A stretch of 64,000 bases of DNA from an uncultured Alphaproteobacteria bacterium (lineage in GTDB: Bacteria > Pseudomonadota > Alphaproteobacteria > Rhodobacterales > Rhodobacteraceae). The position numbers and the translations under genes were made by a program. Positions 1 through 64,000 of this stretch are shown piece by piece (the stretch's first letter is position 1; the number at the start of each line of letters is the position of its first letter). The notes under the pieces are model-generated. The model searched no databases and had not been told where the DNA came from. It saw nothing but the letters and a program-made list of their open reading frames with translations. The stretch lies in NCBI GenBank assembly GCA_963798765.1, contig CAWCUP010000020.1, forward strand, positions 262,043-326,042. Reading direction: 5' to 3'.

Positions 1-1830
1 ATGGCCGGGGAGCCGGAGCTGACGGTCGCCTATTCGGTGGATCCGCCGGGCATGGGGTCGAATTCGATGCGGCTGCCGCAGATCACGCGGCGGATGACGC
101 GCGACGAGGTCATGCTGGCGCGCGGCACCGCGGATTCCTACGCGCTCCGGATGCGATACCATTCCGACGCGACCCATGCGCGCTACGCCCCGAGCGGCGA
201 GCAGGCCTCGGCGCTTTTCGAGGCGATGGAGACGGCGCGCTGCGAGGCGGTGGGCGCGCGGGCGATGCCGGGGACGGCCGGGAACATCGACGCGCGGATC
301 GCCGACGAGGCGAAACGCATGGGCTATGCCGGGATCACCGAGGCCGAGAAGGCGCCGATGGCGCAGGCGGCGGGGTATCTCGTGCGGCATCTGGCGACGG
401 GGCGCGACCTGCCGGCGGGCGCGCGCAACGTGATGGATCTCTGGCGCGGGCATCTGGAGGAGAAGGCCGGCGGTACGCTGGACGGACTCGACGACGTGCT
501 CGCGGACCAGCAGGCCTTCGCGCGGTTCGCGCGCCAGGTGATCGAGGATCTGGGCTACGGCGAGCAGCTCGGCGAGGACCCCGACGCCGACGAGATGGAG
601 GACGAGTCCGAGGACGGCGGCGAGGAGGAGACCGGGGAGGAGCAGGAGGGCGGCGAATCGGACGATTCCGACGATCAGCAGGAAAGCTCGGACGAGGCGC
701 CTTCGGAGCAGAGCACCGACACGCGAGAGATGACGGCCGCGCTCGAGGACGCGGCGGAGGCCGATCTCGCCGAGGAGGCCGAGGCGCAGGAGGGCGAGCG
801 GCCCGACGAGCGGCCTCTGCCGCCGCACTCGGACGCGGATCCGGCGTACAGGGTCTACGAGACGAAATTCGACGAGGAGATCGGCGCGGCGGATCTGGCC
901 GATCCGGCGGAGCTGGAGCGGCTGCGCGCCTATCTCGACCAGCAGCTGGAGCCGCTCAAGGGCGCGGTGTCGCGGCTGGCCAACAAGCTTCAGCGCAGGC
1001 TTCAGGCGCAGCAGAACCGGTCCTGGGAGTTCGATCTGGAGGAGGGCACGCTGGACGCCGGGCGGCTGGCGCGGGTGGTGTCGAACCCGATGACGCCGCT
1101 GAGCTTCAAGCGCGAGCGCGACACCGAGTTCCGCGACACGGTGGTGACGCTGCTTCTGGACAATTCCGGCTCGATGCGCGGACGGCCCATCTCCATCGCG
1201 GCGATCTGCGCCGACGTTCTGGCGCGGACGCTGGAGCGGTGCCAGGTCAAGGTCGAGATCCTCGGTTTCACGACGCGGGCCTGGAAGGGCGGACAGAGCC
1301 GCGAGGCCTGGCTGGCGGCGCACCGGCCCGCCCTGCCCGGCCGGCTGAACGATCTGCGGCACATCGTCTACAAGAGCGCCGAGGCGCCGTGGCGGCGCGC
1401 GCGGCCCAATCTGGGGCTGATGATGAAGGAGGGGCTGCTCAAGGAGAACATCGACGGCGAGGCGCTGGAATGGGCGCATCGGCGGCTGATGGCGCGGCCC
1501 GAATCGCGGCGCGTGCTGATGGTGATCTCCGACGGCGCGCCGGTGGATGACAGCACGCTGTCGGTGAACCCGGCGAGCTATCTGGAGAAGCATCTTCGCG
1601 ACGTGATCGCGATGGTCGAGCGGCGGCGCGCGGTCGAACTGGTCGCGATCGGCATCGGGCATGACGTGACGCGGTATTACGACCGGGCGGTGACGATCAC
1701 GGATGTGGAACAGCTGGCCGGGGCGATGACCGAGCAGCTGGCGGCGCTGTTCGACAACGATCCGATGGCGGCGTCACGCGGCGCGCGGCGGCGCGGACGC
1801 CGGGGGATCAGCGGCGGCGCGGGCGGCTGA
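1..1830 (+). CDS. cobT: Cobaltochelatase subunit CobT (probably 5'-truncated by the window edge)
   Basis: Acidic linker followed by a vWA domain ([36 protein letters not shown]). The ORF opens at what looks like an internal Met. Confidence 0.93.
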
Positions 1831-2095
1831 GCCAGAGGAGTCCCGCCAGGACCAGGAGCGTCGCCGCGATCGGGATCGCAGAGAGCCAGCCCATGGCGGG
1901 CCTCGCGGACGCGACCGCCGTCCCGAACCGTGTCGGCCAGTTTTCCGCGAGCGCCTGGCCGAAGGTGGTGAACCGGTAGGCGTATCCTTGGCCGATGGTT
2001 GACTGCCAGTCGGCGGCGGCCTGCCACAGCCCGAGTCCGAGCAGGATGAGGATCAGGGTGATGCGCAAAGCCGATGCCGCTCCGTGCCGATTCAA
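1808..2095 (-). CDS. Small membrane protein, unknown function (true start may be TTG at 2068)
   Basis: Two hydrophobic segments and protein-like composition; overlaps the cobT 3' end by 23 nt. Confidence 0.6.
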
Positions 2096-2175
2096 CTTTC
2101 GCGAGCATAGCGCCGATTGACCCCGACCGCAAAGCGTCGGTAGATCCCGGCGCCCCGAGAAATGGACCCGCCGAC

Positions 2176-3960
2176 ATGTTTCAGGAATTCCGCCAGAGAA
2201 CGACGCCCGACGAGGGAGCGGCGCGGCTGCGCGCGCTGCGCGACGGGATGGCCCGCGCCGGGGTGGACGGGTTTCTGGTGCCCCGCGCCGACGCGCATCA
2301 GGGCGAGAACGTGCCGGCGCGGGACGAGCGGCTGGCTTGGCTGACCGGCTTCACCGGCTCGGCGGGGCTCGCGGTGGTCACGGCGGATAGGGCGGCTCTG
2401 TTCGTGGACGGTCGCTACCGGCTTCAGGTCCGCGACCAGATCGACCTGAGCCAGTTCACCGCGATGCGTCACCCGGAGGACAGGCCGGGAGATTTTCTGG
2501 CCGAGACGCTGGTGTCGGGCCGGAAGGTCGGCTTCGATCCCTGGCTGCATACGGCGTCCGAGGTCGAGACATTGACCAAGGCGCTGGAGCCGCGCGGAGT
2601 GGAGCTGGTTCCGGTCGCGAACCTTGTCGACGCGATCTGGGCCGATCAGCCCGACCCGCCATCCGGTCCGATCGTTTCTCATCCGGAGGAGTTCGCGGGA
2701 CGGAGCGCGGCGGACAAGCGCGCGGCGCTGGCGCTCGATCTGGAGAGCGCGGACCTGTCGGCGGCGGTGCTGACGTTGCCCGCCTCCATCGCCTGGCTCC
2801 TGAACGTGCGCGGCTCGGACATCGCGCGGGTGCCCGTGCCGCTGGCCTTCGCCATCCTCCATTCGGACGCGAGGGTCGATCTGTTCACCGATCCGGCGAA
2901 GACGGCGGGCGTCGATCTCGGGGCCGGCGTGCGCGTGGCGCCTGCGGACGTGTTCGCGGCGGCGCTCGCCGCGTTGGAAGGTCGCGTGGCGGTGGACCGC
3001 GACAGCGCGCCCTGGGCCGTGTCGCAAGCCGTGACTGCCGAGGTGGTCTGGACCCGTGACCCGTGCCTCCTCCCGAAAGCCTGCAAGACCGACGCCGAGA
3101 TCGCGGGGGCCGCGTCCGCCCATCTGCGCGACGGGGCGGCGATGGCGCGGTTCCTGGCCTGGCTGGAGCGGACGGCGCCGGAGGGCGGACTGACCGAGAT
3201 CGACGTGGTGACGCGGCTTGAGGAATTCCGCGTCGATACCGGCGCGCTCCGCGACATCTCGTTCGAGACGATCTGCGGCGCGGGACCGAACGGGGCAATC
3301 GTACATTACCGAGTGACGGAGCGCAGCAACCGCCAAGTCGCGCCGGGCGAGCTGCTCCTGATCGACAGCGGCGGGCAATATCCCGACGGCACGACCGACA
3401 TCACGCGGACGGTGGCGGTCGGGCCGGTCCCTCTGGAGGCGCGGCGGCCCTTCACGCTGGTGCTCAAGGGGCTGATCGCGATGACGCGGCTGGTCTGGCC
3501 GGTCGGGCTCGCCGGGCGCGATCTCGACGCGATCGCGCGGTCGGCTCTCTGGGCGGCGGGGCTCGATTACGATCACGGGACGGGTCACGGGATCGGCGCG
3601 TATCTCGACGTGCACGAGGGGCCGCAGGGGATTTCGCGGCGGTCGGCGGAGCCGCTGAAGCCGGGCATGATCCTTTCGATCGAACCGGGATATTACCGCG
3701 AGGGCGCGTTCGGCATCCGCAGCGAGAACCTCGCCTTCGTGCGCGCGGCCGCCGTGCCCGATGGCGGCGAGCGCGAGATGCTCGGCTTCGAGACGCTGAC
3801 GCTGGCGCCCTTCGACCGGGCGTTGATCGACGCGGATCTGCTGGAGCCGGGCGAGCGGGCCTGGCTCGACGTCTATCACGCGCGCGTGGCGGCGGCGCTG
3901 GTCCCGCTGGTGGACGAGCAGACGGCGCGATGGCTGGCGCGGGCCTGCGCGCCGCTCTGA
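2176..3960 (+). CDS. Aminopeptidase P family (M24B) Xaa-Pro aminopeptidase
   Basis: Motifs WLTGFTGSAG, DSGGQYPDGTTDITRT, HGTGHGIG and EPGYYREGAFGIRSEN. Start placed at MFQEF (2176). Confidence 0.93.
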   Translation: MFQEFRQRTTPDEGAARLRALRDGMARAGVDGFLVPRADAHQGENVPARDERLAWLTGFTGSAGLAVVTADRAALFVDGRYRLQVRDQIDLSQFTAMRHPEDRPGDFLAETLVSGRKVGFDPWLHTASEVETLTKALEPRGVELVPVANLVDAIWADQPDPPSGPIVSHPEEFAGRSAADKRAALALDLESADLSAAVLTLPASIAWLLNVRGSDIARVPVPLAFAILHSDARVDLFTDPAKTAGVDLGAGVRVAPADVFAAALAALEGRVAVDRDSAPWAVSQAVTAEVVWTRDPCLLPKACKTDAEIAGAASAHLRDGAAMARFLAWLERTAPEGGLTEIDVVTRLEEFRVDTGALRDISFETICGAGPNGAIVHYRVTERSNRQVAPGELLLIDSGGQYPDGTTDITRTVAVGPVPLEARRPFTLVLKGLIAMTRLVWPVGLAGRDLDAIARSALWAAGLDYDHGTGHGIGAYLDVHEGPQGISRRSAEPLKPGMILSIEPGYYREGAFGIRSENLAFVRAAAVPDGGEREMLGFETLTLAPFDRALIDADLLEPGERAWLDVYHARVAAALVPLVDEQTARWLARACAPL

Positions 3961-3967
3961 GCGGGCG

Positions 3968-5617
3968 TCAGACCTCGGCCAGGGCGCGGGCGGCGGCTCG
4001 GGCCTCGTCGGTGACGGTGTCGCCGGCGAGCATCCGGGCGATCTCCTCGATGCGCGCCTCGGGGCCGAGGCCGGCGACCTCGGTGCGGGTCTCGCCGCGG
4101 GTTACGGTCTTGCCGACGCGCCAGTGATGCGCGCCGCGCGCGGCGACCTGGGGCGAATGCGTGACGACGAGGATCTGGGCGGTCTCGCCGAGCGCCTGGA
4201 GGCGGCGTCCGACCGCGTCGGCGGTGGCGCCTCCGACGCCGCGGTCGATCTCGTCGAAGATCAGCGTCAGGCTTTCGGACCGCGCGCTGAGGCAGACCTT
4301 GAGCGCCAGCAGGAACCGCGACAGCTCGCCGCCCGAGGCGATGCGGTCGATGGGTCCGGTCGCGGCGCCGGGATTGGTCGCGGCGGTGAAGCGCACGCGG
4401 TCGACGCCGTCGGGGCCCGGATCGCCGGGCGCGACCTCGGTGCGGAAGACGGCGCGGCCGAGTTTCAGCGGCGGAAGTTCGGCGGCCATCGCCGCGTCGA
4501 GACGTCCGGCGGCCTCCGTGCGGAGCGCGGTGAGCGCGGCGGCGGCGGCGGCGAAGGCCTCGTCCGCGGCCTTGGCCTCCGCTTCGAGCCGCGAGATGTC
4601 AGCCGCGCCGGATTCGAGCGCGCGCAGACGCGCGCGCAGATCCGCCGCCAGATCAGGCAGCGCGTCGGGCGGAACCTGGTGCTTGCGCGCGGCGGCGCGG
4701 ATCGCGAAGAGACGCTCCTCGACGCGTTCCAGCTCTCCCGGATCACCGTGCAGGCCGTCGAGCGCGGTCTCGACCGCGCTCAGCGCGTCGCCGAGTTCGG
4801 AGAGCGCGCGGCTCGCGCCCTCGATGGCGGGGTCCAGCAGACCGTCCGACTTGGCCGACGCGTCCTCGAGCCAACGCATCGCCTGGATCAGCGGACCCTC
4901 CGCGCCGTCCGGGCCCAGCGCTTCGGCCGCGCGGGTCACGTCCTCGCGGATGCGCTCCGCCGCCTGGAGCGTTCGGCGGCGGGCGTCGAGCTCCGGCTCC
5001 TCGCCGGGCTGCGGGTCGAGCTTGTCGAGCTCCGCCACGGCGTGGGCGAGGTAATCGGCGTCGCGGGCGGCGCGCTCCAGCTCCGCGCGGGCGGCGTCGA
5101 GCGCCTTGGCGGCCTCCGCGCGGGCGGTCCACGCGGCGCGGACGGCGCCGACCGGCGCGGGATCGCCGAGATAGGCGTCGAGCAGCGCGCGGTGGCCCTT
5201 CGGGTCGAGAAGGCCCCGATCGTCCTGCTGGCCGTGCAGTTCCACGAGCGTGTCCGAGAGGCCGCGCACCGTCTCGGCGGTGACGCGGCGGTCGTTGATC
5301 CAGGCCTGGCGGCGTCCGTCGGCGCCGGTGACGCGGCGCAGGATGAGATCGTCCTCGACCGGAAGACCCGCCTCAGCGAGCAGCGCGCGGGCGGGATGCC
5401 CCGGCTCGAGACGGAACCCGGCGGTGACCTCGCCCTGATCCGCGCCCTCGCGCACGAGCCCGGAGCGCGTGCGCCAGCCGAGCACGAAACCGAGCGAGTC
5501 GAGCAGGATGGATTTGCCGGCGCCGGTCTCCCCGGTCAGGACGTTGAGACCGGGGCGGAACTCGAGATCGGCCGCCTCGATCAGCACCATGTCCCGGATC
5601 GAGAGGCTGGTCAGCAT
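3968..5617 (-). CDS. recN: DNA repair protein RecN
   Basis: Walker A TGETGAGKS, signature ASGGELSR, FDEIDRGVGG; lies next to bamD. Confidence 0.97.
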   Translation of the reverse strand: MLTSLSIRDMVLIEAADLEFRPGLNVLTGETGAGKSILLDSLGFVLGWRTRSGLVREGADQGEVTAGFRLEPGHPARALLAEAGLPVEDDLILRRVTGADGRRQAWINDRRVTAETVRGLSDTLVELHGQQDDRGLLDPKGHRALLDAYLGDPAPVGAVRAAWTARAEAAKALDAARAELERAARDADYLAHAVAELDKLDPQPGEEPELDARRRTLQAAERIREDVTRAAEALGPDGAEGPLIQAMRWLEDASAKSDGLLDPAIEGASRALSELGDALSAVETALDGLHGDPGELERVEERLFAIRAAARKHQVPPDALPDLAADLRARLRALESGAADISRLEAEAKAADEAFAAAAAALTALRTEAAGRLDAAMAAELPPLKLGRAVFRTEVAPGDPGPDGVDRVRFTAATNPGAATGPIDRIASGGELSRFLLALKVCLSARSESLTLIFDEIDRGVGGATADAVGRRLQALGETAQILVVTHSPQVAARGAHHWRVGKTVTRGETRTEVAGLGPEARIEEIARMLAGDTVTDEARAAARALAEV

Positions 5618-5639
5618 CGGCGAGGCTCCGGCGGTCGCG

Positions 5640-6503
5640 TCAGCGCCACTTCCCCAGAACGACCTGGCGATAGGTCTGGTTCAGCCAGCTGTCGCCGGTA
5701 TCGGCCGGCCTGAGGCCGCGATCGGTCAGCAGGACGTAGCTGTCGCGATACCAGGTGGAGCCCTGGAAGTTGTAGCCGAGGATCGCGGCGGCGGTCTGCG
5801 CCTCCTCGACGAGACCGAGCGAGAGATAGGATTCCACGAGCCGGTGCAGCGCCTCGGGCGTGTGGGTGGTGGTCTGGTAATCCTCGACCACGACCCGGAA
5901 GCGGTTGATCGCGGCGGTGTAATGGCCGCGGCTCAGGTAGTAGCGCCCGATCTCCATCTCCTTGCCGGCGAGATGGTCGAGCGCGAGTTCGAACTTGAGC
6001 TGCGCCGACTTGGCGTATTCGCTGTCGGGATAGCGCTCGATGATGTCGCGCATCTCCTGAAGCGCCTCGAACGTGTTCGACTGGTCGCGGCCGATATCGG
6101 TGATCTGGTCGTAATAGCTCAGCCCGATCAGGAACTGCGCGTAGGGCGCGTCGACGTCGGCGGGAAAGAAGTCGAGATAGCGCCCGGCGGCGGCGCGGCT
6201 CTCGGCGTAGAGCGCGCCCTCGTGATAGGCGAAGGCCGACATCAGCATCGCCCGCTTGGCCCATTCGGAATAGGGATAGAGCCGCTCGACCTCGGAGAAG
6301 GTCTCTCCGGCCTGGCGCGGCCGTCCGTCCGCCAGAAGCGCCTCGCCGGCGAGGAAGATCTGCTGCGGGGTCTGATCCTCGATGGAGATCTCGGGCTCGC
6401 GCGAGAACGGATTGGACGGAAGATACGAGCAGCCGCCGAGCGTCAGGAGGGCCACGACCGGAACGAGCGCCAGACCGCGATTTGTCGAACGCGCAAATTC
6501 CAT
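5640..6503 (-). CDS. bamD: Outer membrane protein assembly lipoprotein BamD
   Basis: Lipobox LGGC, TPR-like repeats, KEMEIGRYYL and HTPEALHRLVE; lpxC-bamD-recN synteny. Start at 6503 or 6518. Confidence 0.93.
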   Translation of the reverse strand: MEFARSTNRGLALVPVVALLTLGGCSYLPSNPFSREPEISIEDQTPQQIFLAGEALLADGRPRQAGETFSEVERLYPYSEWAKRAMLMSAFAYHEGALYAESRAAAGRYLDFFPADVDAPYAQFLIGLSYYDQITDIGRDQSNTFEALQEMRDIIERYPDSEYAKSAQLKFELALDHLAGKEMEIGRYYLSRGHYTAAINRFRVVVEDYQTTTHTPEALHRLVESYLSLGLVEEAQTAAAILGYNFQGSTWYRDSYVLLTDRGLRPADTGDSWLNQTYRQVVLGKWR

Positions 6504-6627
6504 TCTTCCCTCGGACATTCCCGTCGTCGCCAGACCCCGCCCACCCGGACGGCCGGCCTCAGTTAGCACGGACGTTCGGGAGGCCACAAAGGAAAAGCGC
6601 AGGCCGCGGGGAGCGCCGCGGCGCCGG

Positions 6628-7545
6628 TCAGACCGCCTCGCGCAGGTCCGCGAGCACCGCGCCCGCGCCGGGCAGACGCGCCGCGGCTTCCGCGCCGAGC
6701 GGAACCGTCTCGTAGGCGTCACGGTCGGCGAAAAGCGCCCGCAGAAGGCGGTTCGTGACGCCGTGTCCCGCCCTGACGCCGGAATAGGCGCCGATGATCG
6801 GCGCGCCCGCCAGCGCGAGATCGCCGAGCGCGTCGAGCATCTTGTGGCGCACGAACTCGTCGCGACGGCGCAGACCGCCGGGATTCAGCACCCGCTCGCC
6901 CTCGACAACCACCGCGTTCTCGAGCGACCCGCCCAGGGCGAGACCCGCCGCCTGCATCGCGTCCACGTCGGCGCGGCGGCAGAAGGTCCGGCAGTCGGCC
7001 AGTTCGCGCGCGAAGGCGCCGTTGGCCATGTCGAGCGCCTTGCGCTGGCGGCCGATGGCCCCGTCGGCGAAGTCGATGGCGAAGTCGATCGAGAACCCCT
7101 CGGCGGGGCGGAGCTCGGCGCTGGCCCCGTTCTCCTCGACCCGTACCGGGCGCAGGATCCGGATGGCGCGGGGGGGCGCGTCGAGCTGGCGAAGGCCCGA
7201 CCGGAGGATCTCGGCGGAGAAACGCGCGGCGCTGCCGTCCATGATCGGCACTTCCGGTCCGTCGATCTCGATGACCGCGTCCGTGACCCCGGTGCCGGCG
7301 AGAGCGGCCATCAGATGCTCGACGGTCGAGACCGAGACGCCCGCCTCGTTGGTCAGGCGCGTGCAGAGCGTGGTGTCGCTGACCGCGTCCCAGCGCGCCG
7401 GAACGACGTTGTCACGGTCACGCACGTCGATCCGGTGGAAGCGGACGCCGCCGGCCTCCGCCGGACGAAGAACGAGCCGCGCCGGCCGGCCGGAATGGAG
7501 TCCGGTCCCGACGAGGGAGATCCCGCGTTTGAACGTCTTGCGCAT
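6628..7545 (-). CDS. lpxC: UDP-3-O-acyl-N-acetylglucosamine deacetylase
   Basis: GTGLHSG, STVEHLMAAL, EVPIMDGSA and HKMLDALGDL zinc motifs. Start MRKTFK at 7545. Confidence 0.97.
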   Translation of the reverse strand: MRKTFKRGISLVGTGLHSGRPARLVLRPAEAGGVRFHRIDVRDRDNVVPARWDAVSDTTLCTRLTNEAGVSVSTVEHLMAALAGTGVTDAVIEIDGPEVPIMDGSAARFSAEILRSGLRQLDAPPRAIRILRPVRVEENGASAELRPAEGFSIDFAIDFADGAIGRQRKALDMANGAFARELADCRTFCRRADVDAMQAAGLALGGSLENAVVVEGERVLNPGGLRRRDEFVRHKMLDALGDLALAGAPIIGAYSGVRAGHGVTNRLLRALFADRDAYETVPLGAEAAARLPGAGAVLADLREAV

Positions 7546-7714
7546 GTCAGTCCCCGAAACTCTGCCCCGCCCGCCCGGTTGGCCCGGGCCTAGAGCGTCC
7601 TGTTGCATTGCAATATACGGATCGGGACGGTTTGCGACAAATCAATGATTGTGACCGATTGCAACAATGCGGCGCGGGAAACCGCCGGGTCGCGGCGTTT
7701 CGCGACGCGCCACG

Positions 7715-7745
7715 AAAAAAAGACGCCCGGAACACCGGGCGCCTT
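7715..7745 (-). terminator. Intrinsic terminator after ftsZ
   Basis: Minus strand reads AAGGCGCCCGG-TGTT-CCGGGCGTC-TTTTTTT. The G.U pair and the U-tract only work on the minus strand. Confidence 0.85.
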
Positions 7746-7785
7746 CGATCGGACCAGCCGGCCTCGGACCGGGGAGGAACCGTCC

Positions 7786-9321
7786 TCAGTTGGCCTGCCG
7801 ACGAAGAAATGCCGGGATGTCCACGCGCTCGCGATCCGGATCGTCGTATCCGGTTTCGAGCGCCTGGTCGTCCAGCGGCGCGGCCTGATGCGCCGCGCGC
7901 GGCCTGGCCTGCTCCTCGCGGCCGACCTGGCCCGTCATGCGGTGGATCAGGCTGTTGATCGTCAGGCGGCTCTGCCGCTCGGCGTCGCGATGCGCCGGAG
8001 CCGCGGGGGCGCGGGTCATCGGCGCCGCCTTCGGCACGTTCTGGACCGCCCGCTGGAGACGGCGCAGCGCGTCCGGAGACGGCTCGCCGCCGCGGCGCTC
8101 GTCGCCCTGCTCGATCTTGGGCTGGCCGAAGGGCGCGGTCCGCTGCGTCGGCGCGGGCTGCGGCACCTGGGCCGCCTCGGGCTCGACGAAGAGCTCCTCG
8201 CGGGCCTCGGCGACCTCGGCGTGCCGGTCGGCGAAGGTCGGCGCGCGTTCGCGCTCCATCGCCGGCTCGGGCTGCGGCTCGCGGCGCGGCTCGGCGGGGG
8301 CCGCGACCGGTTCCGAAACCGGCCGATGGGCCACCGGGGCGGTCTCCGACCGCGCGGCGGCGTCGATGCCCGTCGCCACGACCGAGACGCGCATCAGGCC
8401 GTCCATTTCCGGATCGAGCGTCGAGCCGACCATGATGTTGGCCTCCGGATCGACTTCGGAGCGGATGCGGTTCGCGGCCTCGTCGAGTTCGAAGAGGGTC
8501 ATGTCGGGACCGGCGGTGATGTTGATCAGCACGCCCTTGGCGCCCTTGAGGCTGATCTCGTCGAGCAGCGGGTTGGCGATCGCCTTCTCCGCCGCCTGGA
8601 CCGCGCGCTCCTCGCCGGAGGCCTCGCCGGTGCCCATCATCGCCTTGCCCATCTCGTTCATCACCGAGCGCACGTCGGCGAAATCGAGGTTGATGATGCC
8701 GGGACGGACCATCAGGTCGGTCACGCCCTTGACCCCCTGGTAGAGCACGTCGTCGGCCAGCGCGAAGGCGTCGGTGAAGGTGGTCTTCTCGTTGGCCAGC
8801 CGGAAGAGGTTCTGGTTGGGGATGATGATCAGCGTATCGACGTGCTGCTGAAGCTCCTCGACGCCCGCCTCGGCCTGGCGCATGCGGCGCGAGCCCTCGA
8901 ACTGGAACGGCTTGGTCACGACGCCGACGGTCAGCACGCCCATCTCGCGGGCCGCCTTGGCGATGATCGGGGCGGCCCCGGTGCCGGTGCCGCCGCCCAT
9001 GCCGGCGGTGATGAAGCACATGTGGCAGCCCGAGAGCTTCTCGACGATGTCCTCGATGCTCTCCTCGGCCGCGGCCGCGCCCACTTCGGGGCGGGCGCCG
9101 GCGCCGAGACCCTCGGTCACGCGCGCGCCGAGCTGGAGCTTGTTGTTCGAGCGCGAGTTCTGGAGCGCCTGCGCGTCGGTGTTGGCGACGACGAACTCGC
9201 AGCCTTCCAGCGCGTTCTCGATCATGTTGTTGACGGCGTTTCCGCCCGCGCCGCCGACACCGATCACGGTGATCCGGGGGCTGAGGTCGTTCGTCACCGG
9301 GATGCTGAGATTCAAAGCCAT
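7786..9321 (-). CDS. ftsZ: Cell division protein FtsZ
   Basis: [13 protein letters not shown], tubulin signature GMGGGTGTG, long alphaproteobacterial linker, C-terminal [11 protein letters not shown]. Confidence 0.99.
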
Positions 9322-9384
9322 TTTCCTGTCCGCCTGTCCTGTTTCGCCTCTTGCGTCCGCGCCCCCGCGCGATCCGCTCGCCTG

Positions 9385-9462
9385 CCCTGTGATTCGAGAA
9401 TGTAACGGAAACTTGCCACAAGGTCACGCGATTTCATGGAAATAACCCCCAAAATCTAGTAG
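9385..9462 (-). promoter_or_regulatory. Probable ftsZ promoter region with a GANTC site
   Basis: AT-rich gap between ftsA and ftsZ. Contains TGATTCG (9390-9396), a candidate GTGACC-17 bp-TACATT on the minus strand and a TTAAC half-site near 9454. Confidence 0.45.
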
Positions 9463-9504
9463 GTTAACACAAGATGGACGCGTTTTTTCGTATTGTTCCA
9501 CTAC

Positions 9505-10839
9505 TTACCAATTCTCCTTAAACCACCGGAGCGCGCGCGTGACGCGGCGCGCCCCGTGGCGGTCCGCCGGCATCTCGAAATCCCAGCATTCGTCCTGCGG
9601 ATGCGACACGTGGAGCGCGAGCCCGACCGCCGTGGCGAAGGCCGAGCCGGTGGCGGATTGCGGCAGACCCTGCACCCGCAGCGGCTTGCCGATGCGGCAC
9701 TGGCGGCCGAGGATGCGCGAGGCGCAGAGCTCGAGACCGGGGATCTGCGCGCTGCCGCCGGTCAGGACGATGCGCTGGCTGGGCAGATACTCGAAGCCGG
9801 ACGCGTCGAGCCGGGCGCGCGCCTCCTCGAAGATCTCCTCGACCCGCGGCCGCATGACGCCGATCAGCTCGGAACGGCTGATCTGGCGGCGGTCGTTGTC
9901 CCAGTCGCCGAGGATCGAGGGCAGCTCGATCATGTCGCGGTCGTCGAGACCGGTGGCGACGAGACCGCCATGCATGGTCTTGAGACGCTCCGCGTCCTGC
10001 ATCGAGACCTGGAGGCCTTGGCAGATGTCGGAGGTGACATGCGCCCCGCCCATACGCACGGCGTCGGCGTAGATCATCTGGCGACGCACGAAGACCGAGA
10101 TGCCGGTCGCGCCCGCGCCCAGGTCGATGCAGGCGGCGCCGAGCTCCTGCTCGTCCTCGACGAGGCTCGCGAGCCCGGAAGCGTAGGACGACACCACGAC
10201 GCCGGCCAGTTCGAGGTCGCAGCGCCGGATGCAGTGGAGCACGTTCCGAAGAGGCGTGGCGCCGATCGTCAGAAGATGCATGTCGACCGCGAGGTTCGAG
10301 CCGACCTGCCCGCGCGGATCGGTCAGACCGGACCGCCGGTCGAGGCAGAAATTGACCGGAAGCGCGTGGATCGCCTCCAGATCGTGTCCGTAATCGGGGA
10401 TCTCGCACGCGGCGAGCACATGACCGATGTCGCGCTCGGCCACCGCGCCGTTCTCGACCTCGGTCTCGCCGGTGACGCCGTAGGACCGGGGCCGCCCGCC
10501 GGCGAAGCTGACGATGACATGGTCGACCCGGAGGCCCGCCATCTTCTGCGCGCCCTGAATGGCGGTCCGCACCGCGCGCTCGCATTCCTCCATCGCCGAG
10601 ATCTCGCCGAAGGTGACGCCGCGCGATCGGGTGTTGGCGGCGCCGATCACCCGGAACGCGCCCTGACGAATGGTCGGGCGGCCGTCCGGCGCGGCCTGGC
10701 CGTCGTCGGGCACGAACTGCAGCACGAGACAGGCGACCTTGGCGGTCCCGATGTCGAGCACCGCGATCACGCCGCGTTTCAGCGCCGCCTCTCGCCGGGC
10801 GCGCATCGCCCTCTGCACCTCGTAAAGTTCGCGCCTCAT
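9505..10839 (-). CDS. ftsA: Cell division protein FtsA
   Basis: LDIGTAKVAC, IDLGAGAT, VLTGGSAQ; lies between ftsQ and ftsZ. Confidence 0.97.
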   Translation of the reverse strand: MRRELYEVQRAMRARREAALKRGVIAVLDIGTAKVACLVLQFVPDDGQAAPDGRPTIRQGAFRVIGAANTRSRGVTFGEISAMEECERAVRTAIQGAQKMAGLRVDHVIVSFAGGRPRSYGVTGETEVENGAVAERDIGHVLAACEIPDYGHDLEAIHALPVNFCLDRRSGLTDPRGQVGSNLAVDMHLLTIGATPLRNVLHCIRRCDLELAGVVVSSYASGLASLVEDEQELGAACIDLGAGATGISVFVRRQMIYADAVRMGGAHVTSDICQGLQVSMQDAERLKTMHGGLVATGLDDRDMIELPSILGDWDNDRRQISRSELIGVMRPRVEEIFEEARARLDASGFEYLPSQRIVLTGGSAQIPGLELCASRILGRQCRIGKPLRVQGLPQSATGSAFATAVGLALHVSHPQDECWDFEMPADRHGARRVTRALRWFKENW

Positions 10840-11711
10840 GCGTCCTCGCCTCCGACCATCGCCCTCAACCTCGCCAGTTCAGCAACCGAATGCTCCGTCA
10901 GCCGCACCATCGGGCGGGCGGGATCGCGCATGTCCACGATTGTCAGGTCGCGGTCGAGCAGGTCCCGCGACGCGTGCAGCGCCATCACCTCGCCAAGCGC
11001 CGCGACCGGATCGCCCGCGGGCAGTCGGATGACCTGGTCGCGGTCGAGCACCAGGTCCCAGCGCCGCTCGCCCACGCGCACGAGGCCGCGGACGCGCCCG
11101 GCGACGGGCCTGGCCGCGGCCAGCAGCTCCAGCGCCTCCGCCACCTGCGCGGACGCGCCCTCCCCCGCGATCAGCGGCAGGTCGGTGCGGCGCAGACGGC
11201 TGTCGATCTCGGCCACCCGCACGCCGCCCTGGTCGAGAAGCTCGAGCCCCTCGTCCGAGCGCCAGACGACCACCGGGATGCGCTCGATGGCGCGGATCTC
11301 CAGAATTCCGCGCGCCAGCGCCCGCACCCGGGCGCGCTCGACGGCCGCGAGATTCTCGACGCGGGTCCGGACCGCGTTCACGTCGACCTCCAGCGAATTG
11401 GCGGGCAGCTTGACGAAGGCGGCGACCCGGATCTGCTCCGCGAGATCGGAGCTGACGTCAGGGATGTCGAGTTCGGTGATGGTGAATTGCGGGCGCTCCA
11501 CGATGGCCGCCTTCACCGCCGCCACGGCCTCCGCGACGCGGGCGCGCGCGTCGAACTCGGCCGCCAGCGTCCAGACCAGCGCCACGCCGGCGAGCATCGG
11601 CACGCCGAAATTCACCAGCCGCCGGAAGCCGGGGCGCAGCCAGAGCCGCGTCAGCCGATAGCGCAGGCGCGACGGCGCCGGATCGCGGCGGGGCGACCTC
11701 ACCGGGAGCAT
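10836..11711 (-). CDS. ftsQ: Cell division protein FtsQ
   Basis: RRDPAPSRLRYRL N-terminus, one TM segment, POTRA-like region, LVRVGERRWD. Start at 11711. Confidence 0.92.
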   Translation of the reverse strand: MLPVRSPRRDPAPSRLRYRLTRLWLRPGFRRLVNFGVPMLAGVALVWTLAAEFDARARVAEAVAAVKAAIVERPQFTITELDIPDVSSDLAEQIRVAAFVKLPANSLEVDVNAVRTRVENLAAVERARVRALARGILEIRAIERIPVVVWRSDEGLELLDQGGVRVAEIDSRLRRTDLPLIAGEGASAQVAEALELLAAARPVAGRVRGLVRVGERRWDLVLDRDQVIRLPAGDPVAALGEVMALHASRDLLDRDLTIVDMRDPARPMVRLTEHSVAELARLRAMVGGEDA

Positions 11712-12613
11712 GACGCGTCCTCCACCATCCAGCGCATCAGCTCGCCGAACGACATCCCCGCATGGGCCGCCTGTTCGGGGGCGAGCGAGGTGGGGGTCAT
11801 CCCCGGCTGGGTGTTGACCTCCAGCAGCACGAGACCGTCGAGCCCGCGGCTCTCGTCCCAGCGGAAATCCGTCCGGCTGAGGCCTCGGCACCCGAGCGCC
11901 TCGTGCGCCCGCACGGCGTAGTCGAGACAGGCCTCCGAGATCTCGTCGGGAATCTCGGCCGGAATGACGTGCCGCGATCCGCCGGGAGAGTATTTCGCAT
12001 GATAGTCGTACCAGCCCTCAGCGACGATGTCCGTGACGCCCAATGATCGCGATCCGAGTACCGCCGTCGTCAGCTCGCGCCCCGGCACGTAACGCTCGAC
12101 CATCAGGATCTCGGGCATGTCCTCGGACACTTGGGCCGGTCCGTTCGCGCCCTCATGCACCAGATAGACGCCGACCGACGAGCCCTCGTTGTAGGGCTTG
12201 ACCACGTAGGGCGGCTCCATCGGATGCGAGCCCCGCACCTCGTCCCGGCAGACCAGACGCCCCTCGACGACCGGCAGACCGGCCTCCACGAAGGCACGTT
12301 TGGCGCGGACCTTGTCCATCGCCAGCGCCGAGGCCAGCACGCCTGAATGCGTGTAGGGAATGCGGAGCCATTCCAGAACGCCCTGAAAACAGCCGTCCTC
12401 TCCCCAGCGACCGTGCAGGGCGTTGAACACGACGTCTGGTTTTTCGGACTGGAGGACCGACGCGACATCGGGACCGGCGTCGATCTCGACGACGTCGTAT
12501 CCCTCGTTCCGCAGCGCGGCCGCGCATTCACGGCCGGAGACGAGCGACACTTCGCGCTCGGCCGAACGGCCGCCTTTCACCACCGCGATGCGGGCTGATG
12601 TCCTGCTCGACAT
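11699..12613 (-). CDS. ddl: D-alanine--D-alanine ligase
   Basis: GGRSAEREVSL, NALHGRWGEDG, YDYHAKY, LEVNTQPGMT. Confidence 0.97.
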   Translation of the reverse strand: MSSRTSARIAVVKGGRSAEREVSLVSGRECAAALRNEGYDVVEIDAGPDVASVLQSEKPDVVFNALHGRWGEDGCFQGVLEWLRIPYTHSGVLASALAMDKVRAKRAFVEAGLPVVEGRLVCRDEVRGSHPMEPPYVVKPYNEGSSVGVYLVHEGANGPAQVSEDMPEILMVERYVPGRELTTAVLGSRSLGVTDIVAEGWYDYHAKYSPGGSRHVIPAEIPDEISEACLDYAVRAHEALGCRGLSRTDFRWDESRGLDGLVLLEVNTQPGMTPTSLAPEQAAHAGMSFGELMRWMVEDASCSR

Positions 12614-12664
12614 GCCCGCCTCAACTCACAGCCCCACGGCCTTTGCGGCCTTGTCGGGGTCCGT

Positions 12665-13601
12665 TCAGAGGGGAGACTCGCGCCCCACCCTCATGATTTC
12701 CCACTCTAGCTCTATTCCGCTGAAATCTAAAACCCTTTTTCGGACAAATTCTCCCAATTCCTCCAGATCGGCGGCTTTCGCCCCGCCGGCATTGATCAGA
12801 AAGTTGGCATGCTTCATCGACATCCGCGCTCCACCCATGGTTGCGCCCTTCAATCCGGCGTCCTCGATCAGCTTCCAGGCCTTGAGATCATGCGGATCGT
12901 CCGCCCGCCCCGTCGACGAGAATCCGGCCGGATTGCGGAAGGTCGATCCGGCGGAGCGGTCTTTCGTCGGCTGCGTCGCGTCGCGCCGGGCGATCTGCTC
13001 CTCCATCCGCGCGGCGAGCTCCGCCGGATCGCCCGCAGGCCCTTCCAGCACCACCTCGGTCAGCACGCAATCGGGCGGCAGATCGCTGTGGCGATAGGCG
13101 AAACCCAGATCGTCGGACCCGAAGCGTCGCGCGGCTTCCGTCCCGGAACACCGCCTCGGCGGAAACGAACACATCCGCGACATACCGCCCGTAACACCCG
13201 GCGTTCATGCGCGCGGCGCCGCCCATCGCGCCGGGGATCGTGCGCAGAAACGTCAGGTCCACCCCCGCCTCCGCCGCCCGCCGCGCCACGCGCGCGTCGA
13301 GCGCCGCGGCGCCGGCCGTCACCCGCGTCCCCTCGACGGCGATGCCGTTGAACCCGCGCCCGAGCCGCACCACCACGCCCTCGATCCCGCCGTCCCGCAC
13401 GATGAGATTGGACCCCACGCCCACCGCCATCACCGGAACCTCCGGCGCAAGCGCGCCCAGAAACGCCGCCAGATCCTCCGCGTCCGCCGGCTGGAACAGC
13501 GCGTCCGCCGGCCCGCCGACCCGCAGCCAGGTCAGGTCGGCCATAACCCGGTTTGGCGTCAGAACTCCCCGGACCGGCGGCAGTTCGCGTCTCACGTCCA
13601 T
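12665..13601 (-). CDS. murB: UDP-N-acetylmuramate dehydrogenase, split by a +1 frameshift near 13122
   Basis: The N-half ([30 protein letters not shown]) and C-half ([25 protein letters not shown]) are in different frames. The 937-nt span is 3n+1. Confidence 0.92.
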
Positions 13602-13613
13602 CCGGCCGCCTCC

Positions 13614-13730
13614 CCGGCTTTCATACTGACAAGCTTACCTGGAGAGCAGTCGTGACGCGCCAACAGGCGCGTCACCGATAAAAAGACTCGCGCGCACCCG
13701 CGCGCTCCGCCTGGCGGCAAAGGCCGCCCG
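13614..13730. repeat. Intergenic triple-hairpin repeat element, copy 1
   Basis: Shares identical blocks of 12, 13, 17, 27 and 19 nt with 33874-33988, in the same order and orientation. Confidence 0.92.
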
Positions 13731-13732
13731 CC

Positions 13733-15160
13733 TCACGCCTCGACCGGCTCCCGCGCCCCGTTCTCCTGACCGAGCCGCGCGGGCAGCGCGTTGGCCCAGC
13801 CGCTGATCGAGCCCGCCCCGAGACAGACCAGCATGTCGCCCGGCCGGCATTCGGCGCGGACGAACTCCGCCAGCGCCTCCTCGCCCGCCAGCGGCAGCGC
13901 CCTCCGGTGTCCATGCGCGATCAGACCGCCGACCAGCGTGTCGCGGCTGATCCCGTCGATGGGCGCCTCGCCGGCGGAATAGACGTCGGCGATCGCCACG
14001 GTGTCGGCGTCGTTGAAACACGCGCTGAACTGAGTGAAGAGATCGCGCAGGCGCGTGTAGCGGTGCGGCTGATGCACCGCGATGACGCGACCTTTCGTGG
14101 CCTGGCGCGCGGCCTTGAGCACGGCGGCGATCTCGACCGGATGGTGCGCGTAATCGTCGATGATGGTCACGCCGTTCCACTCGCCCACGCGGGTGAAGCG
14201 CCGGTTCACGCCCTCGAACGCGCCGAGCGCCTTGCGGATCGCCTCCTTCGGGATGCCGAGATGCCGCGCCACCGCGATGGCCGCAAGCGCGTTCGAGACG
14301 TTGTGATCGCCGGTCATCGGCAGGCGCAGACCCTTGATGGTCTGGCCTTCCGCGTTCAGCGCCACGTCGAAATCCGCTCCGCCGTCGGAGAAGCTGAGGT
14401 TCTTCCCCTGCACGTCGGCCTGCGGGTTGAAGCCGTAGGTCGCGACCCGCCGGTCGGTGATCCGCCCGACCAGCGCCTGGACCTCCGGATGGTCGATGCA
14501 GGCCACCGCCAGCCCGTAGAACGGGATATTCGACACGAACGTGTCGAAAGCCGACCGCAGAGCGTCGAAGTCGCCGTAATGGTCGAGATGCTCCGGGTCG
14601 ATGTTGGTGATGACCGCGATGGTCGCGGGCAGCCTGTTGAACGTGCCGTCGCTCTCGTCGGCCTCCACCACCATCCACTCGCCGGCGCCGATGCGGGCGT
14701 TCGATCCGTAGGCGCGGATGATGCCGCCGTTGATCACCGTCGGATCCATCCCGCCGCCGTCGAGCAGCGCCGCGACCATCGAGGTCGTCGTGGTCTTGCC
14801 GTGGGTTCCCGCCACCGCGATATTCGACTTCAGCCGCATAAGCTCCGCCAGCATCTCGGCCCGCCGCACGACCGGCAGCTTTCGCGCGCGCGCGGCGTCC
14901 AGCTCCGGATTTCCCGGCTTGATCGCCGAGGAGATCACCACGACCGTCGCGCCCTCGAGATTCTCGGCCGTCTGCCCGATGAAGATTCGCGCGCCCTTGC
15001 CCGCGAGCCGCTCGGTGATCGGCGAGGCCTTCGCGTCGGAGCCCTGCACGGTGAAACCGTGGTTGAGCAGCACCTCGGCGATGCCGGACATGCCGATGCC
15101 GCCGATGCCGGTGAAATGGATCGCCCCGATGTCATGGGGCAGGCGCGTCTGTCCGTTCAT
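13733..15160 (-). CDS. murC: UDP-N-acetylmuramate--L-alanine ligase
   Basis: [34 protein letters not shown]. Confidence 0.98.
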
Positions 15161-16263
15161 GCTTTGGCTCCTCGCTGTGCCAGGTGTTCGACGAGATCGG
15201 CGAGCCGCTCCGTCGCGTCCGGGACGCCCTGCGCGAGGCTCGCCCGCGCCATCGCCTCGGCCCCTTCGGGGTCGGACAGGATCGCGGTGATGTGCCCCGC
15301 CAGAACCTCCGGCGTCAATTCCTCTTCGCGGATCATGAAGGCGCCACCCGCCTCGACCAGACCGCGCGCGTTCGCGGCCTGGTGGTCGTCCGCGGCCCGG
15401 GCGTATGGGATCAGGATCGCGGGCCGCCCGACCACCGTGATGTCGGCGACGGAGCTCGCGCCCGCCCGGCTGATCACCAGGGTCGACGCGGCCAGCCGGT
15501 CCGGCACGTCGTCGAAGAAGGCCTTGAGGTCGGCGTCCATGCCGAGCGCGGCGCAGGCGTCGCGCACCCGCTCCATGTCCTCGGGCCGCACCTGCTGCGA
15601 CAGGGCCAGAAGCGCGCGCAGATCCGGGTCGAGCAGCGCCAGCGCGTCCTGCACCACCCGCGCGAAGAGGCCGGCGCCCTGGCTGCCGCCGATCACCAGC
15701 AGCCCCATCGGATGGTCTCCCGGCGGGGGATAGGCGGTTCCGGCGCGTCCGCGGATCCCGGTCCGGACCGGATTTCCGGTATGGACGTGATGGGCGCCCT
15801 CGGGCAGGTCCGTCGGCTGGATGCCGCAGGCGACCACGTCGACCCGCCGCGCGAACATGCGGTTCACCCTGCCGAGCACGCCGTTCTGCTCGTGGATCAG
15901 CGTCGGCAGCTTCAGGAGCGTCGCGGCGATCATCGCCGGCAGCGCCGGATAGCCGCCGAAGCCCGCGACGCAGGCCGGCCGGTCGCGTCGCATCGCCATC
16001 AGGCTCGACGCGGCGCCGGCCGCGATGGCGAAGGGCGCGGTGACCCGCGTCAGCGCCGAACCCTGCGCGAAGGTCGCCGACGAGGTCACGCTCCGCCCGA
16101 CCGCCTCGGGAAATCCGCCGGCGTAGCGCGCGCCGCGCGGATCGGTGGCGAGCCGCACCCGCCAGCCGCGCGCCAGCATCGCCTCGGCGAGCGCCTGGGC
16201 GGGGAACATGTGGCCGCCGGTCCCGCCGGCCGCGATCACCAGAAGGGGCGCGGGATCCGTCAC
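15157..16263 (-). CDS. murG: MurG glycosyltransferase
   Basis: [36 protein letters not shown] start at 16263 overlaps the ftsW stop. Confidence 0.96.
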
Positions 16264-17429
16264 GCGATCCGCGCCTGGCCGAGGATGTCGTCCATCTCGT
16301 GCTGCGGCCGCTTGCGCGTCATCGCGAGCAGCACGCCGAGGCCCAGCCCCGCCGCGATCAGCGACGACCCGCCATAGGACACCAGCGGCAGCGTCATGCC
16401 CTTCGCCGGCAGCAGCCTCACCGCCACGCCCATGTTGATCATCGCCTGCATCCCCAGAAGCACCGCGAGACCGGTGCCGGCCAGCCGGATGAACGGATCG
16501 CGCTCGCCGACGAGCCGCATGAGCGAACGCACGACGATGGTGGCGTAGAGCACCATGATCACGACGCAGAGCAGCAGGCCGTATTCCTCGGCCGCGACCG
16601 CGATGATGAAATCCGTATGCGCGTCGGGCAGCGTCCACTTCACCGTGCCGTTGCCGACGCCGACGCCGAGGAAACCGCCCTCCTGGATCGCGTTGGTGGC
16701 GTAGCCGATCTGGGTCCGCGGATCGACGTCCGAGGACAGGAACCCGTCGATGCGCCGCGCGACATGCTCGGAATTGTGATAGGCGAACCACCCGAAGGCG
16801 ATCACCCCCGCCCCGACCCCGCCGAGCAGGACCACGGGCGCCCCGGCGGCGAAATACATCAGCCCCCAGGTCGCGATGATCAGGCCCGCCTGGCCGAAAT
16901 CCGGCTGGAGCGCCAGCATGCCGGTCAGCATGATCGCCACCGCGAAGGACATCGCCTTGCCCGGCGGCCCCTTGATGTCATAGCTCGCCGCCATCAGCCA
17001 GGCGCAGAAGACGGCGAATGTCGGCTTGAGGAATTCCGACGGCTGCACCGACACGACGCGCAGCGAATACCACCGCACCGCGCCCTTGCCGAAATCCGTG
17101 CCGAAGACCGGCAGCAACGCCACGGCGACGAAACAGGCGAGGAACGCCACGACCGACCAGCGACGCAACCGCGTCGGCGACATCATCGACACGGTCAGCA
17201 TCGCCACGATCGCGACGATCCCGAAAAAGACCTGCCGCGAGACGTAATGGAACGGATCGAGTCCGTTGCGCTCGGCCAGCGGCGGCGAGGCCGCGAGGCC
17301 AAGCAGGATGCCGATGAGGAACAGCCCGACGATGGCGGCGAGCGACCATCGGTCGAGCGTCCGCCACCATTGCGGAATGATCGGCTCGCCCGGCTTCGCC
17401 GGCGCGGCGCCGAATACCATGTCGGTCAT
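16260..17429 (-). CDS. ftsW: SEDS peptidoglycan polymerase FtsW
   Basis: [36 protein letters not shown]. Start MTDMVFG at 17429. Confidence 0.96.
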
Positions 17430-17559
17430 CGGGAGCTGCCCTTGCCCATCAACTGTCCGCCTCGATCCCCGCCGTTTTTTACGGAATGCGGGGTTGTTTT
17501 GCGGCACAGTACAGAAAGAGGGGCGTCAACACCAGAATTATCCGAACTGCTGAGCAACC

Positions 17560-18996
17560 TCAGGTTGAATTTTGCTCCCGCACCTGCCGCCAGACATCGA
17601 TGATCTCCGAAGCGAGGAGATCGACGTGTTCCTCCCGCATCGCATGGCCGATTACCGAGCATCGGATGATCCTGCGGCCCGCCCAATCGCCATGCGTGGG
17701 ATAGACCCGGCCCCGCTCCTGAACCCGCCGGAGGACGGCGTCGGTCCGCGCGTCGCCGTCGGGTCCCTCGCCACAAGCGATCGCGACCTGGTTGCTGTGG
17801 ATCTCATTGAGAACCCTCAATCCCGGCTCGGCCGAGACGGACTCCGCGATCCGCCGCGCCAGCCGGCAGTGCCGCGTCACCAGTTCCCGTACGCCCGACC
17901 GTCCGAGATGGCGCAGGATCGCGTAGCTCGGAACGCCGCGCGCCCGGCGCGAAAGCTCCGGCGTCGAATCCGCAGGCTCCCAATGCGCGGTCACGTCGGG
18001 AAGATAGGTTCCCCGCGCCGACATCGCGGCGACCAGGGCCGCCCTGTCACGCACGATCGCCATGCCGGCGTCGAACGGCGCGTTCAGCCATTTGTGCAGA
18101 TCGACCGCCCAGCTGTCCGCGTCCCCGACACCCGCCAGACGGTCGGCGAGCTCCGGAACCGCCGCGAGCCACAGCCCGAACGCGCCGTCCACGTGCACCC
18201 ATCCCCCTCGCTCCCGCACGGGCGGGATCAGCGCATCGAAAGGATCGAAGGCCCCGGTATTGATCTGTCCGGCCTGAAGGATGACCAGCGGCGGCGCGTC
18301 GCAGGCTTCGAGCGCGGTCAGGAACGCGTCCGCGTCGATCCGGCCTTCGGAATCGGCGGCGATCTCGGTGACGCGGCGCGCGCCGAGGCCGGCATAGCGC
18401 AGCGCGGCGAAGGGCGCGGAATGCGCCGCCGCCCCGATCAGCACCGGGATCTCCGGCGCGCCGAAAAGCCCGTCCTCCTCGACGTTCCAGCCGCGCGCCG
18501 CCAGAAGCGCGTTTCGCGCGGCCATCACGCCGACCATGTTCGCCACCGTTCCGCCGGTGACAATTCCCGCGCCGCTCTCCGGCGGCAGCGAGAGCAGGTC
18601 GATCACCCAGTCGCAGACAGCCCGTTCCATTCCGGAGACGGCGGGCGTCTCGAGCGCCGTCCCCGCGTTCTGCCCCCAGGCGGAGACCAGAAAATCCGCC
18701 GCCACGCCGACCGGATGCGACCCGCCCAGCACGTAGCCGAAGAAGGTCGGCGCCGCCATCTGGTGCACGGCTCCGGCCGAGTCGCGCAGGATGTGTTCGA
18801 TGACCGAGGTCTCGGACAGTCCGGCGTCCGGCAGCGGCCCGCCGAACCGGGCGACGGCCTCGTCCAGACCGACCGTCGGCCGCGCCGGCAGGCGGCCCAA
18901 GTCTCGCCTGTACCCGATGGACGCCGCCCCGGCCATCTCCAGCGCCGCCAGCTGACTTCCGGTCAGGCCGCCGCCAGGTTCCGTCGCGTCGGCCAT
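17560..18996 (-). CDS. Group II PLP-dependent amino acid decarboxylase
   Basis: SGAGIVTGGTVAN, WVHVDGAFG and DSWAVDLHKW (PLP lysine); strong SD (GGAGGG). The substrate cannot be assigned. Confidence 0.88.
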   Translation of the reverse strand: MADATEPGGGLTGSQLAALEMAGAASIGYRRDLGRLPARPTVGLDEAVARFGGPLPDAGLSETSVIEHILRDSAGAVHQMAAPTFFGYVLGGSHPVGVAADFLVSAWGQNAGTALETPAVSGMERAVCDWVIDLLSLPPESGAGIVTGGTVANMVGVMAARNALLAARGWNVEEDGLFGAPEIPVLIGAAAHSAPFAALRYAGLGARRVTEIAADSEGRIDADAFLTALEACDAPPLVILQAGQINTGAFDPFDALIPPVRERGGWVHVDGAFGLWLAAVPELADRLAGVGDADSWAVDLHKWLNAPFDAGMAIVRDRAALVAAMSARGTYLPDVTAHWEPADSTPELSRRARGVPSYAILRHLGRSGVRELVTRHCRLARRIAESVSAEPGLRVLNEIHSNQVAIACGEGPDGDARTDAVLRRVQERGRVYPTHGDWAGRRIIRCSVIGHAMREEHVDLLASEIIDVWRQVREQNST

Positions 18997-19120
18997 TGAA
19001 CCCTCCCCCCGGGCGGAAGCCGGATCAGGGCACGGCTTCCGCCATGGTCAACGTATCACGGGTCCCGTGACGGGGACAGGACGGGAAAATTTTCGCCGTT
19101 AACGATTTTTATTTTTATTA

Positions 19121-20547
19121 TCAGGCTTTTAGGTCATGTCCGACCTCGGACATCCCTGAAACCAGCGCCTCGAAAGCCTCGCCGCGCGCCTCGAAGCTCG
19201 CGAACTGGTCGAAACTGGCGCAGGCCGGAGCGAGCAGGACGGTCTCGCCCTCGACGGCCTCGGCCAGCGCCGCCGAGACCGCCCGGTCCAGCGTCCCGAC
19301 GATCTCATGCGGCACGTCGCCGAGCGTCGCCGCGAACTCCTCCGCCGCCTCGCCGATAAGATACGCCTTGACCACGCGCTCGAAGAACGGCCGGAGCGGC
19401 TCGATCCCGCCCGCCTTCGGCCGGCCGCCCGCGATCCAGCGGACGCGCCCGAAACTCCCGAGCGCCTTCGCGGCGCTGTCGGCGTTGGTGGCCTTGCTGT
19501 CGTTCACCACCCGCACGCCCCCCATCGTCGCGATGGTCTGGCACCGATGCCGGAGCCCCGCGAACGTCGCCAGACCCGGCTCGATCTGACGCGGCCCGAG
19601 CCCCAGCGCCCGCGCCGCCGCGTAGGCCGCGCAGGCGTTCTGATGGTTGTGCGCGCCCGGCAGCCCCGTCATGCCGCGCAGGTCGATCGACGCCGTCTGC
19701 CGCCCCGCCCGCCACTCGGAGAGGAACCCCTTGCGCGAGAAGACCGACCAGCCCGGCCCCGAGAGTTTCCGCGCGCCCGAGACCTCGATCACCGGATCGC
19801 CCGTGCCCGCCACCTCGCGCATGACGTTGGCGAGGAACCGCCCCTCGTTCTCGTCCACGCCGATGACGCTCCGCTCCGGCCCGCCCTGGGTGAAGAGCCG
19901 CCGCTTGGCCGCGAAATACCCGCCCATCCCGCCATGCCGGTCGAGATGGTCGGACGAGAGGTTGAGAAACACCGCGATGTCCGGCTGAAGCGCGCGGGCG
20001 AGCTCGGTCTGGTAGGACGAGAGCTCCAGCACCGTGACCTGCCCCTCCACCGCCGGATCGAGATCGAGCACCCCGCGCCCGATATTGCCGCCCATCTGCA
20101 CCGGACGCCCCGCCTTGGCGAGGATATGCGCCAGCAGCGCGGTGACCGTCGACTTCCCGTTCGATCCGGTGACGCAGACGACCTTGGGGGACTTCGCGAA
20201 CTCCTCCCATTCCGGCGTGGCGAAGGACCGGAAGAAGAGCCCCACGTCGTTGTCCACCGCGACGCCCGCCTCCCAGGCCGCTGCCACGGCCGGATGCGGG
20301 GCGGGGTAGAGATGCGGGATGCCGGGCGAGACGATCATCGCGCTCGCGCCGTCCAAAGCGCCCGGCCTTCGACGAGGTCGCGAGCGCGATCCCGTCGGCC
20401 TCGGCCCGCGCCCGCATCTCGGGGCCGTCGTCCCAAGCGACGACCTCAGCAGCGCCGGCGCGGAGCGCCGCCGACGGTCGGGCGTCCCGAACGGCCGAGC
20501 CCGAGCACCGCGACCTTCTGGCCGTCATAGCCGCGAACCGGGATCAT
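19121..20547 (-). CDS. murD: UDP-MurNAc-L-Ala--D-glutamate ligase, split by two +1 frameshifts (~20476 and ~20360)
   Basis: [21 protein letters not shown] (frame 1), [15 protein letters not shown] (frame 2), then [25 protein letters not shown] and [12 protein letters not shown] (frame 3). Confidence 0.92.
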
Positions 20548-20729
20548 GCGAGCGCGCCCGAACGGGGGAATGCGGACTGGACGGCGGACATGGCTGCTTC
20601 CTTCCTCGCGCCACCCGGGCGACGCCCCTTACTTCCGCAACGCCGCGGGCGGATGCAAGGGGCTCCGCTCTTGCACCCGCCGCGGCGGGAGGGCAGCCTG
20701 ACGCGAAACGACTTCCGGAGGTGGACGAC

Positions 20730-21383
20730 ATGCGGTACGCGGCCTCGATGGCGACGGTTCTGGTGGCGCTCTGGGCGGGGCCGGCGGCGGCCGACTGGAC
20801 AGACGCCGCCTGCGAGATCTACCCGGCCGGCTCGGACCGGCTCGATCGGCTCGTCCCCTGCACCTTCGCGCAGAACCAGGGCCACATCACCATCACCCTC
20901 GACGCGGACGAGACCCGCGAGCTTGAGCCCGCCGGCGACGCGCCTGGCAATTTCGTCGACCAGAATGGCCGGCCGGTCTATCGGCAGAGCGGCCTCGGCG
21001 ACCGGGGACTGATCTTCCGGTTCCCGGACGTCAGCGTTTTCGTCTATTGGACACGCGGCCTCCAGCAACCCACCGCGCCGTTCACGACCGAGGAATACGA
21101 CGCGACGACGCTCCTGCCATGCCGCGACCCGGCGGACGCCGAGTTCGGCCAGTGCCCGGCCGGTATCCTGCGCATGGAGAACGGCCAGGCGTCGATCGTG
21201 GTGCAGAACCAGCGGGGCGAACGGTTCAGCATGAATTTCATGAAGGACGCGACCGACGGCGCGCCGTACGTGAACGCGACCAACCGCGAGGTCGAGGCCC
21301 GCTTCGAAGGCGACACCTGGATCGTCACGATCGACGGCGGCGAAACCTACGAGGTGCCGCTGGCCGCGATCGAGGGCGGCTGA
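20730..21383 (+). CDS. Secreted two-domain hypothetical protein
   Basis: SD GGAGG before ATG 20730, signal peptide ending PAAA-D, a Cys pair in each half, C-terminus YEVPLAAIEGG. Confidence 0.8.
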   Translation: MRYAASMATVLVALWAGPAAADWTDAACEIYPAGSDRLDRLVPCTFAQNQGHITITLDADETRELEPAGDAPGNFVDQNGRPVYRQSGLGDRGLIFRFPDVSVFVYWTRGLQQPTAPFTTEEYDATTLLPCRDPADAEFGQCPAGILRMENGQASIVVQNQRGERFSMNFMKDATDGAPYVNATNREVEARFEGDTWIVTIDGGETYEVPLAAIEGG

Positions 21384-21437
21384 CGGGCGGGCGGCGAGCG
21401 CCGCCTGCCTGCCCGGCGCGCGCCCGGTCCGGGGCGG

Positions 21438-22523
21438 CTATCTCAATTTCAGCGTCGCCAGCCCGACCAGGGCCAGGATCAGCGAGATGATCCAGAACCG
21501 GATCACGATCTGCGGCTCGGCCCAGCCCTTCTTCTCGAAATGATGGTGGATCGGCGCCATGAGGAACACGCGCTTCTGGGTACGCTTGTAATAGAGCACC
21601 TGGATGATGACGCTCAGCGCCTCGACCACGAAAAGGCCGCCGATGATCGCCAGCACGATCTCGTGCTTGGTCGCAACCGCGATCGCGCCGAGCGCGCCGC
21701 CGAGCGCGAGCGATCCGGTGTCGCCCATGAACACCGCCGCCGGCGGGGCGTTGTACCACAGGAACCCGAGCCCGCCGCCGATCAGGGCCGCGACGATGAT
21801 GGTGATCTCTCCGGTTCCGGGCACGAAATGGACGCCGAGATATTCCGTGAAATCGGTCCGGCCGACGACGTAGGCGATGAAACCGAGCGAGCCCCCCGCG
21901 ATCATCACCGGCATGATCGCGAGGCCGTCCAGACCGTCGGTCAGGTTCACGGCGTTAGCGGACCCGACGATGACCAGCATCGCGAACGGCACGAAGAGCC
22001 ACCCGAGGTCGAGCAGCGCCTCCTTGAAAACCGGAAACGCCAGCTGCCCGGTCAGTTGGTCGGGATGCAGCCACATCGCCCAGGCGCCGGCGATCGCCGC
22101 GATCAGGAATCCGATCGCGAGCCGGACGCGGCCGGACACGCCGGCGTTGGTCTGGCGCTTCACCTTGGCGTAGTCGTCGGCGAAGCCGATCAGGCCGAAA
22201 CCGCCGGTGACGAACAACACCATCCAGACGAACCCGTTGTCCCAACGCGCCCAGAGCAGCGACGAGACGAGGATCGCCGAGAGGATCAGCAGACCGCCCA
22301 TCGTAGGGGTGCCCGCCTTGGCGACGATGTGGCCCTCCGGCCCGTCGAGGCGGATCGGCTGGCCGCGGCCCTGGCGCAGCCGCAGCAGCTCGATCAGCGG
22401 CCGGCCGAAGATGAAGCCGAAGATCAGCGCGGTCATGAACGCGCCGCCCGCCCGGAAGGTGATGTAGCGGAACACGTTGAGCCCGGCGACATCGGGCAGC
22501 AGATCTGCGAGATGGTACAGCAT
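21438..22523 (-). CDS. mraY: Phospho-MurNAc-pentapeptide transferase
   Basis: [37 protein letters not shown]. Start MLYHL at 22523. Confidence 0.98.
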
Positions 22524-22531
22524 CGCGGTTC

Positions 22532-23977
22532 CTATTCCCTCTCGGCGTCCTGGGCGCGCGCCGCGCCCATGCCGCGGATCGCGTCGACGACGACCGCCAT
22601 TCCCGAGCCGAGCGAGCCCTTGACCATCGCCACGTCGCCCGCGTCGAGCAGCCTGCCCGCCCGCGCCGCCATCTCGGCGGAGGTCCGGAACCATTCGCCG
22701 CGCTTTCCGGGCGGCAGGGCGGCATGCAGCGATCTCATGAGCGGACCCGCGCAGTGGATCCGGGTCACCGAGGCGAGGGCCGGGTTGCCGGCCAGACCCG
22801 CGTGCAGCGCCTTCTCGTCCGGTCCGAGCTCCAGCATGTCGCCCAGAAACGCGACGCGGCGGCCGCGCGTCACCCGCCCGACGCCGTCACGCGGCTCCTC
22901 GGCGGCGAAGACCGCGAAGGCCGCCGCCATCGCCGCGGGGTTGGCGTTGTAGCTCTCGTCGATCAGCGTTATCGCGCCGTCCATGCCCCCCGGCCCCAGC
23001 GCGACGGTCCAGCGCGCGCCACGCCCGTCGGGCGGGACCCATCGCGTCAGCGCGAGGCCCGCGAGCGCGATGTCGCCGCCAAGCGCCTCGACGGCCGCCA
23101 TGGCGCCGAGGGCGTTCATCGCGAGATGTCGTCCGGGCGCGCCGAGCCGGAAGAGGAACGGCGCGCCCCGTACCCGCGCCGAGACCGTCGTGACGCCTTC
23201 GGCGACGTTCGCCGCGATCAGGCGGAACTCCGGACGTCCGGTCGCGCCGAACCGGACGGGCCGCGCGCCCGTTCGCCGCGCGGCGCGGAGCTGGGTCGCG
23301 TAGGTGCCGGTGTCGCGGTTGATGACGGCCACGCCGCCCGGCTCGAGCCCCGCGAAGATCGAGGCCTTCTCCCGCGCGATCCCCTGGATGTTCCGGAACG
23401 CGGCCATGTGCACCGCCGCGACCGTGGTGATCATCGCGACGTGCGGCCGGGCGAGCCGCGACAGCGGCGCGATCTCGCCGGGCGCGTTCATGCCGATCTC
23501 GATCACCGCGAAATCCGCGTCGGCCGGCATCCGCGCCAAAGTCAGCGGCACGCCCCAGTGATTGTTGTAGGACTTCTCCGCCGCGTGAACCCGCCCCTGG
23601 GCGGCCAGCGCGGTTCGCAGCATCTCCTTGGTTCCGGTCTTGCCGACGGAGCCGGTGACGCCGACCACCCGGCCGCCGAAACGCGCGCGCGCCGCGCGGG
23701 CCAGCGCCCGAAGACCTTCCAGCACGTCCGGCACGATCAGGAGCGGCGCGTCGGCGGCGACGCCTTCGGGACGGTGGTCGACCAGCGCCGCCGCGGCGCC
23801 CTTCGCGAGCGCGTCGGAGACGAAACCGTGCCCGTCGCGGACGTCTCGGAGCGCCACGAAGAGATCCCCGGGCGCCAGCGTGCGCGTGTCGATGGAAACG
23901 CCCGTCGCCGCCCAGTCGCCCGAGGACGTTCCGCCGGTCGCGGCCTCGGCCTCGGCGCGCGACCAGAGATCGCTCAC
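22532..23977 (-). CDS. murF: UDP-MurNAc-tripeptide--D-Ala-D-Ala ligase
   Basis: [40 protein letters not shown]. Confidence 0.96.
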
Positions 23978-25497
23978 GCGCCCAGCCCGTCGAGCGCCGC
24001 CACCGCCACGCTCGCCTGTTCGATGTCATCAAAGGGAAGCACGTCATGGCCGACGACCTGGCCGGTCTCGTGGCCCTTGCCCGCGATCAGGAGCGCGTCG
24101 CCCGGCTGGAGGGCGTCGACGGCCGACAGGATCGCCTCGGCGCGGTCGCCGATCTCGGTCGCGTCGGGACAGCCGGCCATCACCGCCGCGCGGATCGCCG
24201 CCGCGTCCTCGGTGCGCGGGTTGTCGTCGGTGACGAAGACGACGTCCGCCGCTTGGGCCGCCGCCTCGCCCATCAGCGGCCGCTTGCCCCGGTCCCGGTC
24301 GCCGCCGGCGCCGAAAGCCACCAGAAGCCGGCCCATGACATGCGGGCGCAGCGCCTCGAGCGCGGTTTTCAGGGCATCGGGCGTGTGGCTGTAATCGACG
24401 AATACGGCGGCGCCGTTCGACCGGGTCGCCGCCCGCTCCATGCGTCCGCGCACCGTGCGCAGGGCGGGCAGCGCGTCCAGAACCGCGTCCGCGTCGCCGC
24501 CGGATCCGATCGCGAGCCCTGCCGCGACCAACGCGTTGTGCGCCTGGAACCCGCCGATCAGGTCGAGCCGCGCGCTGCGGTTCCGGCCCTCCCACGAAAA
24601 CAGAACGTCCTGCCCCGTCGCGTCGAACCGCTGGCCGATCAGGCGCAGATCGCAGCCCTCGTCGCGCCCGACGGTGATGACGCGCTGGCCGCGCGCGGCC
24701 GCCGCGGCGCGCACGGCGGCGCCATGCCGGTCGTCGAGGTTGACCACGGCCGTGCCGCCGCGCGGCAGAACCCGGGTGAAAAGCCCGAGCTTGGCGGTGA
24801 AATAGGCCTCGAAGTCCGGGTGATAGTCGAGATGGTCGCGCGTGATGTTCGTGAAGGCGGCCGCCTCCAGGCGCACACCGTCGAGCCGCGCCTGGTCGAG
24901 CCCGTGGCTCGACGCCTCCATCGCGGCATGGGTCACGCCCTGGTCGGCGAGGTCCGCGAGCAGCGCGTGCAGCGTGATCGGCTCGGGCGTCGTGTGCGAC
25001 AGGGGCGCCGCGACCGCGCCCTCGACGCCGGTCGTGCCGAAATTCACCGCGCGCTCGCCCAGCGCCTCCCAGATCTGCCGCGTGAAGCTCGCCACGGAGG
25101 TCTTGCCGTTGGTGCCGGTCACCGCGACCATCACTTCGGGCTGGTCGCCGCTCCAGCGGCTCGCGGCGAGCGCGAGCGTCCGGCGCGGGTTGTCGGCCAG
25201 GATCACCGGCACGGGAAGCGGCCCGCGATTGTCGGCCTCGGCCTTTTCCAGGCCCGCGACGTCGGTCAGCACAGCCGCCGCGCCCATCCGGAGCGCGAAG
25301 GGGATGAACTCCGCGCCGTGCACATGCGATCCGGGCAGCGCGGCGAACAGGTGTCCCGGCTCGGTCCGGCGGCTGTCCACCGACAGTCCGGTGATTTCGG
25401 GAAGGTCGCCGCTCCAGTCTCCGGCGCGGCGCGTTCCGGCCAGAAGGCCCAGCCGCTCGAATCCCGTCAGATTGTCCGTCCGATCCGTTCCCGACAT
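23974..25497 (-). CDS. murE: UDP-MurNAc-dipeptide--diaminopimelate ligase
   Basis: VTGTNGKTS, HTTP, MEASSHG, DYSHTPDA, DDNPR (meso-DAP motif DNPR), AGKGHE. Confidence 0.97.
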   Translation of the reverse strand: MSGTDRTDNLTGFERLGLLAGTRRAGDWSGDLPEITGLSVDSRRTEPGHLFAALPGSHVHGAEFIPFALRMGAAAVLTDVAGLEKAEADNRGPLPVPVILADNPRRTLALAASRWSGDQPEVMVAVTGTNGKTSVASFTRQIWEALGERAVNFGTTGVEGAVAAPLSHTTPEPITLHALLADLADQGVTHAAMEASSHGLDQARLDGVRLEAAAFTNITRDHLDYHPDFEAYFTAKLGLFTRVLPRGGTAVVNLDDRHGAAVRAAAAARGQRVITVGRDEGCDLRLIGQRFDATGQDVLFSWEGRNRSARLDLIGGFQAHNALVAAGLAIGSGGDADAVLDALPALRTVRGRMERAATRSNGAAVFVDYSHTPDALKTALEALRPHVMGRLLVAFGAGGDRDRGKRPLMGEAAAQAADVVFVTDDNPRTEDAAAIRAAVMAGCPDATEIGDRAEAILSAVDALQPGDALLIAGKGHETGQVVGHDVLPFDDIEQASVAVAALDGLGA

Positions 25498-25531
25498 GAT
25501 CCCTGCGCCCGACCCGCCCGCGACGCCGGGG

Positions 25532-27325
25532 CTATTCGCTTCGCGACGCGGTGTAAAGCAGCGGCGTCCCGTCGTCGGCTTCGGGCATCGGCCGCATGCC
25601 GAGGATCGGCGCGATCCGGCGGATCGCCTTCGCCGCGACGGGAACGGCGGTCCATCCGGCGGTGCGGATCTCCTGGCCGTTCACCTCGGCTTTCGGCTCG
25701 TCGAGCGCGATGACCAGAACGTAGCGCGGAGCCGAAGTCGGGAACACACCGGCGAAAGTCGAGATCACCTTGTCGCGCGAATAGCCGCCCGTGTAGTTCG
25801 GCTTGTCGGCGGTGCCGGTCTTGCCGCCGACCTCGTAGCCCTCGACGTTGGCGAAGCGCGCCGTGCCGCGCACCACCACCTGGCGCAGCATGTCGCGGAC
25901 CTGGCGCGAGGTCCGCTCGGACAGGACCCGGTCGGCCTCCGTCGGACGCTCGTCGCTCGCGATCACGCTCGGACGGACGCGCAGCCCGCCGTTGAGCAGC
26001 GTCGCGTAGGCGCTCGCCAGATGAAGCGGCGTCACGGCGATGCCATGCCCGTAGGAGATGGTCATGGTGGTCAGCTCGGACCATCTCTCGGGGAGGAGCG
26101 GCGTCGTCCGGCCCGCCTCGGTCAGTTCCACCGGCGAGGCCTCGAGCAGGCCGAGGCGGCCGAGGAACTCCTTCTGCGCGGCCGCCCCGCCCTCCACGGC
26201 GAGACGCGCCGAGCCGATGTTGGAGGACTTCACGATCACGTCCTCGACGCTCAGACGCGGGCCGTAATCGTGGAAATCGCGGATCGTGAACCGGCCCCAG
26301 CGCATCGGCCCCTTGGTGTCGACCATCGTGCCGGGCGAGACCAGCCCCGCCTCCAGCGCCTGCGCGATGGCGAAGGGTTTGAACGTCGAGCCGAGCTCGT
26401 AGCGGCCCTGGGCCGCGCGGTTGAAGAGCGGGCTCTTCGCCGGATCGCCGGCCGTCGGCAGCGGCGGCCGCAGGTTCGGATCGAAATCGGGCAGGCTGGC
26501 GAGCGCGCGGATCTGGCCGGTGTCGATCTCCATGAGGATGCCGACGGCCCCCTGGGCGCGCATCTCGGACATGCCGGCGGCGAGCACCTCCTCGAGCGCG
26601 ACCTGCGCGCCGATATCGATCGAGAGGCGCAGCGGCTCTCCCGCCAGTTCCGGATCGCGCAGTCGCGCGTCCATCGCGCGCTCGACGCCGGCGACGCCGA
26701 CCAGTTCGGCCGCGTGGACGCCCTCGCGGCCGTAGCCGGCGCCCCCCAGCAGATGCGCGGCCACCGCGCCGTTCGGGTAGAGCCTTGTCTCCCGCGGACC
26801 GAACAGCAGGCCCGGCTCGCCGAGATCGTGCACCAGCTGGCGCTGCTCGGGCGAGATCGTCTTGCGGATCCACATGAACCGGCGTCCGTCGGTCAGGCGC
26901 GCGGCGAGCGCGTCCGCGTCGAGATCGGGAAATATGCGCGCGAGCTCGCGGGCCGCGCGATGAGGATCGACCATCAGTTGCGGCTGGGCGTAAAGCGACG
27001 CGGTCACGAGATTCGTCGCGAGAACCGCGCCGTCGCGGTCGGTGATGTCCGATCGCTGCGCGGCGATCCGCGCCTCGCCCGCCTCGGCGCGGGGCTCGAC
27101 CGGCTCGGAGGCCGACAGGAGCGCCATGCGCCCCGCGACGGTGGTGAAACCGAGAATGAAGACGACGCCGAGAAGAAGAAGCCGCGTCTCGGCCTTCTGG
27201 CGCTCGGCCCGGTGCCGGGCGCGCAGACGCGCGGCGCGCTCCTCGGCCTCGACGAGGTCGGGATCGTCGCCGTGGGCGCGGGCCGACAGGATGCGCGCGA
27301 GCGGACGGAGCGGACGGCGGATCAT
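25532..27325 (-). CDS. ftsI: Penicillin-binding protein 3 (FtsI)
   Basis: STFK (SxxK), SSN (SxN) and KTG motifs; N-terminal TM. Start MIRRP at 27325. Confidence 0.96.
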   Translation of the reverse strand: MIRRPLRPLARILSARAHGDDPDLVEAEERAARLRARHRAERQKAETRLLLLGVVFILGFTTVAGRMALLSASEPVEPRAEAGEARIAAQRSDITDRDGAVLATNLVTASLYAQPQLMVDPHRAARELARIFPDLDADALAARLTDGRRFMWIRKTISPEQRQLVHDLGEPGLLFGPRETRLYPNGAVAAHLLGGAGYGREGVHAAELVGVAGVERAMDARLRDPELAGEPLRLSIDIGAQVALEEVLAAGMSEMRAQGAVGILMEIDTGQIRALASLPDFDPNLRPPLPTAGDPAKSPLFNRAAQGRYELGSTFKPFAIAQALEAGLVSPGTMVDTKGPMRWGRFTIRDFHDYGPRLSVEDVIVKSSNIGSARLAVEGGAAAQKEFLGRLGLLEASPVELTEAGRTTPLLPERWSELTTMTISYGHGIAVTPLHLASAYATLLNGGLRVRPSVIASDERPTEADRVLSERTSRQVRDMLRQVVVRGTARFANVEGYEVGGKTGTADKPNYTGGYSRDKVISTFAGVFPTSAPRYVLVIALDEPKAEVNGQEIRTAGWTAVPVAAKAIRRIAPILGMRPMPEADDGTPLLYTASRSE

Positions 27326-27648
27326 TCGGGCTCTCCGGCGGCGGGGATCAGATCCTCCGGTGGCGGCGGGAACGCGATCATCGCGGGATCCGCGAACTGC
27401 TCCGGCGTCAGCGGCGCGAGACCCAGCGCCTCGGCGTTGCGCTCGACGAGGACAGCGAGACGGTCGGGACGGTTGAGATAGGCCCATTCCGCGCGCAGCA
27501 CCGCGAGCAATTCGCGCTCGCGGGCGATGGCGGCGCGAAGATCGGCCACGCGGTTCTGCGCGTCCTGCGTCGTGTAGTTCACCCGGTAGGCCCAGACGGC
27601 GCAGAGAACCACCAGAACCGTCGCCGACAGGTAGAGGACCGCCCTCAT
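27322..27648 (-). CDS. ftsL: Cell division protein FtsL
   Basis: Short TM plus coiled coil with [12 protein letters not shown], between rsmH and ftsI. Confidence 0.88.
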
Positions 27649-28649
27649 CGCGCCAGACCCCTCACCGCGAGGCCGGGCAGGCCAAGACCCGCCGTGTCGA
27701 TCGGTCCGGCCGGCGCGTCGAGACGTCGGGCGATCCGGAGCTTGGCGGATCGCGCGCGCGGATTGACCCCGATCTCGGCCGCGTCCGCCACCACGGCCCG
27801 GCGCGTCACGGGCTCGAAGCGCGCGGCCTCGGCCTCGCTCGGAGGCGCGAAGCGGCTGCCCTTGGGAGTCGCGCCGGACCGCGCCTGTAGGAACCGTTTG
27901 ACCACGCGGTCCTCGAGTGAATGGAACGTGACGACGGCGAGCAGCCCGCCCGGCGCCAGCGCCGTCTCGGCGGCGACCAGGCCGCGCACCAGCTCGCCAA
28001 GCTCGTCGTTGACCGCGATCCGCAGCGCCTGGAAGCTTCGCGTTGCCGGATGCGGCTGACCGGGCTTTGAACGCGGCATCAGCGTCTCGACGAGTCCCGC
28101 GAGCCGTGACGTCGTCTCGAACGGCGCGGCGGCGCGCTCGGCGACGATGGCCTTGGCGATGCGCCGCGAGGCGCGCTCCTCGCCGAACTGGAAAAGGATG
28201 TCGGCGAGTTCAGCCTCGGGCGCGCTGTTGACCAGGTCGGCGGCGGACGGCCCCGACCGCTCCATGCGCATGTCGAGCGGGCCGTCCTTGAGGAAAGAGA
28301 ACCCGCGCTCGCCCTGGTCGATCTGCATCGAGGAGACGCCGATATCGAGAGCGATCCCGTCGAGAAGCGGCGCGCCCGCCTCCGCCGCGATCCGGTCGAG
28401 ATCGCCGAAGCGGCCGGCGCGCAGGGTCAGACGCTCGCCATATTCATGCGCCCAGGCCCGCGCCCGCTCCAGAGCCTCCGGGTCCCGGTCGACGCCGATG
28501 ACCCGCTCCGCGCCGGCGTCGAGCAGCGCCCTCGCGTACCCGCCCGCCCCGAACGTCCCGTCGAGCCAGACGCCGGAAACCGGCGAGACCCGCTCCATGA
28601 TGGCACCGATCAGGACCGGCACGTGGGGACCGACCGGCGCCATCATCAT
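27645..28649 (-). CDS. rsmH: 16S rRNA m4C1402 methyltransferase
   Basis: [39 protein letters not shown]. Start at 28649 overlaps the mraZ stop. Confidence 0.96.
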
Positions 28650-29164
28650 GATCCGCCTCCGAAGGCGGCCGCGTCCATCGCGTCGAGCGCGTCGAACGGC
28701 GTCTCGCCCTCCGGCCGGGACGCGCCCCAATCATCCAGATCGGTCATGTCGGCGTCGAACTCGTCCGGCGCCCATATCTCGAATTTGTCGCCCATCCCGG
28801 CGAAGAACGCCTCGGCCCCGATCCCCATCATATCGCGAAGCTTCTGCGGCAGGACCACGCGGCCGGTCTCGTCCATCTGGGCGTAGACGGATTTGGTGTT
28901 GATCCAACGCTCGAGCGCCTTGCGGTCTCTGCTGAAGGTCGGCAAACGCGAGATCTTGTCATCGAGCGCCGTGATCGCCTCGATGGTGTAGCCTTCAAGG
29001 CATTTTCCCGACTTCCCGCCGTAGATCAGCACCAGATTGGGGTTCAGACCCGGCGCCCAGTCGGGATCGCCCTCCTCGAGCACGCGACGGAACGGGGCGG
29101 GGACCGACACGCGGCCCTTGGCGTCCACCTTGTGGACCGACTCGCCCTTGAACCGCCGTTTCAC
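28646..29164 (-). CDS. mraZ: Division/cell wall cluster transcriptional repressor MraZ
   Basis: DAKGRVSVP and DETGRVVLP (paired DxxGR motifs); first gene of the dcw cluster. Confidence 0.95.
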
Positions 29165-29414
29165 CCGGCCCTACTCCTGCCACTCGCGCGACCCCCTGAA
29201 CAAATGACGGGCCGTGCTGCCTGAAAGCACGACCCGTCACCTGGTCCCTCAGGGCCTTGGCCCGACTGCGTCACGTCTTGCGCTTCTGCTCGTTTTTTCT
29301 TCGCGTCGGGTCTTCTTTCGGTCGGGAAGAGGACGGGCCTGCATGAAACCTGCCTGGAGTTTCTGGATGGGTCTTTGTCGCCCTTGTCCGGATACCGCCG
29401 CCTTCCGTGTATTT

Positions 29415-29468
29415 TGGATAGCATGGGACATCGTGGGATTCAATGGATTTCTGTGGGAACACTTGGGC
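29415..29468 (-). promoter_or_regulatory. dcw promoter with MraZ-box array
   Basis: TGGGA/TGGAT/TGGGC repeats start at 29424, 29434, 29444, 29454 and 29464 (exact 10-bp period). They overlap a minus-strand TTGAAT-17 bp-TATCCA. MraZ binding to TGGGN repeats is established in other bacteria. Confidence 0.75.
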
Positions 29469-29699
29469 ACCAAGGGCTTTTTGCGCGACTTTCAACTTGC
29501 GGTAAGAACAAGTTGCACCGGCGCCTCCCACTTTTTGTGTTCGAGTTGGCCACGACCGCAAAATGTGGAAGGCTCTCGAACACGCCTGTCGAGCGGCCAA
29601 ATCCGTAAAGTTGTATGCGACGTCGCCATTCCGCGTCCGGCGGAAGCCGGATCGGGCGAATCATGCCGCCGAATTTCAGTGGATCGCAAAGGAGATTCG

Positions 29700-30082
29700 C
29701 GCGCGGACGGCCTGTAAGCCGGATTCTGTGACCTCCTCGCGGAGGCCGGCGACCATTCATCTGGGCCCGCCGTCACCGACGGGCTCGTGCGGCCAACCCG
29801 GACCGTCGGGGCGGAAGAAGCCCCGGGGCGTGAGCCCCGCGCGGTCCCTATTTGGCCTTGCTCCTGGCGGGGCTTGCCGTGCCGCCGACGTCGCCGCCGA
29901 CGCGGTGGGCTCTTACTCCACCGTTTCACCCTTGCCCCGGACCGAGGCCCGTGGCGGTCTGTTTTCTGTGGCGCTTTCCCTCGGGTCTCCCCGGCCGGGC
30001 GTTACCCGGCGCCATTCCTTCCTGGAGTCCGGACTTTCCTCGGGCCCCCGAAGGAGCCCGCGGCCGCCCGGCCATCCGCGCG
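29700..30082 (-). ncRNA. rnpB: RNase P RNA, bacterial type A
   Basis: The minus strand has GAGGAAAGUCCGG near the 5' end and ACAGAAUCCGGCUUAC near the 3' end; the termini pair (P1). Confidence 0.97.
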
Positions 30083-30087
30083 TCGCC

Positions 30088-30116
30088 CGTCTATTTGGGA
30101 ACCCCGCCCCCGTCAA
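30088..30116 (-). promoter_or_regulatory. Probable rnpB promoter
   Basis: TTGACG-17 bp-TAGACG just upstream of rnpB; the TAG is the amidase stop codon. Confidence 0.7.
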
Positions 30117-30792
30117 CGCAAGGCCACGCCTCCGCCAGCGCCGCCATCAGGCCGGCATCGGTCGCGTCCGGGACCGCCCCGCGTCCCTGCGGCCGGAACC
30201 GCAGACGGAACGCCTCCAGGACCGCGCTTTCGTCACCGTCCGGCGCGCGATACCCCGCCCGCTCCGCCGCGGCCTGGAACTCGGCCGGAATCCCCGGCCC
30301 GGCCTCCATCCAGACCGCCCGCCCCCCGAGCGCCAGCCGCCTCCAGTCGAATTTCGGTCCCGGATCGGCCTTGCGCCCCGGCGCCATGTCGGAATGCGCG
30401 ATCACCCGATCCGGACGGATCCCCCATCTCGCCGCAATCCCGTCCAGCAGCTGCTCGAGCGCGGCCATCTGCGGCTCGGGAAACGGCGGAAATCCGGCCA
30501 GCGGCCCGGGATTGTCGAGTTCGATCCCGATCGACCGCGAATTCACGTCCGAGACGTCGCCCCAGCGCCCGGCACCGGCGTGCCAGGCCCGCTCGGCTTC
30601 CGGCACCAGCGCCCAGACGCGCCCGTCCGCCGCGATCAGGTAATGCGCCGAAACCTCCGCCGCCGGATCGCAAAGCCGCCCCAGCGCCGCCTCGGCATCC
30701 ACCATCGCGGTGTGATGGAGCACCACCATATCCGGCAGCGCGCCGTCCCTTCGGGGTCCGGAATTGGGACTGGACCGCTCGATGATATTCAT
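30091..30792 (-). CDS. N-acetylmuramoyl-L-alanine amidase (Amidase_2, AmpD/AmiD-like)
   Basis: VVLHHT, VSAHYLI, RAWHAG, SIGIEL, HSDMAPGRKADPG. Confidence 0.93.
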   Translation of the reverse strand: MNIIERSSPNSGPRRDGALPDMVVLHHTAMVDAEAALGRLCDPAAEVSAHYLIAADGRVWALVPEAERAWHAGAGRWGDVSDVNSRSIGIELDNPGPLAGFPPFPEPQMAALEQLLDGIAARWGIRPDRVIAHSDMAPGRKADPGPKFDWRRLALGGRAVWMEAGPGIPAEFQAAAERAGYRAPDGDESAVLEAFRLRFRPQGRGAVPDATDAGLMAALAEAWPCVDGGGVPK

Positions 30793-31498
30793 GGCTCCCT
30801 CGATCGCGGTTCCGCACCTGACCAGAAAGCCGCCGCCGCTGTCCAGACCCTCGCCACTGCCAAACCGCTCCGCCCCGGACGGCACGCTTCACGCGAACGC
30901 CGCGCGAGGAACGCTCATGGGCAATCGCGGCGGGCGTCTCCACCGCGAGGATTTCACACTCGGCCGGGCGCGCTGGAGAAGCCGCGCCTGGATCGCCTGC
31001 CGCCTCGATTTCAAAGGCCGCCGCCGCACGGTGATGGGTGAGGGCTATACCGAGATCTTCTTTCTCGACGAGGCGACGGCGCTCGCCGCCGGACATCGCC
31101 CCTGTTTCGAATGCCGCCGCGCGGACGCGACCGCGTTCGCCGCCGCATGGGCGCGCGCGCATGGGCTGACCGCGCCGCCCCGCGCCGCCGAGATGGATGC
31201 GGAGCTTCACGCGCAGCGTCGGGCCCCGCCGGAAATCGTCCGCTTCGACGCCTTGCCGCCGGGCGCGATCTTCCGCCACGACGGCGCGTTCCGTCTGACG
31301 ACCCCGACCGGGTCCAGGCTCTGGAACTTCGAGGGCTACGGTGATTCCGTCGGCATTCCCGCCGCGTCCGATCCGGTCCGGGCGGTCACGCCCGCCGCGA
31401 TCCGCGCCCTGCTCCGGGACTACGCCGTTCAGAGAGCCCTGTACGGCGCCGGGTCCCACTTGCATGCGAAGCCGTCACCGTCGGGATCGAGACCGTAG
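30791..31498 (+). CDS. Conserved hypothetical protein with a Cys motif (start uncertain)
   Basis: RGTLMGNRGGRLH, FFLDEATALAAGHRPCFECRR; coherent protein-like frame. Confidence 0.75.
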   Translation: MAPSIAVPHLTRKPPPLSRPSPLPNRSAPDGTLHANAARGTLMGNRGGRLHREDFTLGRARWRSRAWIACRLDFKGRRRTVMGEGYTEIFFLDEATALAAGHRPCFECRRADATAFAAAWARAHGLTAPPRAAEMDAELHAQRRAPPEIVRFDALPPGAIFRHDGAFRLTTPTGSRLWNFEGYGDSVGIPAASDPVRAVTPAAIRALLRDYAVQRALYGAGSHLHAKPSPSGSRP

Positions 31499-31968
31499 CG
31501 GTCCGTCGCGGGCCCCCCCGCCGACAGGAACGCCCGTTGCGCGTCGTCCGCCGTGGCGAATCTCCCGCAACTCGAACGCGCCCCGAGACCGCCGCCCGAA
31601 CGCTGATAGACGCGCTGTCCGACCGGGTTGGTCGTCTGCTTGGCGAAGAGCGCGACGTTCACCCCCTCGACCCGGTTCGGCAGCGATCCCGGCTGAACGA
31701 CCACGAGCTGCGAGCGCGCGTTCTCCAGCTCGCGTTCCGCGATCGCGGCGTCGATCTTCTGTTGTTCGATCGTGTAGAGCGTGAGGTTGAGGCGGTCGTC
31801 GTTGAGCGGCGTGCCGTTCGACGGCAGCGCGCCCGCGCCGCCCGAGCTCGAGGTCATCGCCGTGTCCGGAGGCGTCACCTCCATCATCCCGCCGGGCGTC
31901 ACGGGCACCGTCACGTCGGAGACGCATCCCGCCGTGAAGCCGAACGCGAGTATCGCAACCAGTCTCAT
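31429..31968 (-). CDS. Hypothetical lipoprotein with a C-terminal DxDxDG Ca-binding-like motif
   Basis: Lipobox FTAGC; C-terminal CGRF...LDPDGDGFACKW resembles Excalibur-type motifs. Confidence 0.75.
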   Translation of the reverse strand: MRLVAILAFGFTAGCVSDVTVPVTPGGMMEVTPPDTAMTSSSGGAGALPSNGTPLNDDRLNLTLYTIEQQKIDAAIAERELENARSQLVVVQPGSLPNRVEGVNVALFAKQTTNPVGQRVYQRSGGGLGARSSCGRFATADDAQRAFLSAGGPATDRYGLDPDGDGFACKWDPAPYRAL

Positions 31969-32012
31969 ACCAATCCGCCTTTCAGGCCAGAACAATCGCT
32001 CAACGACAGTCC

Positions 32013-33500
32013 TTACCACCATTTTTCCGGTTTTGCGACAAATCCGCTCGCGTTCTCCAAAGAATAAGCGACATCGAGCATGCCGGCCTCGTCCCAGGGT
32101 CGCCCGATGACCTGAAGTCCCAGCGGAAGTCCCGCGACGTCGAGACCCGCCGGAACCGACGCGCCGGGCAGGCCGGCGAGGTTCACCGTCACCGTGAACA
32201 CGTCGTTGAGGTACATCGCCACCGGATCGCCGTCGGCGACCTCGCCGAGGCCGAACGCCGCGGACGGCGTCGTCGGGGTCAGGATCGCGTCCACGCCCTC
32301 GGCGAAGACCGCGTCGAAATCCCGCCGGATCAGGCTTCGCACCTTCTGCGCCCGAAGATAATACGCGTCGTAGAATCCCGCGGACAGGACGTAGGTCCCG
32401 ATCATGACGCGACGCCGGACCTCGGGCCCGAACCCCTCGGCGCGCGTGCGCTCGTACATCTCGGTGATGCCCTCGCCCGCTCCGATTTCCGCGCGGCGCC
32501 CGTAGCGCACGCCGTCATAGCGCGCCAGGTTCGACGACGCCTCGGCCATCGCGATGATGTAGTAGGCCGGCACCGCGTATTCCGTGTGCGGCAGGCTGAC
32601 CTCCACGATCTCGGCCCCCGCGTCCTTCAGCATCTCCGCCCCGCGGGTCCAGAGCGCCTCGATCTCCGCGGGCATGCCGTCGACGCGGTACTCGCGCGGC
32701 ACGCCGATCCGCCTGCCCCGCAGATCGCCGGTCAACGCCGCCTCGAAATCCGGAACCTCCCGGGGCGCGGAGGTCGAATCCTTCGGGTCGTGGCCCGACA
32801 TCGCGCGCAGCAGGATCGCGGCGTCCCGCACCGACCGCGTCATCGGCCCGGCCTGGTCGAGAGACGAGGCGAAGGCCACGATCCCCCAGCGCGAGCAGCG
32901 CCCGTAGGTCGGCTTCACGCCCACCGTGCCGGTGAAGGCGGCCGGCTGGCGGATCGACCCGCCCGTGTCCGTGCCGGTCGCCCCGAGGCAGAGCCCCGCC
33001 GCGACCGCGGCCGCGGAACCGCCCGACGATCCGCCCGGCGTCAGACGGGCCGTGTCGCCCGCGCGCCGCCACGGACTGACCGCCGGGCCGTAGACGGAGC
33101 TCTCGTTCGACGAGCCCATCGCGAACTCGTCCATGTTGAGCTTGCCGAGGCAGACGCCGCCGGCCTCCCAGAGCTTGGCGGTGACCGTGCTCTCGTAGGG
33201 GGGAACGAAGCCGTCCAGAATGCGCGAGGCGGCCTGGGCCGGCAGCCCCTCGACGCAGAAAAGGTCCTTCACGCCGAGCGGCACGCCGCAGATGTCCGGC
33301 GCCCCGCCCTCGCCGATCCGCGCCTGCGCCCGCTCCGCGTCCGCCAGAGCCCGTTCGGGCGTCAGCGTCGAGAACGCGTTCAGCGCGGTCGCTCCCTCCG
33401 CCGCGTGGATCGCCGCGCGCGTCAGTTCGACCGCGCCCAAATCGCCCGCCCGCAGCGCGTCGCGCGCGCCCGCGATCGAGAACTCCGCCGGATCGGCCAT
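32013..33500 (-). CDS. gatA: Asp/Glu-tRNA amidotransferase subunit A
   Basis: [38 protein letters not shown]. Confidence 0.98.
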
Positions 33501-33788
33501 CTACTCCACCACCTTCGGCACGGTGAAGAAGCCCGCCCGCGCGTCGGGCGCGTTGGCGAGGATCCGGTCCCGATACCCGCCGTCCGTCACCGCGTCCTCG
33601 CGCCGGATCAGCGTCATCGGCGTCACGGATGTGGTCGGCTCGACCCCCGCCACGTCGACCGCGTTCAACTTCTCCATGAAATCGAGGATCGCCGAGAGCT
33701 CCGCCGCCAGGGGCGCCAGATCGGCCTCCGCGACCTCGATCCGCGCCAGATGCGCGACGCGACGCGCGGTATCCCTGTCGATGGACAT
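33501..33788 (-). CDS. gatC: Asp/Glu-tRNA amidotransferase subunit C
   Basis: RVAHLARI, ILANAP, FFTVPKVVE; directly upstream of gatA. Confidence 0.97.
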   Translation of the reverse strand: MSIDRDTARRVAHLARIEVAEADLAPLAAELSAILDFMEKLNAVDVAGVEPTTSVTPMTLIRREDAVTDGGYRDRILANAPDARAGFFTVPKVVE

Positions 33789-33821
33789 TTCCGGTCGTTC
33801 CGCAGTCGTTTCCCGATCCGC

Positions 33822-33850
33822 GCCTTACCCCGGACGCCTCAACGGCGCAA
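33822..33850 (-). promoter_or_regulatory. Probable gatCA promoter
   Basis: TTGCGC-17 bp-TAAGGC on the minus strand, about 35 nt upstream of the gatC ATG. Confidence 0.55.
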
Positions 33851-33873
33851 GGCCGCGCCCCGGAGGCCGCGCG

Positions 33874-33988
33874 CCGGCATTCATACTGACATGAAACCTG
33901 GAGAGCAGGACGCACGCGCCAACAGGCGCGGGCCGGACCGAAGACTCGCGCGCACCCGCGCGCTCCGAATGGCGGCAAAGGCCGCCCG
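33874..33988. repeat. Intergenic triple-hairpin repeat element, copy 2
   Basis: Diverged second copy of 13614-13730. Confidence 0.92.
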
Positions 33989-34055
33989 GCGCCGGTCGAC
34001 CGCACCCGAACATCGCATGCGGAACGCCCCGCCGCCGCGACGGCCCGCCACGCCG

Positions 34056-34403
34056 TCAGCGCGGAAGCGTGACCGAAACGGCCGGCCCCCAGCCATGCAC
34101 GCTGTCGCGCGCGCGGACCCGCACCTCGCCGACACCCACCGGGATCGCCACGCCGGAGAGCGAGCGCGTGAACGGCTGCTCGGCCACGTGCGGGTGGAGA
34201 AGCTCCCGGGTTCCCAGAACCGCGCCTTCGGGCCCGAGAACCTGCCACGCGTCGGCGTAGTGGTCCCAGCCCTCGTCGGCATGGGCCACGGTCACGTCGA
34301 ACCGCCAGGAGTTCCCGTCCCGCATCGCCGCGACGTCGACGACGGCGGCGTCCCCGCCATACGCCGCGACGGGCAGCAAGACCATGAGAAGCGGAATCCG
34401 CAT
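34056..34403 (-). CDS. Small secreted conserved hypothetical protein
   Basis: Signal peptide; FDVTVAHADEGWDHYADAW and LLHPHVAEQPFTRSL (His/Asp-rich). Confidence 0.8.
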   Translation of the reverse strand: MRIPLLMVLLPVAAYGGDAAVVDVAAMRDGNSWRFDVTVAHADEGWDHYADAWQVLGPEGAVLGTRELLHPHVAEQPFTRSLSGVAIPVGVGEVRVRARDSVHGWGPAVSVTLPR

Positions 34404-34490
34404 CCCCGGACCCTAGCACGAACGACCGGCGGATGGCGCCGGAATCGGCGTTGCGTCGCGCAGCCAACCGGACTACACACCGCTCCGTGT

Positions 34491-34567
34491 CGGAGTGTAG
34501 CGCAGCCTGGTAGCGCACCTGCTTCGGGAGCAGGGGGTCGGAGGTTCGAATCCTCTCACTCCGACCA
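34491..34567 (+). tRNA. tRNA-Pro(CGG)
   Basis: 77-nt cloverleaf, anticodon arm CCTGC-TT-CGG-GA-GCAGG, T-loop GGTTCGAATCC, encoded CCA. Confidence 0.98.
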
Positions 34568-34595
34568 TCGTCCCGGTCCAACGGTCCGCCGATCT

Positions 34596-35606
34596 TCAGA
34601 CCGCCTCGTCGCGCGCCGTCGGCAGGATCGCGCCTTCGATCAGCCGCATCAGTTCGCCGAAATATCCCTCGCTTCGCGCAGGGAGCGTCGGATCCGAGGT
34701 GATGGCGGCGGTGAGACCGACGTCCGGCGCGACGAGAATGACCTGTCCGCCATAGCCGCGCGCCAGCGCGTAGGCGGTCCGCCCGCGCCCACCGAGAAAC
34801 CAGCCGTATCCATAGTCCAGGCCGGAGAAGGGCGAACGGGTCCGCGGCGCGAACGAGCGCTCCACCCAGTCGCCGCTCAGGACGCGGGTCCCGTCCCGTT
34901 CGCCGCCGAGCCGATAGAGCTCGCCGAACCGCACCATATGCTCGGGGCTCAACGCCATCTCGTTGCCGCCCAGATAGCGTCCCTGCGGATCGCGGGTCCA
35001 CGCGGGGATGTCGATCCCGAGCGGCCGACCGAGCCGCGCGCGGGCCAGCGACAGCAGGCTTTCGCCCGAAACCTCCGACAGCACCGCGCCGAGGACGTGA
35101 AACGAGCCGGTGGAATAGAGCATCCTGCCGCCCGGTTCGGCTATTAACGGTCGGGACAGCGCGTCGGCGACCCAGTCGCGGCTCGAGACCCATGAGCCGT
35201 AATTCGCGCCGGATGTCCGCTCCAGCCCGGCGCGCATGGTCACCAGATCCTCGACGCTGATCGCGCCGACGCGGGGATCCGCCCCGGGCGGGATCAGACG
35301 CGGCGCGACCTCGGCCAGCGTCGCGTCGACGGACGGGATCTCGCCCCGGTCGAGCGCGGCGCCGGTGAGGGCGGCGACGATCGTCTTGGAGACCGACTTG
35401 ATCGGCGCCGGACGATCGAGGCCCGGACCGCGGAAGGCCTCAGCCACGACCGGCGCGCCGTCCAGATGGATCAGGAGCGACCGGCACTGGTCGAGGGCGC
35501 GCGCCCGGGCCGCGACGGCCGCCCAGGCCCCGGACGCGGCGAACGCCGGCGATACCGCGAATGCGGCGGCCGACGCGACGAACGCGCGGCGGGTCGGTCG
35601 GGTCAT
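34596..35606 (-). CDS. Serine hydrolase (beta-lactamase class C-like), Tat-exported
   Basis: Tat signal TRRAFV, SVSK (SxxK), YST, and ARGYGGQ. Confidence 0.88.
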   Translation of the reverse strand: MTRPTRRAFVASAAAFAVSPAFAASGAWAAVAARARALDQCRSLLIHLDGAPVVAEAFRGPGLDRPAPIKSVSKTIVAALTGAALDRGEIPSVDATLAEVAPRLIPPGADPRVGAISVEDLVTMRAGLERTSGANYGSWVSSRDWVADALSRPLIAEPGGRMLYSTGSFHVLGAVLSEVSGESLLSLARARLGRPLGIDIPAWTRDPQGRYLGGNEMALSPEHMVRFGELYRLGGERDGTRVLSGDWVERSFAPRTRSPFSGLDYGYGWFLGGRGRTAYALARGYGGQVILVAPDVGLTAAITSDPTLPARSEGYFGELMRLIEGAILPTARDEAV

Positions 35607-35747
35607 GCGGTCTCCTTCGCTCCTTGGCGATGAGGATAGGTCAGCCCGCCGCCCGGCCCGTTCAGGATGCCGTGAGCGGCGGCCGGCCGGTGGCGTTTCC
35701 GCGCGGCGGTGCTATATGGCGCGGGTCCGCCTCGAGGAGCCGCGCCG

Positions 35748-36905
35748 ATGGATGCCACCGCCCCGATCACCCGGGATCTTCTGACGATCCCCCGCAAGGA
35801 CGCCGGCGGCGGCGTGCCGGACATCGTCGGCATGAGCCGCGCGGGGCTGCGCGCCGCGCTGATCGAGGCGGGCACGCCGGACGGCATGGCCGGGATGCGG
35901 ACCAGCCAGATCTGGAAATGGGTCTACCACAAGGGCGTCACGGATTTCGACGCGATGACCAATCTCGGCCGGCCCCACCGCGAGATGCTGGGGGACCGGT
36001 TCGCCATCGGGCGGCCGGAGATCGTGACGCGGCAGGTCTCGGAGGACGGCACGCGGAAATACCTGCTCCGGATCGCGGGAGGGCATGAGATCGAGACGGT
36101 CTACATCCCCGAGACCGACCGGGGCACGCTCTGCGTCTCGAGCCAGGTCGGCTGCACGCTGACCTGCTCGTTCTGCCACACCGGCACCCAGCGGCTGGTG
36201 CGCAACCTGACGCCGGCCGAGATCGTCGGCCAGATCATGGTCGCCCGCGACGATCTCGACGACTGGAACCGCGGGCCGGACGAGAAGCGGCTGGTCTCGA
36301 ACATCGTGCTGATGGGCATGGGCGAGCCGCTCTACAACACGGACGCGGTTCGCGACGCGATGCTGATCGCGATGGACGGAGAGGGGATCGCGCTGTCGCG
36401 CCGCCGGATCACGCTCTCGACATCGGGGGTCGTGCCGGAGATCGCGCGGGTCGGCGAGGAGATCAACTGCCTGCTCGCGATCTCGTTTCATGCCACGACC
36501 GACGCGGTGCGGGATCAACTCGTGCCGATCAACAGGAAATGGAACATCGCGGCGCTGCTCGACGCCTGCCGGGCCTATCCGCGGGCGTCGAACTCGGAGC
36601 GGATCACCTTCGAGTACGTCATGCTCAAGGGGGTCAACGACTCGGACGCGGACGCGCGGCGGCTCGTGAAGCTGATCGCGGGCATACCTGCAAAGATCAA
36701 CCTGATCCCGTTCAACCCCTGGCCCGGCGCGCCCTACGAGCGGTCGGACCCCGACCGGATCGAGGCCTTCGCGGCGATCGTGAACAGGGCGGGCTATTCC
36801 AGCCCCGTCCGGCGGCCGCGCGGCGAGGACATCATGGCGGCCTGCGGCCAGCTCAAGAGCGCCACGGAGCGCGCGCGGCGGGAGCGTCCGGCGTCCGCCA
36901 CCTGA
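35748..36905 (+). CDS. rlmN: Dual-specificity 23S rRNA/tRNA m2A methyltransferase
   Basis: Radical SAM motif [33 protein letters not shown]. Confidence 0.97.
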
Positions 36906-36957
36906 TCCGTCCAAGGTTGGCGCGATCTCAAACATTTGATTTCTAACACTAAGATTG

Positions 36958-37158
36958 TTAACGCGCCAGACCGGACCGCGCCGCGACCATCCCGGCCAGC
37001 GTCATCGCGGTCGCGTCCCGCGTCTCGGCCTCGAACCCGGAGAGCGCCAGGCCGGCGCGGTAGCTCCGCGCCAGCCCGGCGTCTCCGATCAGCGCGACCT
37101 CGCGCCCGAGCCAGCAGGGCCGCGATCCGGCCAGTTCCAGCCCCAACAACAGCCCCGA
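36958..37158 (-). pseudogene. Orphan 3' fragment of a second dgoK allele
   Basis: 49 of 61 aa identical to the C-terminus of the dgoK at 38482-39406; no 5' part and no convincing start. Confidence 0.85.
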
Positions 37159-37224
37159 CGGACGAAGACGCGGGCCGCGGCGCGGCGGGACCTCGGCCGG
37201 GCCGGTCGCGGCGGACCCGCCCCG

Positions 37225-38226
37225 TCATCCGGGCGGCTGCGGATACCCGCCGGTCGCGCCGAACACCTGACCCGTCGAGTAGCTGAACGCCGGATCCGCC
37301 AGCGCCACGTAAAGCGGCGCGAGCTCCACCGGCTGGCCGGCCCTGCCGACCGGCGTGCTCGCGCCGAACTGCGGGATGTTCTCGACCGGCTGGCCGCCGC
37401 ACACCTGGAGCGGGGTCCAGATCGGCCCCGGCGTCACCGCGTTCACCCGGATCCCCCGCGACGCGAGCTGTTTGGCCATTGTCCTGGTGAACGTGAGGAT
37501 CGCGGATTTCGTCATCGAGTAGTCGATCAGGCCGATTGGCGGCGAGGCGGCGACCGTGCTCGAGGTGTTGATGATGGCCGCGCCGGGCCGCAGATGCGGA
37601 AGCGCCGCCTTGGTGAGCCAGAACATCGCGTAGAGGTTCGTTTTCATCGTCTGGTCGAACTGCTCGTCCGAGAGCTCTTCCAGCCCTTCCACCCATTGCT
37701 GGTAGGCGGCGTTGTTGACGAGGATATCGAGTCCGCCCAGCTCCTCCACGGCGCGCTCCGGCAGCGACGTCGTGTGGTCCTTGTCCCGCAGATCGCCGGG
37801 GAAGGCGGCGAAGCGACGCCCCTCGCGCTCCGCGAGCCGGGCCACGTCCTGCGCGTCCGGCTCCTCCTCCGGCAGGTAGGCGATCGCGACGTCGGCGCCC
37901 TCCTTCAGGAAGGCGATCGCGGCGGCGCGGCCGATGCCGCTGTCGCCGCCGGTGATCAGCGCGCGTCTGCCGGCGAGCCGTCCCGTCCCGCGATAGGTCT
38001 CCTCGCCGTCGAAGGGCCGCGGGTCCATCTCCTGTTCGATGCCCGGCCAGGGCTGCTGCTGACTGGGGTACGGCGGCACGGGGAATTCCTCCGCCTGCGC
38101 CGTCAGAGGCGCGCCGGCGCCGCTCGAACCGCCGTTCTGCGCGAGGACGGGGCCGGCGACGGCGGCGGCGCCCGCGACGGTGGCGCCGGCCAGCAGCGCG
38201 CGGCGGCTTGGATCGGAATGGGTCAT
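37225..38226 (-). CDS. SDR oxidoreductase (YghA/YhxC-like) with a twin-arginine leader
   Basis: TGGDSGIG, NNAA, YxxxK (YSMTK); N-terminus SRRALLAG...VLA-Q. Start at 38226. Confidence 0.9.
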   Translation of the reverse strand: MTHSDPSRRALLAGATVAGAAAVAGPVLAQNGGSSGAGAPLTAQAEEFPVPPYPSQQQPWPGIEQEMDPRPFDGEETYRGTGRLAGRRALITGGDSGIGRAAAIAFLKEGADVAIAYLPEEEPDAQDVARLAEREGRRFAAFPGDLRDKDHTTSLPERAVEELGGLDILVNNAAYQQWVEGLEELSDEQFDQTMKTNLYAMFWLTKAALPHLRPGAAIINTSSTVAASPPIGLIDYSMTKSAILTFTRTMAKQLASRGIRVNAVTPGPIWTPLQVCGGQPVENIPQFGASTPVGRAGQPVELAPLYVALADPAFSYSTGQVFGATGGYPQPPG

Positions 38227-38481
38227 TCTGGTCTCCGTTCTGTCTGATGGCGAACGCGGCGCCGGTGCCGGACCGTCGAGTCTGCTCTTCGTTCCCAAGT
38301 CACGACCGGCTCGACCATGACAAGGGTCGGCGACGACGGTCCTCACGCGCCGATGATCCGGAAATCGCCGTGAAGGGGATCGGTTCCGAAATCGCGCCGT
38401 CGCGACCGACTTCCCGCGCCGACCGGCCGCCTGCCGTTTTCCGCAAGGCGCTCTTATTCTCGGCGCGACGGCGCCCGTGCT

Positions 38482-39406
38482 TCAGACTGGACGCGGCGGT
38501 CGGTCCGGAAGATGGCGCCGCGCGGCGACCAGACCGGCGAGGGTCATGGCCTTGGCGTCCTGCGGCTCGGCCTGCAGGCCGCAGAGCGCGAGACCCGAGC
38601 GGTATGTCCGCGCGAGACCGGCGTCGCCGATCAGCGCCACCTCGCGGCCCAGCCAGTAGGGCTTCGACCCGGCCAGCTCCAGACCGATCAGCAGACCCGA
38701 GAGCCGCGCGCGGGCACGCTCCGGGCGCAGGTTCTCCAGCAGCGAGGCCGCGCGCAGGCCGAAGAGGCGCGACGGCGAATTTCTCCGGGCGGGCCATCGC
38801 GTCCTCGACGGCCTCGGCGAAATCCGCGTCGGACCATTCGTCGCTGCCGACGCTGTGGCGCAGCACGCTCGAATTCGCCAGCAGCCCGAAGACCTCGCCG
38901 GTCATGAAGGTGGCGAAACTGACGATCTCGCCGGCGCTGACATGGACCCATTTGGTGTGCGTGCCGGGCAGACAAAGCACGCCGTCGAACCGCGGGCGCG
39001 CGGCGATGAACCCTGCGATCTGCGTCTCCTCGCCCCGCATCACGTCCGGCGGCGAGGCCTGGCTGACGCCGGGGATGATGTGGACCGAAAGCCGCGGATC
39101 GGCGGCTGGCGCGCGGACCATCGCCTCGGCGTGGAGCGGCGCGCAGGGCGTCGCGACGTAGGGCGCCTCGATCCAGCCCTGCCGCGCGCCCACCATGCCG
39201 CAGGCGACGATCGTCGTGGGGCCGTCCAGAGCGAGCCAGGGTCCGACGAGATCGAGCAGCGCCGGCTCGAACCCGTCGCGGGCGAGCGTGTTCATCCCCG
39301 CCCCGGACGACGCCTCGGCCATCGGCGCCCCATCCGCGCCCATCGCCCAGGCCCGCAGGTTCGAGGTGCCCCAGTCGACGGCGATCCAGTCGGCGGCCTC
39401 GGTCAT
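38482..39406 (-). CDS. dgoK: 2-dehydro-3-deoxygalactonokinase, +1 frameshift near 38772
   Basis: WIAVDWGTSNLR, GMVGARQGW, DVMRGEETQ, LPGTHTKW, TFMTGE, then SGLLIGLEL in the shifted frame. The 925-nt span is 3n+1. Confidence 0.88.
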
Positions 39407-39461
39407 CGGCGATCTCCTCGGGGCGATGCGGCGTGCCGCGCGACGCGGCCGCGCGGAGGTG

Positions 39462-40202
39462 TCATTCGGGAAGCCATCCGGTGCGGAGCGCCGTGGCCCA
39501 GTCGTCCATCCCGTTCGCGGCGGCCCGGTCGGCGGCGGCCTCGTGGTCGTAGGGAACGCAGCGGAACGTGACGGACCAGGTCCCGCCCGCCCCCTCGGCC
39601 CAGGCGTAGCTGGCGAAGGGATGGCCGGTCTCGATCCGGTGCGGCGATCCGGCCGCGCCGAAACCCGGGCGCCCGACGCTGCCGGGATTGAGGATCAGCC
39701 GGCCGTCCTGGAGCCGGACCAGACGCGGAACGTGGCTGTGCCCGCACAGCATCAGCGACGCGTCGATTCCTTCGGCCTCGCGGGTGATCTCCGCGCGGGG
39801 GCGCGGCCGCACGATCCCGTCGGGGCCGGCCTCCTCGAGCCAATAGGTCGAGTCGGATCCGGGCGTGCCGTGGCAGAGGAAGACGTCGCCGCCGAGCGTC
39901 GCCGTCCCGGGCAACGCGCCGAGCCGGGCGGAATCCTCCGCCGGGAGGGCGTCGGCGGCGAAGGCGTCGGTCCGGTCCATCTCCGCGCGGGGGGTCTCCG
40001 CCACGGAGCGGTCGTGATTGCCGCGCACCCGCACGGCCTCGAAACCGGCCACGAGCGCCATCGTCTCGGCGGGCCAGAGCGGACCGCTGACAACGTCGCC
40101 AAGATCCGCGACGGCGTCCGGCGCGTAACGCGCCATGTCGTCCAGCACCGCCCGCAGAGCGGGGGCGTTGCCGTGGATGTCCGCGATGACCGCGAGCCTC
40201 AT
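39462..40202 (-). CDS. Metallophosphoesterase family protein
   Basis: DIHGN, LGD, RGNHD, CHG, GHSH, NPGSVG. Confidence 0.92.
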   Translation of the reverse strand: MRLAVIADIHGNAPALRAVLDDMARYAPDAVADLGDVVSGPLWPAETMALVAGFEAVRVRGNHDRSVAETPRAEMDRTDAFAADALPAEDSARLGALPGTATLGGDVFLCHGTPGSDSTYWLEEAGPDGIVRPRPRAEITREAEGIDASLMLCGHSHVPRLVRLQDGRLILNPGSVGRPGFGAAGSPHRIETGHPFASYAWAEGAGGTWSVTFRCVPYDHEAAADRAAANGMDDWATALRTGWLPE

Positions 40203-41125
40203 GCCCGGGACGCCTCCCACGCCGCGAGGATGACCCGGCCGGTCATCAGGTCGAGATGCGCGCCGCCGCCGTTCTTGTAGAGGGTGATCTCGTCCGGACC
40301 GCGTCGCCCGACCCGCCCCGGCACGATGTCGTAGAGATCGCCCAGCACGTCCCCGCGCGCGATCACTCCGCGCGCCAGAGGGTCCTTCAATTCGCCGATA
40401 TGGTCGAGAGTAGTCTCGAAACTGTCCACGAAAACGCGCGACCGGCGCAGCGCGTCGTCATCGGCCTCGCGCATGTCGGCCTTGAAGGCGCCGATCAGAT
40501 CGACGTGCTGGCCCGGCCGCAGCCAGTCGCCGCGCAGGAAAGGGTCGCGCGCCATGGTGGCGCAGGACACGATGTCGGCCTCGGCCACCGCCCCGGCCAG
40601 ATCCTCGGCCACCGTCGCCCCGTGACTGTCGGCCAGCGCGCGGGCCTTGTCGGCCGAGCGGTTCCAGAGCGTGACGTCGATGCCGGGAAAGACCGCGCGG
40701 TACGCCTCGATCAGCGAAGCGGCCACGGCGCCCGCGCCGACGATCAGGAGCCGCCGCGAATCCGGCCGGGCGAGGAGGCGCGCGCCGAGGACGGAATCGC
40801 CCGCCGTCTTCCATTTCGTGACCAGCGCGCTGTCGATCACCGCGAGAGGCAGCCCCGTCGCGTCCTCGAACAGCACCATCGCGCCGTTCACCGAAGCGAG
40901 GCCGCGCGCGGGATTGCCGGGCAGCACCGTGACGGACTTGACCGCCACGCCCATCCCGTCGATCCAGGCCGCGCGGGACAGCAGCGTGTCGGCGCCGCGC
41001 GAAAGGAACGTGTCGCCGATGGCCGGGCGCGGCGCGCGGTGTCCTTCGGCCAGCGCGTCCGCGAGCGCGGTCCAGTCGAGCAGATGCTCGACATCGGCGG
41101 CGGCGATGTAGGGGAGCGCGGCCAC
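40199..41125 (-). CDS. Ornithine cyclodeaminase / mu-crystallin family protein
   Basis: TKWKTAGDS, GAGAVA, HVDLIGAF, MREAD, YKNGGGAHLD. Confidence 0.9.
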   Translation of the reverse strand: MAALPYIAAADVEHLLDWTALADALAEGHRAPRPAIGDTFLSRGADTLLSRAAWIDGMGVAVKSVTVLPGNPARGLASVNGAMVLFEDATGLPLAVIDSALVTKWKTAGDSVLGARLLARPDSRRLLIVGAGAVAASLIEAYRAVFPGIDVTLWNRSADKARALADSHGATVAEDLAGAVAEADIVSCATMARDPFLRGDWLRPGQHVDLIGAFKADMREADDDALRRSRVFVDSFETTLDHIGELKDPLARGVIARGDVLGDLYDIVPGRVGRRGPDEITLYKNGGGAHLDLMTGRVILAAWEASRA

Positions 41126-42309
41126 TATCCGCCGGTCGTCACCATCGCGCGGGCGATCCGCTCCAGCCCGTCGCGCGGCAGGCCGGCGATGTTCACCCGG
41201 CTGTCTCCGACCATGTAGATGCCGTGATCCTTGCGGAGCGCCGCCACCTGGTCCGGACCCAGCCCGAGCCGCGAGAACATGCCGCGGTGATGCGCGATGA
41301 AATCGAAACGGTCGGAATTGGTCTCGCGGCGCAGCGCCTCGGCGAGGCCGGTGCGCAGCGTGAGCATGTCCTGGCGCATGTCCTCGAGCTCGGCCATCCA
41401 GTCGGCGCGCAGATCGGCGTCGTTCAGGATGATCGACACCACCTTGGCGCCGTGATCGGGCGGGAAGGAGAAATTCAGCCGGTTGAGCGTCGCCATGTTG
41501 GCCTTGGTCACGCCGGCGGCCTCGGGCGTTGCGGACAGCGCCAGCGCCACGCCGACCCGGTCGCGGTAGAGGCCGAAATTCTTGGAGCAGCTGGCCGCGA
41601 TCAGCATCTCGGGCACGCGGCCCGCCATGTGACGCACGCCCGCCGCGTCGTCATCGAGCCCGTCGCCGAAGCCCTGGTAGGCCATGTCGATCATCGGCAC
41701 GAGGCCGCGTTCGACGATGAGATCGGTCAGCGCCGCCCATTGGTCGAGGCTCGGATTCGCGCCGGTCGGGTTGTGGCAGCAGCCGTGGAGCAGGATCACG
41801 TCACCCGCTTTCGCGCCCGCGAGATCGGCCTTCATGCCATCGAAATCGACGCCGAGCGTGTCGCCGTCGAAATAACGGTACGTCTTCACCGGAATGCCGA
41901 GATGCGCGAGCATCGCGGGATGGTTGGGCCAGGTCGGGTCCGACAGCCAGACGGTCGCCCCGTCGTCGGACCGGCGGATCAGCTCGAAAAGCTGGCGCAG
42001 CGCGCCGGTGCCGCCGGGGGTCTGCGCGCCCGCCAGCCGCGCGCGGTCGACGGCGTCGCCGAGGATGAGGTCGGCCATGCCGTCCACGAACGAGAGGTCG
42101 CCGAGGAGGCCGACATAGGATTTGGTCGCCTGCTCCGCGAGCAGCCGCTTCTCGGCGGCCTTGACCGCGCGCATGACGGGCGTGCGCCCCTCGGCGTCCT
42201 TGTAGACGCCGACGCCGAGGTCGATCTTGTCGTCGCGCGGATCCTCGGCGAAGAGGCTCATCAGCGCGAGGATCTTGTCGGGCGGCGGCGGGGTCAGGGT
42301 CTCGAACAT
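41125..42309 (-). CDS. Aromatic/aspartate aminotransferase (class I, TyrB/AspC family)
   Basis: IDLGVGVYKD, QTPGGTGAL, HGCCHNPTG, DMAYQGF, SCSKNFGLY, RGMFS. Confidence 0.95.
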   Translation of the reverse strand: MFETLTPPPPDKILALMSLFAEDPRDDKIDLGVGVYKDAEGRTPVMRAVKAAEKRLLAEQATKSYVGLLGDLSFVDGMADLILGDAVDRARLAGAQTPGGTGALRQLFELIRRSDDGATVWLSDPTWPNHPAMLAHLGIPVKTYRYFDGDTLGVDFDGMKADLAGAKAGDVILLHGCCHNPTGANPSLDQWAALTDLIVERGLVPMIDMAYQGFGDGLDDDAAGVRHMAGRVPEMLIAASCSKNFGLYRDRVGVALALSATPEAAGVTKANMATLNRLNFSFPPDHGAKVVSIILNDADLRADWMAELEDMRQDMLTLRTGLAEALRRETNSDRFDFIAHHRGMFSRLGLGPDQVAALRKDHGIYMVGDSRVNIAGLPRDGLERIARAMVTTGG

Positions 42310-42324
42310 GGTGTCCTCCGGGGT

Positions 42325-42882
42325 TCAGTCGCCGTTGATGTCGCGGTCGCGGGTCAGCACGCGGCTTCGGGTCTCGCGGCGCACGGGCGCGAAGCCGGCC
42401 TTCTGGTAGAGCGGCAGGGCGCGCGGGTGGTCGAGGGAATTGGTGTTCACCGTCACGCGCGTCACGCCGGGGCGGTCCCAGGCCGTGTGGACGGCGGTCT
42501 CGATCAGGAAGGTGCCGAGCCCCCGCCCGGTCGCCTCGGGGACCAGGCCGAAATAGGTGAGGTCGCAGAGCCCGGCCTCGCGGCCGTCGAGGATGAAGAA
42601 CCCGTGCGGCCAGCCCGCGCGCATCAGGGTGTAGAGCACCACGCGCGGGTCCTGGAGGAATTCCGCGAGATCGGCGCGGTCGCGCGCGTGCTGGTCGGTC
42701 CATTCGTAGTCGGCGCCGACCGCGTCGTAGAGACAGAGGAAATACCAGACCGGCGGATTCTCGGCCGCGACGAGCGCCGAGACCGGCCCGGCCGGCAGAT
42801 GCGGGCGCGGATGGCGCGGACGGTCCGTCATCTCGAGGAAGGTGACGGTGTACTCGATCGTCTCGCCGGCGGAACGTCTCAT
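42325..42882 (-). CDS. GNAT family N-acetyltransferase
   Basis: YFGLVPEATGRGLG and HPRALPLYQKAGF. Confidence 0.85.
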   Translation of the reverse strand: MRRSAGETIEYTVTFLEMTDRPRHPRPHLPAGPVSALVAAENPPVWYFLCLYDAVGADYEWTDQHARDRADLAEFLQDPRVVLYTLMRAGWPHGFFILDGREAGLCDLTYFGLVPEATGRGLGTFLIETAVHTAWDRPGVTRVTVNTNSLDHPRALPLYQKAGFAPVRRETRSRVLTRDRDINGD

Positions 42883-43730
42883 CCGGTCTCGACCTTCAGA
42901 TCGGGATAGGCGCCCCATTCGGCCCAGGACCCGTCATAGACCGAGACGCGGCGGTTGCCGAGCCGTTCGAGCGCGAGGCTGACGATCGCGGCGGTCACGC
43001 CGGAGCCGCAGGTGGTGATCGCTGGGCGGGCGACATCGACGCCCGCCGCCTCGAAGACGGCGCGAAGGTCCGCGTCGGACTTCATCGTGCCGTCCGGATT
43101 CAGGAGGCTCGCGTAATGGACGTTTTTCGATCCGGGGATGCGGCCCGCGCGCAGGCCGGGGCGCGGCTCGGGCTCCTCGCCGCGGAACCGGGCGGGCGAG
43201 CGGGCGTCGACGATCTGCGCGTCGCCGAGCTTGGCGGTGGCCGCGACCTGGGTGACGTCGCGCACGAGGCCGGAATCGCGCCTCGCGGTGAAGTGGCGGT
43301 CGCGGTGGAGCGGCGCGGAGGCGTCGAGCGGGCGGCCCTCGGCGCGCCATTTCGGCAGCCCGCCGTCGAGCACGGCCACGTCCTCGACCCCGAAGAGCCG
43401 GAACATCCACCAGACCCGCGCCGCGCTGAAAAGCCCGAGCGCGTCATAGACGACGATCCGGTGTCCGTCGCCGATCCCGAGCGCGCGGACGCGGCTGACG
43501 AACTTCTCGGTCGGCGGGACCATGTGCGGCAGGTCGGAGCGGGTGTCGGAGACGTCGTCGATGTCGAAGAACCGCGCGCCGGGAATATGGCCCGCCTCGT
43601 ATTCCGCGCGCCCGTCGCGCCCGGAATCCGGCATGTGCCAGGAGGCGTCGAGCACGCGCAGGTCCGGGGCTTCGAGATGGTCCGCGAGCCACGCGGTCGA
43701 GACCAGAAGCTTCGGATCGCTTGCGGGCAA
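42879..43730 (-). CDS. sseA: 3-mercaptopyruvate sulfurtransferase
   Basis: LVSTAWL, HIPGA, DARSPARF, CGSGVTA, YDGSWAEW. TTG start at 43730 after GGAGA. Confidence 0.93.
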   Translation of the reverse strand: MPASDPKLLVSTAWLADHLEAPDLRVLDASWHMPDSGRDGRAEYEAGHIPGARFFDIDDVSDTRSDLPHMVPPTEKFVSRVRALGIGDGHRIVVYDALGLFSAARVWWMFRLFGVEDVAVLDGGLPKWRAEGRPLDASAPLHRDRHFTARRDSGLVRDVTQVAATAKLGDAQIVDARSPARFRGEEPEPRPGLRAGRIPGSKNVHYASLLNPDGTMKSDADLRAVFEAAGVDVARPAITTCGSGVTAAIVSLALERLGNRRVSVYDGSWAEWGAYPDLKVETG

Positions 43731-43927
43731 CGGATTCTCCGGGACATAATGTTGCGCGGGTCCAACCCGAATAGCCGGGTTGCGGATCGCGGGCAAGGCC
43801 GCGGCGCCGCCCCGGCGGACCGCCCGACGGATCGGTCTCCGCCGGTGAAGGCCGTGTCCCGGCATTGCCATCCCGTCCGTCGGGTCTAGAAGGAAGCCGG
43901 GTCCTCGGACCCGCCCGCAAGGAAGGC

Positions 43928-44845
43928 ATGCGCATGGAACTCGCGAGCGCCAACGGCGTCCGTCTGGCCTACGAGAGCTTCGGCAGCCCGGACGACGAGG
44001 CGATCCTGCTGATCTCCGGCCTCGGCACGCAGATGGTCCGCTGGTCCGGGCCCTTCTGCCTCGACCTCGCCGGGCGCGGCTTCCGGGTGATCCGTTTCGA
44101 CAACCGGGACAGCGGGCGCTCCACCCATCTCCCGCACCTCCCGCCCCCCGATTTCGGCGCGCTCGCGGCCGCGCTCGGGGCCGGGAAGACCCCGGACGTG
44201 CCCTACACGCTTCGCGACATGGCGGCCGACGCGGCGGGGTTGCTCGACGCGCTGGATATCGGCGCCGCGCACGTGGTCGGTCGCTCGATGGGCGGGATGA
44301 TCGCCCAGATCATGGCGACGGACCATCCGGGGCGGGTGCTGTCGCTGACCTCCGTGATGTCGTCGACCGGCAATCCGGGTCTGCCTCCGCCGGATCCGGA
44401 TGTCATGGCGTCGATGATGCGCCCGCGACCGGATCCGGCGGCGGATCCCGAAGGGTTCATGACGCGGAGCGTCGCGTTCGCGCGGCTCTTATCCGGCGGG
44501 GGCGCGTTCGACGAGGCGGCGCACCGGGCCGTCATCCTCGAGGAGACGCGCCGCGGCCACGATCCCGCGGGAACCGCGCGCCAGCTCGCCGCGATGGCCG
44601 TGGCGGGAGACCGGCGCGCGGAGCTCGCGACCGTCTCCGCGCCGACGCTTGTGGTGCATGGCGCCGAGGATCCGCTCATTCCGCCGGCCTGCGGCGAGGA
44701 TACGGCGGCGACGGTTCCCGGCGCGCGGCTGCTTCTGATCGGGGGCATGGGTCACGATCTTCCGGCCCGCTTCGCCGGCGCCGTGGCGGACGCCATCGAG
44801 AGCGTCGCCCGACGCGGCCGGGAGCCCGCCGGGACCGGAGCCTGA
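43928..44845 (+). CDS. Alpha/beta hydrolase
   Basis: FDNRDSG, nucleophile elbow GRSMGG, HGAEDPL, GHD. Confidence 0.9.
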   Translation: MRMELASANGVRLAYESFGSPDDEAILLISGLGTQMVRWSGPFCLDLAGRGFRVIRFDNRDSGRSTHLPHLPPPDFGALAAALGAGKTPDVPYTLRDMAADAAGLLDALDIGAAHVVGRSMGGMIAQIMATDHPGRVLSLTSVMSSTGNPGLPPPDPDVMASMMRPRPDPAADPEGFMTRSVAFARLLSGGGAFDEAAHRAVILEETRRGHDPAGTARQLAAMAVAGDRRAELATVSAPTLVVHGAEDPLIPPACGEDTAATVPGARLLLIGGMGHDLPARFAGAVADAIESVARRGREPAGTGA

Positions 44846-44859
44846 GCGGAGGGGCCCGT

Positions 44860-45230
44860 CGGCCGGAATATCTGATTCCCCTCGGGAAAGCGGTGCGACA
44901 ACGCATTCCGGAGATCTCGGCGGCGAGCGCGAGCGTGGGAGCGCTTCCGCCGAGATAGGGGCGCAGCACCGATCGGAGAGCGGCGACGAAATCCCAATCC
45001 TCGGCGCGCTCCGCCAACGATGGCGGCGCGTCGGCGACCTCCGGAGGTGGCGCGTCGGTCAAGGCCAGCACGTGAGGTCGGACGAGGATCGAACTGAGCG
45101 GCCGTCCCGTGAGGATCCGGGTGTCGCCGTACGCCTCAAGCGCCGCGACGCATTGCCGGGATCGGGACACGAAGGTCATTTCGACCGAGGCCCAGACGTC
45201 GGCCGCCGCGCCTTCCGGCGTCGCCGGCGG
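44860..45230 (-). pseudogene. Internal relic of an AraC-family regulator
   Basis: GDTRILTGRPLSSILV followed by LRSVLRPYLGGSAPTLALAAEISGM (start of the first HTH), which then degenerates. Neither end is present. Confidence 0.6.
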
Positions 45231-45234
45231 CGGC

Positions 45235-45963
45235 GGAGACTCCGTCGCTCTCGCCAAGAAGCTCTCCAACCCGATCTCGGACCTGATCAGCCTGCCGTTC
45301 CAGCTCAACTACAATCAGGGCTTCGCGACCGGCGACGGCGATCAGTACACGCTCAACATCCAGCCGGTGATCCCGTTCTCGATCAGCGCGGACTGGAACG
45401 TCATCTCCCGCACCATCGTGCCGATCGTCAGCCAGGACGGGGTCATCCCCGGCAGAGGCTCGCAATTCGGCCTCGGCGCGACCACCCAGAGCTTCTTCCT
45501 CTCGCCGAAGGCGCCGACGGAAGCCGGCCTGATCTGGGGCGTCGGTCCGGTGTTCCTGATCCCCACGGCGACCGACGACATCGCCACCAACCAATGGGGC
45601 GCGGGCATCACCGGCGTGGCGCTGCGCCAGAGCGGCCCCTGGACCGTCGGGGCGCTGGCCAACCATGTCTGGTCGCTGACGGGCGACGACGAGGACGGCG
45701 ACATCTCGGCGACGTTCCTCCAGCCCTTCGTGAGCTACACCACTCCGAAGGCGACGTCGTTCACGATCAACACCGAGTCGACCTACGACTGGGAAACGGA
45801 ACAATGGTCCGTGCCGATCAACGCCACGATCGGACGGATCGTCAAGATCCACGAGCGACCCGTGCAGTTCAGCCTCGGCGCGCGCTACTACGCCGAGTCC
45901 GCCGACTACGGCCCGGATGGCTGGGGCGCCCGGTTTCAGGTGACGCTGCTGTTTCCGAAATAG
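45235..45963 (+). pseudogene. Outer-membrane beta-barrel-like protein lacking its signal peptide
   Basis: ALAKKLSNPISDLISLPFQ start, alternating beta-strand pattern and C-terminal RFQVTLLFPK. The ORF portion upstream of ~45235 is antisense to the AraC relic. Confidence 0.65.
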
Positions 45964-46036
45964 GCCAAGATGGTGCGGACGCCGCTATCCGCGCGCTCCG
46001 TTCGCCGATATTGACATGAATAGAGGGCAAGAAGAC

Positions 46037-46603
46037 ATGACAAGACGAGTACGGACCGAAACGGTCGCCGTCGATCCGACCCGCCGCCGGATACTTGCCG
46101 GGTCGGCGGGCTGCGTGGCCGTCATCGCGGGCGTCGGCGCGGCGCGGGCGCAGGAGACGACCGGGACCACGGCGGACTTCCTGTTCGTCCAGACCGCCGA
46201 CGCGATGGCGTTCGACGCCGACCGGAATCGCCTGACGCTGCGCGACGTCGGCACGACGACGCTGTTCTTCTCCGACCGCCCCGAGCGGATCGCCGGCAAC
46301 ATGACGACGGCGGCGTTCGTTCCGTTCTGGAGCGAGGGCAAGGACAGTTTCCTCTCCGACAACCCCAACGCCGATCTCTCCATCCTCGAGAACGGCGCGC
46401 TGAAGCAGGTCGTGGTGGAATTGAGCGATCCGGTGCTCGACGCGGGCGATCTCCACTACACGGTGAAGATCGTCTCCGGCGAGATGCCGGTTCTGGGCGA
46501 AAACGTCTCGGTCTTCATCGACGTGATCGGCATGCCGCTGACGCCCCTCTCCGTCGCGGGCGTGCGCCGTCGCACGTTCCGTCGCGCGGCGATCTATCGA
46601 TAA
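46037..46603 (+). CDS. Tat-signal hypothetical protein
   Basis: TRRRILAG...ARA-Q leader; FSDRPER; Arg-rich tail GMPLTPLSVAGVRRRTFRR. Confidence 0.8.
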   Translation: MTRRVRTETVAVDPTRRRILAGSAGCVAVIAGVGAARAQETTGTTADFLFVQTADAMAFDADRNRLTLRDVGTTTLFFSDRPERIAGNMTTAAFVPFWSEGKDSFLSDNPNADLSILENGALKQVVVELSDPVLDAGDLHYTVKIVSGEMPVLGENVSVFIDVIGMPLTPLSVAGVRRRTFRRAAIYR

Positions 46604-46627
46604 GCGGGTTCAAACGGGAGAAATCGA

Positions 46628-48166
46628 ATGAAACGGTCACGACGCCCACTTTCCGCCCCTCTGACGGCCGCGCCCGCACTTTTCGCCACGGCGATGATCG
46701 CGGGCACCGCGGCGCTGGCGCAAGGCGCGCCGACCTATTCGGCGGATGTTCCGGCCAAGATCACGACTCCCGACAGCACCGACACCCGCATCGGCACGCT
46801 GAACTTCAAGGATGGCGCACCGGACGGGAAGACCGTCGATCTGGTGTACGACAACCTCGATTTCATGCGCGGCGTGCAGTCCTTCCTGACCGGCATTTCC
46901 GCCACCTCGATCCGCGCGGCGTGCAACGGGTTCGAGACCATCGGCATCGAAACGAACGAGGCCTTCGGCATCACCGAACAACTCATGGATGCCAGATCCC
47001 TGTTCCTCACGCCGAACACCACCACGGTCTACGGCTTCACCTGTTTCGACCTGTCCGCGGGTCCGATGGTCATGGAGGTGCCGACCGGTGTGCTCGGCCC
47101 CGTCGATGACGCGGATTTCCGCTGGGTCAACGATATCGGCCTGACCGGACCGGATGCCGGCAAGGGGGGCAAGTATCTTTTCGTGCCGCCCGGCAATACC
47201 GAGGCCATGCCCGAGACCGGGTATTTCGTCCAGAAGCCCCGCACGAACACCCTGCTTCTTTTCTTTCGGGCCTTTGTCGAGAATGGCGACGTGGCGGCCG
47301 CCGTGGACCATGTGAAGGCGGGCACCAAGGTCTATCCGCTCAGCGCCGCCGACAATCCGCCGGCGACCGAATTCGTCAATGCCTCCGGCCGGCAGTTCAA
47401 CACGATCAGCGCGAACGATTTCAGCTTCTACGAGGAGCTGAACCAGGTCGTGCAGGCCGAGCCCGCCGACTGGGTGGACCCGGCGACCGTCGGCCTCTAC
47501 GCCTCGATCGGCATCCGCAAGGGTCAGGATTTCGCGCCCGACGAGCGGATGAGGAAGATCCTGACCGAGGCCGTCGCGGTGGGCAACGCCACCGCGCGGA
47601 CCTTCCTGTTCGCGTCCCGGGATCCATCGGCGAAATTCTACGACGATCGCCAGTGGTTCACCACGTTCATCGGCGGAAGCTATCTGTTTCAGGACGGCCC
47701 CGAGCGGCTGATGGATGCGGCCACGATGTTCTTCTACGGCTTCACCGGCATCACTCCGGCGATGACGCTGAAGAAGGCGGGCGAAGGATCGGCCTACGCC
47801 ATGACGGTCCGCGATTCCGCAGGTGATTTCCTCGACGGCGGCAAGACCTACAAGGTCACGCTTCCCGGCCCGGTTCCGGCCAGGGATTTCTGGTCGTTCG
47901 TCGTCTACGACAACCAGTCCCGGTCGCTTTTGGAGACGGATCAGAAGCTGGCGGGCATCGACAGCAACGACAAGGCGCTGACCGTGGGCGCGGACGGGTC
48001 CGCCACCGTCTGGTTCGGACCCGAGGCACCCGAAGGTCACGAATCCAACTGGGTACAGACCGTGCCGGGTCAGGGCTACTTTTCGCTTTTCAGGCTCTAT
48101 GGACCGCTGGACTCGTGGTTCGACAAGACCTGGAAGATCGGCGATCTGGAGCCGGTGACCGAGTGA
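46628..48166 (+). CDS. DUF1254/DUF1214 domain periplasmic protein
   Basis: Signal peptide, FLTPNTTTVY, GPDAGKGGKYLFVPP, FWSFVVYD, NWVQTVPG, LFRLYGP. Confidence 0.88.
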   Translation: MKRSRRPLSAPLTAAPALFATAMIAGTAALAQGAPTYSADVPAKITTPDSTDTRIGTLNFKDGAPDGKTVDLVYDNLDFMRGVQSFLTGISATSIRAACNGFETIGIETNEAFGITEQLMDARSLFLTPNTTTVYGFTCFDLSAGPMVMEVPTGVLGPVDDADFRWVNDIGLTGPDAGKGGKYLFVPPGNTEAMPETGYFVQKPRTNTLLLFFRAFVENGDVAAAVDHVKAGTKVYPLSAADNPPATEFVNASGRQFNTISANDFSFYEELNQVVQAEPADWVDPATVGLYASIGIRKGQDFAPDERMRKILTEAVAVGNATARTFLFASRDPSAKFYDDRQWFTTFIGGSYLFQDGPERLMDAATMFFYGFTGITPAMTLKKAGEGSAYAMTVRDSAGDFLDGGKTYKVTLPGPVPARDFWSFVVYDNQSRSLLETDQKLAGIDSNDKALTVGADGSATVWFGPEAPEGHESNWVQTVPGQGYFSLFRLYGPLDSWFDKTWKIGDLEPVTE

Positions 48167-48189
48167 TATGAAACGGCAGGGAAAATCTG

Positions 48190-49058
48190 ATGGGAGTTCT
48201 CGTATTATACTGACAAAACTCAAGCTCGCCGCCGCCGTGGCGATCGTTTTCCTGCTCTCGCCCCCGTCCACGCCCAGGACGTGACCCCGGAAGAGGCGCG
48301 CGCGATCGCCAAGGAAGCCTACGTCTACGGCTATCCGCTGGTGGACAACTACATCATCTCCTACGACTACTTCGTGGACAAGACGAGCCCGAACTTCAAA
48401 GCGCCCTGGAACGAACTCAAGAACATCAACCGCGTCTTCACGCCGGCCGATACCGCAGTGCAGCCCCCAATTCGGACACGCCGTATTCCTGGGCGGGGCT
48501 GGATCTGCGGGCCGAGCCGATCGTGCTGTCGCTGCCGGAGATCGAGAAAGGTCGCTACTACGACGTCGAGATCTGGGACGCCTACAATTACATCATCGGC
48601 TACGCCGGGTCGCGGACCACGGGCAACGACGCCGGCAACATCATGATCGCCGGGCCGGACTGGACCGGCGAGACCCCTGAAGGCATCAAGAAGGTGTAAA
48701 CGTCCGATACGCAGTTCGGCGTTCTCGTGATCCGCACGCAGCTGTTCAATCCGGCCGACATCACGAACGTCGAGAAGACCCAGGCGGAGTACAAGATGCA
48801 GCCCCTGTCGGCGTTCCTAGGCACGACGCCACCGCCGGCCGTGGACTTCATCGAGCCGCTGACCAAGGCCGAGCTGAAGACGTTGCTCGAGTTCTTCAAC
48901 ATCATGAACTTCGTGCTGACCTACAGCCCGACGGTCCCGAGCGAGAAAGACCTCAGGGAACGCTTCGCGAAGATCGGCATCGAAGGCGGCAAGACCTTCG
49001 ACCCCGCCACGCTCTCGCCGGAAATCAGGACGGCCATCGAAGCGGGCCGCGCCCTGGA
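48190..49058 (+). pseudogene. Second DUF1254-family gene, degraded and 3'-truncated
   Basis: AKEAYVYGYPL and NSDTPYS...DLRAEP. Two apparent -1 shifts (~48268, ~48467), an in-frame TAA at 48697-48699, and an end abutting the recQ stop. Confidence 0.85.
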
Positions 49059-51116
49059 TCAGTCCGGGTCGGAGAGGGCCTCGAGGAAGGCCGGACCGAA
49101 GCGTTCCGCCTTGGCCGGGCCGAGGATGCGTTCCAGCGCCGCGAGATCGCGGGGGCGGATCTCCGCGATCCGGGCGAGCGCGGACGCGTTGCAGGAGAGC
49201 GGCTTGCCGTTCCCGTCCGCGCCGTTCGCCAGCGCCCGCTGCGCGGCCTCCAGCCGGTCGTAGAGCGGCCCGCCAGCGCCGCCGGCCAGCCTGCGCCGCG
49301 CGGGATGCGGAATCTCCGCGCCGGCGCCCGCGATCACCTTGAGGAAATCCGGGCCGAAGCGGTCGAGCTTGACCGCGCCCACGCCGGAGATGCCGCGCAT
49401 CTCGTCGAGGGTCGCCGGCCGCCTGCCCGCCATCTCGATCAGGGTGCGGTCGGGAAAGATGACGTAGGCCGGCACGCCGCCGGCCTCGGCCAGCTCGCGG
49501 CGCCGCGCCTTGAGCGCCGAGAGCAGGCCCTCGTCCTCCTCGGCGACCTGGGCCGCGGCCGGCGCGCGGGCGGGTCCGCGCGCGGCGCGGCTGAACGCGT
49601 CCTCGCGCAGTTCCAGCGGCTGTTCGCCGCGCAGAACCGGCCGCGCGGCCTCGGTCAGCCGCAGGGCGCCGTGGCGCGACGGGTCGGGCCGGATCAGGTC
49701 GAGGCCCATCATCTGCCGGAAGATCGCCTGCCACTGGCCCTTGGCGAATTCCTTGCCGACGCCGAAGGTGGGAAGCTGGTCGTGGCCGCGCCGCAGGATC
49801 TTCTCCGACCGGTCGCCGCGCAGGATGCCGATCAGGTGCTCGGCGCCGAAGCTCTCGCCGGTGCGCAGGATCGCCGAGAACGCTTTGCGCGCCGCCTCGG
49901 TCGCGTCGAAGAGCTTCGGGCGGTCCCGGCAGAGGTCGCAATTGCCGCAGGGCTCGGCCATCGTCTCGCCGAAATAGGCGAGCAGCGTCTGGCGCCGGCA
50001 GCGATGCGCCTCGGCCAGCCCGAGCAGCGCGTTCAGCCGCGCGTGGTCGGCGTCCTTGCGCTCCATCGGAGCGGCGCCCTCGTCGATCTGGGCGCGGCGC
50101 AGGCGGATGTCCTCGGCGCCGTAGAGCGTGAGCGTATCGGCCGGCGCGCCGTCGCGCCCCGCGCGGCCGATCTCCTGGTAGTAGGATTCGATGGATTTCG
50201 AGAGGTCGGTATGCGCCACATATCTTATGTCGGGCTTGTCGACGCCCATGCCGAAGGCGATCGTCGCGCAGACCACGAGCCCGTCCTCGACCTGGAACCG
50301 GGTCTCCGCGATGCGGCGTTCCTCCGATTCGAGCCCGGCATGGTAGGCGAGCGCGGTATGCCCCGCCTCGCGCAGCGCCTGGGCCAGAGTCTCGGTCTTG
50401 TTGCGGCTTGAGCAGTAGATGATGCCCGAGAGACCCTTCCGCGCCGCGACGAATTCGAGGATCTGTTCGCGCGGCCGGTCCTTGGGCGCGAAGGCGAGGT
50501 TGATGTTCGGACGGTCGAATCCGCGCAGGAACGTCTCGGGCGGCGTGTCGGGAAACAGGCGCCGGATGATCTCGGCGCGGGTCTCGGCGTCGGCGGTGGC
50601 GGTCAGGGCGATGGTCTGCACGCCGTTCAGCGTCCGGCGCAGCTCGCCGATGCGCAGGTAGTCGGGCCGGAAATCGTGGCCCCACTGGCTGACGCAATGC
50701 GCCTCGTCGACCGCGAGCAGGCCGACGTCGATGCGCCGCAGGAGCGCCGAGGCGCCGCCGGAAGCGAGACGCTCCGGCGCCATGTAGAGCAGCTTGAGCG
50801 CGCCCTCGTCGATGGCCGCGAAAACCGCCTCGGTCTCCTCGGGCGTGCTCTGCGAGGTGAGCGCGCCGGCGTTCACCCCCGCCGCGCGCAGGGCGCGGAC
50901 CTGGTCGCGCATCAAAGCGATCAGCGGCGAGATCACCACCGTGACGCCGGGCCGCGTGAGCGCCGGAAGCTGGAAGAGCAGCGATTTTCCGCCTCCGGTC
51001 GGCATGATCGCGAGCACGTCGCGGCCGGCCTCGACGGCGTCGACGACCTCCTCCTGGCCGGGGCGGTAGTCCGGGAAGCCGAAGACCTCGGAAAGCAGGC
51101 GTCGGGCTTCGGTCAC
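49059..51116 (-). CDS. recQ: ATP-dependent DNA helicase RecQ
   Basis: PTGGGKS, DEAHCVSQWGHDFR, FGMGVDK, QEIGRAGRDG, Zn-Cys cluster, two HRDC-like regions. Confidence 0.97.
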   Translation of the reverse strand: MTEARRLLSEVFGFPDYRPGQEEVVDAVEAGRDVLAIMPTGGGKSLLFQLPALTRPGVTVVISPLIALMRDQVRALRAAGVNAGALTSQSTPEETEAVFAAIDEGALKLLYMAPERLASGGASALLRRIDVGLLAVDEAHCVSQWGHDFRPDYLRIGELRRTLNGVQTIALTATADAETRAEIIRRLFPDTPPETFLRGFDRPNINLAFAPKDRPREQILEFVAARKGLSGIIYCSSRNKTETLAQALREAGHTALAYHAGLESEERRIAETRFQVEDGLVVCATIAFGMGVDKPDIRYVAHTDLSKSIESYYQEIGRAGRDGAPADTLTLYGAEDIRLRRAQIDEGAAPMERKDADHARLNALLGLAEAHRCRRQTLLAYFGETMAEPCGNCDLCRDRPKLFDATEAARKAFSAILRTGESFGAEHLIGILRGDRSEKILRRGHDQLPTFGVGKEFAKGQWQAIFRQMMGLDLIRPDPSRHGALRLTEAARPVLRGEQPLELREDAFSRAARGPARAPAAAQVAEEDEGLLSALKARRRELAEAGGVPAYVIFPDRTLIEMAGRRPATLDEMRGISGVGAVKLDRFGPDFLKVIAGAGAEIPHPARRRLAGGAGGPLYDRLEAAQRALANGADGNGKPLSCNASALARIAEIRPRDLAALERILGPAKAERFGPAFLEALSDPD

Positions 51117-51682
51117 GTGTCGGCGGTCAGGATGGAGATCATCGTGTCCCCATAGCGGCGGGAATCCCGCAGGGTCAAGCCGGGCGGCGGCGTCACCGCC
51201 GCGCTCTCCTCCTGGACGATCAGCGCGCCGGGCGCGATCCAGCCGCCCCGCCCCGCCGAAGCCAGCGCGCGCTCGCCGAGACCCCTGCCATAGGGCGGGT
51301 CGAGAAAGATCAGATCGAACGGCGCCGCGCCGTTCGGCCCGAGCCGTGTGGCGTCGAGCCGCAGGATCGCGGTCTCCGCCTCCGCGCCCAGACGGGCCAC
51401 GTTCATCCGCAGGATGCCGAGCGCCTTCGGGCCGTCGTCCACGAAGGTGACATGCGCCGCGCCCCGCGACAGCGCCTCGAGCCCGAGCGCGCCGGTCCCG
51501 GCGAAGAGGTCGAGCGCGCGCGCGCCTTCGGGCGGGGCCGGATCGCCGTAGCCGCCATGGGCGATCAGGTTGAACAGGCTCTCGCGCACCCGGTCAGATG
51601 TCGGGCGAAGCCGCGCGAGCGGATCGCCGCCGCCGACCGCCGCGAGCGCCGCGCCGCGATGCCGTCCGCCGATGATCCGCAT
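51113..51682 (-). CDS. rsmD: 16S rRNA m2G966 methyltransferase
   Basis: MRIIGG, RPTSDRVRESLFN, LDLFAGTGALG, FLDPPY. Confidence 0.95.
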   Translation of the reverse strand: MRIIGGRHRGAALAAVGGGDPLARLRPTSDRVRESLFNLIAHGGYGDPAPPEGARALDLFAGTGALGLEALSRGAAHVTFVDDGPKALGILRMNVARLGAEAETAILRLDATRLGPNGAAPFDLIFLDPPYGRGLGERALASAGRGGWIAPGALIVQEESAAVTPPPGLTLRDSRRYGDTMISILTADT

Positions 51683-52905
51683 CAGGCGAGATCCTTGAGG
51701 TCGGTCGCGGGATCGGCCACGCGGTCGGGGTCCGGCGACACGCCCGCCTCGATCCAGCGCTTGGCGGTCATGTACGCGCGGGGATCGTTCATCGCGTCGA
51801 TGGAGATCAGGCGCGGCCCCCGGAAATACCAGACCGACAGCCCGCCGGAACGGGCGCCCGGGCGCGTCACCACGCGGTCGTGGCCGGCGTTGAGCCCGGC
51901 GATCTGGAGCTTGACGTCGTACTGGTCCGACCAGAACCATGGCCGCGCGACGTAAGGCGCGGGATCGCCCAGCATCGCGGCGGCGGTCGCCTCGGCGTGC
52001 TCGATGGCGTTGGGGACGCTTTCGAGCCGGATGCGGCCCTCGGGCCCGGGAAAGCTCGCGCAGTCGCCGGCGGCGAAGATCGCGGGATCGGAGGTGCGGC
52101 CGGTCGCGTCGACTGCGATGCCGTTATCGACGTCGAGACCGGCGGCGCGGGCGAGATCGTCGGCGGGGGTCACGCCAATGCCGACGAGGACGAGTTCGGC
52201 GAGGATCACGCTTCCGTCCGCCAGTTCTCCGCCGGTGACGCGCCCCTCGCGGCCGGTCAGACGTTCCAGCGTCACGCCCTCCCGGATCGCGACGTCATGT
52301 GCGCGGTGCAGGTCGCGGAAGAAATCCGCCGTCTCTGGCGCCGCGACCCGCGCGAGTATGCGCGGCGCCTGCTCGATCACGGTGACGGTCAGCCGCGCCT
52401 CCGACAGGACGGCCGCGGCCTCCAGCCCGATATAGCCGCCGCCGACCACGAGCGCGCGGGTCCCGGGAGTCACGCGTCGGGCAAGCGCGTCGGCGTCGGG
52501 CAGGCCGCGCATGGTCAGCACGCCGTCCAGATCGCCGCCCATGTCGGCGGGCAGACGGCGCGGGACCGAGCCGGTGGTCAGAGCCAGCAGATCGTAGGGA
52601 AGCGTCCGCCCGTCGCGCAGCGTCACGGTCCGCGCCGCCCGGTCGATGGCGACGGCCGGCGCGCCCGTCTCCAGCGCGATGTCCTGCTCGGCGTAGAACG
52701 AGGCGGGCCGCAGGAACAGCCGCTCGCGCTCCATCTCGCCCTTGAGATAGGCCTTGGAGAGCGGCGGGCGCTGATAGGGCGGCGCGTCCTCCCCGCCGAT
52801 CAGCGTCAGCGGCCCGGTATGCCCGAGCGCGCGAAGACGGGCGGCGAGACTGGCGCCGGCCTGACCCGCGCCGACGACGACGATCCTGGGTGATTTTTCC
52901 GACAT
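51682..52905 (-). CDS. NAD(P)/FAD-dependent oxidoreductase (ferredoxin reductase family)
   Basis: GAGQAG, PYQRPPLSK, GGGYIGLE, IFAAGDC, PWFWSDQY. True start at 52905. Confidence 0.92.
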   Translation of the reverse strand: MSEKSPRIVVVGAGQAGASLAARLRALGHTGPLTLIGGEDAPPYQRPPLSKAYLKGEMERERLFLRPASFYAEQDIALETGAPAVAIDRAARTVTLRDGRTLPYDLLALTTGSVPRRLPADMGGDLDGVLTMRGLPDADALARRVTPGTRALVVGGGYIGLEAAAVLSEARLTVTVIEQAPRILARVAAPETADFFRDLHRAHDVAIREGVTLERLTGREGRVTGGELADGSVILAELVLVGIGVTPADDLARAAGLDVDNGIAVDATGRTSDPAIFAAGDCASFPGPEGRIRLESVPNAIEHAEATAAAMLGDPAPYVARPWFWSDQYDVKLQIAGLNAGHDRVVTRPGARSGGLSVWYFRGPRLISIDAMNDPRAYMTAKRWIEAGVSPDPDRVADPATDLKDLA

Positions 52906-52977
52906 GCTCTTCGCCCGCTCCGCCGGGTGGTCTATATGAAGGCGGTCGAACACCGCAACTTTGAAAAGGGGATACGC

Positions 52978-53463
52978 ATGGCTCTCGCGATCGGAGACAG
53001 ACTGCCCGACGCTTCGCTGGTCAAAATGGGAGAGGACGGTCCGGAGACGGTGGATCTCGCCGCGCGCCTCGCGGGCCGCAAGGTCGTCGTCTTCGCGCTG
53101 CCCGGCGCGTTCACCGGCCCCTGCACCACGGCGCACGTGCCCAGCTTCATCCGCACCGCCGACGACTTCCGCGCCAAGGGCGTGGACGAGATCATCTGCA
53201 TCGCCGTCAACGACCCCTTCACGCTGAAAGCCTGGGGCGAGAGCACGGGGGCGACGGCGGCCGGGATCACCATGCTCGGCGACGCGGACGGCGCGCTCAC
53301 GCGCGCGCTCGGAATGGAGTTCACCGCGCCCGAGCTCGGCCTCATCGGCCGTTCGAACCGCTACGCGCTTCTGCTGGAGGACGGCGTGATCACGCATGCG
53401 AACGTCGACGAGCCCGGGACCTGCGACATCTCCACCGGCAAATCGTTGCTGGCCACGCTCTGA
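52978..53463 (+). CDS. Peroxiredoxin, Prx5 subfamily (copy 1)
   Basis: PGAFTGPC (PxxxTxxC), VNDPF, RSNRYA; 161 aa. Confidence 0.92.
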   Translation: MALAIGDRLPDASLVKMGEDGPETVDLAARLAGRKVVVFALPGAFTGPCTTAHVPSFIRTADDFRAKGVDEIICIAVNDPFTLKAWGESTGATAAGITMLGDADGALTRALGMEFTAPELGLIGRSNRYALLLEDGVITHANVDEPGTCDISTGKSLLATL

Positions 53464-53484
53464 ATGCCGGAGATCGCATCGACG

Positions 53485-53970
53485 ATGATCGCCGTCGGCG
53501 ACCGCCTGCCGGACGCCGACCTGCTGCGCATCGGCGCCGACGGCCCCGAGACCGTCCGTCTCGGGGAGCTTCTCGCCGGGCGCAGGGTGGTGCTCTTCGC
53601 CCTGCCGGGAGCGTTCACCCCGACCTGCGACTCGGCGCATCTGCCGAGCTTCATCCGCGCCAAGCCCGGTTTCGACGCCAAGGGTGTCGACGAGATCGTC
53701 TGCGTCTCCGTCAACGACGCGCACGTGATGCGGTACTGGGGCGAGCAGTCCGGCGCCGCGAAGGCGGGGATCACGCTCCTGGCCGACGCGGACAGCGCGT
53801 TCACCAGGGCCGTCGGCATGCAGTTCAGCAACCCGGCGGTCGGCTTCCATGACCGGTCGCGGCGCTACGCGATGCTGGTCGAGGACGGCGTGGTCGGCGT
53901 GCTGAACGTCGAGGAGAAGACCGGACAATGCGGGATCAGCGCGGGCGAGACGCTGCTCGAAGCGGTCTGA
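53485..53970 (+). CDS. Peroxiredoxin, Prx5 subfamily (copy 2)
   Basis: PGAFTPTC, VNDAH, RSRRYA; 161 aa. Confidence 0.92.
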   Translation: MIAVGDRLPDADLLRIGADGPETVRLGELLAGRRVVLFALPGAFTPTCDSAHLPSFIRAKPGFDAKGVDEIVCVSVNDAHVMRYWGEQSGAAKAGITLLADADSAFTRAVGMQFSNPAVGFHDRSRRYAMLVEDGVVGVLNVEEKTGQCGISAGETLLEAV

Positions 53971-54035
53971 CGGCCGGATCGGCTTGATCCGCGCCCGGTT
54001 TTACGGTCTGAATGCGGCAAAGCCGGGAGCGGAAC

Positions 54036-55211
54036 ATGGCCGGAACCTTCTACGAGTTCTTCGCGGGCGGCGGCATGGTCCGGGCCGGCCTCGGACCGGG
54101 CTGGACCTGCCTTCTGGCCAATGATTTCGACCGCAGGAAGGCCGGGACCTACCGCCTGAACTGGGGCGGCGACGCGCTGATCGTCGGCGACATCCGCAAC
54201 ATCGCGCCCGACGAGATGCCGGGCCGGCCCGATCTGGTCTGGGGCTCGTTCCCCTGCCAGGACCTGTCGCTCGCCGGCGGCGGCGCGGGCCTTCGCGGCG
54301 ACCGCTCGGGAACCTTCTGGCCGTTCATCGACCACGTCCGCGCGCTGCGCGACGGGGACCGCGCGCCCGCGATCGTCGCGCTCGAAAACGTGCTCGGGAC
54401 GCTCACCTCGCATGGCGGAGCGGATTTCACCGCCATCTGCGCGGCGCTCCGCGATCTCGGCTACCGTTTCGGCGCCATCGTCGTCGACGCCGCGCGTTTC
54501 GTACCGCAATCCCGCCCGCGCCTGTTCGTGATCGCGTTGCGCGACGATCTCGCCCCCGCGCCATCCACCTCCGGCGACGGCCCGATGGTTCCGTGGCATA
54601 CGACCGCCGTGAAAACCGCCTTCGCCGGTCTGCCGGCAGCGCTGAAAGACGACTGGCTCTGGTGGCGGATGCCCGTGCCGGCCGCTCGCGTGGCGAAGTT
54701 CGCGGACCTTGTCGAAGAGACGCCGGATTCGACGCGCTGGCACGAGCCGGCGGAGACGACGGCGCTGCTGTCGATGATGTCGGAGGTCAATCTGGCGAAG
54801 GTCGAGACCGCCAAGGCGTCCGGTTTGCGGATGGTCGGCACGCTCTACAGGCGGACGCGTCATGAGCGCGGCGTCCGGGTCCAGCGCGCCGAGATCCGCT
54901 TCGACGACATCGCCGGCTGCCTGCGCACGCCCGCCGGCGGCTCGTCGCGCCAGTCGATCATGGTGGTCGAGGGCGACAGGATCCGCTCCCGCCTGATCTC
55001 GGCGCGCGAGACCGCGCGGCTGATGGGCCTGCCCGACACTTACCGCCTTCCGGACCTTTACAGCGAGGCGTATCACCTGACCGGCGACGGCGTCGTGGCG
55101 CCGGTCGTGCGGCACATCGCGCGACACCTCTTCGAACCGCTTCTCGCCGCCGGACGGGACGACCCCGCTCCGGCAAGGGTCTCCCCGTCGCGCGCGGCCG
55201 CCGTCGCCTGA
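54036..55211 (+). CDS. DNA (cytosine-5)-methyltransferase, orphan
   Basis: Motif I FAGGG, motif IV FPCQDLS, motif VI ENV, motif VIII QSRPRLF, motif X GDGV. Confidence 0.93.
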   Translation: MAGTFYEFFAGGGMVRAGLGPGWTCLLANDFDRRKAGTYRLNWGGDALIVGDIRNIAPDEMPGRPDLVWGSFPCQDLSLAGGGAGLRGDRSGTFWPFIDHVRALRDGDRAPAIVALENVLGTLTSHGGADFTAICAALRDLGYRFGAIVVDAARFVPQSRPRLFVIALRDDLAPAPSTSGDGPMVPWHTTAVKTAFAGLPAALKDDWLWWRMPVPAARVAKFADLVEETPDSTRWHEPAETTALLSMMSEVNLAKVETAKASGLRMVGTLYRRTRHERGVRVQRAEIRFDDIAGCLRTPAGGSSRQSIMVVEGDRIRSRLISARETARLMGLPDTYRLPDLYSEAYHLTGDGVVAPVVRHIARHLFEPLLAAGRDDPAPARVSPSRAAAVA

Positions 55212-55844
55212 TGGACCCCGATTTCTGGCACGAGCGGTGGGAGCGCGACCAGATCGGCTTTCACGAACCCGAGGCCAACGCCCTCCTGGTCGCGCATCTC
55301 GGCGCGCTCTCGCTCATCCCCGCCGCGCGGGTGTTCGTGCCGCTCTGCGGCAAGACGCGCGACATCGCGTGGCTGATGGAAAAGGGATACCGCGTCGTCG
55401 GCGCGGAACTGAGCGAACTGGCGGTCCGGCAGCTTTTCGCCGGGATGGATCTCGAGCCGGCGGTCCTCGGATCGCGGCCCGCTCCGCCGCTTCGAGGCTC
55501 CCGGCATCGACATCCTCGCGGGCGACATCTTCGACGTGACGGCGGACGTTCTCGGCCCGGTAGACGCCGTCTACGACCGGGCCGCGCTCGTGGCGCTCCC
55601 CGAGGATCTCCGCCCGCGCTACGCCGCCCATGTCCACGCGATCACCGGCGGCGCGCGGCAGCTGCTGATCTGCTTCGAATACGACCAGAGCGTGATGCCC
55701 GGCCCGCCGTTCTCGGTCGACGCCGCCGAGGTGGAGCGCGTCCACTCCCCGCGCTACCGCCTCACGCGCCTCGCCGCCGTTCCGGTCGAAGGCGGCCTCA
55801 AGGGCAGATGCCCCGCCACGGAAACCGTCTGGCTCCTGCGCTGA
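55211..55844 (+). CDS. tpm: Thiopurine/Se/Te S-methyltransferase, +1 frameshift near 55463
   Basis: FWHERW...QIGFH, VFVPLCGK, YDRAALVAL, GPPFSV. The 634-nt span is 3n+1. Confidence 0.88.
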
Positions 55845-55854
55845 GCGCGCCCGG

Positions 55855-56223
55855 TCAGCCGCCCGAATGGTGCAGCTTGCACAGGCACTCCACCGGCTCC
55901 GAATGGTCCCGCTGCACCTCGACGCCGTCGCCCGCCAGCCTGTCCATTTTCCGCGCCAGATCGATGTCGAGCGCGCTCAGCCCGTCGCAGGAATGCGTGG
56001 TCAGCGTCACGTCCACGACGTTGTAGACGTTCGACCATTCCGGATGGTGGTTCATCTTCTCCGCGACCAGCGCCGCGCGCGACATGAAGCCCCAGGCCTC
56101 GACGAAGCTGCGGAACTTCCAGATCTTGCGGATCGAATCCCGCTCCGGGTCCGCGCCCCATCCGGTCGCGCCCAGCGCGGGCAGGTCGCGGTCGCGGTCG
56201 GTCTGGCTCAGACGGTCGGTCAT
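55855..56223 (-). CDS. Pterin-4-alpha-carbinolamine dehydratase
   Basis: AEKMNHHPEWSNVY and LTTHSCDGLS. Confidence 0.92.
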   Translation of the reverse strand: MTDRLSQTDRDRDLPALGATGWGADPERDSIRKIWKFRSFVEAWGFMSRAALVAEKMNHHPEWSNVYNVVDVTLTTHSCDGLSALDIDLARKMDRLAGDGVEVQRDHSEPVECLCKLHHSGG

Positions 56224-57281
56224 GGCGGCAATCTCCGGTCCGGTTCGGTTCCGCTCGGATCATAGCGCGGGGACGGCGGGGCTCCAAGCGGCGCGGACGG
56301 GGCCGGACGGCCGGTCCGGGGCGCGCGCGGTCCGCCTCGGCGGGACGGCCGGCCGGAGCCGCCGATCGCGAGCACGAGGATGATGGCGGCGCCCTGGGCG
56401 ATGTCCTGCGCGCCGGGCGGAAGACCCGCGATCTGCATGGTGACGATGATCAGGACCAGCAGAAGCGCGCCGAAGACGGTGCCGGCGGCCGTGGCCGAGC
56501 CGCCGGCGATCAGGGTTCCGCCCAGAACGACGGCGCCGACGGACTGGAGAAGGTAGGGCGACCCCATCTCCAGAAAGGCGCCCCCGGCATAGGCCGAGAG
56601 AAGCGCCCCCGTGAACGTCGCGAGCAGCGCGGAGAGGACGAACGCGAGCGTCAGTCCGAGACCGACGCGGACGCCCGCCAGACGGGCGGTATCCCAGCCC
56701 TGGCCGATCGCGCCGATCTGGCGGCCGTAGGCGAGCCGCGCGAGCGCGAAGCCCGCCGCCAGGGCGACGGCGAGGCCGACCAGGGCGGCGATCGGCACGT
56801 CCCCGATGCGGCCCGTCGCCAGGAAGGCGAGCGCGTCGGCGGTGCCGCCGGTCTTGATCCGGCGGTTCACCAGGAGGGTGAGGGTCGCGAGCATGTAGCC
56901 CGTCGCCAGCGTCGCGATGATCGCGGGAATGCGCAGAAGCACGACGAGCGCCGCGTTGACGAGCCCGGTCCCGAGGCCGAGCGCCGCGAGCGCGCCGAGC
57001 GTGACCGGCAGACGCGCGTCCTCGCCGCCCGAGACCGCGACGGTCGTGAAGGCCGCGAGGGTCACGACGCTCGGGATCGACAGGTCGATGTTGCCGCGTC
57101 CGGTGGTGATCACCAGCATCTGGCCGATGGCGGCGACGGTCAGGAAGGCGGCCGACGTGGCGACGCCGCTCAGCGAGTGCAGACTGATCCGGTCCGTCAG
57201 CGCGGCGAGACACGCCCAGAGCAGCAGGACGCCGACGGCCGCCGGGATCCAGCGGCGCCGGGCGAGGAGGTCATGGAGCAT
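56220..57281 (-). CDS. Sugar ABC transporter permease (RbsC/CUT2 family)
   Basis: GNIDLS, IPAIIATL, AVVLGGT; multiple TM helices; low-complexity C-tail. Confidence 0.88.
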   Translation of the reverse strand: MLHDLLARRRWIPAAVGVLLLWACLAALTDRISLHSLSGVATSAAFLTVAAIGQMLVITTGRGNIDLSIPSVVTLAAFTTVAVSGGEDARLPVTLGALAALGLGTGLVNAALVVLLRIPAIIATLATGYMLATLTLLVNRRIKTGGTADALAFLATGRIGDVPIAALVGLAVALAAGFALARLAYGRQIGAIGQGWDTARLAGVRVGLGLTLAFVLSALLATFTGALLSAYAGGAFLEMGSPYLLQSVGAVVLGGTLIAGGSATAAGTVFGALLLVLIIVTMQIAGLPPGAQDIAQGAAIILVLAIGGSGRPSRRGGPRAPRTGRPAPSAPLGAPPSPRYDPSGTEPDRRLPP

Positions 57282-59724
57282 CGCGCCGTCTCCATTCCAC
57301 GAGGCTGCGCAGGCCGAGGATCGCGATCAGAAGCCCCCCCTGCACGAGCGCGTTGAAGTCGGTGCTGACCCCGAGCGTGGCCAGGGCCGCGCCGATCAGC
57401 GACAGCGTGACCGCCCCGGCCACGACGCCCCAGGGCGAGATGCGCCCGCCCAGAAGCGCGCAGCCGCCGACGACCACGCCCGCGACGCTCAGCAGCGTGT
57501 AGGCGGACCCGGCGTTGATGTCGCTCGCGCGGTTGGCGGCGGTGAGGTAGAGGCCGGCCGCGCCGGCGAAGGCCCCGGCGATCATGTAGCGCCGGATCGC
57601 GTAGCGCATCGGGTTCCAGCCGGTGCGGACCAGCGCGTCGGGACTGGATCCGAACCCGCGCAGCACGACGCCGAGCGGCGCGCGGTCGATCGCCGCGGCC
57701 GCGGCTCCGGCGAGCAGGATCAGCAGAAGCGGCGTCGGAACGCCGGGCAGGCTCCAGTCGATCGTCGCGCGCAGCCAGGCCGGCGCGGCGCCGCCCGGAG
57801 ACGGCTGCACGGTCTGGCCGATCCCCGACCAGATGAAGGACGCGCCGAGGGTCACGACGATCGAGGGGATCGCCCGCCCGTGGATCAGCAGCGCGATCGC
57901 CGCGTATCCGCCGAGCGCCGCGACCAGGGCCGCCGCGCCGGCGGCCGGCGCGGTGACGAGCAGCGTGGCGCTGAGCACGTTGACCATGCCCGCGAACGCG
58001 CCGACCCCGAGGTCGATCTCGCTGCCCCCGACGACGAACATCTGCGAGAGGGCGACCAGCACCAGCACCACGGCCGGGGCGAGCAGAAGCTCCATCCCGA
58101 ACGACGACACCACCAGCGGGTTCATGGCGCCCATGACCGCGACCAGAAGCGCGAGCGCGACGAACGGGATCGCGTGGAACAGGCGCTCGGACCGCGCGCT
58201 CCCCGTCCGGGCCGCGGCGGCGGCCTCGCCGGCGAAGCCTGCGCCGATGATCGCGTCCTCCCGGATCGCCTCGCCCGCGAGGTCGGCGACGATCCGGCCG
58301 CCCGCCAGCACGAGGACGCGGTCGCATTCCAGAAGCTCGGCGTCCTCGGTGGAGTTCCAGAGCACCAGGCGCCCCTCGTCGGCGATCGCGCGCAGCGCGC
58401 CGTAGAAGTCGCGCTTGGCGCCGATGTCGACGCCGCGGGTCGGGTCGTCGAGAAGCACCACCGGCGCCTCGTCGACGAGGCCGCGCGCCATCAGCGCCTT
58501 CTGCTGGTTGCCGCCGCTGAGCGAGAGGACCGGCGCGGCGAGGCGGTCCGGGGCGAGCGCGAGCCGCTCGGCCCAGGACCGGGCTTTCTCCGCCTCCACG
58601 CGCGCGCGCACGAGGGTCGGCGGAGGGCGGCGACCGACGCGCCCGATGGCGATGTTGTCGCGCACGCTCCAGAGCGGAAAGACGCCCTCGGTCTGACGGT
58701 CTCCGGAGACGAAGCTGGCGCGCGCCGAACGCGAGACCTCGCCGGGACGGGCCGCGGCCGGAGCGAACAGACGGCGCAGCAGCGCCTTCTGCCCGCCGCC
58801 TTCGAGGCCGGCGAGACCGACGATCTCGCCGGCGCGGAGTTCGAGCGGACCGCCGAGCGGCGCGGTCAGCGCGCCGTCGAGGCGGACGAGGACCCGACCG
58901 GCGCGGGAGGCGGCGGCCGGCGCGGCCTGCGGAAGCGCCGCGGCGCCGCCCACGGCCTCGACCAGTTCCCCCAGACCCGTCCGCGCGCGCGGCCGGTCCC
59001 ACACCACGGCGCCGTTCCGCATGGCCACGATCCGGTCGGCGACCGCGAGGACCTCGTGGAGCTTGTGGCTGATGAAGACGACGCCGAGACCTTCAGCCGC
59101 CCGGGCTGCGATCCACGCGTGCAGCGCGCGCGCCTCCGCCGACCCCAGCGACGAGGTCGGCTCGTCGAGCACGAGAAGGCGCAGGCGCGGGTCGGCCGCG
59201 GCGCGCGCGATCTCCAGCATCTGCCGCCGGGCGATCTCCAGCCCGCCCACGCGGGCGTCCGGATCGACGCGCGCCTCGGGAAAGATCGCGCCGAGGCCGG
59301 TCCGCACCGCCTCGCGGTACGGATCGAGCCAGCGGGGACGCGCGCGGGCCCCGCCGGGGTTCTCGAGAAAGAAGTTCTCTGCGGCCGTCAGGTTGGGACA
59401 GAGCGACAGCTCCTGGTGCACCATCCGGATGCCGCGGCTCCGGCACTCGCGCGGACCGTAGGCGGCGAGGTCGACCGGCGTGCCGTCGATGCGGAACCCG
59501 CCGGCGTCGGGAATCGTCGCGCCGGTCAGCACCCGCATCAGCGTGCTCTTGCCCGCGCCGTTCGCGCCGATCAGGCCGACCACCTCGCCCGCGCGGACCG
59601 AGAGCGAGACGTCGCGGTTGGCGCGGGTCGGACCGTAGGTCTTGTCGATCCCCTCGAGCGAGACGATCGGAACGTCCGGCCTCGTCGGCCGGACGTCCTC
59701 CACTGCGGAGTGGTCGGACTCCAC
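57271..59724 (-). CDS. Fused sugar ABC ATPase (two NBDs) plus permease
   Basis: GANGAGKST, LDEPT, LSGGNQQK and LDDPTRGVDIGAK, then in frame GSEIDLGV, IPSIVVTL and VVVGGC. Confidence 0.88.
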   Translation of the reverse strand: MESDHSAVEDVRPTRPDVPIVSLEGIDKTYGPTRANRDVSLSVRAGEVVGLIGANGAGKSTLMRVLTGATIPDAGGFRIDGTPVDLAAYGPRECRSRGIRMVHQELSLCPNLTAAENFFLENPGGARARPRWLDPYREAVRTGLGAIFPEARVDPDARVGGLEIARRQMLEIARAAADPRLRLLVLDEPTSSLGSAEARALHAWIAARAAEGLGVVFISHKLHEVLAVADRIVAMRNGAVVWDRPRARTGLGELVEAVGGAAALPQAAPAAASRAGRVLVRLDGALTAPLGGPLELRAGEIVGLAGLEGGGQKALLRRLFAPAAARPGEVSRSARASFVSGDRQTEGVFPLWSVRDNIAIGRVGRRPPPTLVRARVEAEKARSWAERLALAPDRLAAPVLSLSGGNQQKALMARGLVDEAPVVLLDDPTRGVDIGAKRDFYGALRAIADEGRLVLWNSTEDAELLECDRVLVLAGGRIVADLAGEAIREDAIIGAGFAGEAAAAARTGSARSERLFHAIPFVALALLVAVMGAMNPLVVSSFGMELLLAPAVVLVLVALSQMFVVGGSEIDLGVGAFAGMVNVLSATLLVTAPAAGAAALVAALGGYAAIALLIHGRAIPSIVVTLGASFIWSGIGQTVQPSPGGAAPAWLRATIDWSLPGVPTPLLLILLAGAAAAAIDRAPLGVVLRGFGSSPDALVRTGWNPMRYAIRRYMIAGAFAGAAGLYLTAANRASDINAGSAYTLLSVAGVVVGGCALLGGRISPWGVVAGAVTLSLIGAALATLGVSTDFNALVQGGLLIAILGLRSLVEWRRRDAP

Positions 59725-59733
59725 CGGCGCCCG

Positions 59734-60768
59734 TCAGCCGCCGGCCCGGGTCAGGTGCTCGGTCACCCAGTCGTGGTCGTAGCTCGGGCTGATGATGAAT
59801 CCCGGCTCGAGGCCCTCGGCGAACTCGGAGAGCGTGTCGGCGTCCACCACGGCGACCGGCATGTTGATCGCCTTCGGCGGGTTCGCGCCCTGGGTGATGT
59901 CGTAGGCGAACCAGAAGGCCGCGCCGCCGATCCCCGGCGTCGTGTTCATCGAGGTGGTCCGGTAGTCGTGCTCCCTGCTGTAGGCGTCCCACCAGATCAC
60001 GAAGTCCGAGCTGCCGCCGCCCTCGATCACCGGCATCTTCTCGGCGTAGGGTCCGCCGTACTGCTCGAAGGCGCGGGCGATGCCGAAATCGTCGCTTCCG
60101 CCCTGGGCGAGAACCGCGTCGACCTGCGGCAGGCTGGGAAGGATGTTCGCGATCGCCTGCTGCGCGACCGAGGCCGTCGCCTCGCCGATCACCTCGGCCA
60201 CGACCGTCACGCCTGGGGTGGCGTCGAGCACCGCCTGCTGCGCCGCGTGCATCTGCGCGTCGGGCGCGGAGCCGGAGACGCCGCGCACGACGATCACGTT
60301 GCCCTCGCCGCCGATGAGATCCATCGTCGCCCGCGCCTGCTCGGTCTTGTAGCCGGTGAAGTCGAAGCCGAGCTTCCAGGCGCAATCCGCCGAGAGCAGC
60401 GAATCGAACGCGACGACGCTGATGCCGGCGTCGCAGGCGCGCGTGACGATGTCGTTGAGCGCCGTCTCCGAGGCGGCGTTTATGGCGATGGCGTCGACGC
60501 CGCGCAGGATCAGCTCGGCGATCTGGCTGTTCTGCTGGGCGACCGAGCCGTCCCCGTTGAGCACGACGAAATCCTCGATCAGGCCGTCGGCCTTCGCCTT
60601 CTCCGCCTGCTCCGTGAAGGCGTCCACCATCTGACGCCGCCAGGTGTTTCCGTAAAACGAGTTGGAGAGCGCGATCACCGGCTTGTCCTGGGCCGAGACC
60701 GGCGCGGGTCCGGCGATCGACAGCGCCGCCGCCGCCGCCGCGGCCATGAGCTTGAGGGTTCTGGTCAT
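59734..60768 (-). CDS. Sugar ABC transporter substrate-binding protein
   Basis: Signal peptide, SNSFYGNTWR, periplasmic binding protein type 1 pattern. Confidence 0.9.
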   Translation of the reverse strand: MTRTLKLMAAAAAAALSIAGPAPVSAQDKPVIALSNSFYGNTWRRQMVDAFTEQAEKAKADGLIEDFVVLNGDGSVAQQNSQIAELILRGVDAIAINAASETALNDIVTRACDAGISVVAFDSLLSADCAWKLGFDFTGYKTEQARATMDLIGGEGNVIVVRGVSGSAPDAQMHAAQQAVLDATPGVTVVAEVIGEATASVAQQAIANILPSLPQVDAVLAQGGSDDFGIARAFEQYGGPYAEKMPVIEGGGSSDFVIWWDAYSREHDYRTTSMNTTPGIGGAAFWFAYDITQGANPPKAINMPVAVVDADTLSEFAEGLEPGFIISPSYDHDWVTEHLTRAGG

Positions 60769-60793
60769 TGGTCTTTCCTCCTTCTGCTGGGTT

Positions 60794-61768
60794 TCAGGCT
60801 TCGACAGGTCGGATCGTGCGCCGCTTGCGCAGGAGCAGCCGGTGCGCCCGCAGCGAATCTATGAGGACCGCGAGGAAGATGATCGCCGCCATCAGGATCG
60901 GCTGGAGGTAGAGGTTGACCCCGGTGAACACGAGGCCGGTCTTGACCGTCTGGATCAGCGTCGCGCCGAACACCGCGCCGAACGCCGATCCGATGCCGCC
61001 GAAGAGGCTCGCGCCGCCGAGGACCGCCGCGGCGATCACGTCGAATTCGCGGCCCTCGCCGAAGCCCGCGTCGAGGCGCCCGATCTGGCTGATCATGACA
61101 AATCCCGCGAGTCCGGCGCAGGCCCCCGAGATGACGTAGACCCGGAACCGTACCGACGCGACCGGAAGCCCCGCCTTGCGGGCCGCCTCCGGATCGTTCC
61201 CGATGGCGTAGACCTGCCGGCCGAACGTCGTGCGCGACAGCACGACATGCGCGACAAGGGCGAGTATCGCGAAGAACAGGACCGGAACCGGAACGCCGCC
61301 GACCGAGGCGAGCCCGAAATCACGCATCGCCGGCTCGAAATCGAACTGCCGCGAACTGGTCAGGAAAGCGCCGAAGCCCCGGAACGCGAACAACGTCGCC
61401 AGCGTCACGATGAACGGCACGATCCCGAGACCGACGATCGCCGCCGCGTTGACCGCGCCGAGGACGCCGCCCGCCAGCACCGCGACCGCGAGCCCCCCCG
61501 GCACGCCGATCCCGAGGTCGCGCATCAGGATTCCCGCGATCAGCGGCGCGAGATACATCACCGCCCCGACCGACAGGTCGATCCCGGCGATCAGCAGCAC
61601 GAAGGTGATCCCGATGGCGGCGATCCCGATGAAGGACGACTGCTTGACGATGTTGCCGAGGCTCTCCGCCGACAGGAAATCGGGGTTCTGCGCCCCGAAC
61701 CAGGCCAGCACGGCGACGAAGATCGCGGCCGTCGCGTAGCGCAGAGCCAGATCGGAGAAACGGCTCAT
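60794..61768 (-). CDS. Sugar ABC transporter permease
   Basis: GIDLSVG, VPFIVTL, FGRQVYAIGND, AAAVLGG. Start at 61768. Confidence 0.9.
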   Translation of the reverse strand: MSRFSDLALRYATAAIFVAVLAWFGAQNPDFLSAESLGNIVKQSSFIGIAAIGITFVLLIAGIDLSVGAVMYLAPLIAGILMRDLGIGVPGGLAVAVLAGGVLGAVNAAAIVGLGIVPFIVTLATLFAFRGFGAFLTSSRQFDFEPAMRDFGLASVGGVPVPVLFFAILALVAHVVLSRTTFGRQVYAIGNDPEAARKAGLPVASVRFRVYVISGACAGLAGFVMISQIGRLDAGFGEGREFDVIAAAVLGGASLFGGIGSAFGAVFGATLIQTVKTGLVFTGVNLYLQPILMAAIIFLAVLIDSLRAHRLLLRKRRTIRPVEA

Positions 61769-63261
61769 GGCATCGCCTCGCGGAACGCCGCGGCGAGCAC
61801 CGTCTCGCGGTCGAAGGGCGGGGCGAACTCCGCCGTGATCTCGCCCCGGCTCATCACGGCGATCCGGTCGCACATGCCGGTCAGCTCCTCGAGTTCGGAC
61901 GAGATGAAGAGAATGCCGCCGCCCCCCGCCGCCAGGCGGTCGGCCAGCGCGTAGATCTCGTACTTCGCGCCGACGTCCACGCCCCGCGTGGGCTCGTCCA
62001 GGACGAAAACCCGTGGCCCCGACATCAGCCACTTTCCGATGACGGCCTTCTGCTGGTTGCCGCCAGAGAGCGATTTCACCGGCTGCGCCGCGATGTCCCC
62101 CGCCCGGATGCCGAGATCGGCGCTCGCCCGCTCCGTCGCGCGCGCGTGCGCGGCCCGGTCCACGAGCCCGAGCGGGCCGCGCCCGAAATCGCGCGCGGCG
62201 ACGAGGCTGAGGTTCTCCGCGACCGGAGCCTCCATCAGAAGCCCCTCCTCGCGGCGGTTCTCGGTGACGAACGCAAGTCCGGCGGCGATGCGTTCCGAGG
62301 CGCCTCCCTCCACCGCCGCCCCGTCGATCAGCACCCGCCCGCCCTCGACCGCGTCGAGACCGAAGGCCGCGCGGGCGAACTCGCTGCGTCCCGATCCCAT
62401 CAGCCCGAACAGCCCCACGATCTCGCCCGAGCGGATCGCGAGCGACACGTCCTCCAGCACGCCCGGCTGCGTCAGCCCCTCGGCCCGGAAGACGACGTCC
62501 TGCGAAGGTCCCGCCGTGCGCGGCGGAAACAGTCCCGAGAGCTCCCGTCCGATCATCGACCGGATCATCCGCGACACCGGAAACTCCGCGGACGGCCCCT
62601 CGTCGACCAGCGCCCCGTCGCGCAGCACGGCGATCCGGTCGCAGACCCGCTCCACGTCGCCCAGGATATGCGAGATGTAGATGACCGTCCGCCCCTCCGC
62701 CTTGAGCCGTTCGATCACGTCGAAAAGACGCCCCGTCTCGCGCGGCGTGAGCGACGTGGTCGGCTCGTCGAAGATGATCAGATCCGCAGAGCGGTGCAGC
62801 GCCTTGGCGATCTCGACAAGCTGCCGCTCGCCGGGCGCGAGGTCTCCGACCGTCGTCTCGGGCGCGTGGCCGAGGTTCAGCCGCTCCAGGAGACCGCGCG
62901 TCGCCTCCGCGATGCGCCCGCGGTCGATCAGGCCCATCCGCCGGGGAAACCCGTCGATGAACACGTTCTCCGCGATCGAGAGATTGGTAAAGAGGTTCAG
63001 CTCCTGGTGGATGAACGCGATCCCGCGCGCGGTCGCCTCCGCCGGCGACGCGGGCGCGTAGGGCCGCCCGCGCCAGCGCATCGACCCGGCGCTCGGGCCC
63101 ACCACCCCGCCGACCATGTTCATCAGCGTCGACTTGCCCGCGCCGTTCTCGCCGATCAGGCCGAGCGCGCCGCCCTCCTCGACGGCGAGCGTGAAGTCCC
63201 TGACCGCCGGCACGCCGTACCAGTCCTTGGCGAGACCGTCGAATTCCAGCAGCGCGCTCAC
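61765..63261 (-). CDS. Sugar ABC transporter ATP-binding protein (two NBDs)
   Basis: GENGAGKST, FDEPT, LSGGNQQK, LDEPTRGVDVGAK. GTG start at 63261. Confidence 0.93.
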   Translation of the reverse strand: MSALLEFDGLAKDWYGVPAVRDFTLAVEEGGALGLIGENGAGKSTLMNMVGGVVGPSAGSMRWRGRPYAPASPAEATARGIAFIHQELNLFTNLSIAENVFIDGFPRRMGLIDRGRIAEATRGLLERLNLGHAPETTVGDLAPGERQLVEIAKALHRSADLIIFDEPTTSLTPRETGRLFDVIERLKAEGRTVIYISHILGDVERVCDRIAVLRDGALVDEGPSAEFPVSRMIRSMIGRELSGLFPPRTAGPSQDVVFRAEGLTQPGVLEDVSLAIRSGEIVGLFGLMGSGRSEFARAAFGLDAVEGGRVLIDGAAVEGGASERIAAGLAFVTENRREEGLLMEAPVAENLSLVAARDFGRGPLGLVDRAAHARATERASADLGIRAGDIAAQPVKSLSGGNQQKAVIGKWLMSGPRVFVLDEPTRGVDVGAKYEIYALADRLAAGGGGILFISSELEELTGMCDRIAVMSRGEITAEFAPPFDRETVLAAAFREAMP

Positions 63262-64000
63262 GCCGCCGCCCCGCGCATCAGCCGCGTCCGGATCACGTCG
63301 AGCAGCGCGGCGGCCAGGATCACCCCGCCCTTGACCATGTCGATGTGAAACGCCGACAGGTTCATCAGGTTGAGCGTGTTGGAGAGCAGCACGAAGAACA
63401 GCACCCCGAAAAACGTCCAGATGATCTTGCCCTTGCCGCCGAAAAGGCTCGTGCCGCCGATCACCGTGGCGCCGATCACGTCGAGCAGGAAATTCCCCGC
63501 CCCGAGCGTGGGCCGCCCCGTCTCGAGCCGCGCGGTGTAGAGGATGGAGGCGATGGCCGCGCAGACCGCCGAGATCACGAAGACCGCGACGATCACCCGC
63601 GCGACCGGCACGCCCGAGATCTCCGCGGCCTTGCGGTTGATGCCGATCGCGAAGATCCATCGCCCGAAGACCGTCCGGTTGAGCAGCACATGCGCCAGCA
63701 CCGCGACCGAGAGCGCGATCACCATCGGCCAGGTCACGAACGAATAGACCTCGCGCCGCGAGATCTGGCTCTCCAGCTGAGGCCCGAAATAGACCGAGAC
63801 GATGTCGCCCTTGCCGAGCGTCACGAAACTCTCGGGCAACTCGCGGATGTTGTTGGATTGGGTCAGCCAGATCGCGAAGGCGCCGACCGCGATCATCGTC
63901 ACCAGCGTCACCATGAAGGGCGGCATACCGAGCCGTGCCACGGACAGCCCGTTGGCGAGCCCGATGAGCGCGGCCACCGCAAGCATCGCCGCGACGCCGA
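63258..64000 (-). CDS. Sugar ABC transporter permease (5' end outside the window)
   Basis: MPPFMVTL, FGRWIFAIG, VIGGTSLFGG. Confidence 0.9.
   Translation of the reverse strand, partial: GVAAMLAVAALIGLANGLSVARLGMPPFMVTLVTMIAVGAFAIWLTQSNNIRELPESFVTLGKGDIVSVYFGPQLESQISRREVYSFVTWPMVIALSVAVLAHVLLNRTVFGRWIFAIGINRKAAEISGVPVARVIVAVFVISAVCAAIASILYTARLETGRPTLGAGNFLLDVIGATVIGGTSLFGGKGKIIWTFFGVLFFVLLSNTLNLMNLSAFHIDMVKGGVILAAALLDVIRTRLMRGAAA

Follow-up and report, generated by a model that had tools for sequence, protein, structure and literature searches.

Among the described bacterial repeats, REP/BIME elements with their RAYT partners are among the closest to the repeat studied here. They are intergenic hairpins that lack terminal inverted repeats (TIRs) and target duplications, and the hairpins are imperfect, with conserved mismatches. 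They have a long inheritance and genome-specific variants, are presumed to be handled as single-stranded DNA (ssDNA), and have by-product effects on termination and mRNA stability. The repeat shares these features or, for the handling as ssDNA and the effects on RNA, would share them. REPs, however, are single palindromes of 20–40 nt that carry a GTAG/CGTC tag and occur hundreds of times per genome, whereas the repeat is ~115 nt long, has three different hairpins and an arm, and is present in about ten copies per genome. In the family alignment, the feet of the hairpins show no evident GTAG or CGTC tag, and no RAYT gene was found beside the repeat at ~22 annotated sites. By its size, its copy number and the missing tag, the repeat is outside the REP definition.

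The ends of IS200/IS605 elements and of their miniature derivatives (PATEs) also resemble the repeat. They have asymmetric ends without TIRs or duplications, hairpins near the ends, a short motif beside one end, and an orientation bias with respect to replication. For IS200/IS605, it is the top strand that occupies the lagging-strand template (PMC3333891, PMC6006769). The target motif of IS608 lies 5′ of whichever strand forms that template, and its hairpins are 19 and 10 nt from the ends, whereas those of the repeat are ~33 and 1 nt from its ends. The motif beside the repeat, CCGG, is weak and on the other strand, and neither tnpA nor tnpB was seen at the sites examined. As the family is defined, the repeat is no member of IS200/IS605 either.

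Caulobacter CIR and Rhizobium RIME elements, which were compared by description only, are likewise from Alphaproteobacteria. Like the repeat, they are ~100–190 bp in length, strictly intergenic, contain large palindromes, and number in the tens per genome. CIR has a GANTC site; of the 31 copies of the repeat first aligned, 22 have one and 9 do not. We know of no report of a replication-linked orientation for CIR or RIME. ERIC in enterobacteria and SPRITE in pneumococcus are similar in size, lie within mRNAs, and have hairpins that can act as terminators or as orientation-dependent RNA stability elements; ERIC is MITE-like and has TIRs, whereas the repeat is without inverted repeats. The repeat itself falls outside the definition of a MITE, having neither TIRs nor a target duplication. 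The RRS (Replication Risk Sequences) of E. coli are, like the repeat, GC-rich, structured, few, and conserved in position, and their action depends on which strand is the lagging one. They differ from the repeat in being 222 bp long, in two copies, symmetric around the terminus, and in forming a G-quadruplex, whereas the repeat forms hairpins and has more copies and a patchy distribution.

Two Copies of the Repeat in the Window

The window, i.e., the whole 64,000 nt stretch of DNA that was analyzed, contains two copies of the repeat, one in the dcw operon and one upstream of gatCAB. The copies, their parts, and the adjacent genes are as follows.

12666–13601, minus strand: murB (Pfam); start codon at 13599–13601, 17 nt past the TTTCAT end of copy 1
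13612–13729, plus strand: copy 1 of the three-hairpin repeat (covariance model 141.3 bits, E = 4e−37)
13614–13618, plus strand: weak flank motif CCGG(C), directly 5′ of copy 1 (0.5–0.8 bit/position)
13619–13651, plus strand: non-palindromic 5′ arm of 33 nt, in which TTTCATA and CCTGGAGAGCAGTC are nearly invariant
13652–13675, plus strand: helix 1 of copy 1, 10 bp, with a 6 bp GC core at 13656–13671 and the loop AACA at 13662–13665
13676–13689, plus strand: linker 1 of copy 1, closing with GACTC (GANTC) at 13685–13689
13690–13705, plus strand: helix 2 of copy 1, GCGCGC-ACC(C)-GCGCGC, with the loop ACCC
13713–13728, plus strand: helix 3 of copy 1, GGCGGC-AAAG-GCCGCC, with the loop AAAG, 4 nt from the murC stop
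13733–15160, minus strand: murC (Pfam); stop codon at 13733–13735, adjoining helix 3 of copy 1
33501–33788, minus strand: gatC; copy 2 lies 83 nt upstream
33822–33850, minus strand: promoter-like site of gatC (TTGCGC, 17 nt, TAAGGC), outside the repeat in the stretch that separates copy 2 from gatC
33872–33987, plus strand: copy 2 of the three-hairpin repeat (covariance model 110.5 bits, E = 1.5e−28)
33912–33933, 33948–33963, and 33971–33986, plus strand: helices 1, 2, and 3 of copy 2, respectively

The covariance-model scores put the match between the two copies above chance, and the copies are one element. Pairwise alignment gave 85% identity overall and recovered the five identical blocks that the first-pass annotation of this DNA had described; a separate repeat search found a 48 nt block at the 3′ end of the copies at 96%. 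The three 6 bp GC stems with their loops AACA, ACCC, and AAAG, also described there, were confirmed by reading the sequence. The two paired changes noted in helix 1 are exactly as had been reported, with G13654–C13673 in copy 1 becoming C33913–G33932 in copy 2 and T13653–A13674 becoming G33912–C33933. The pair A13655–T13672 of copy 1 is an A·G mismatch in copy 2. A weak match to the covariance model in a coding region (35815–35932, minus strand, 18.9 bits, E = 0.004) is probably due to chance.

Both copies do carry a GANTC site, at 33943–33947 in copy 2, but the associated remark that this matches a GcrA preference is weak: among the first 31 copies to be aligned, no more than 22 have GACTC and 9 lack it.

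As was proposed, copy 1 fills the gap between murC and murB, which is 131 nt in the window, and the mRNA of the dcw operon contains its reverse complement. The minus strand of 13614–13618 belongs to the Shine–Dalgarno (SD) region of murB. Copy 2 lies between a 115-aa ORF (34056–34403, minus strand) and the gatCAB promoter. The promoter-like site of gatC is kept in four species (the window, L058, L059, and L060), including those that are free of the repeat. Both copies are TTTCAT-first on the plus strand and are thus antisense to the dcw and gatCAB operons. The murB gene of the window is split between two frames (FAD_binding_4 in 12888–13601 and MurB_C in 12665–13183, minus strand); it is intact, at 311 aa, in a public metagenome-assembled contig of 973 kb that is 99.7% identical to the window (L049). 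Homologues of MurC and GatA indicate an Amaricoccus-like organism as the source of the window. The frame break is a 1 nt indel near codon 160, and because murB is essential it is most likely an assembly error.

Structure and Covariation

The order of parts in the repeat is a 33 nt arm, helix 1, a linker of 13–15 nt, helix 2, a linker of 7–8 nt, and helix 3. In the family alignment, conservation sets in sharply at TTTCAT (13619 in copy 1) and ends 1 base past helix 3 (13729). The end hairpins are at different distances from the boundaries, 1 nt at one end and 33 nt at the other. The middle of the arm occurs in three variants (AAGCTT, ATGAAA, and GGTTTGCTA), and folding leaves the arm mostly unstructured in the commonest of them. 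The stem sequence of helix 1 varies by genome and by locus, and its AACA loop is kept even with a wholly different stem. Across the family, linker 1 is 13–15 nt long; A accounts for 49% of its bases on this strand and T for 7%, which makes the other strand U/T-rich.

Compensatory changes are not confined to the two in the window. A structure-blind MAFFT alignment has 94% of its cells paired, and its covariation score was attained by 0 of 500 shuffles. The model-guided alignment of 34 copies has 96.8% of cells paired, with both sides changed in 14 of the 22 pairs. These doubly changed pairs are in helix 1 (9/10) and helix 3 (5/6). Helix 2 behaves differently: five of its six pairs never vary, and 100% of its cells are paired in the 34 copies. 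Taken together, the invariance of both helix 2 and the unpaired arm and the conservation of the loops suggest recognition of specific sequences by a protein, beyond a stable fold.

We found no TIRs. The ends, TTTCATA... and ...GGCCGCCC, have no mutual complementarity. Comparison of the flanks of 30 copies also revealed no direct repeat that would mark a target-site duplication, so that what had been seen for the two window copies extends to the family. The flank motif is CCGG in ~60% of copies and CGG in ~80%, at 0.5–0.8 bit/position. This CCGG(N) motif may reflect a preferred target site or the decayed remnant of an end.

Several further features were considered and rejected. A fourth hairpin in the arm folds in the ATGAAA and GGTTTGCTA variants and is absent in the commonest variant. 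A pseudoknot in which the 5′ (N)UUU pairs with AAA(N) of the helix 3 loop would be formed in 85% of cells, with six double changes and eight broken cells; the double changes trace to two genomes only, and the pseudoknot is unsupported. As to small ORFs, no conserved start codon follows the SD-like GGAGAG, and the short frames that open at the conserved minus-strand ATGAAA close at or near the next gene start only at L004, L007, and copy 1.

Distribution of the Repeat Family

We collected 34 copies of the family, of 112–118 bp, from Amaricoccus and related Rhodobacterales genomes and from metagenomes. In species-representative genomes, a pattern based on the 5′ arm returned 19 true copies, with as many as six in one genome, and the hosts of these copies are all Amaricoccus or Rhodobacterales/Alphaproteobacteria bins. 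A pattern based on hairpin 2 only found 11 further copies in metagenomes, in which the 5′ arm is conserved even though the pattern ignored it. The covariance model, built from 31 copies, detected nothing new in the collected loci beyond orthologous copies, and one unselected extra copy in ~500 kb scanned. In three DNA metagenomes, the depth over 13612–13731 is ~ten times that of the flanks. Metagenome depth and the covariance-model scans together suggest roughly ten copies per genome.

The repeat had no match in Rfam 15 even at E ≤ 10, and a gathering-score Rfam scan of the window matched only RNase P RNA and a tRNA. There was likewise no match to the repeat in PLSDB plasmids by distant blastn. 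A literature search with the arm sequence, on both strands, returned chance primer matches only. The repeat is a real, undescribed family of structured intergenic repeats. The first-pass annotation had cautiously proposed a structured repeat family or RNA motif that matched no known family (a REP/RIME-like mRNA element, a HUH-transposase substrate, or a small RNA), and this interpretation is supported. With covariation of textbook quality and no entry in Rfam, the family is worth curating.

The hairpin 2 pattern also drew a second, unrelated conserved element of ~160 nt (GGCGGTTGCCGG...CTGTCAGGGCTGCCGG...GGCGGCGGAGGAACCGATTTTGT...GGCAAAATTGGAGGGG). This element is found in five metagenome contigs (L030 4264–4427, L031 2951–3115, L044, L047, and L048) and had no Rfam match at E ≤ 0.01.

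Orientation Relative to Replication

GC skew over loci of 2–13 kb was used as a proxy for the direction of replication. Loci were oriented by the repeat, the repeat itself was excluded, and the skew of the flanks was calculated for 24 independent (unique) sites. On the TTTCAT-first strand, the GC skew of the flanks is negative at 22/24 sites, with a mean of −0.068 (sign test, p = 3.6e−5). The AT skew of the flanks has no association with the orientation of the repeat. In a given locus, the skew has the same sign for genes of either strand; pooled on the repeat's strand, it is −0.058 for co-oriented genes and −0.046 for anti-oriented genes. Because genes of both strands share the sign, the skew is of the replication type and not a coding-strand effect. 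The orientation rule is obeyed at all eight sites with convergent genes and at all five sites flanked by genes on the repeat's strand, which excludes the direction of the neighboring genes as its cause. In the window the skew is confounded, since the genes around both copies all lie on the minus strand. dcw clusters are usually co-oriented with replication, which agrees with the orientation rule.

With GC skew as the proxy, the TTTCAT-first version of the repeat is on the C-rich lagging strand. Its complement is thus on the G-rich strand, the lagging-strand template, which is transiently single-stranded at the fork. An orientation that follows replication shifts the options given by the first-pass annotation toward HUH-type ssDNA. 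It points to handling of ssDNA at the fork and is a lead to an enzyme, or to a fork-related host function, in Alphaproteobacteria.

Orthologous Copies and Patchy Presence

Comparison of flanks identified orthologous copies in different species. Copy 1 of the window (w1) corresponds to those in L050/L055 and copy 2 (w2) to those in L043/L058; further orthologous pairs are L002/L028, L004/L008, L013/L021, and L029/L038. The repeats of orthologous pairs are 87–98% identical where alignable throughout, and the non-coding DNA on the helix 3 side is often unalignable. Presence at a given site is patchy. Upstream of gatC, the repeat is present in the window, L043, and L058, and there is none in L059 or L060. 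In the murC–murB gap, it is present in L049, L050, L055, and L006, and there is none in L051, L052, L053, L054, L056, or L057. The gap itself varies as follows.

L057: 2 nt
L053: 25 nt
L051: 54 nt
Window: 131 nt, which is the repeat
L055: the repeat plus an extra hairpin
L052: 430 nt, with an insert of lower GC
L054 and L056: about 620 nt, with an extra ORF of ~200 aa
L006: 1.7 kb

The murC–murB junction is a hotspot of change among Amaricoccus. In A. solimangrovi (L051), the gap holds two small hairpins that share a GCGGAC stem. In L006, a Rhodobacterales bin (4545–6100), the repeat is upstream of murB and its helix 3 end adjoins a diverged duplicate of the first ~31 murB codons, and a further ~1.5 kb of DNA then separates this duplicate from murC. 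Such an arrangement could be a recombination scar or a misassembly of the metagenome-assembled genome at the repeat.

Orthologous copies can differ by replacement of a whole variant of helix 1 or of the arm, as between L004 and L008, between w2 and L043 or L058, and between L013 and L021. Wholesale replacement of this kind resembles turnover or gene conversion and not slow drift. DNA on the helix 3 side is often non-homologous or contains indels (w2/L043/L058, L013/L021, L004/L008, and L055), and the arm side is syntenic. Copies of the repeat may thus be points of rearrangement or insertion. The repeat also explains assembly breaks and odd gaps in the genomes of Amaricoccus, a genus that is common in activated sludge and soil.

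A Possible Mechanism

We tentatively favor reading the repeat as a non-autonomous element that is handled as ssDNA, with the logic of REP and IS200/IS605 elements and not their geometry, although we would stop short of calling this probable. The reading is suggested by the combination of hairpins, asymmetric ends without TIRs or target duplications, and a replication-linked orientation, which is known from elements handled by HUH Y1 enzymes. The hairpins would fold in ssDNA at the replication fork, and an enzyme encoded elsewhere in the genome would cut and join at the ends of the repeat. Selection would afterwards spare only the copies between genes. The patchy orthologous gaps and the swapping of subfamily variants at one site are in support of such handling.

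Other observations weigh against it. A tblastn search with an IS200 TnpA query gave no match in 600 kb. The CCGG is 5′ of the C-rich strand, i.e., on the leading-strand template and not on the lagging-strand template as the geometry of IS608 would have it. Mobility as ssDNA also sits poorly with the low copy number and with the persistence of several copies at orthologous sites, where they are better conserved than the adjacent non-coding DNA. This persistence is also compatible with gene conversion or with selection for a host function.

As a side effect of an element handled as ssDNA, transcripts that cross a copy would gain three stable GC hairpins. The murC–murB mRNA would contain, in order, helix 3, helix 2, the U-rich tract, helix 1, and the AU-richer arm directly before the murB ribosome-binding site. 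In the mRNA, the hairpins could attenuate transcription, or they could serve as a barrier to processing or to 3′ exonucleases, as in REP and ERIC.

Genomic Sites and Alternative Explanations

All copies are intergenic, and their neighbors are unrelated housekeeping genes, e.g., hemE, ctaA, pgm, guaA, greA, chorismate synthase, and ABC transporters. No recurrent neighbor gene or theme was found at the repeat sites, and there was no transposase or integrase beside the repeat at ~22 annotated sites. In 15/20 sites, the helix 3 end faces the 3′ end or stop of an opposite-strand gene, the median gap being 11 nt. At 21 sites, the arm end faces a gene 3′ end in 13 and a gene start in 8. Copies are often no more than 15 nt from a stop codon. 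At three sites (L012, L015, and L017) the repeat is the complete spacer between two convergent housekeeping genes, and sites between divergent genes are rare. The repeat is also present at three tight operon junctions, namely murC|murB, an ABC ATPase|permease junction (L007), and the permease site of L004/L008, all with the reverse complement in the mRNA. Copies in the essential dcw operon, directly before murB, and in ABC-transporter operons offer a test case for inserts that are tolerated or used in differential operon expression.

The strictly intergenic placement, the enrichment at gene 3′ ends, and the convergent genes that the repeat alone separates would all be expected of a cis-acting RNA element selected by the host, in the manner of REP, ERIC, or SPRITE. 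The hairpins would end or stabilize transcripts, or would form an intercistronic barrier to processing or decay, with an effect that is perhaps direction-dependent. We consider this account possible, if on the unlikely side. It gains from the scarcity of canonical terminators in this genome, from the position of copy 2, which is where an insulating terminator would be expected, between the upstream gene and the gatC promoter, and from the common orientation at all tight operon junctions. The repeat is also present within longer transcripts, according to metatranscriptome contigs that carry neither strand nor end information. On the minus strand, a U-rich tract follows helix 2 and the intrinsic-terminator scan flags copy 1, but copy 2 fails the scan, and throughout the family the tract starts 4–5 nt past the stem, a spacing that suits intrinsic termination poorly. 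Strong termination in the murC–murB gap or within ABC-transporter operons would, moreover, be harmful. The orientation of the repeat tracks replication and not the direction of the neighboring genes; sites with lagging-strand genes keep the replication rule, so that the orientation in the RNA is reversed there. Nor does an RNA element of this kind explain why the 33 nt unpaired arm and helix 2 are invariant or why the loops are conserved.

It is rather unlikely that the repeat is instead either a replication-polar fork element kept by the host, for pausing, gaps, priming, or relief of topology, or the substrate of a new ssDNA mobility system unlike both REP and IS200/IS605. The host element taken alone, acting on the fork through a structure on the lagging-strand template as a site of polar pausing, gap formation, or priming (the logic of RRS or Ter), is improbable. 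The RRS of E. coli (PMC10592627) are a precedent, being structured, GC-rich repeats with an action on the lagging strand, and the nearly fixed orientation relative to replication-type strand asymmetry, the low copy number of ~ten per genome, and the conservation of orthologous copies above neighboring non-coding DNA are what such an element would have. Its presence at a given site is patchy even among close relatives, however, and a transposon with an insertion bias is a simpler account of the orientation data.

A family of small RNAs, independently expressed or processed from the TTTCAT-first strand with the arm as seed or protein-binding site, would suit the A-rich unpaired regions of this strand (33% A vs. 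15% in the genome), its folding z-scores (−4.6 and −3.9 vs. −1.8 and −1.5 on the other strand), and the conservation of the single-stranded arm and loops while the stems covary, but it is highly improbable: there is no promoter-like site or conserved upstream sequence, several sites are 5–15 nt from coding regions on both sides and leave no room for a promoter, helix 3 has no U-tail, metatranscriptome contigs run across both boundaries and show no discrete ends, the strand is antisense to the dcw and gatCAB operons in the window, and wobble pairs favor neither strand (three G·U vs. three A·C). The missing promoter, the lack of room, and the absence of discrete ends shift the options of the first-pass annotation away from its small RNA. 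In or beside either window copy, no sigma-70 promoter was found, and inspection of the arm by eye for sigma-54, sigma-32, and ECF motifs yielded nothing convincing. The GGTAAG of the arm, which resembles the −10 region of gatC, is retained by only one of the three arm variants.

Other Observations in the Window

The GC skew of the window flips from positive to negative at ~9000–10000, and genes of both strands have positive skew before this point. The flip near 9–10 kb could mark the edge of a replichore or the breakpoint of a rearrangement. The GC skew is near zero past 36 kb. At 52985–53895 there are two tandem copies, spaced by 504 nt and ~71–72% identical, with two adjacent ORFs of ~170–190 aa; from their sequence, these repeats look like a tandem gene duplication.
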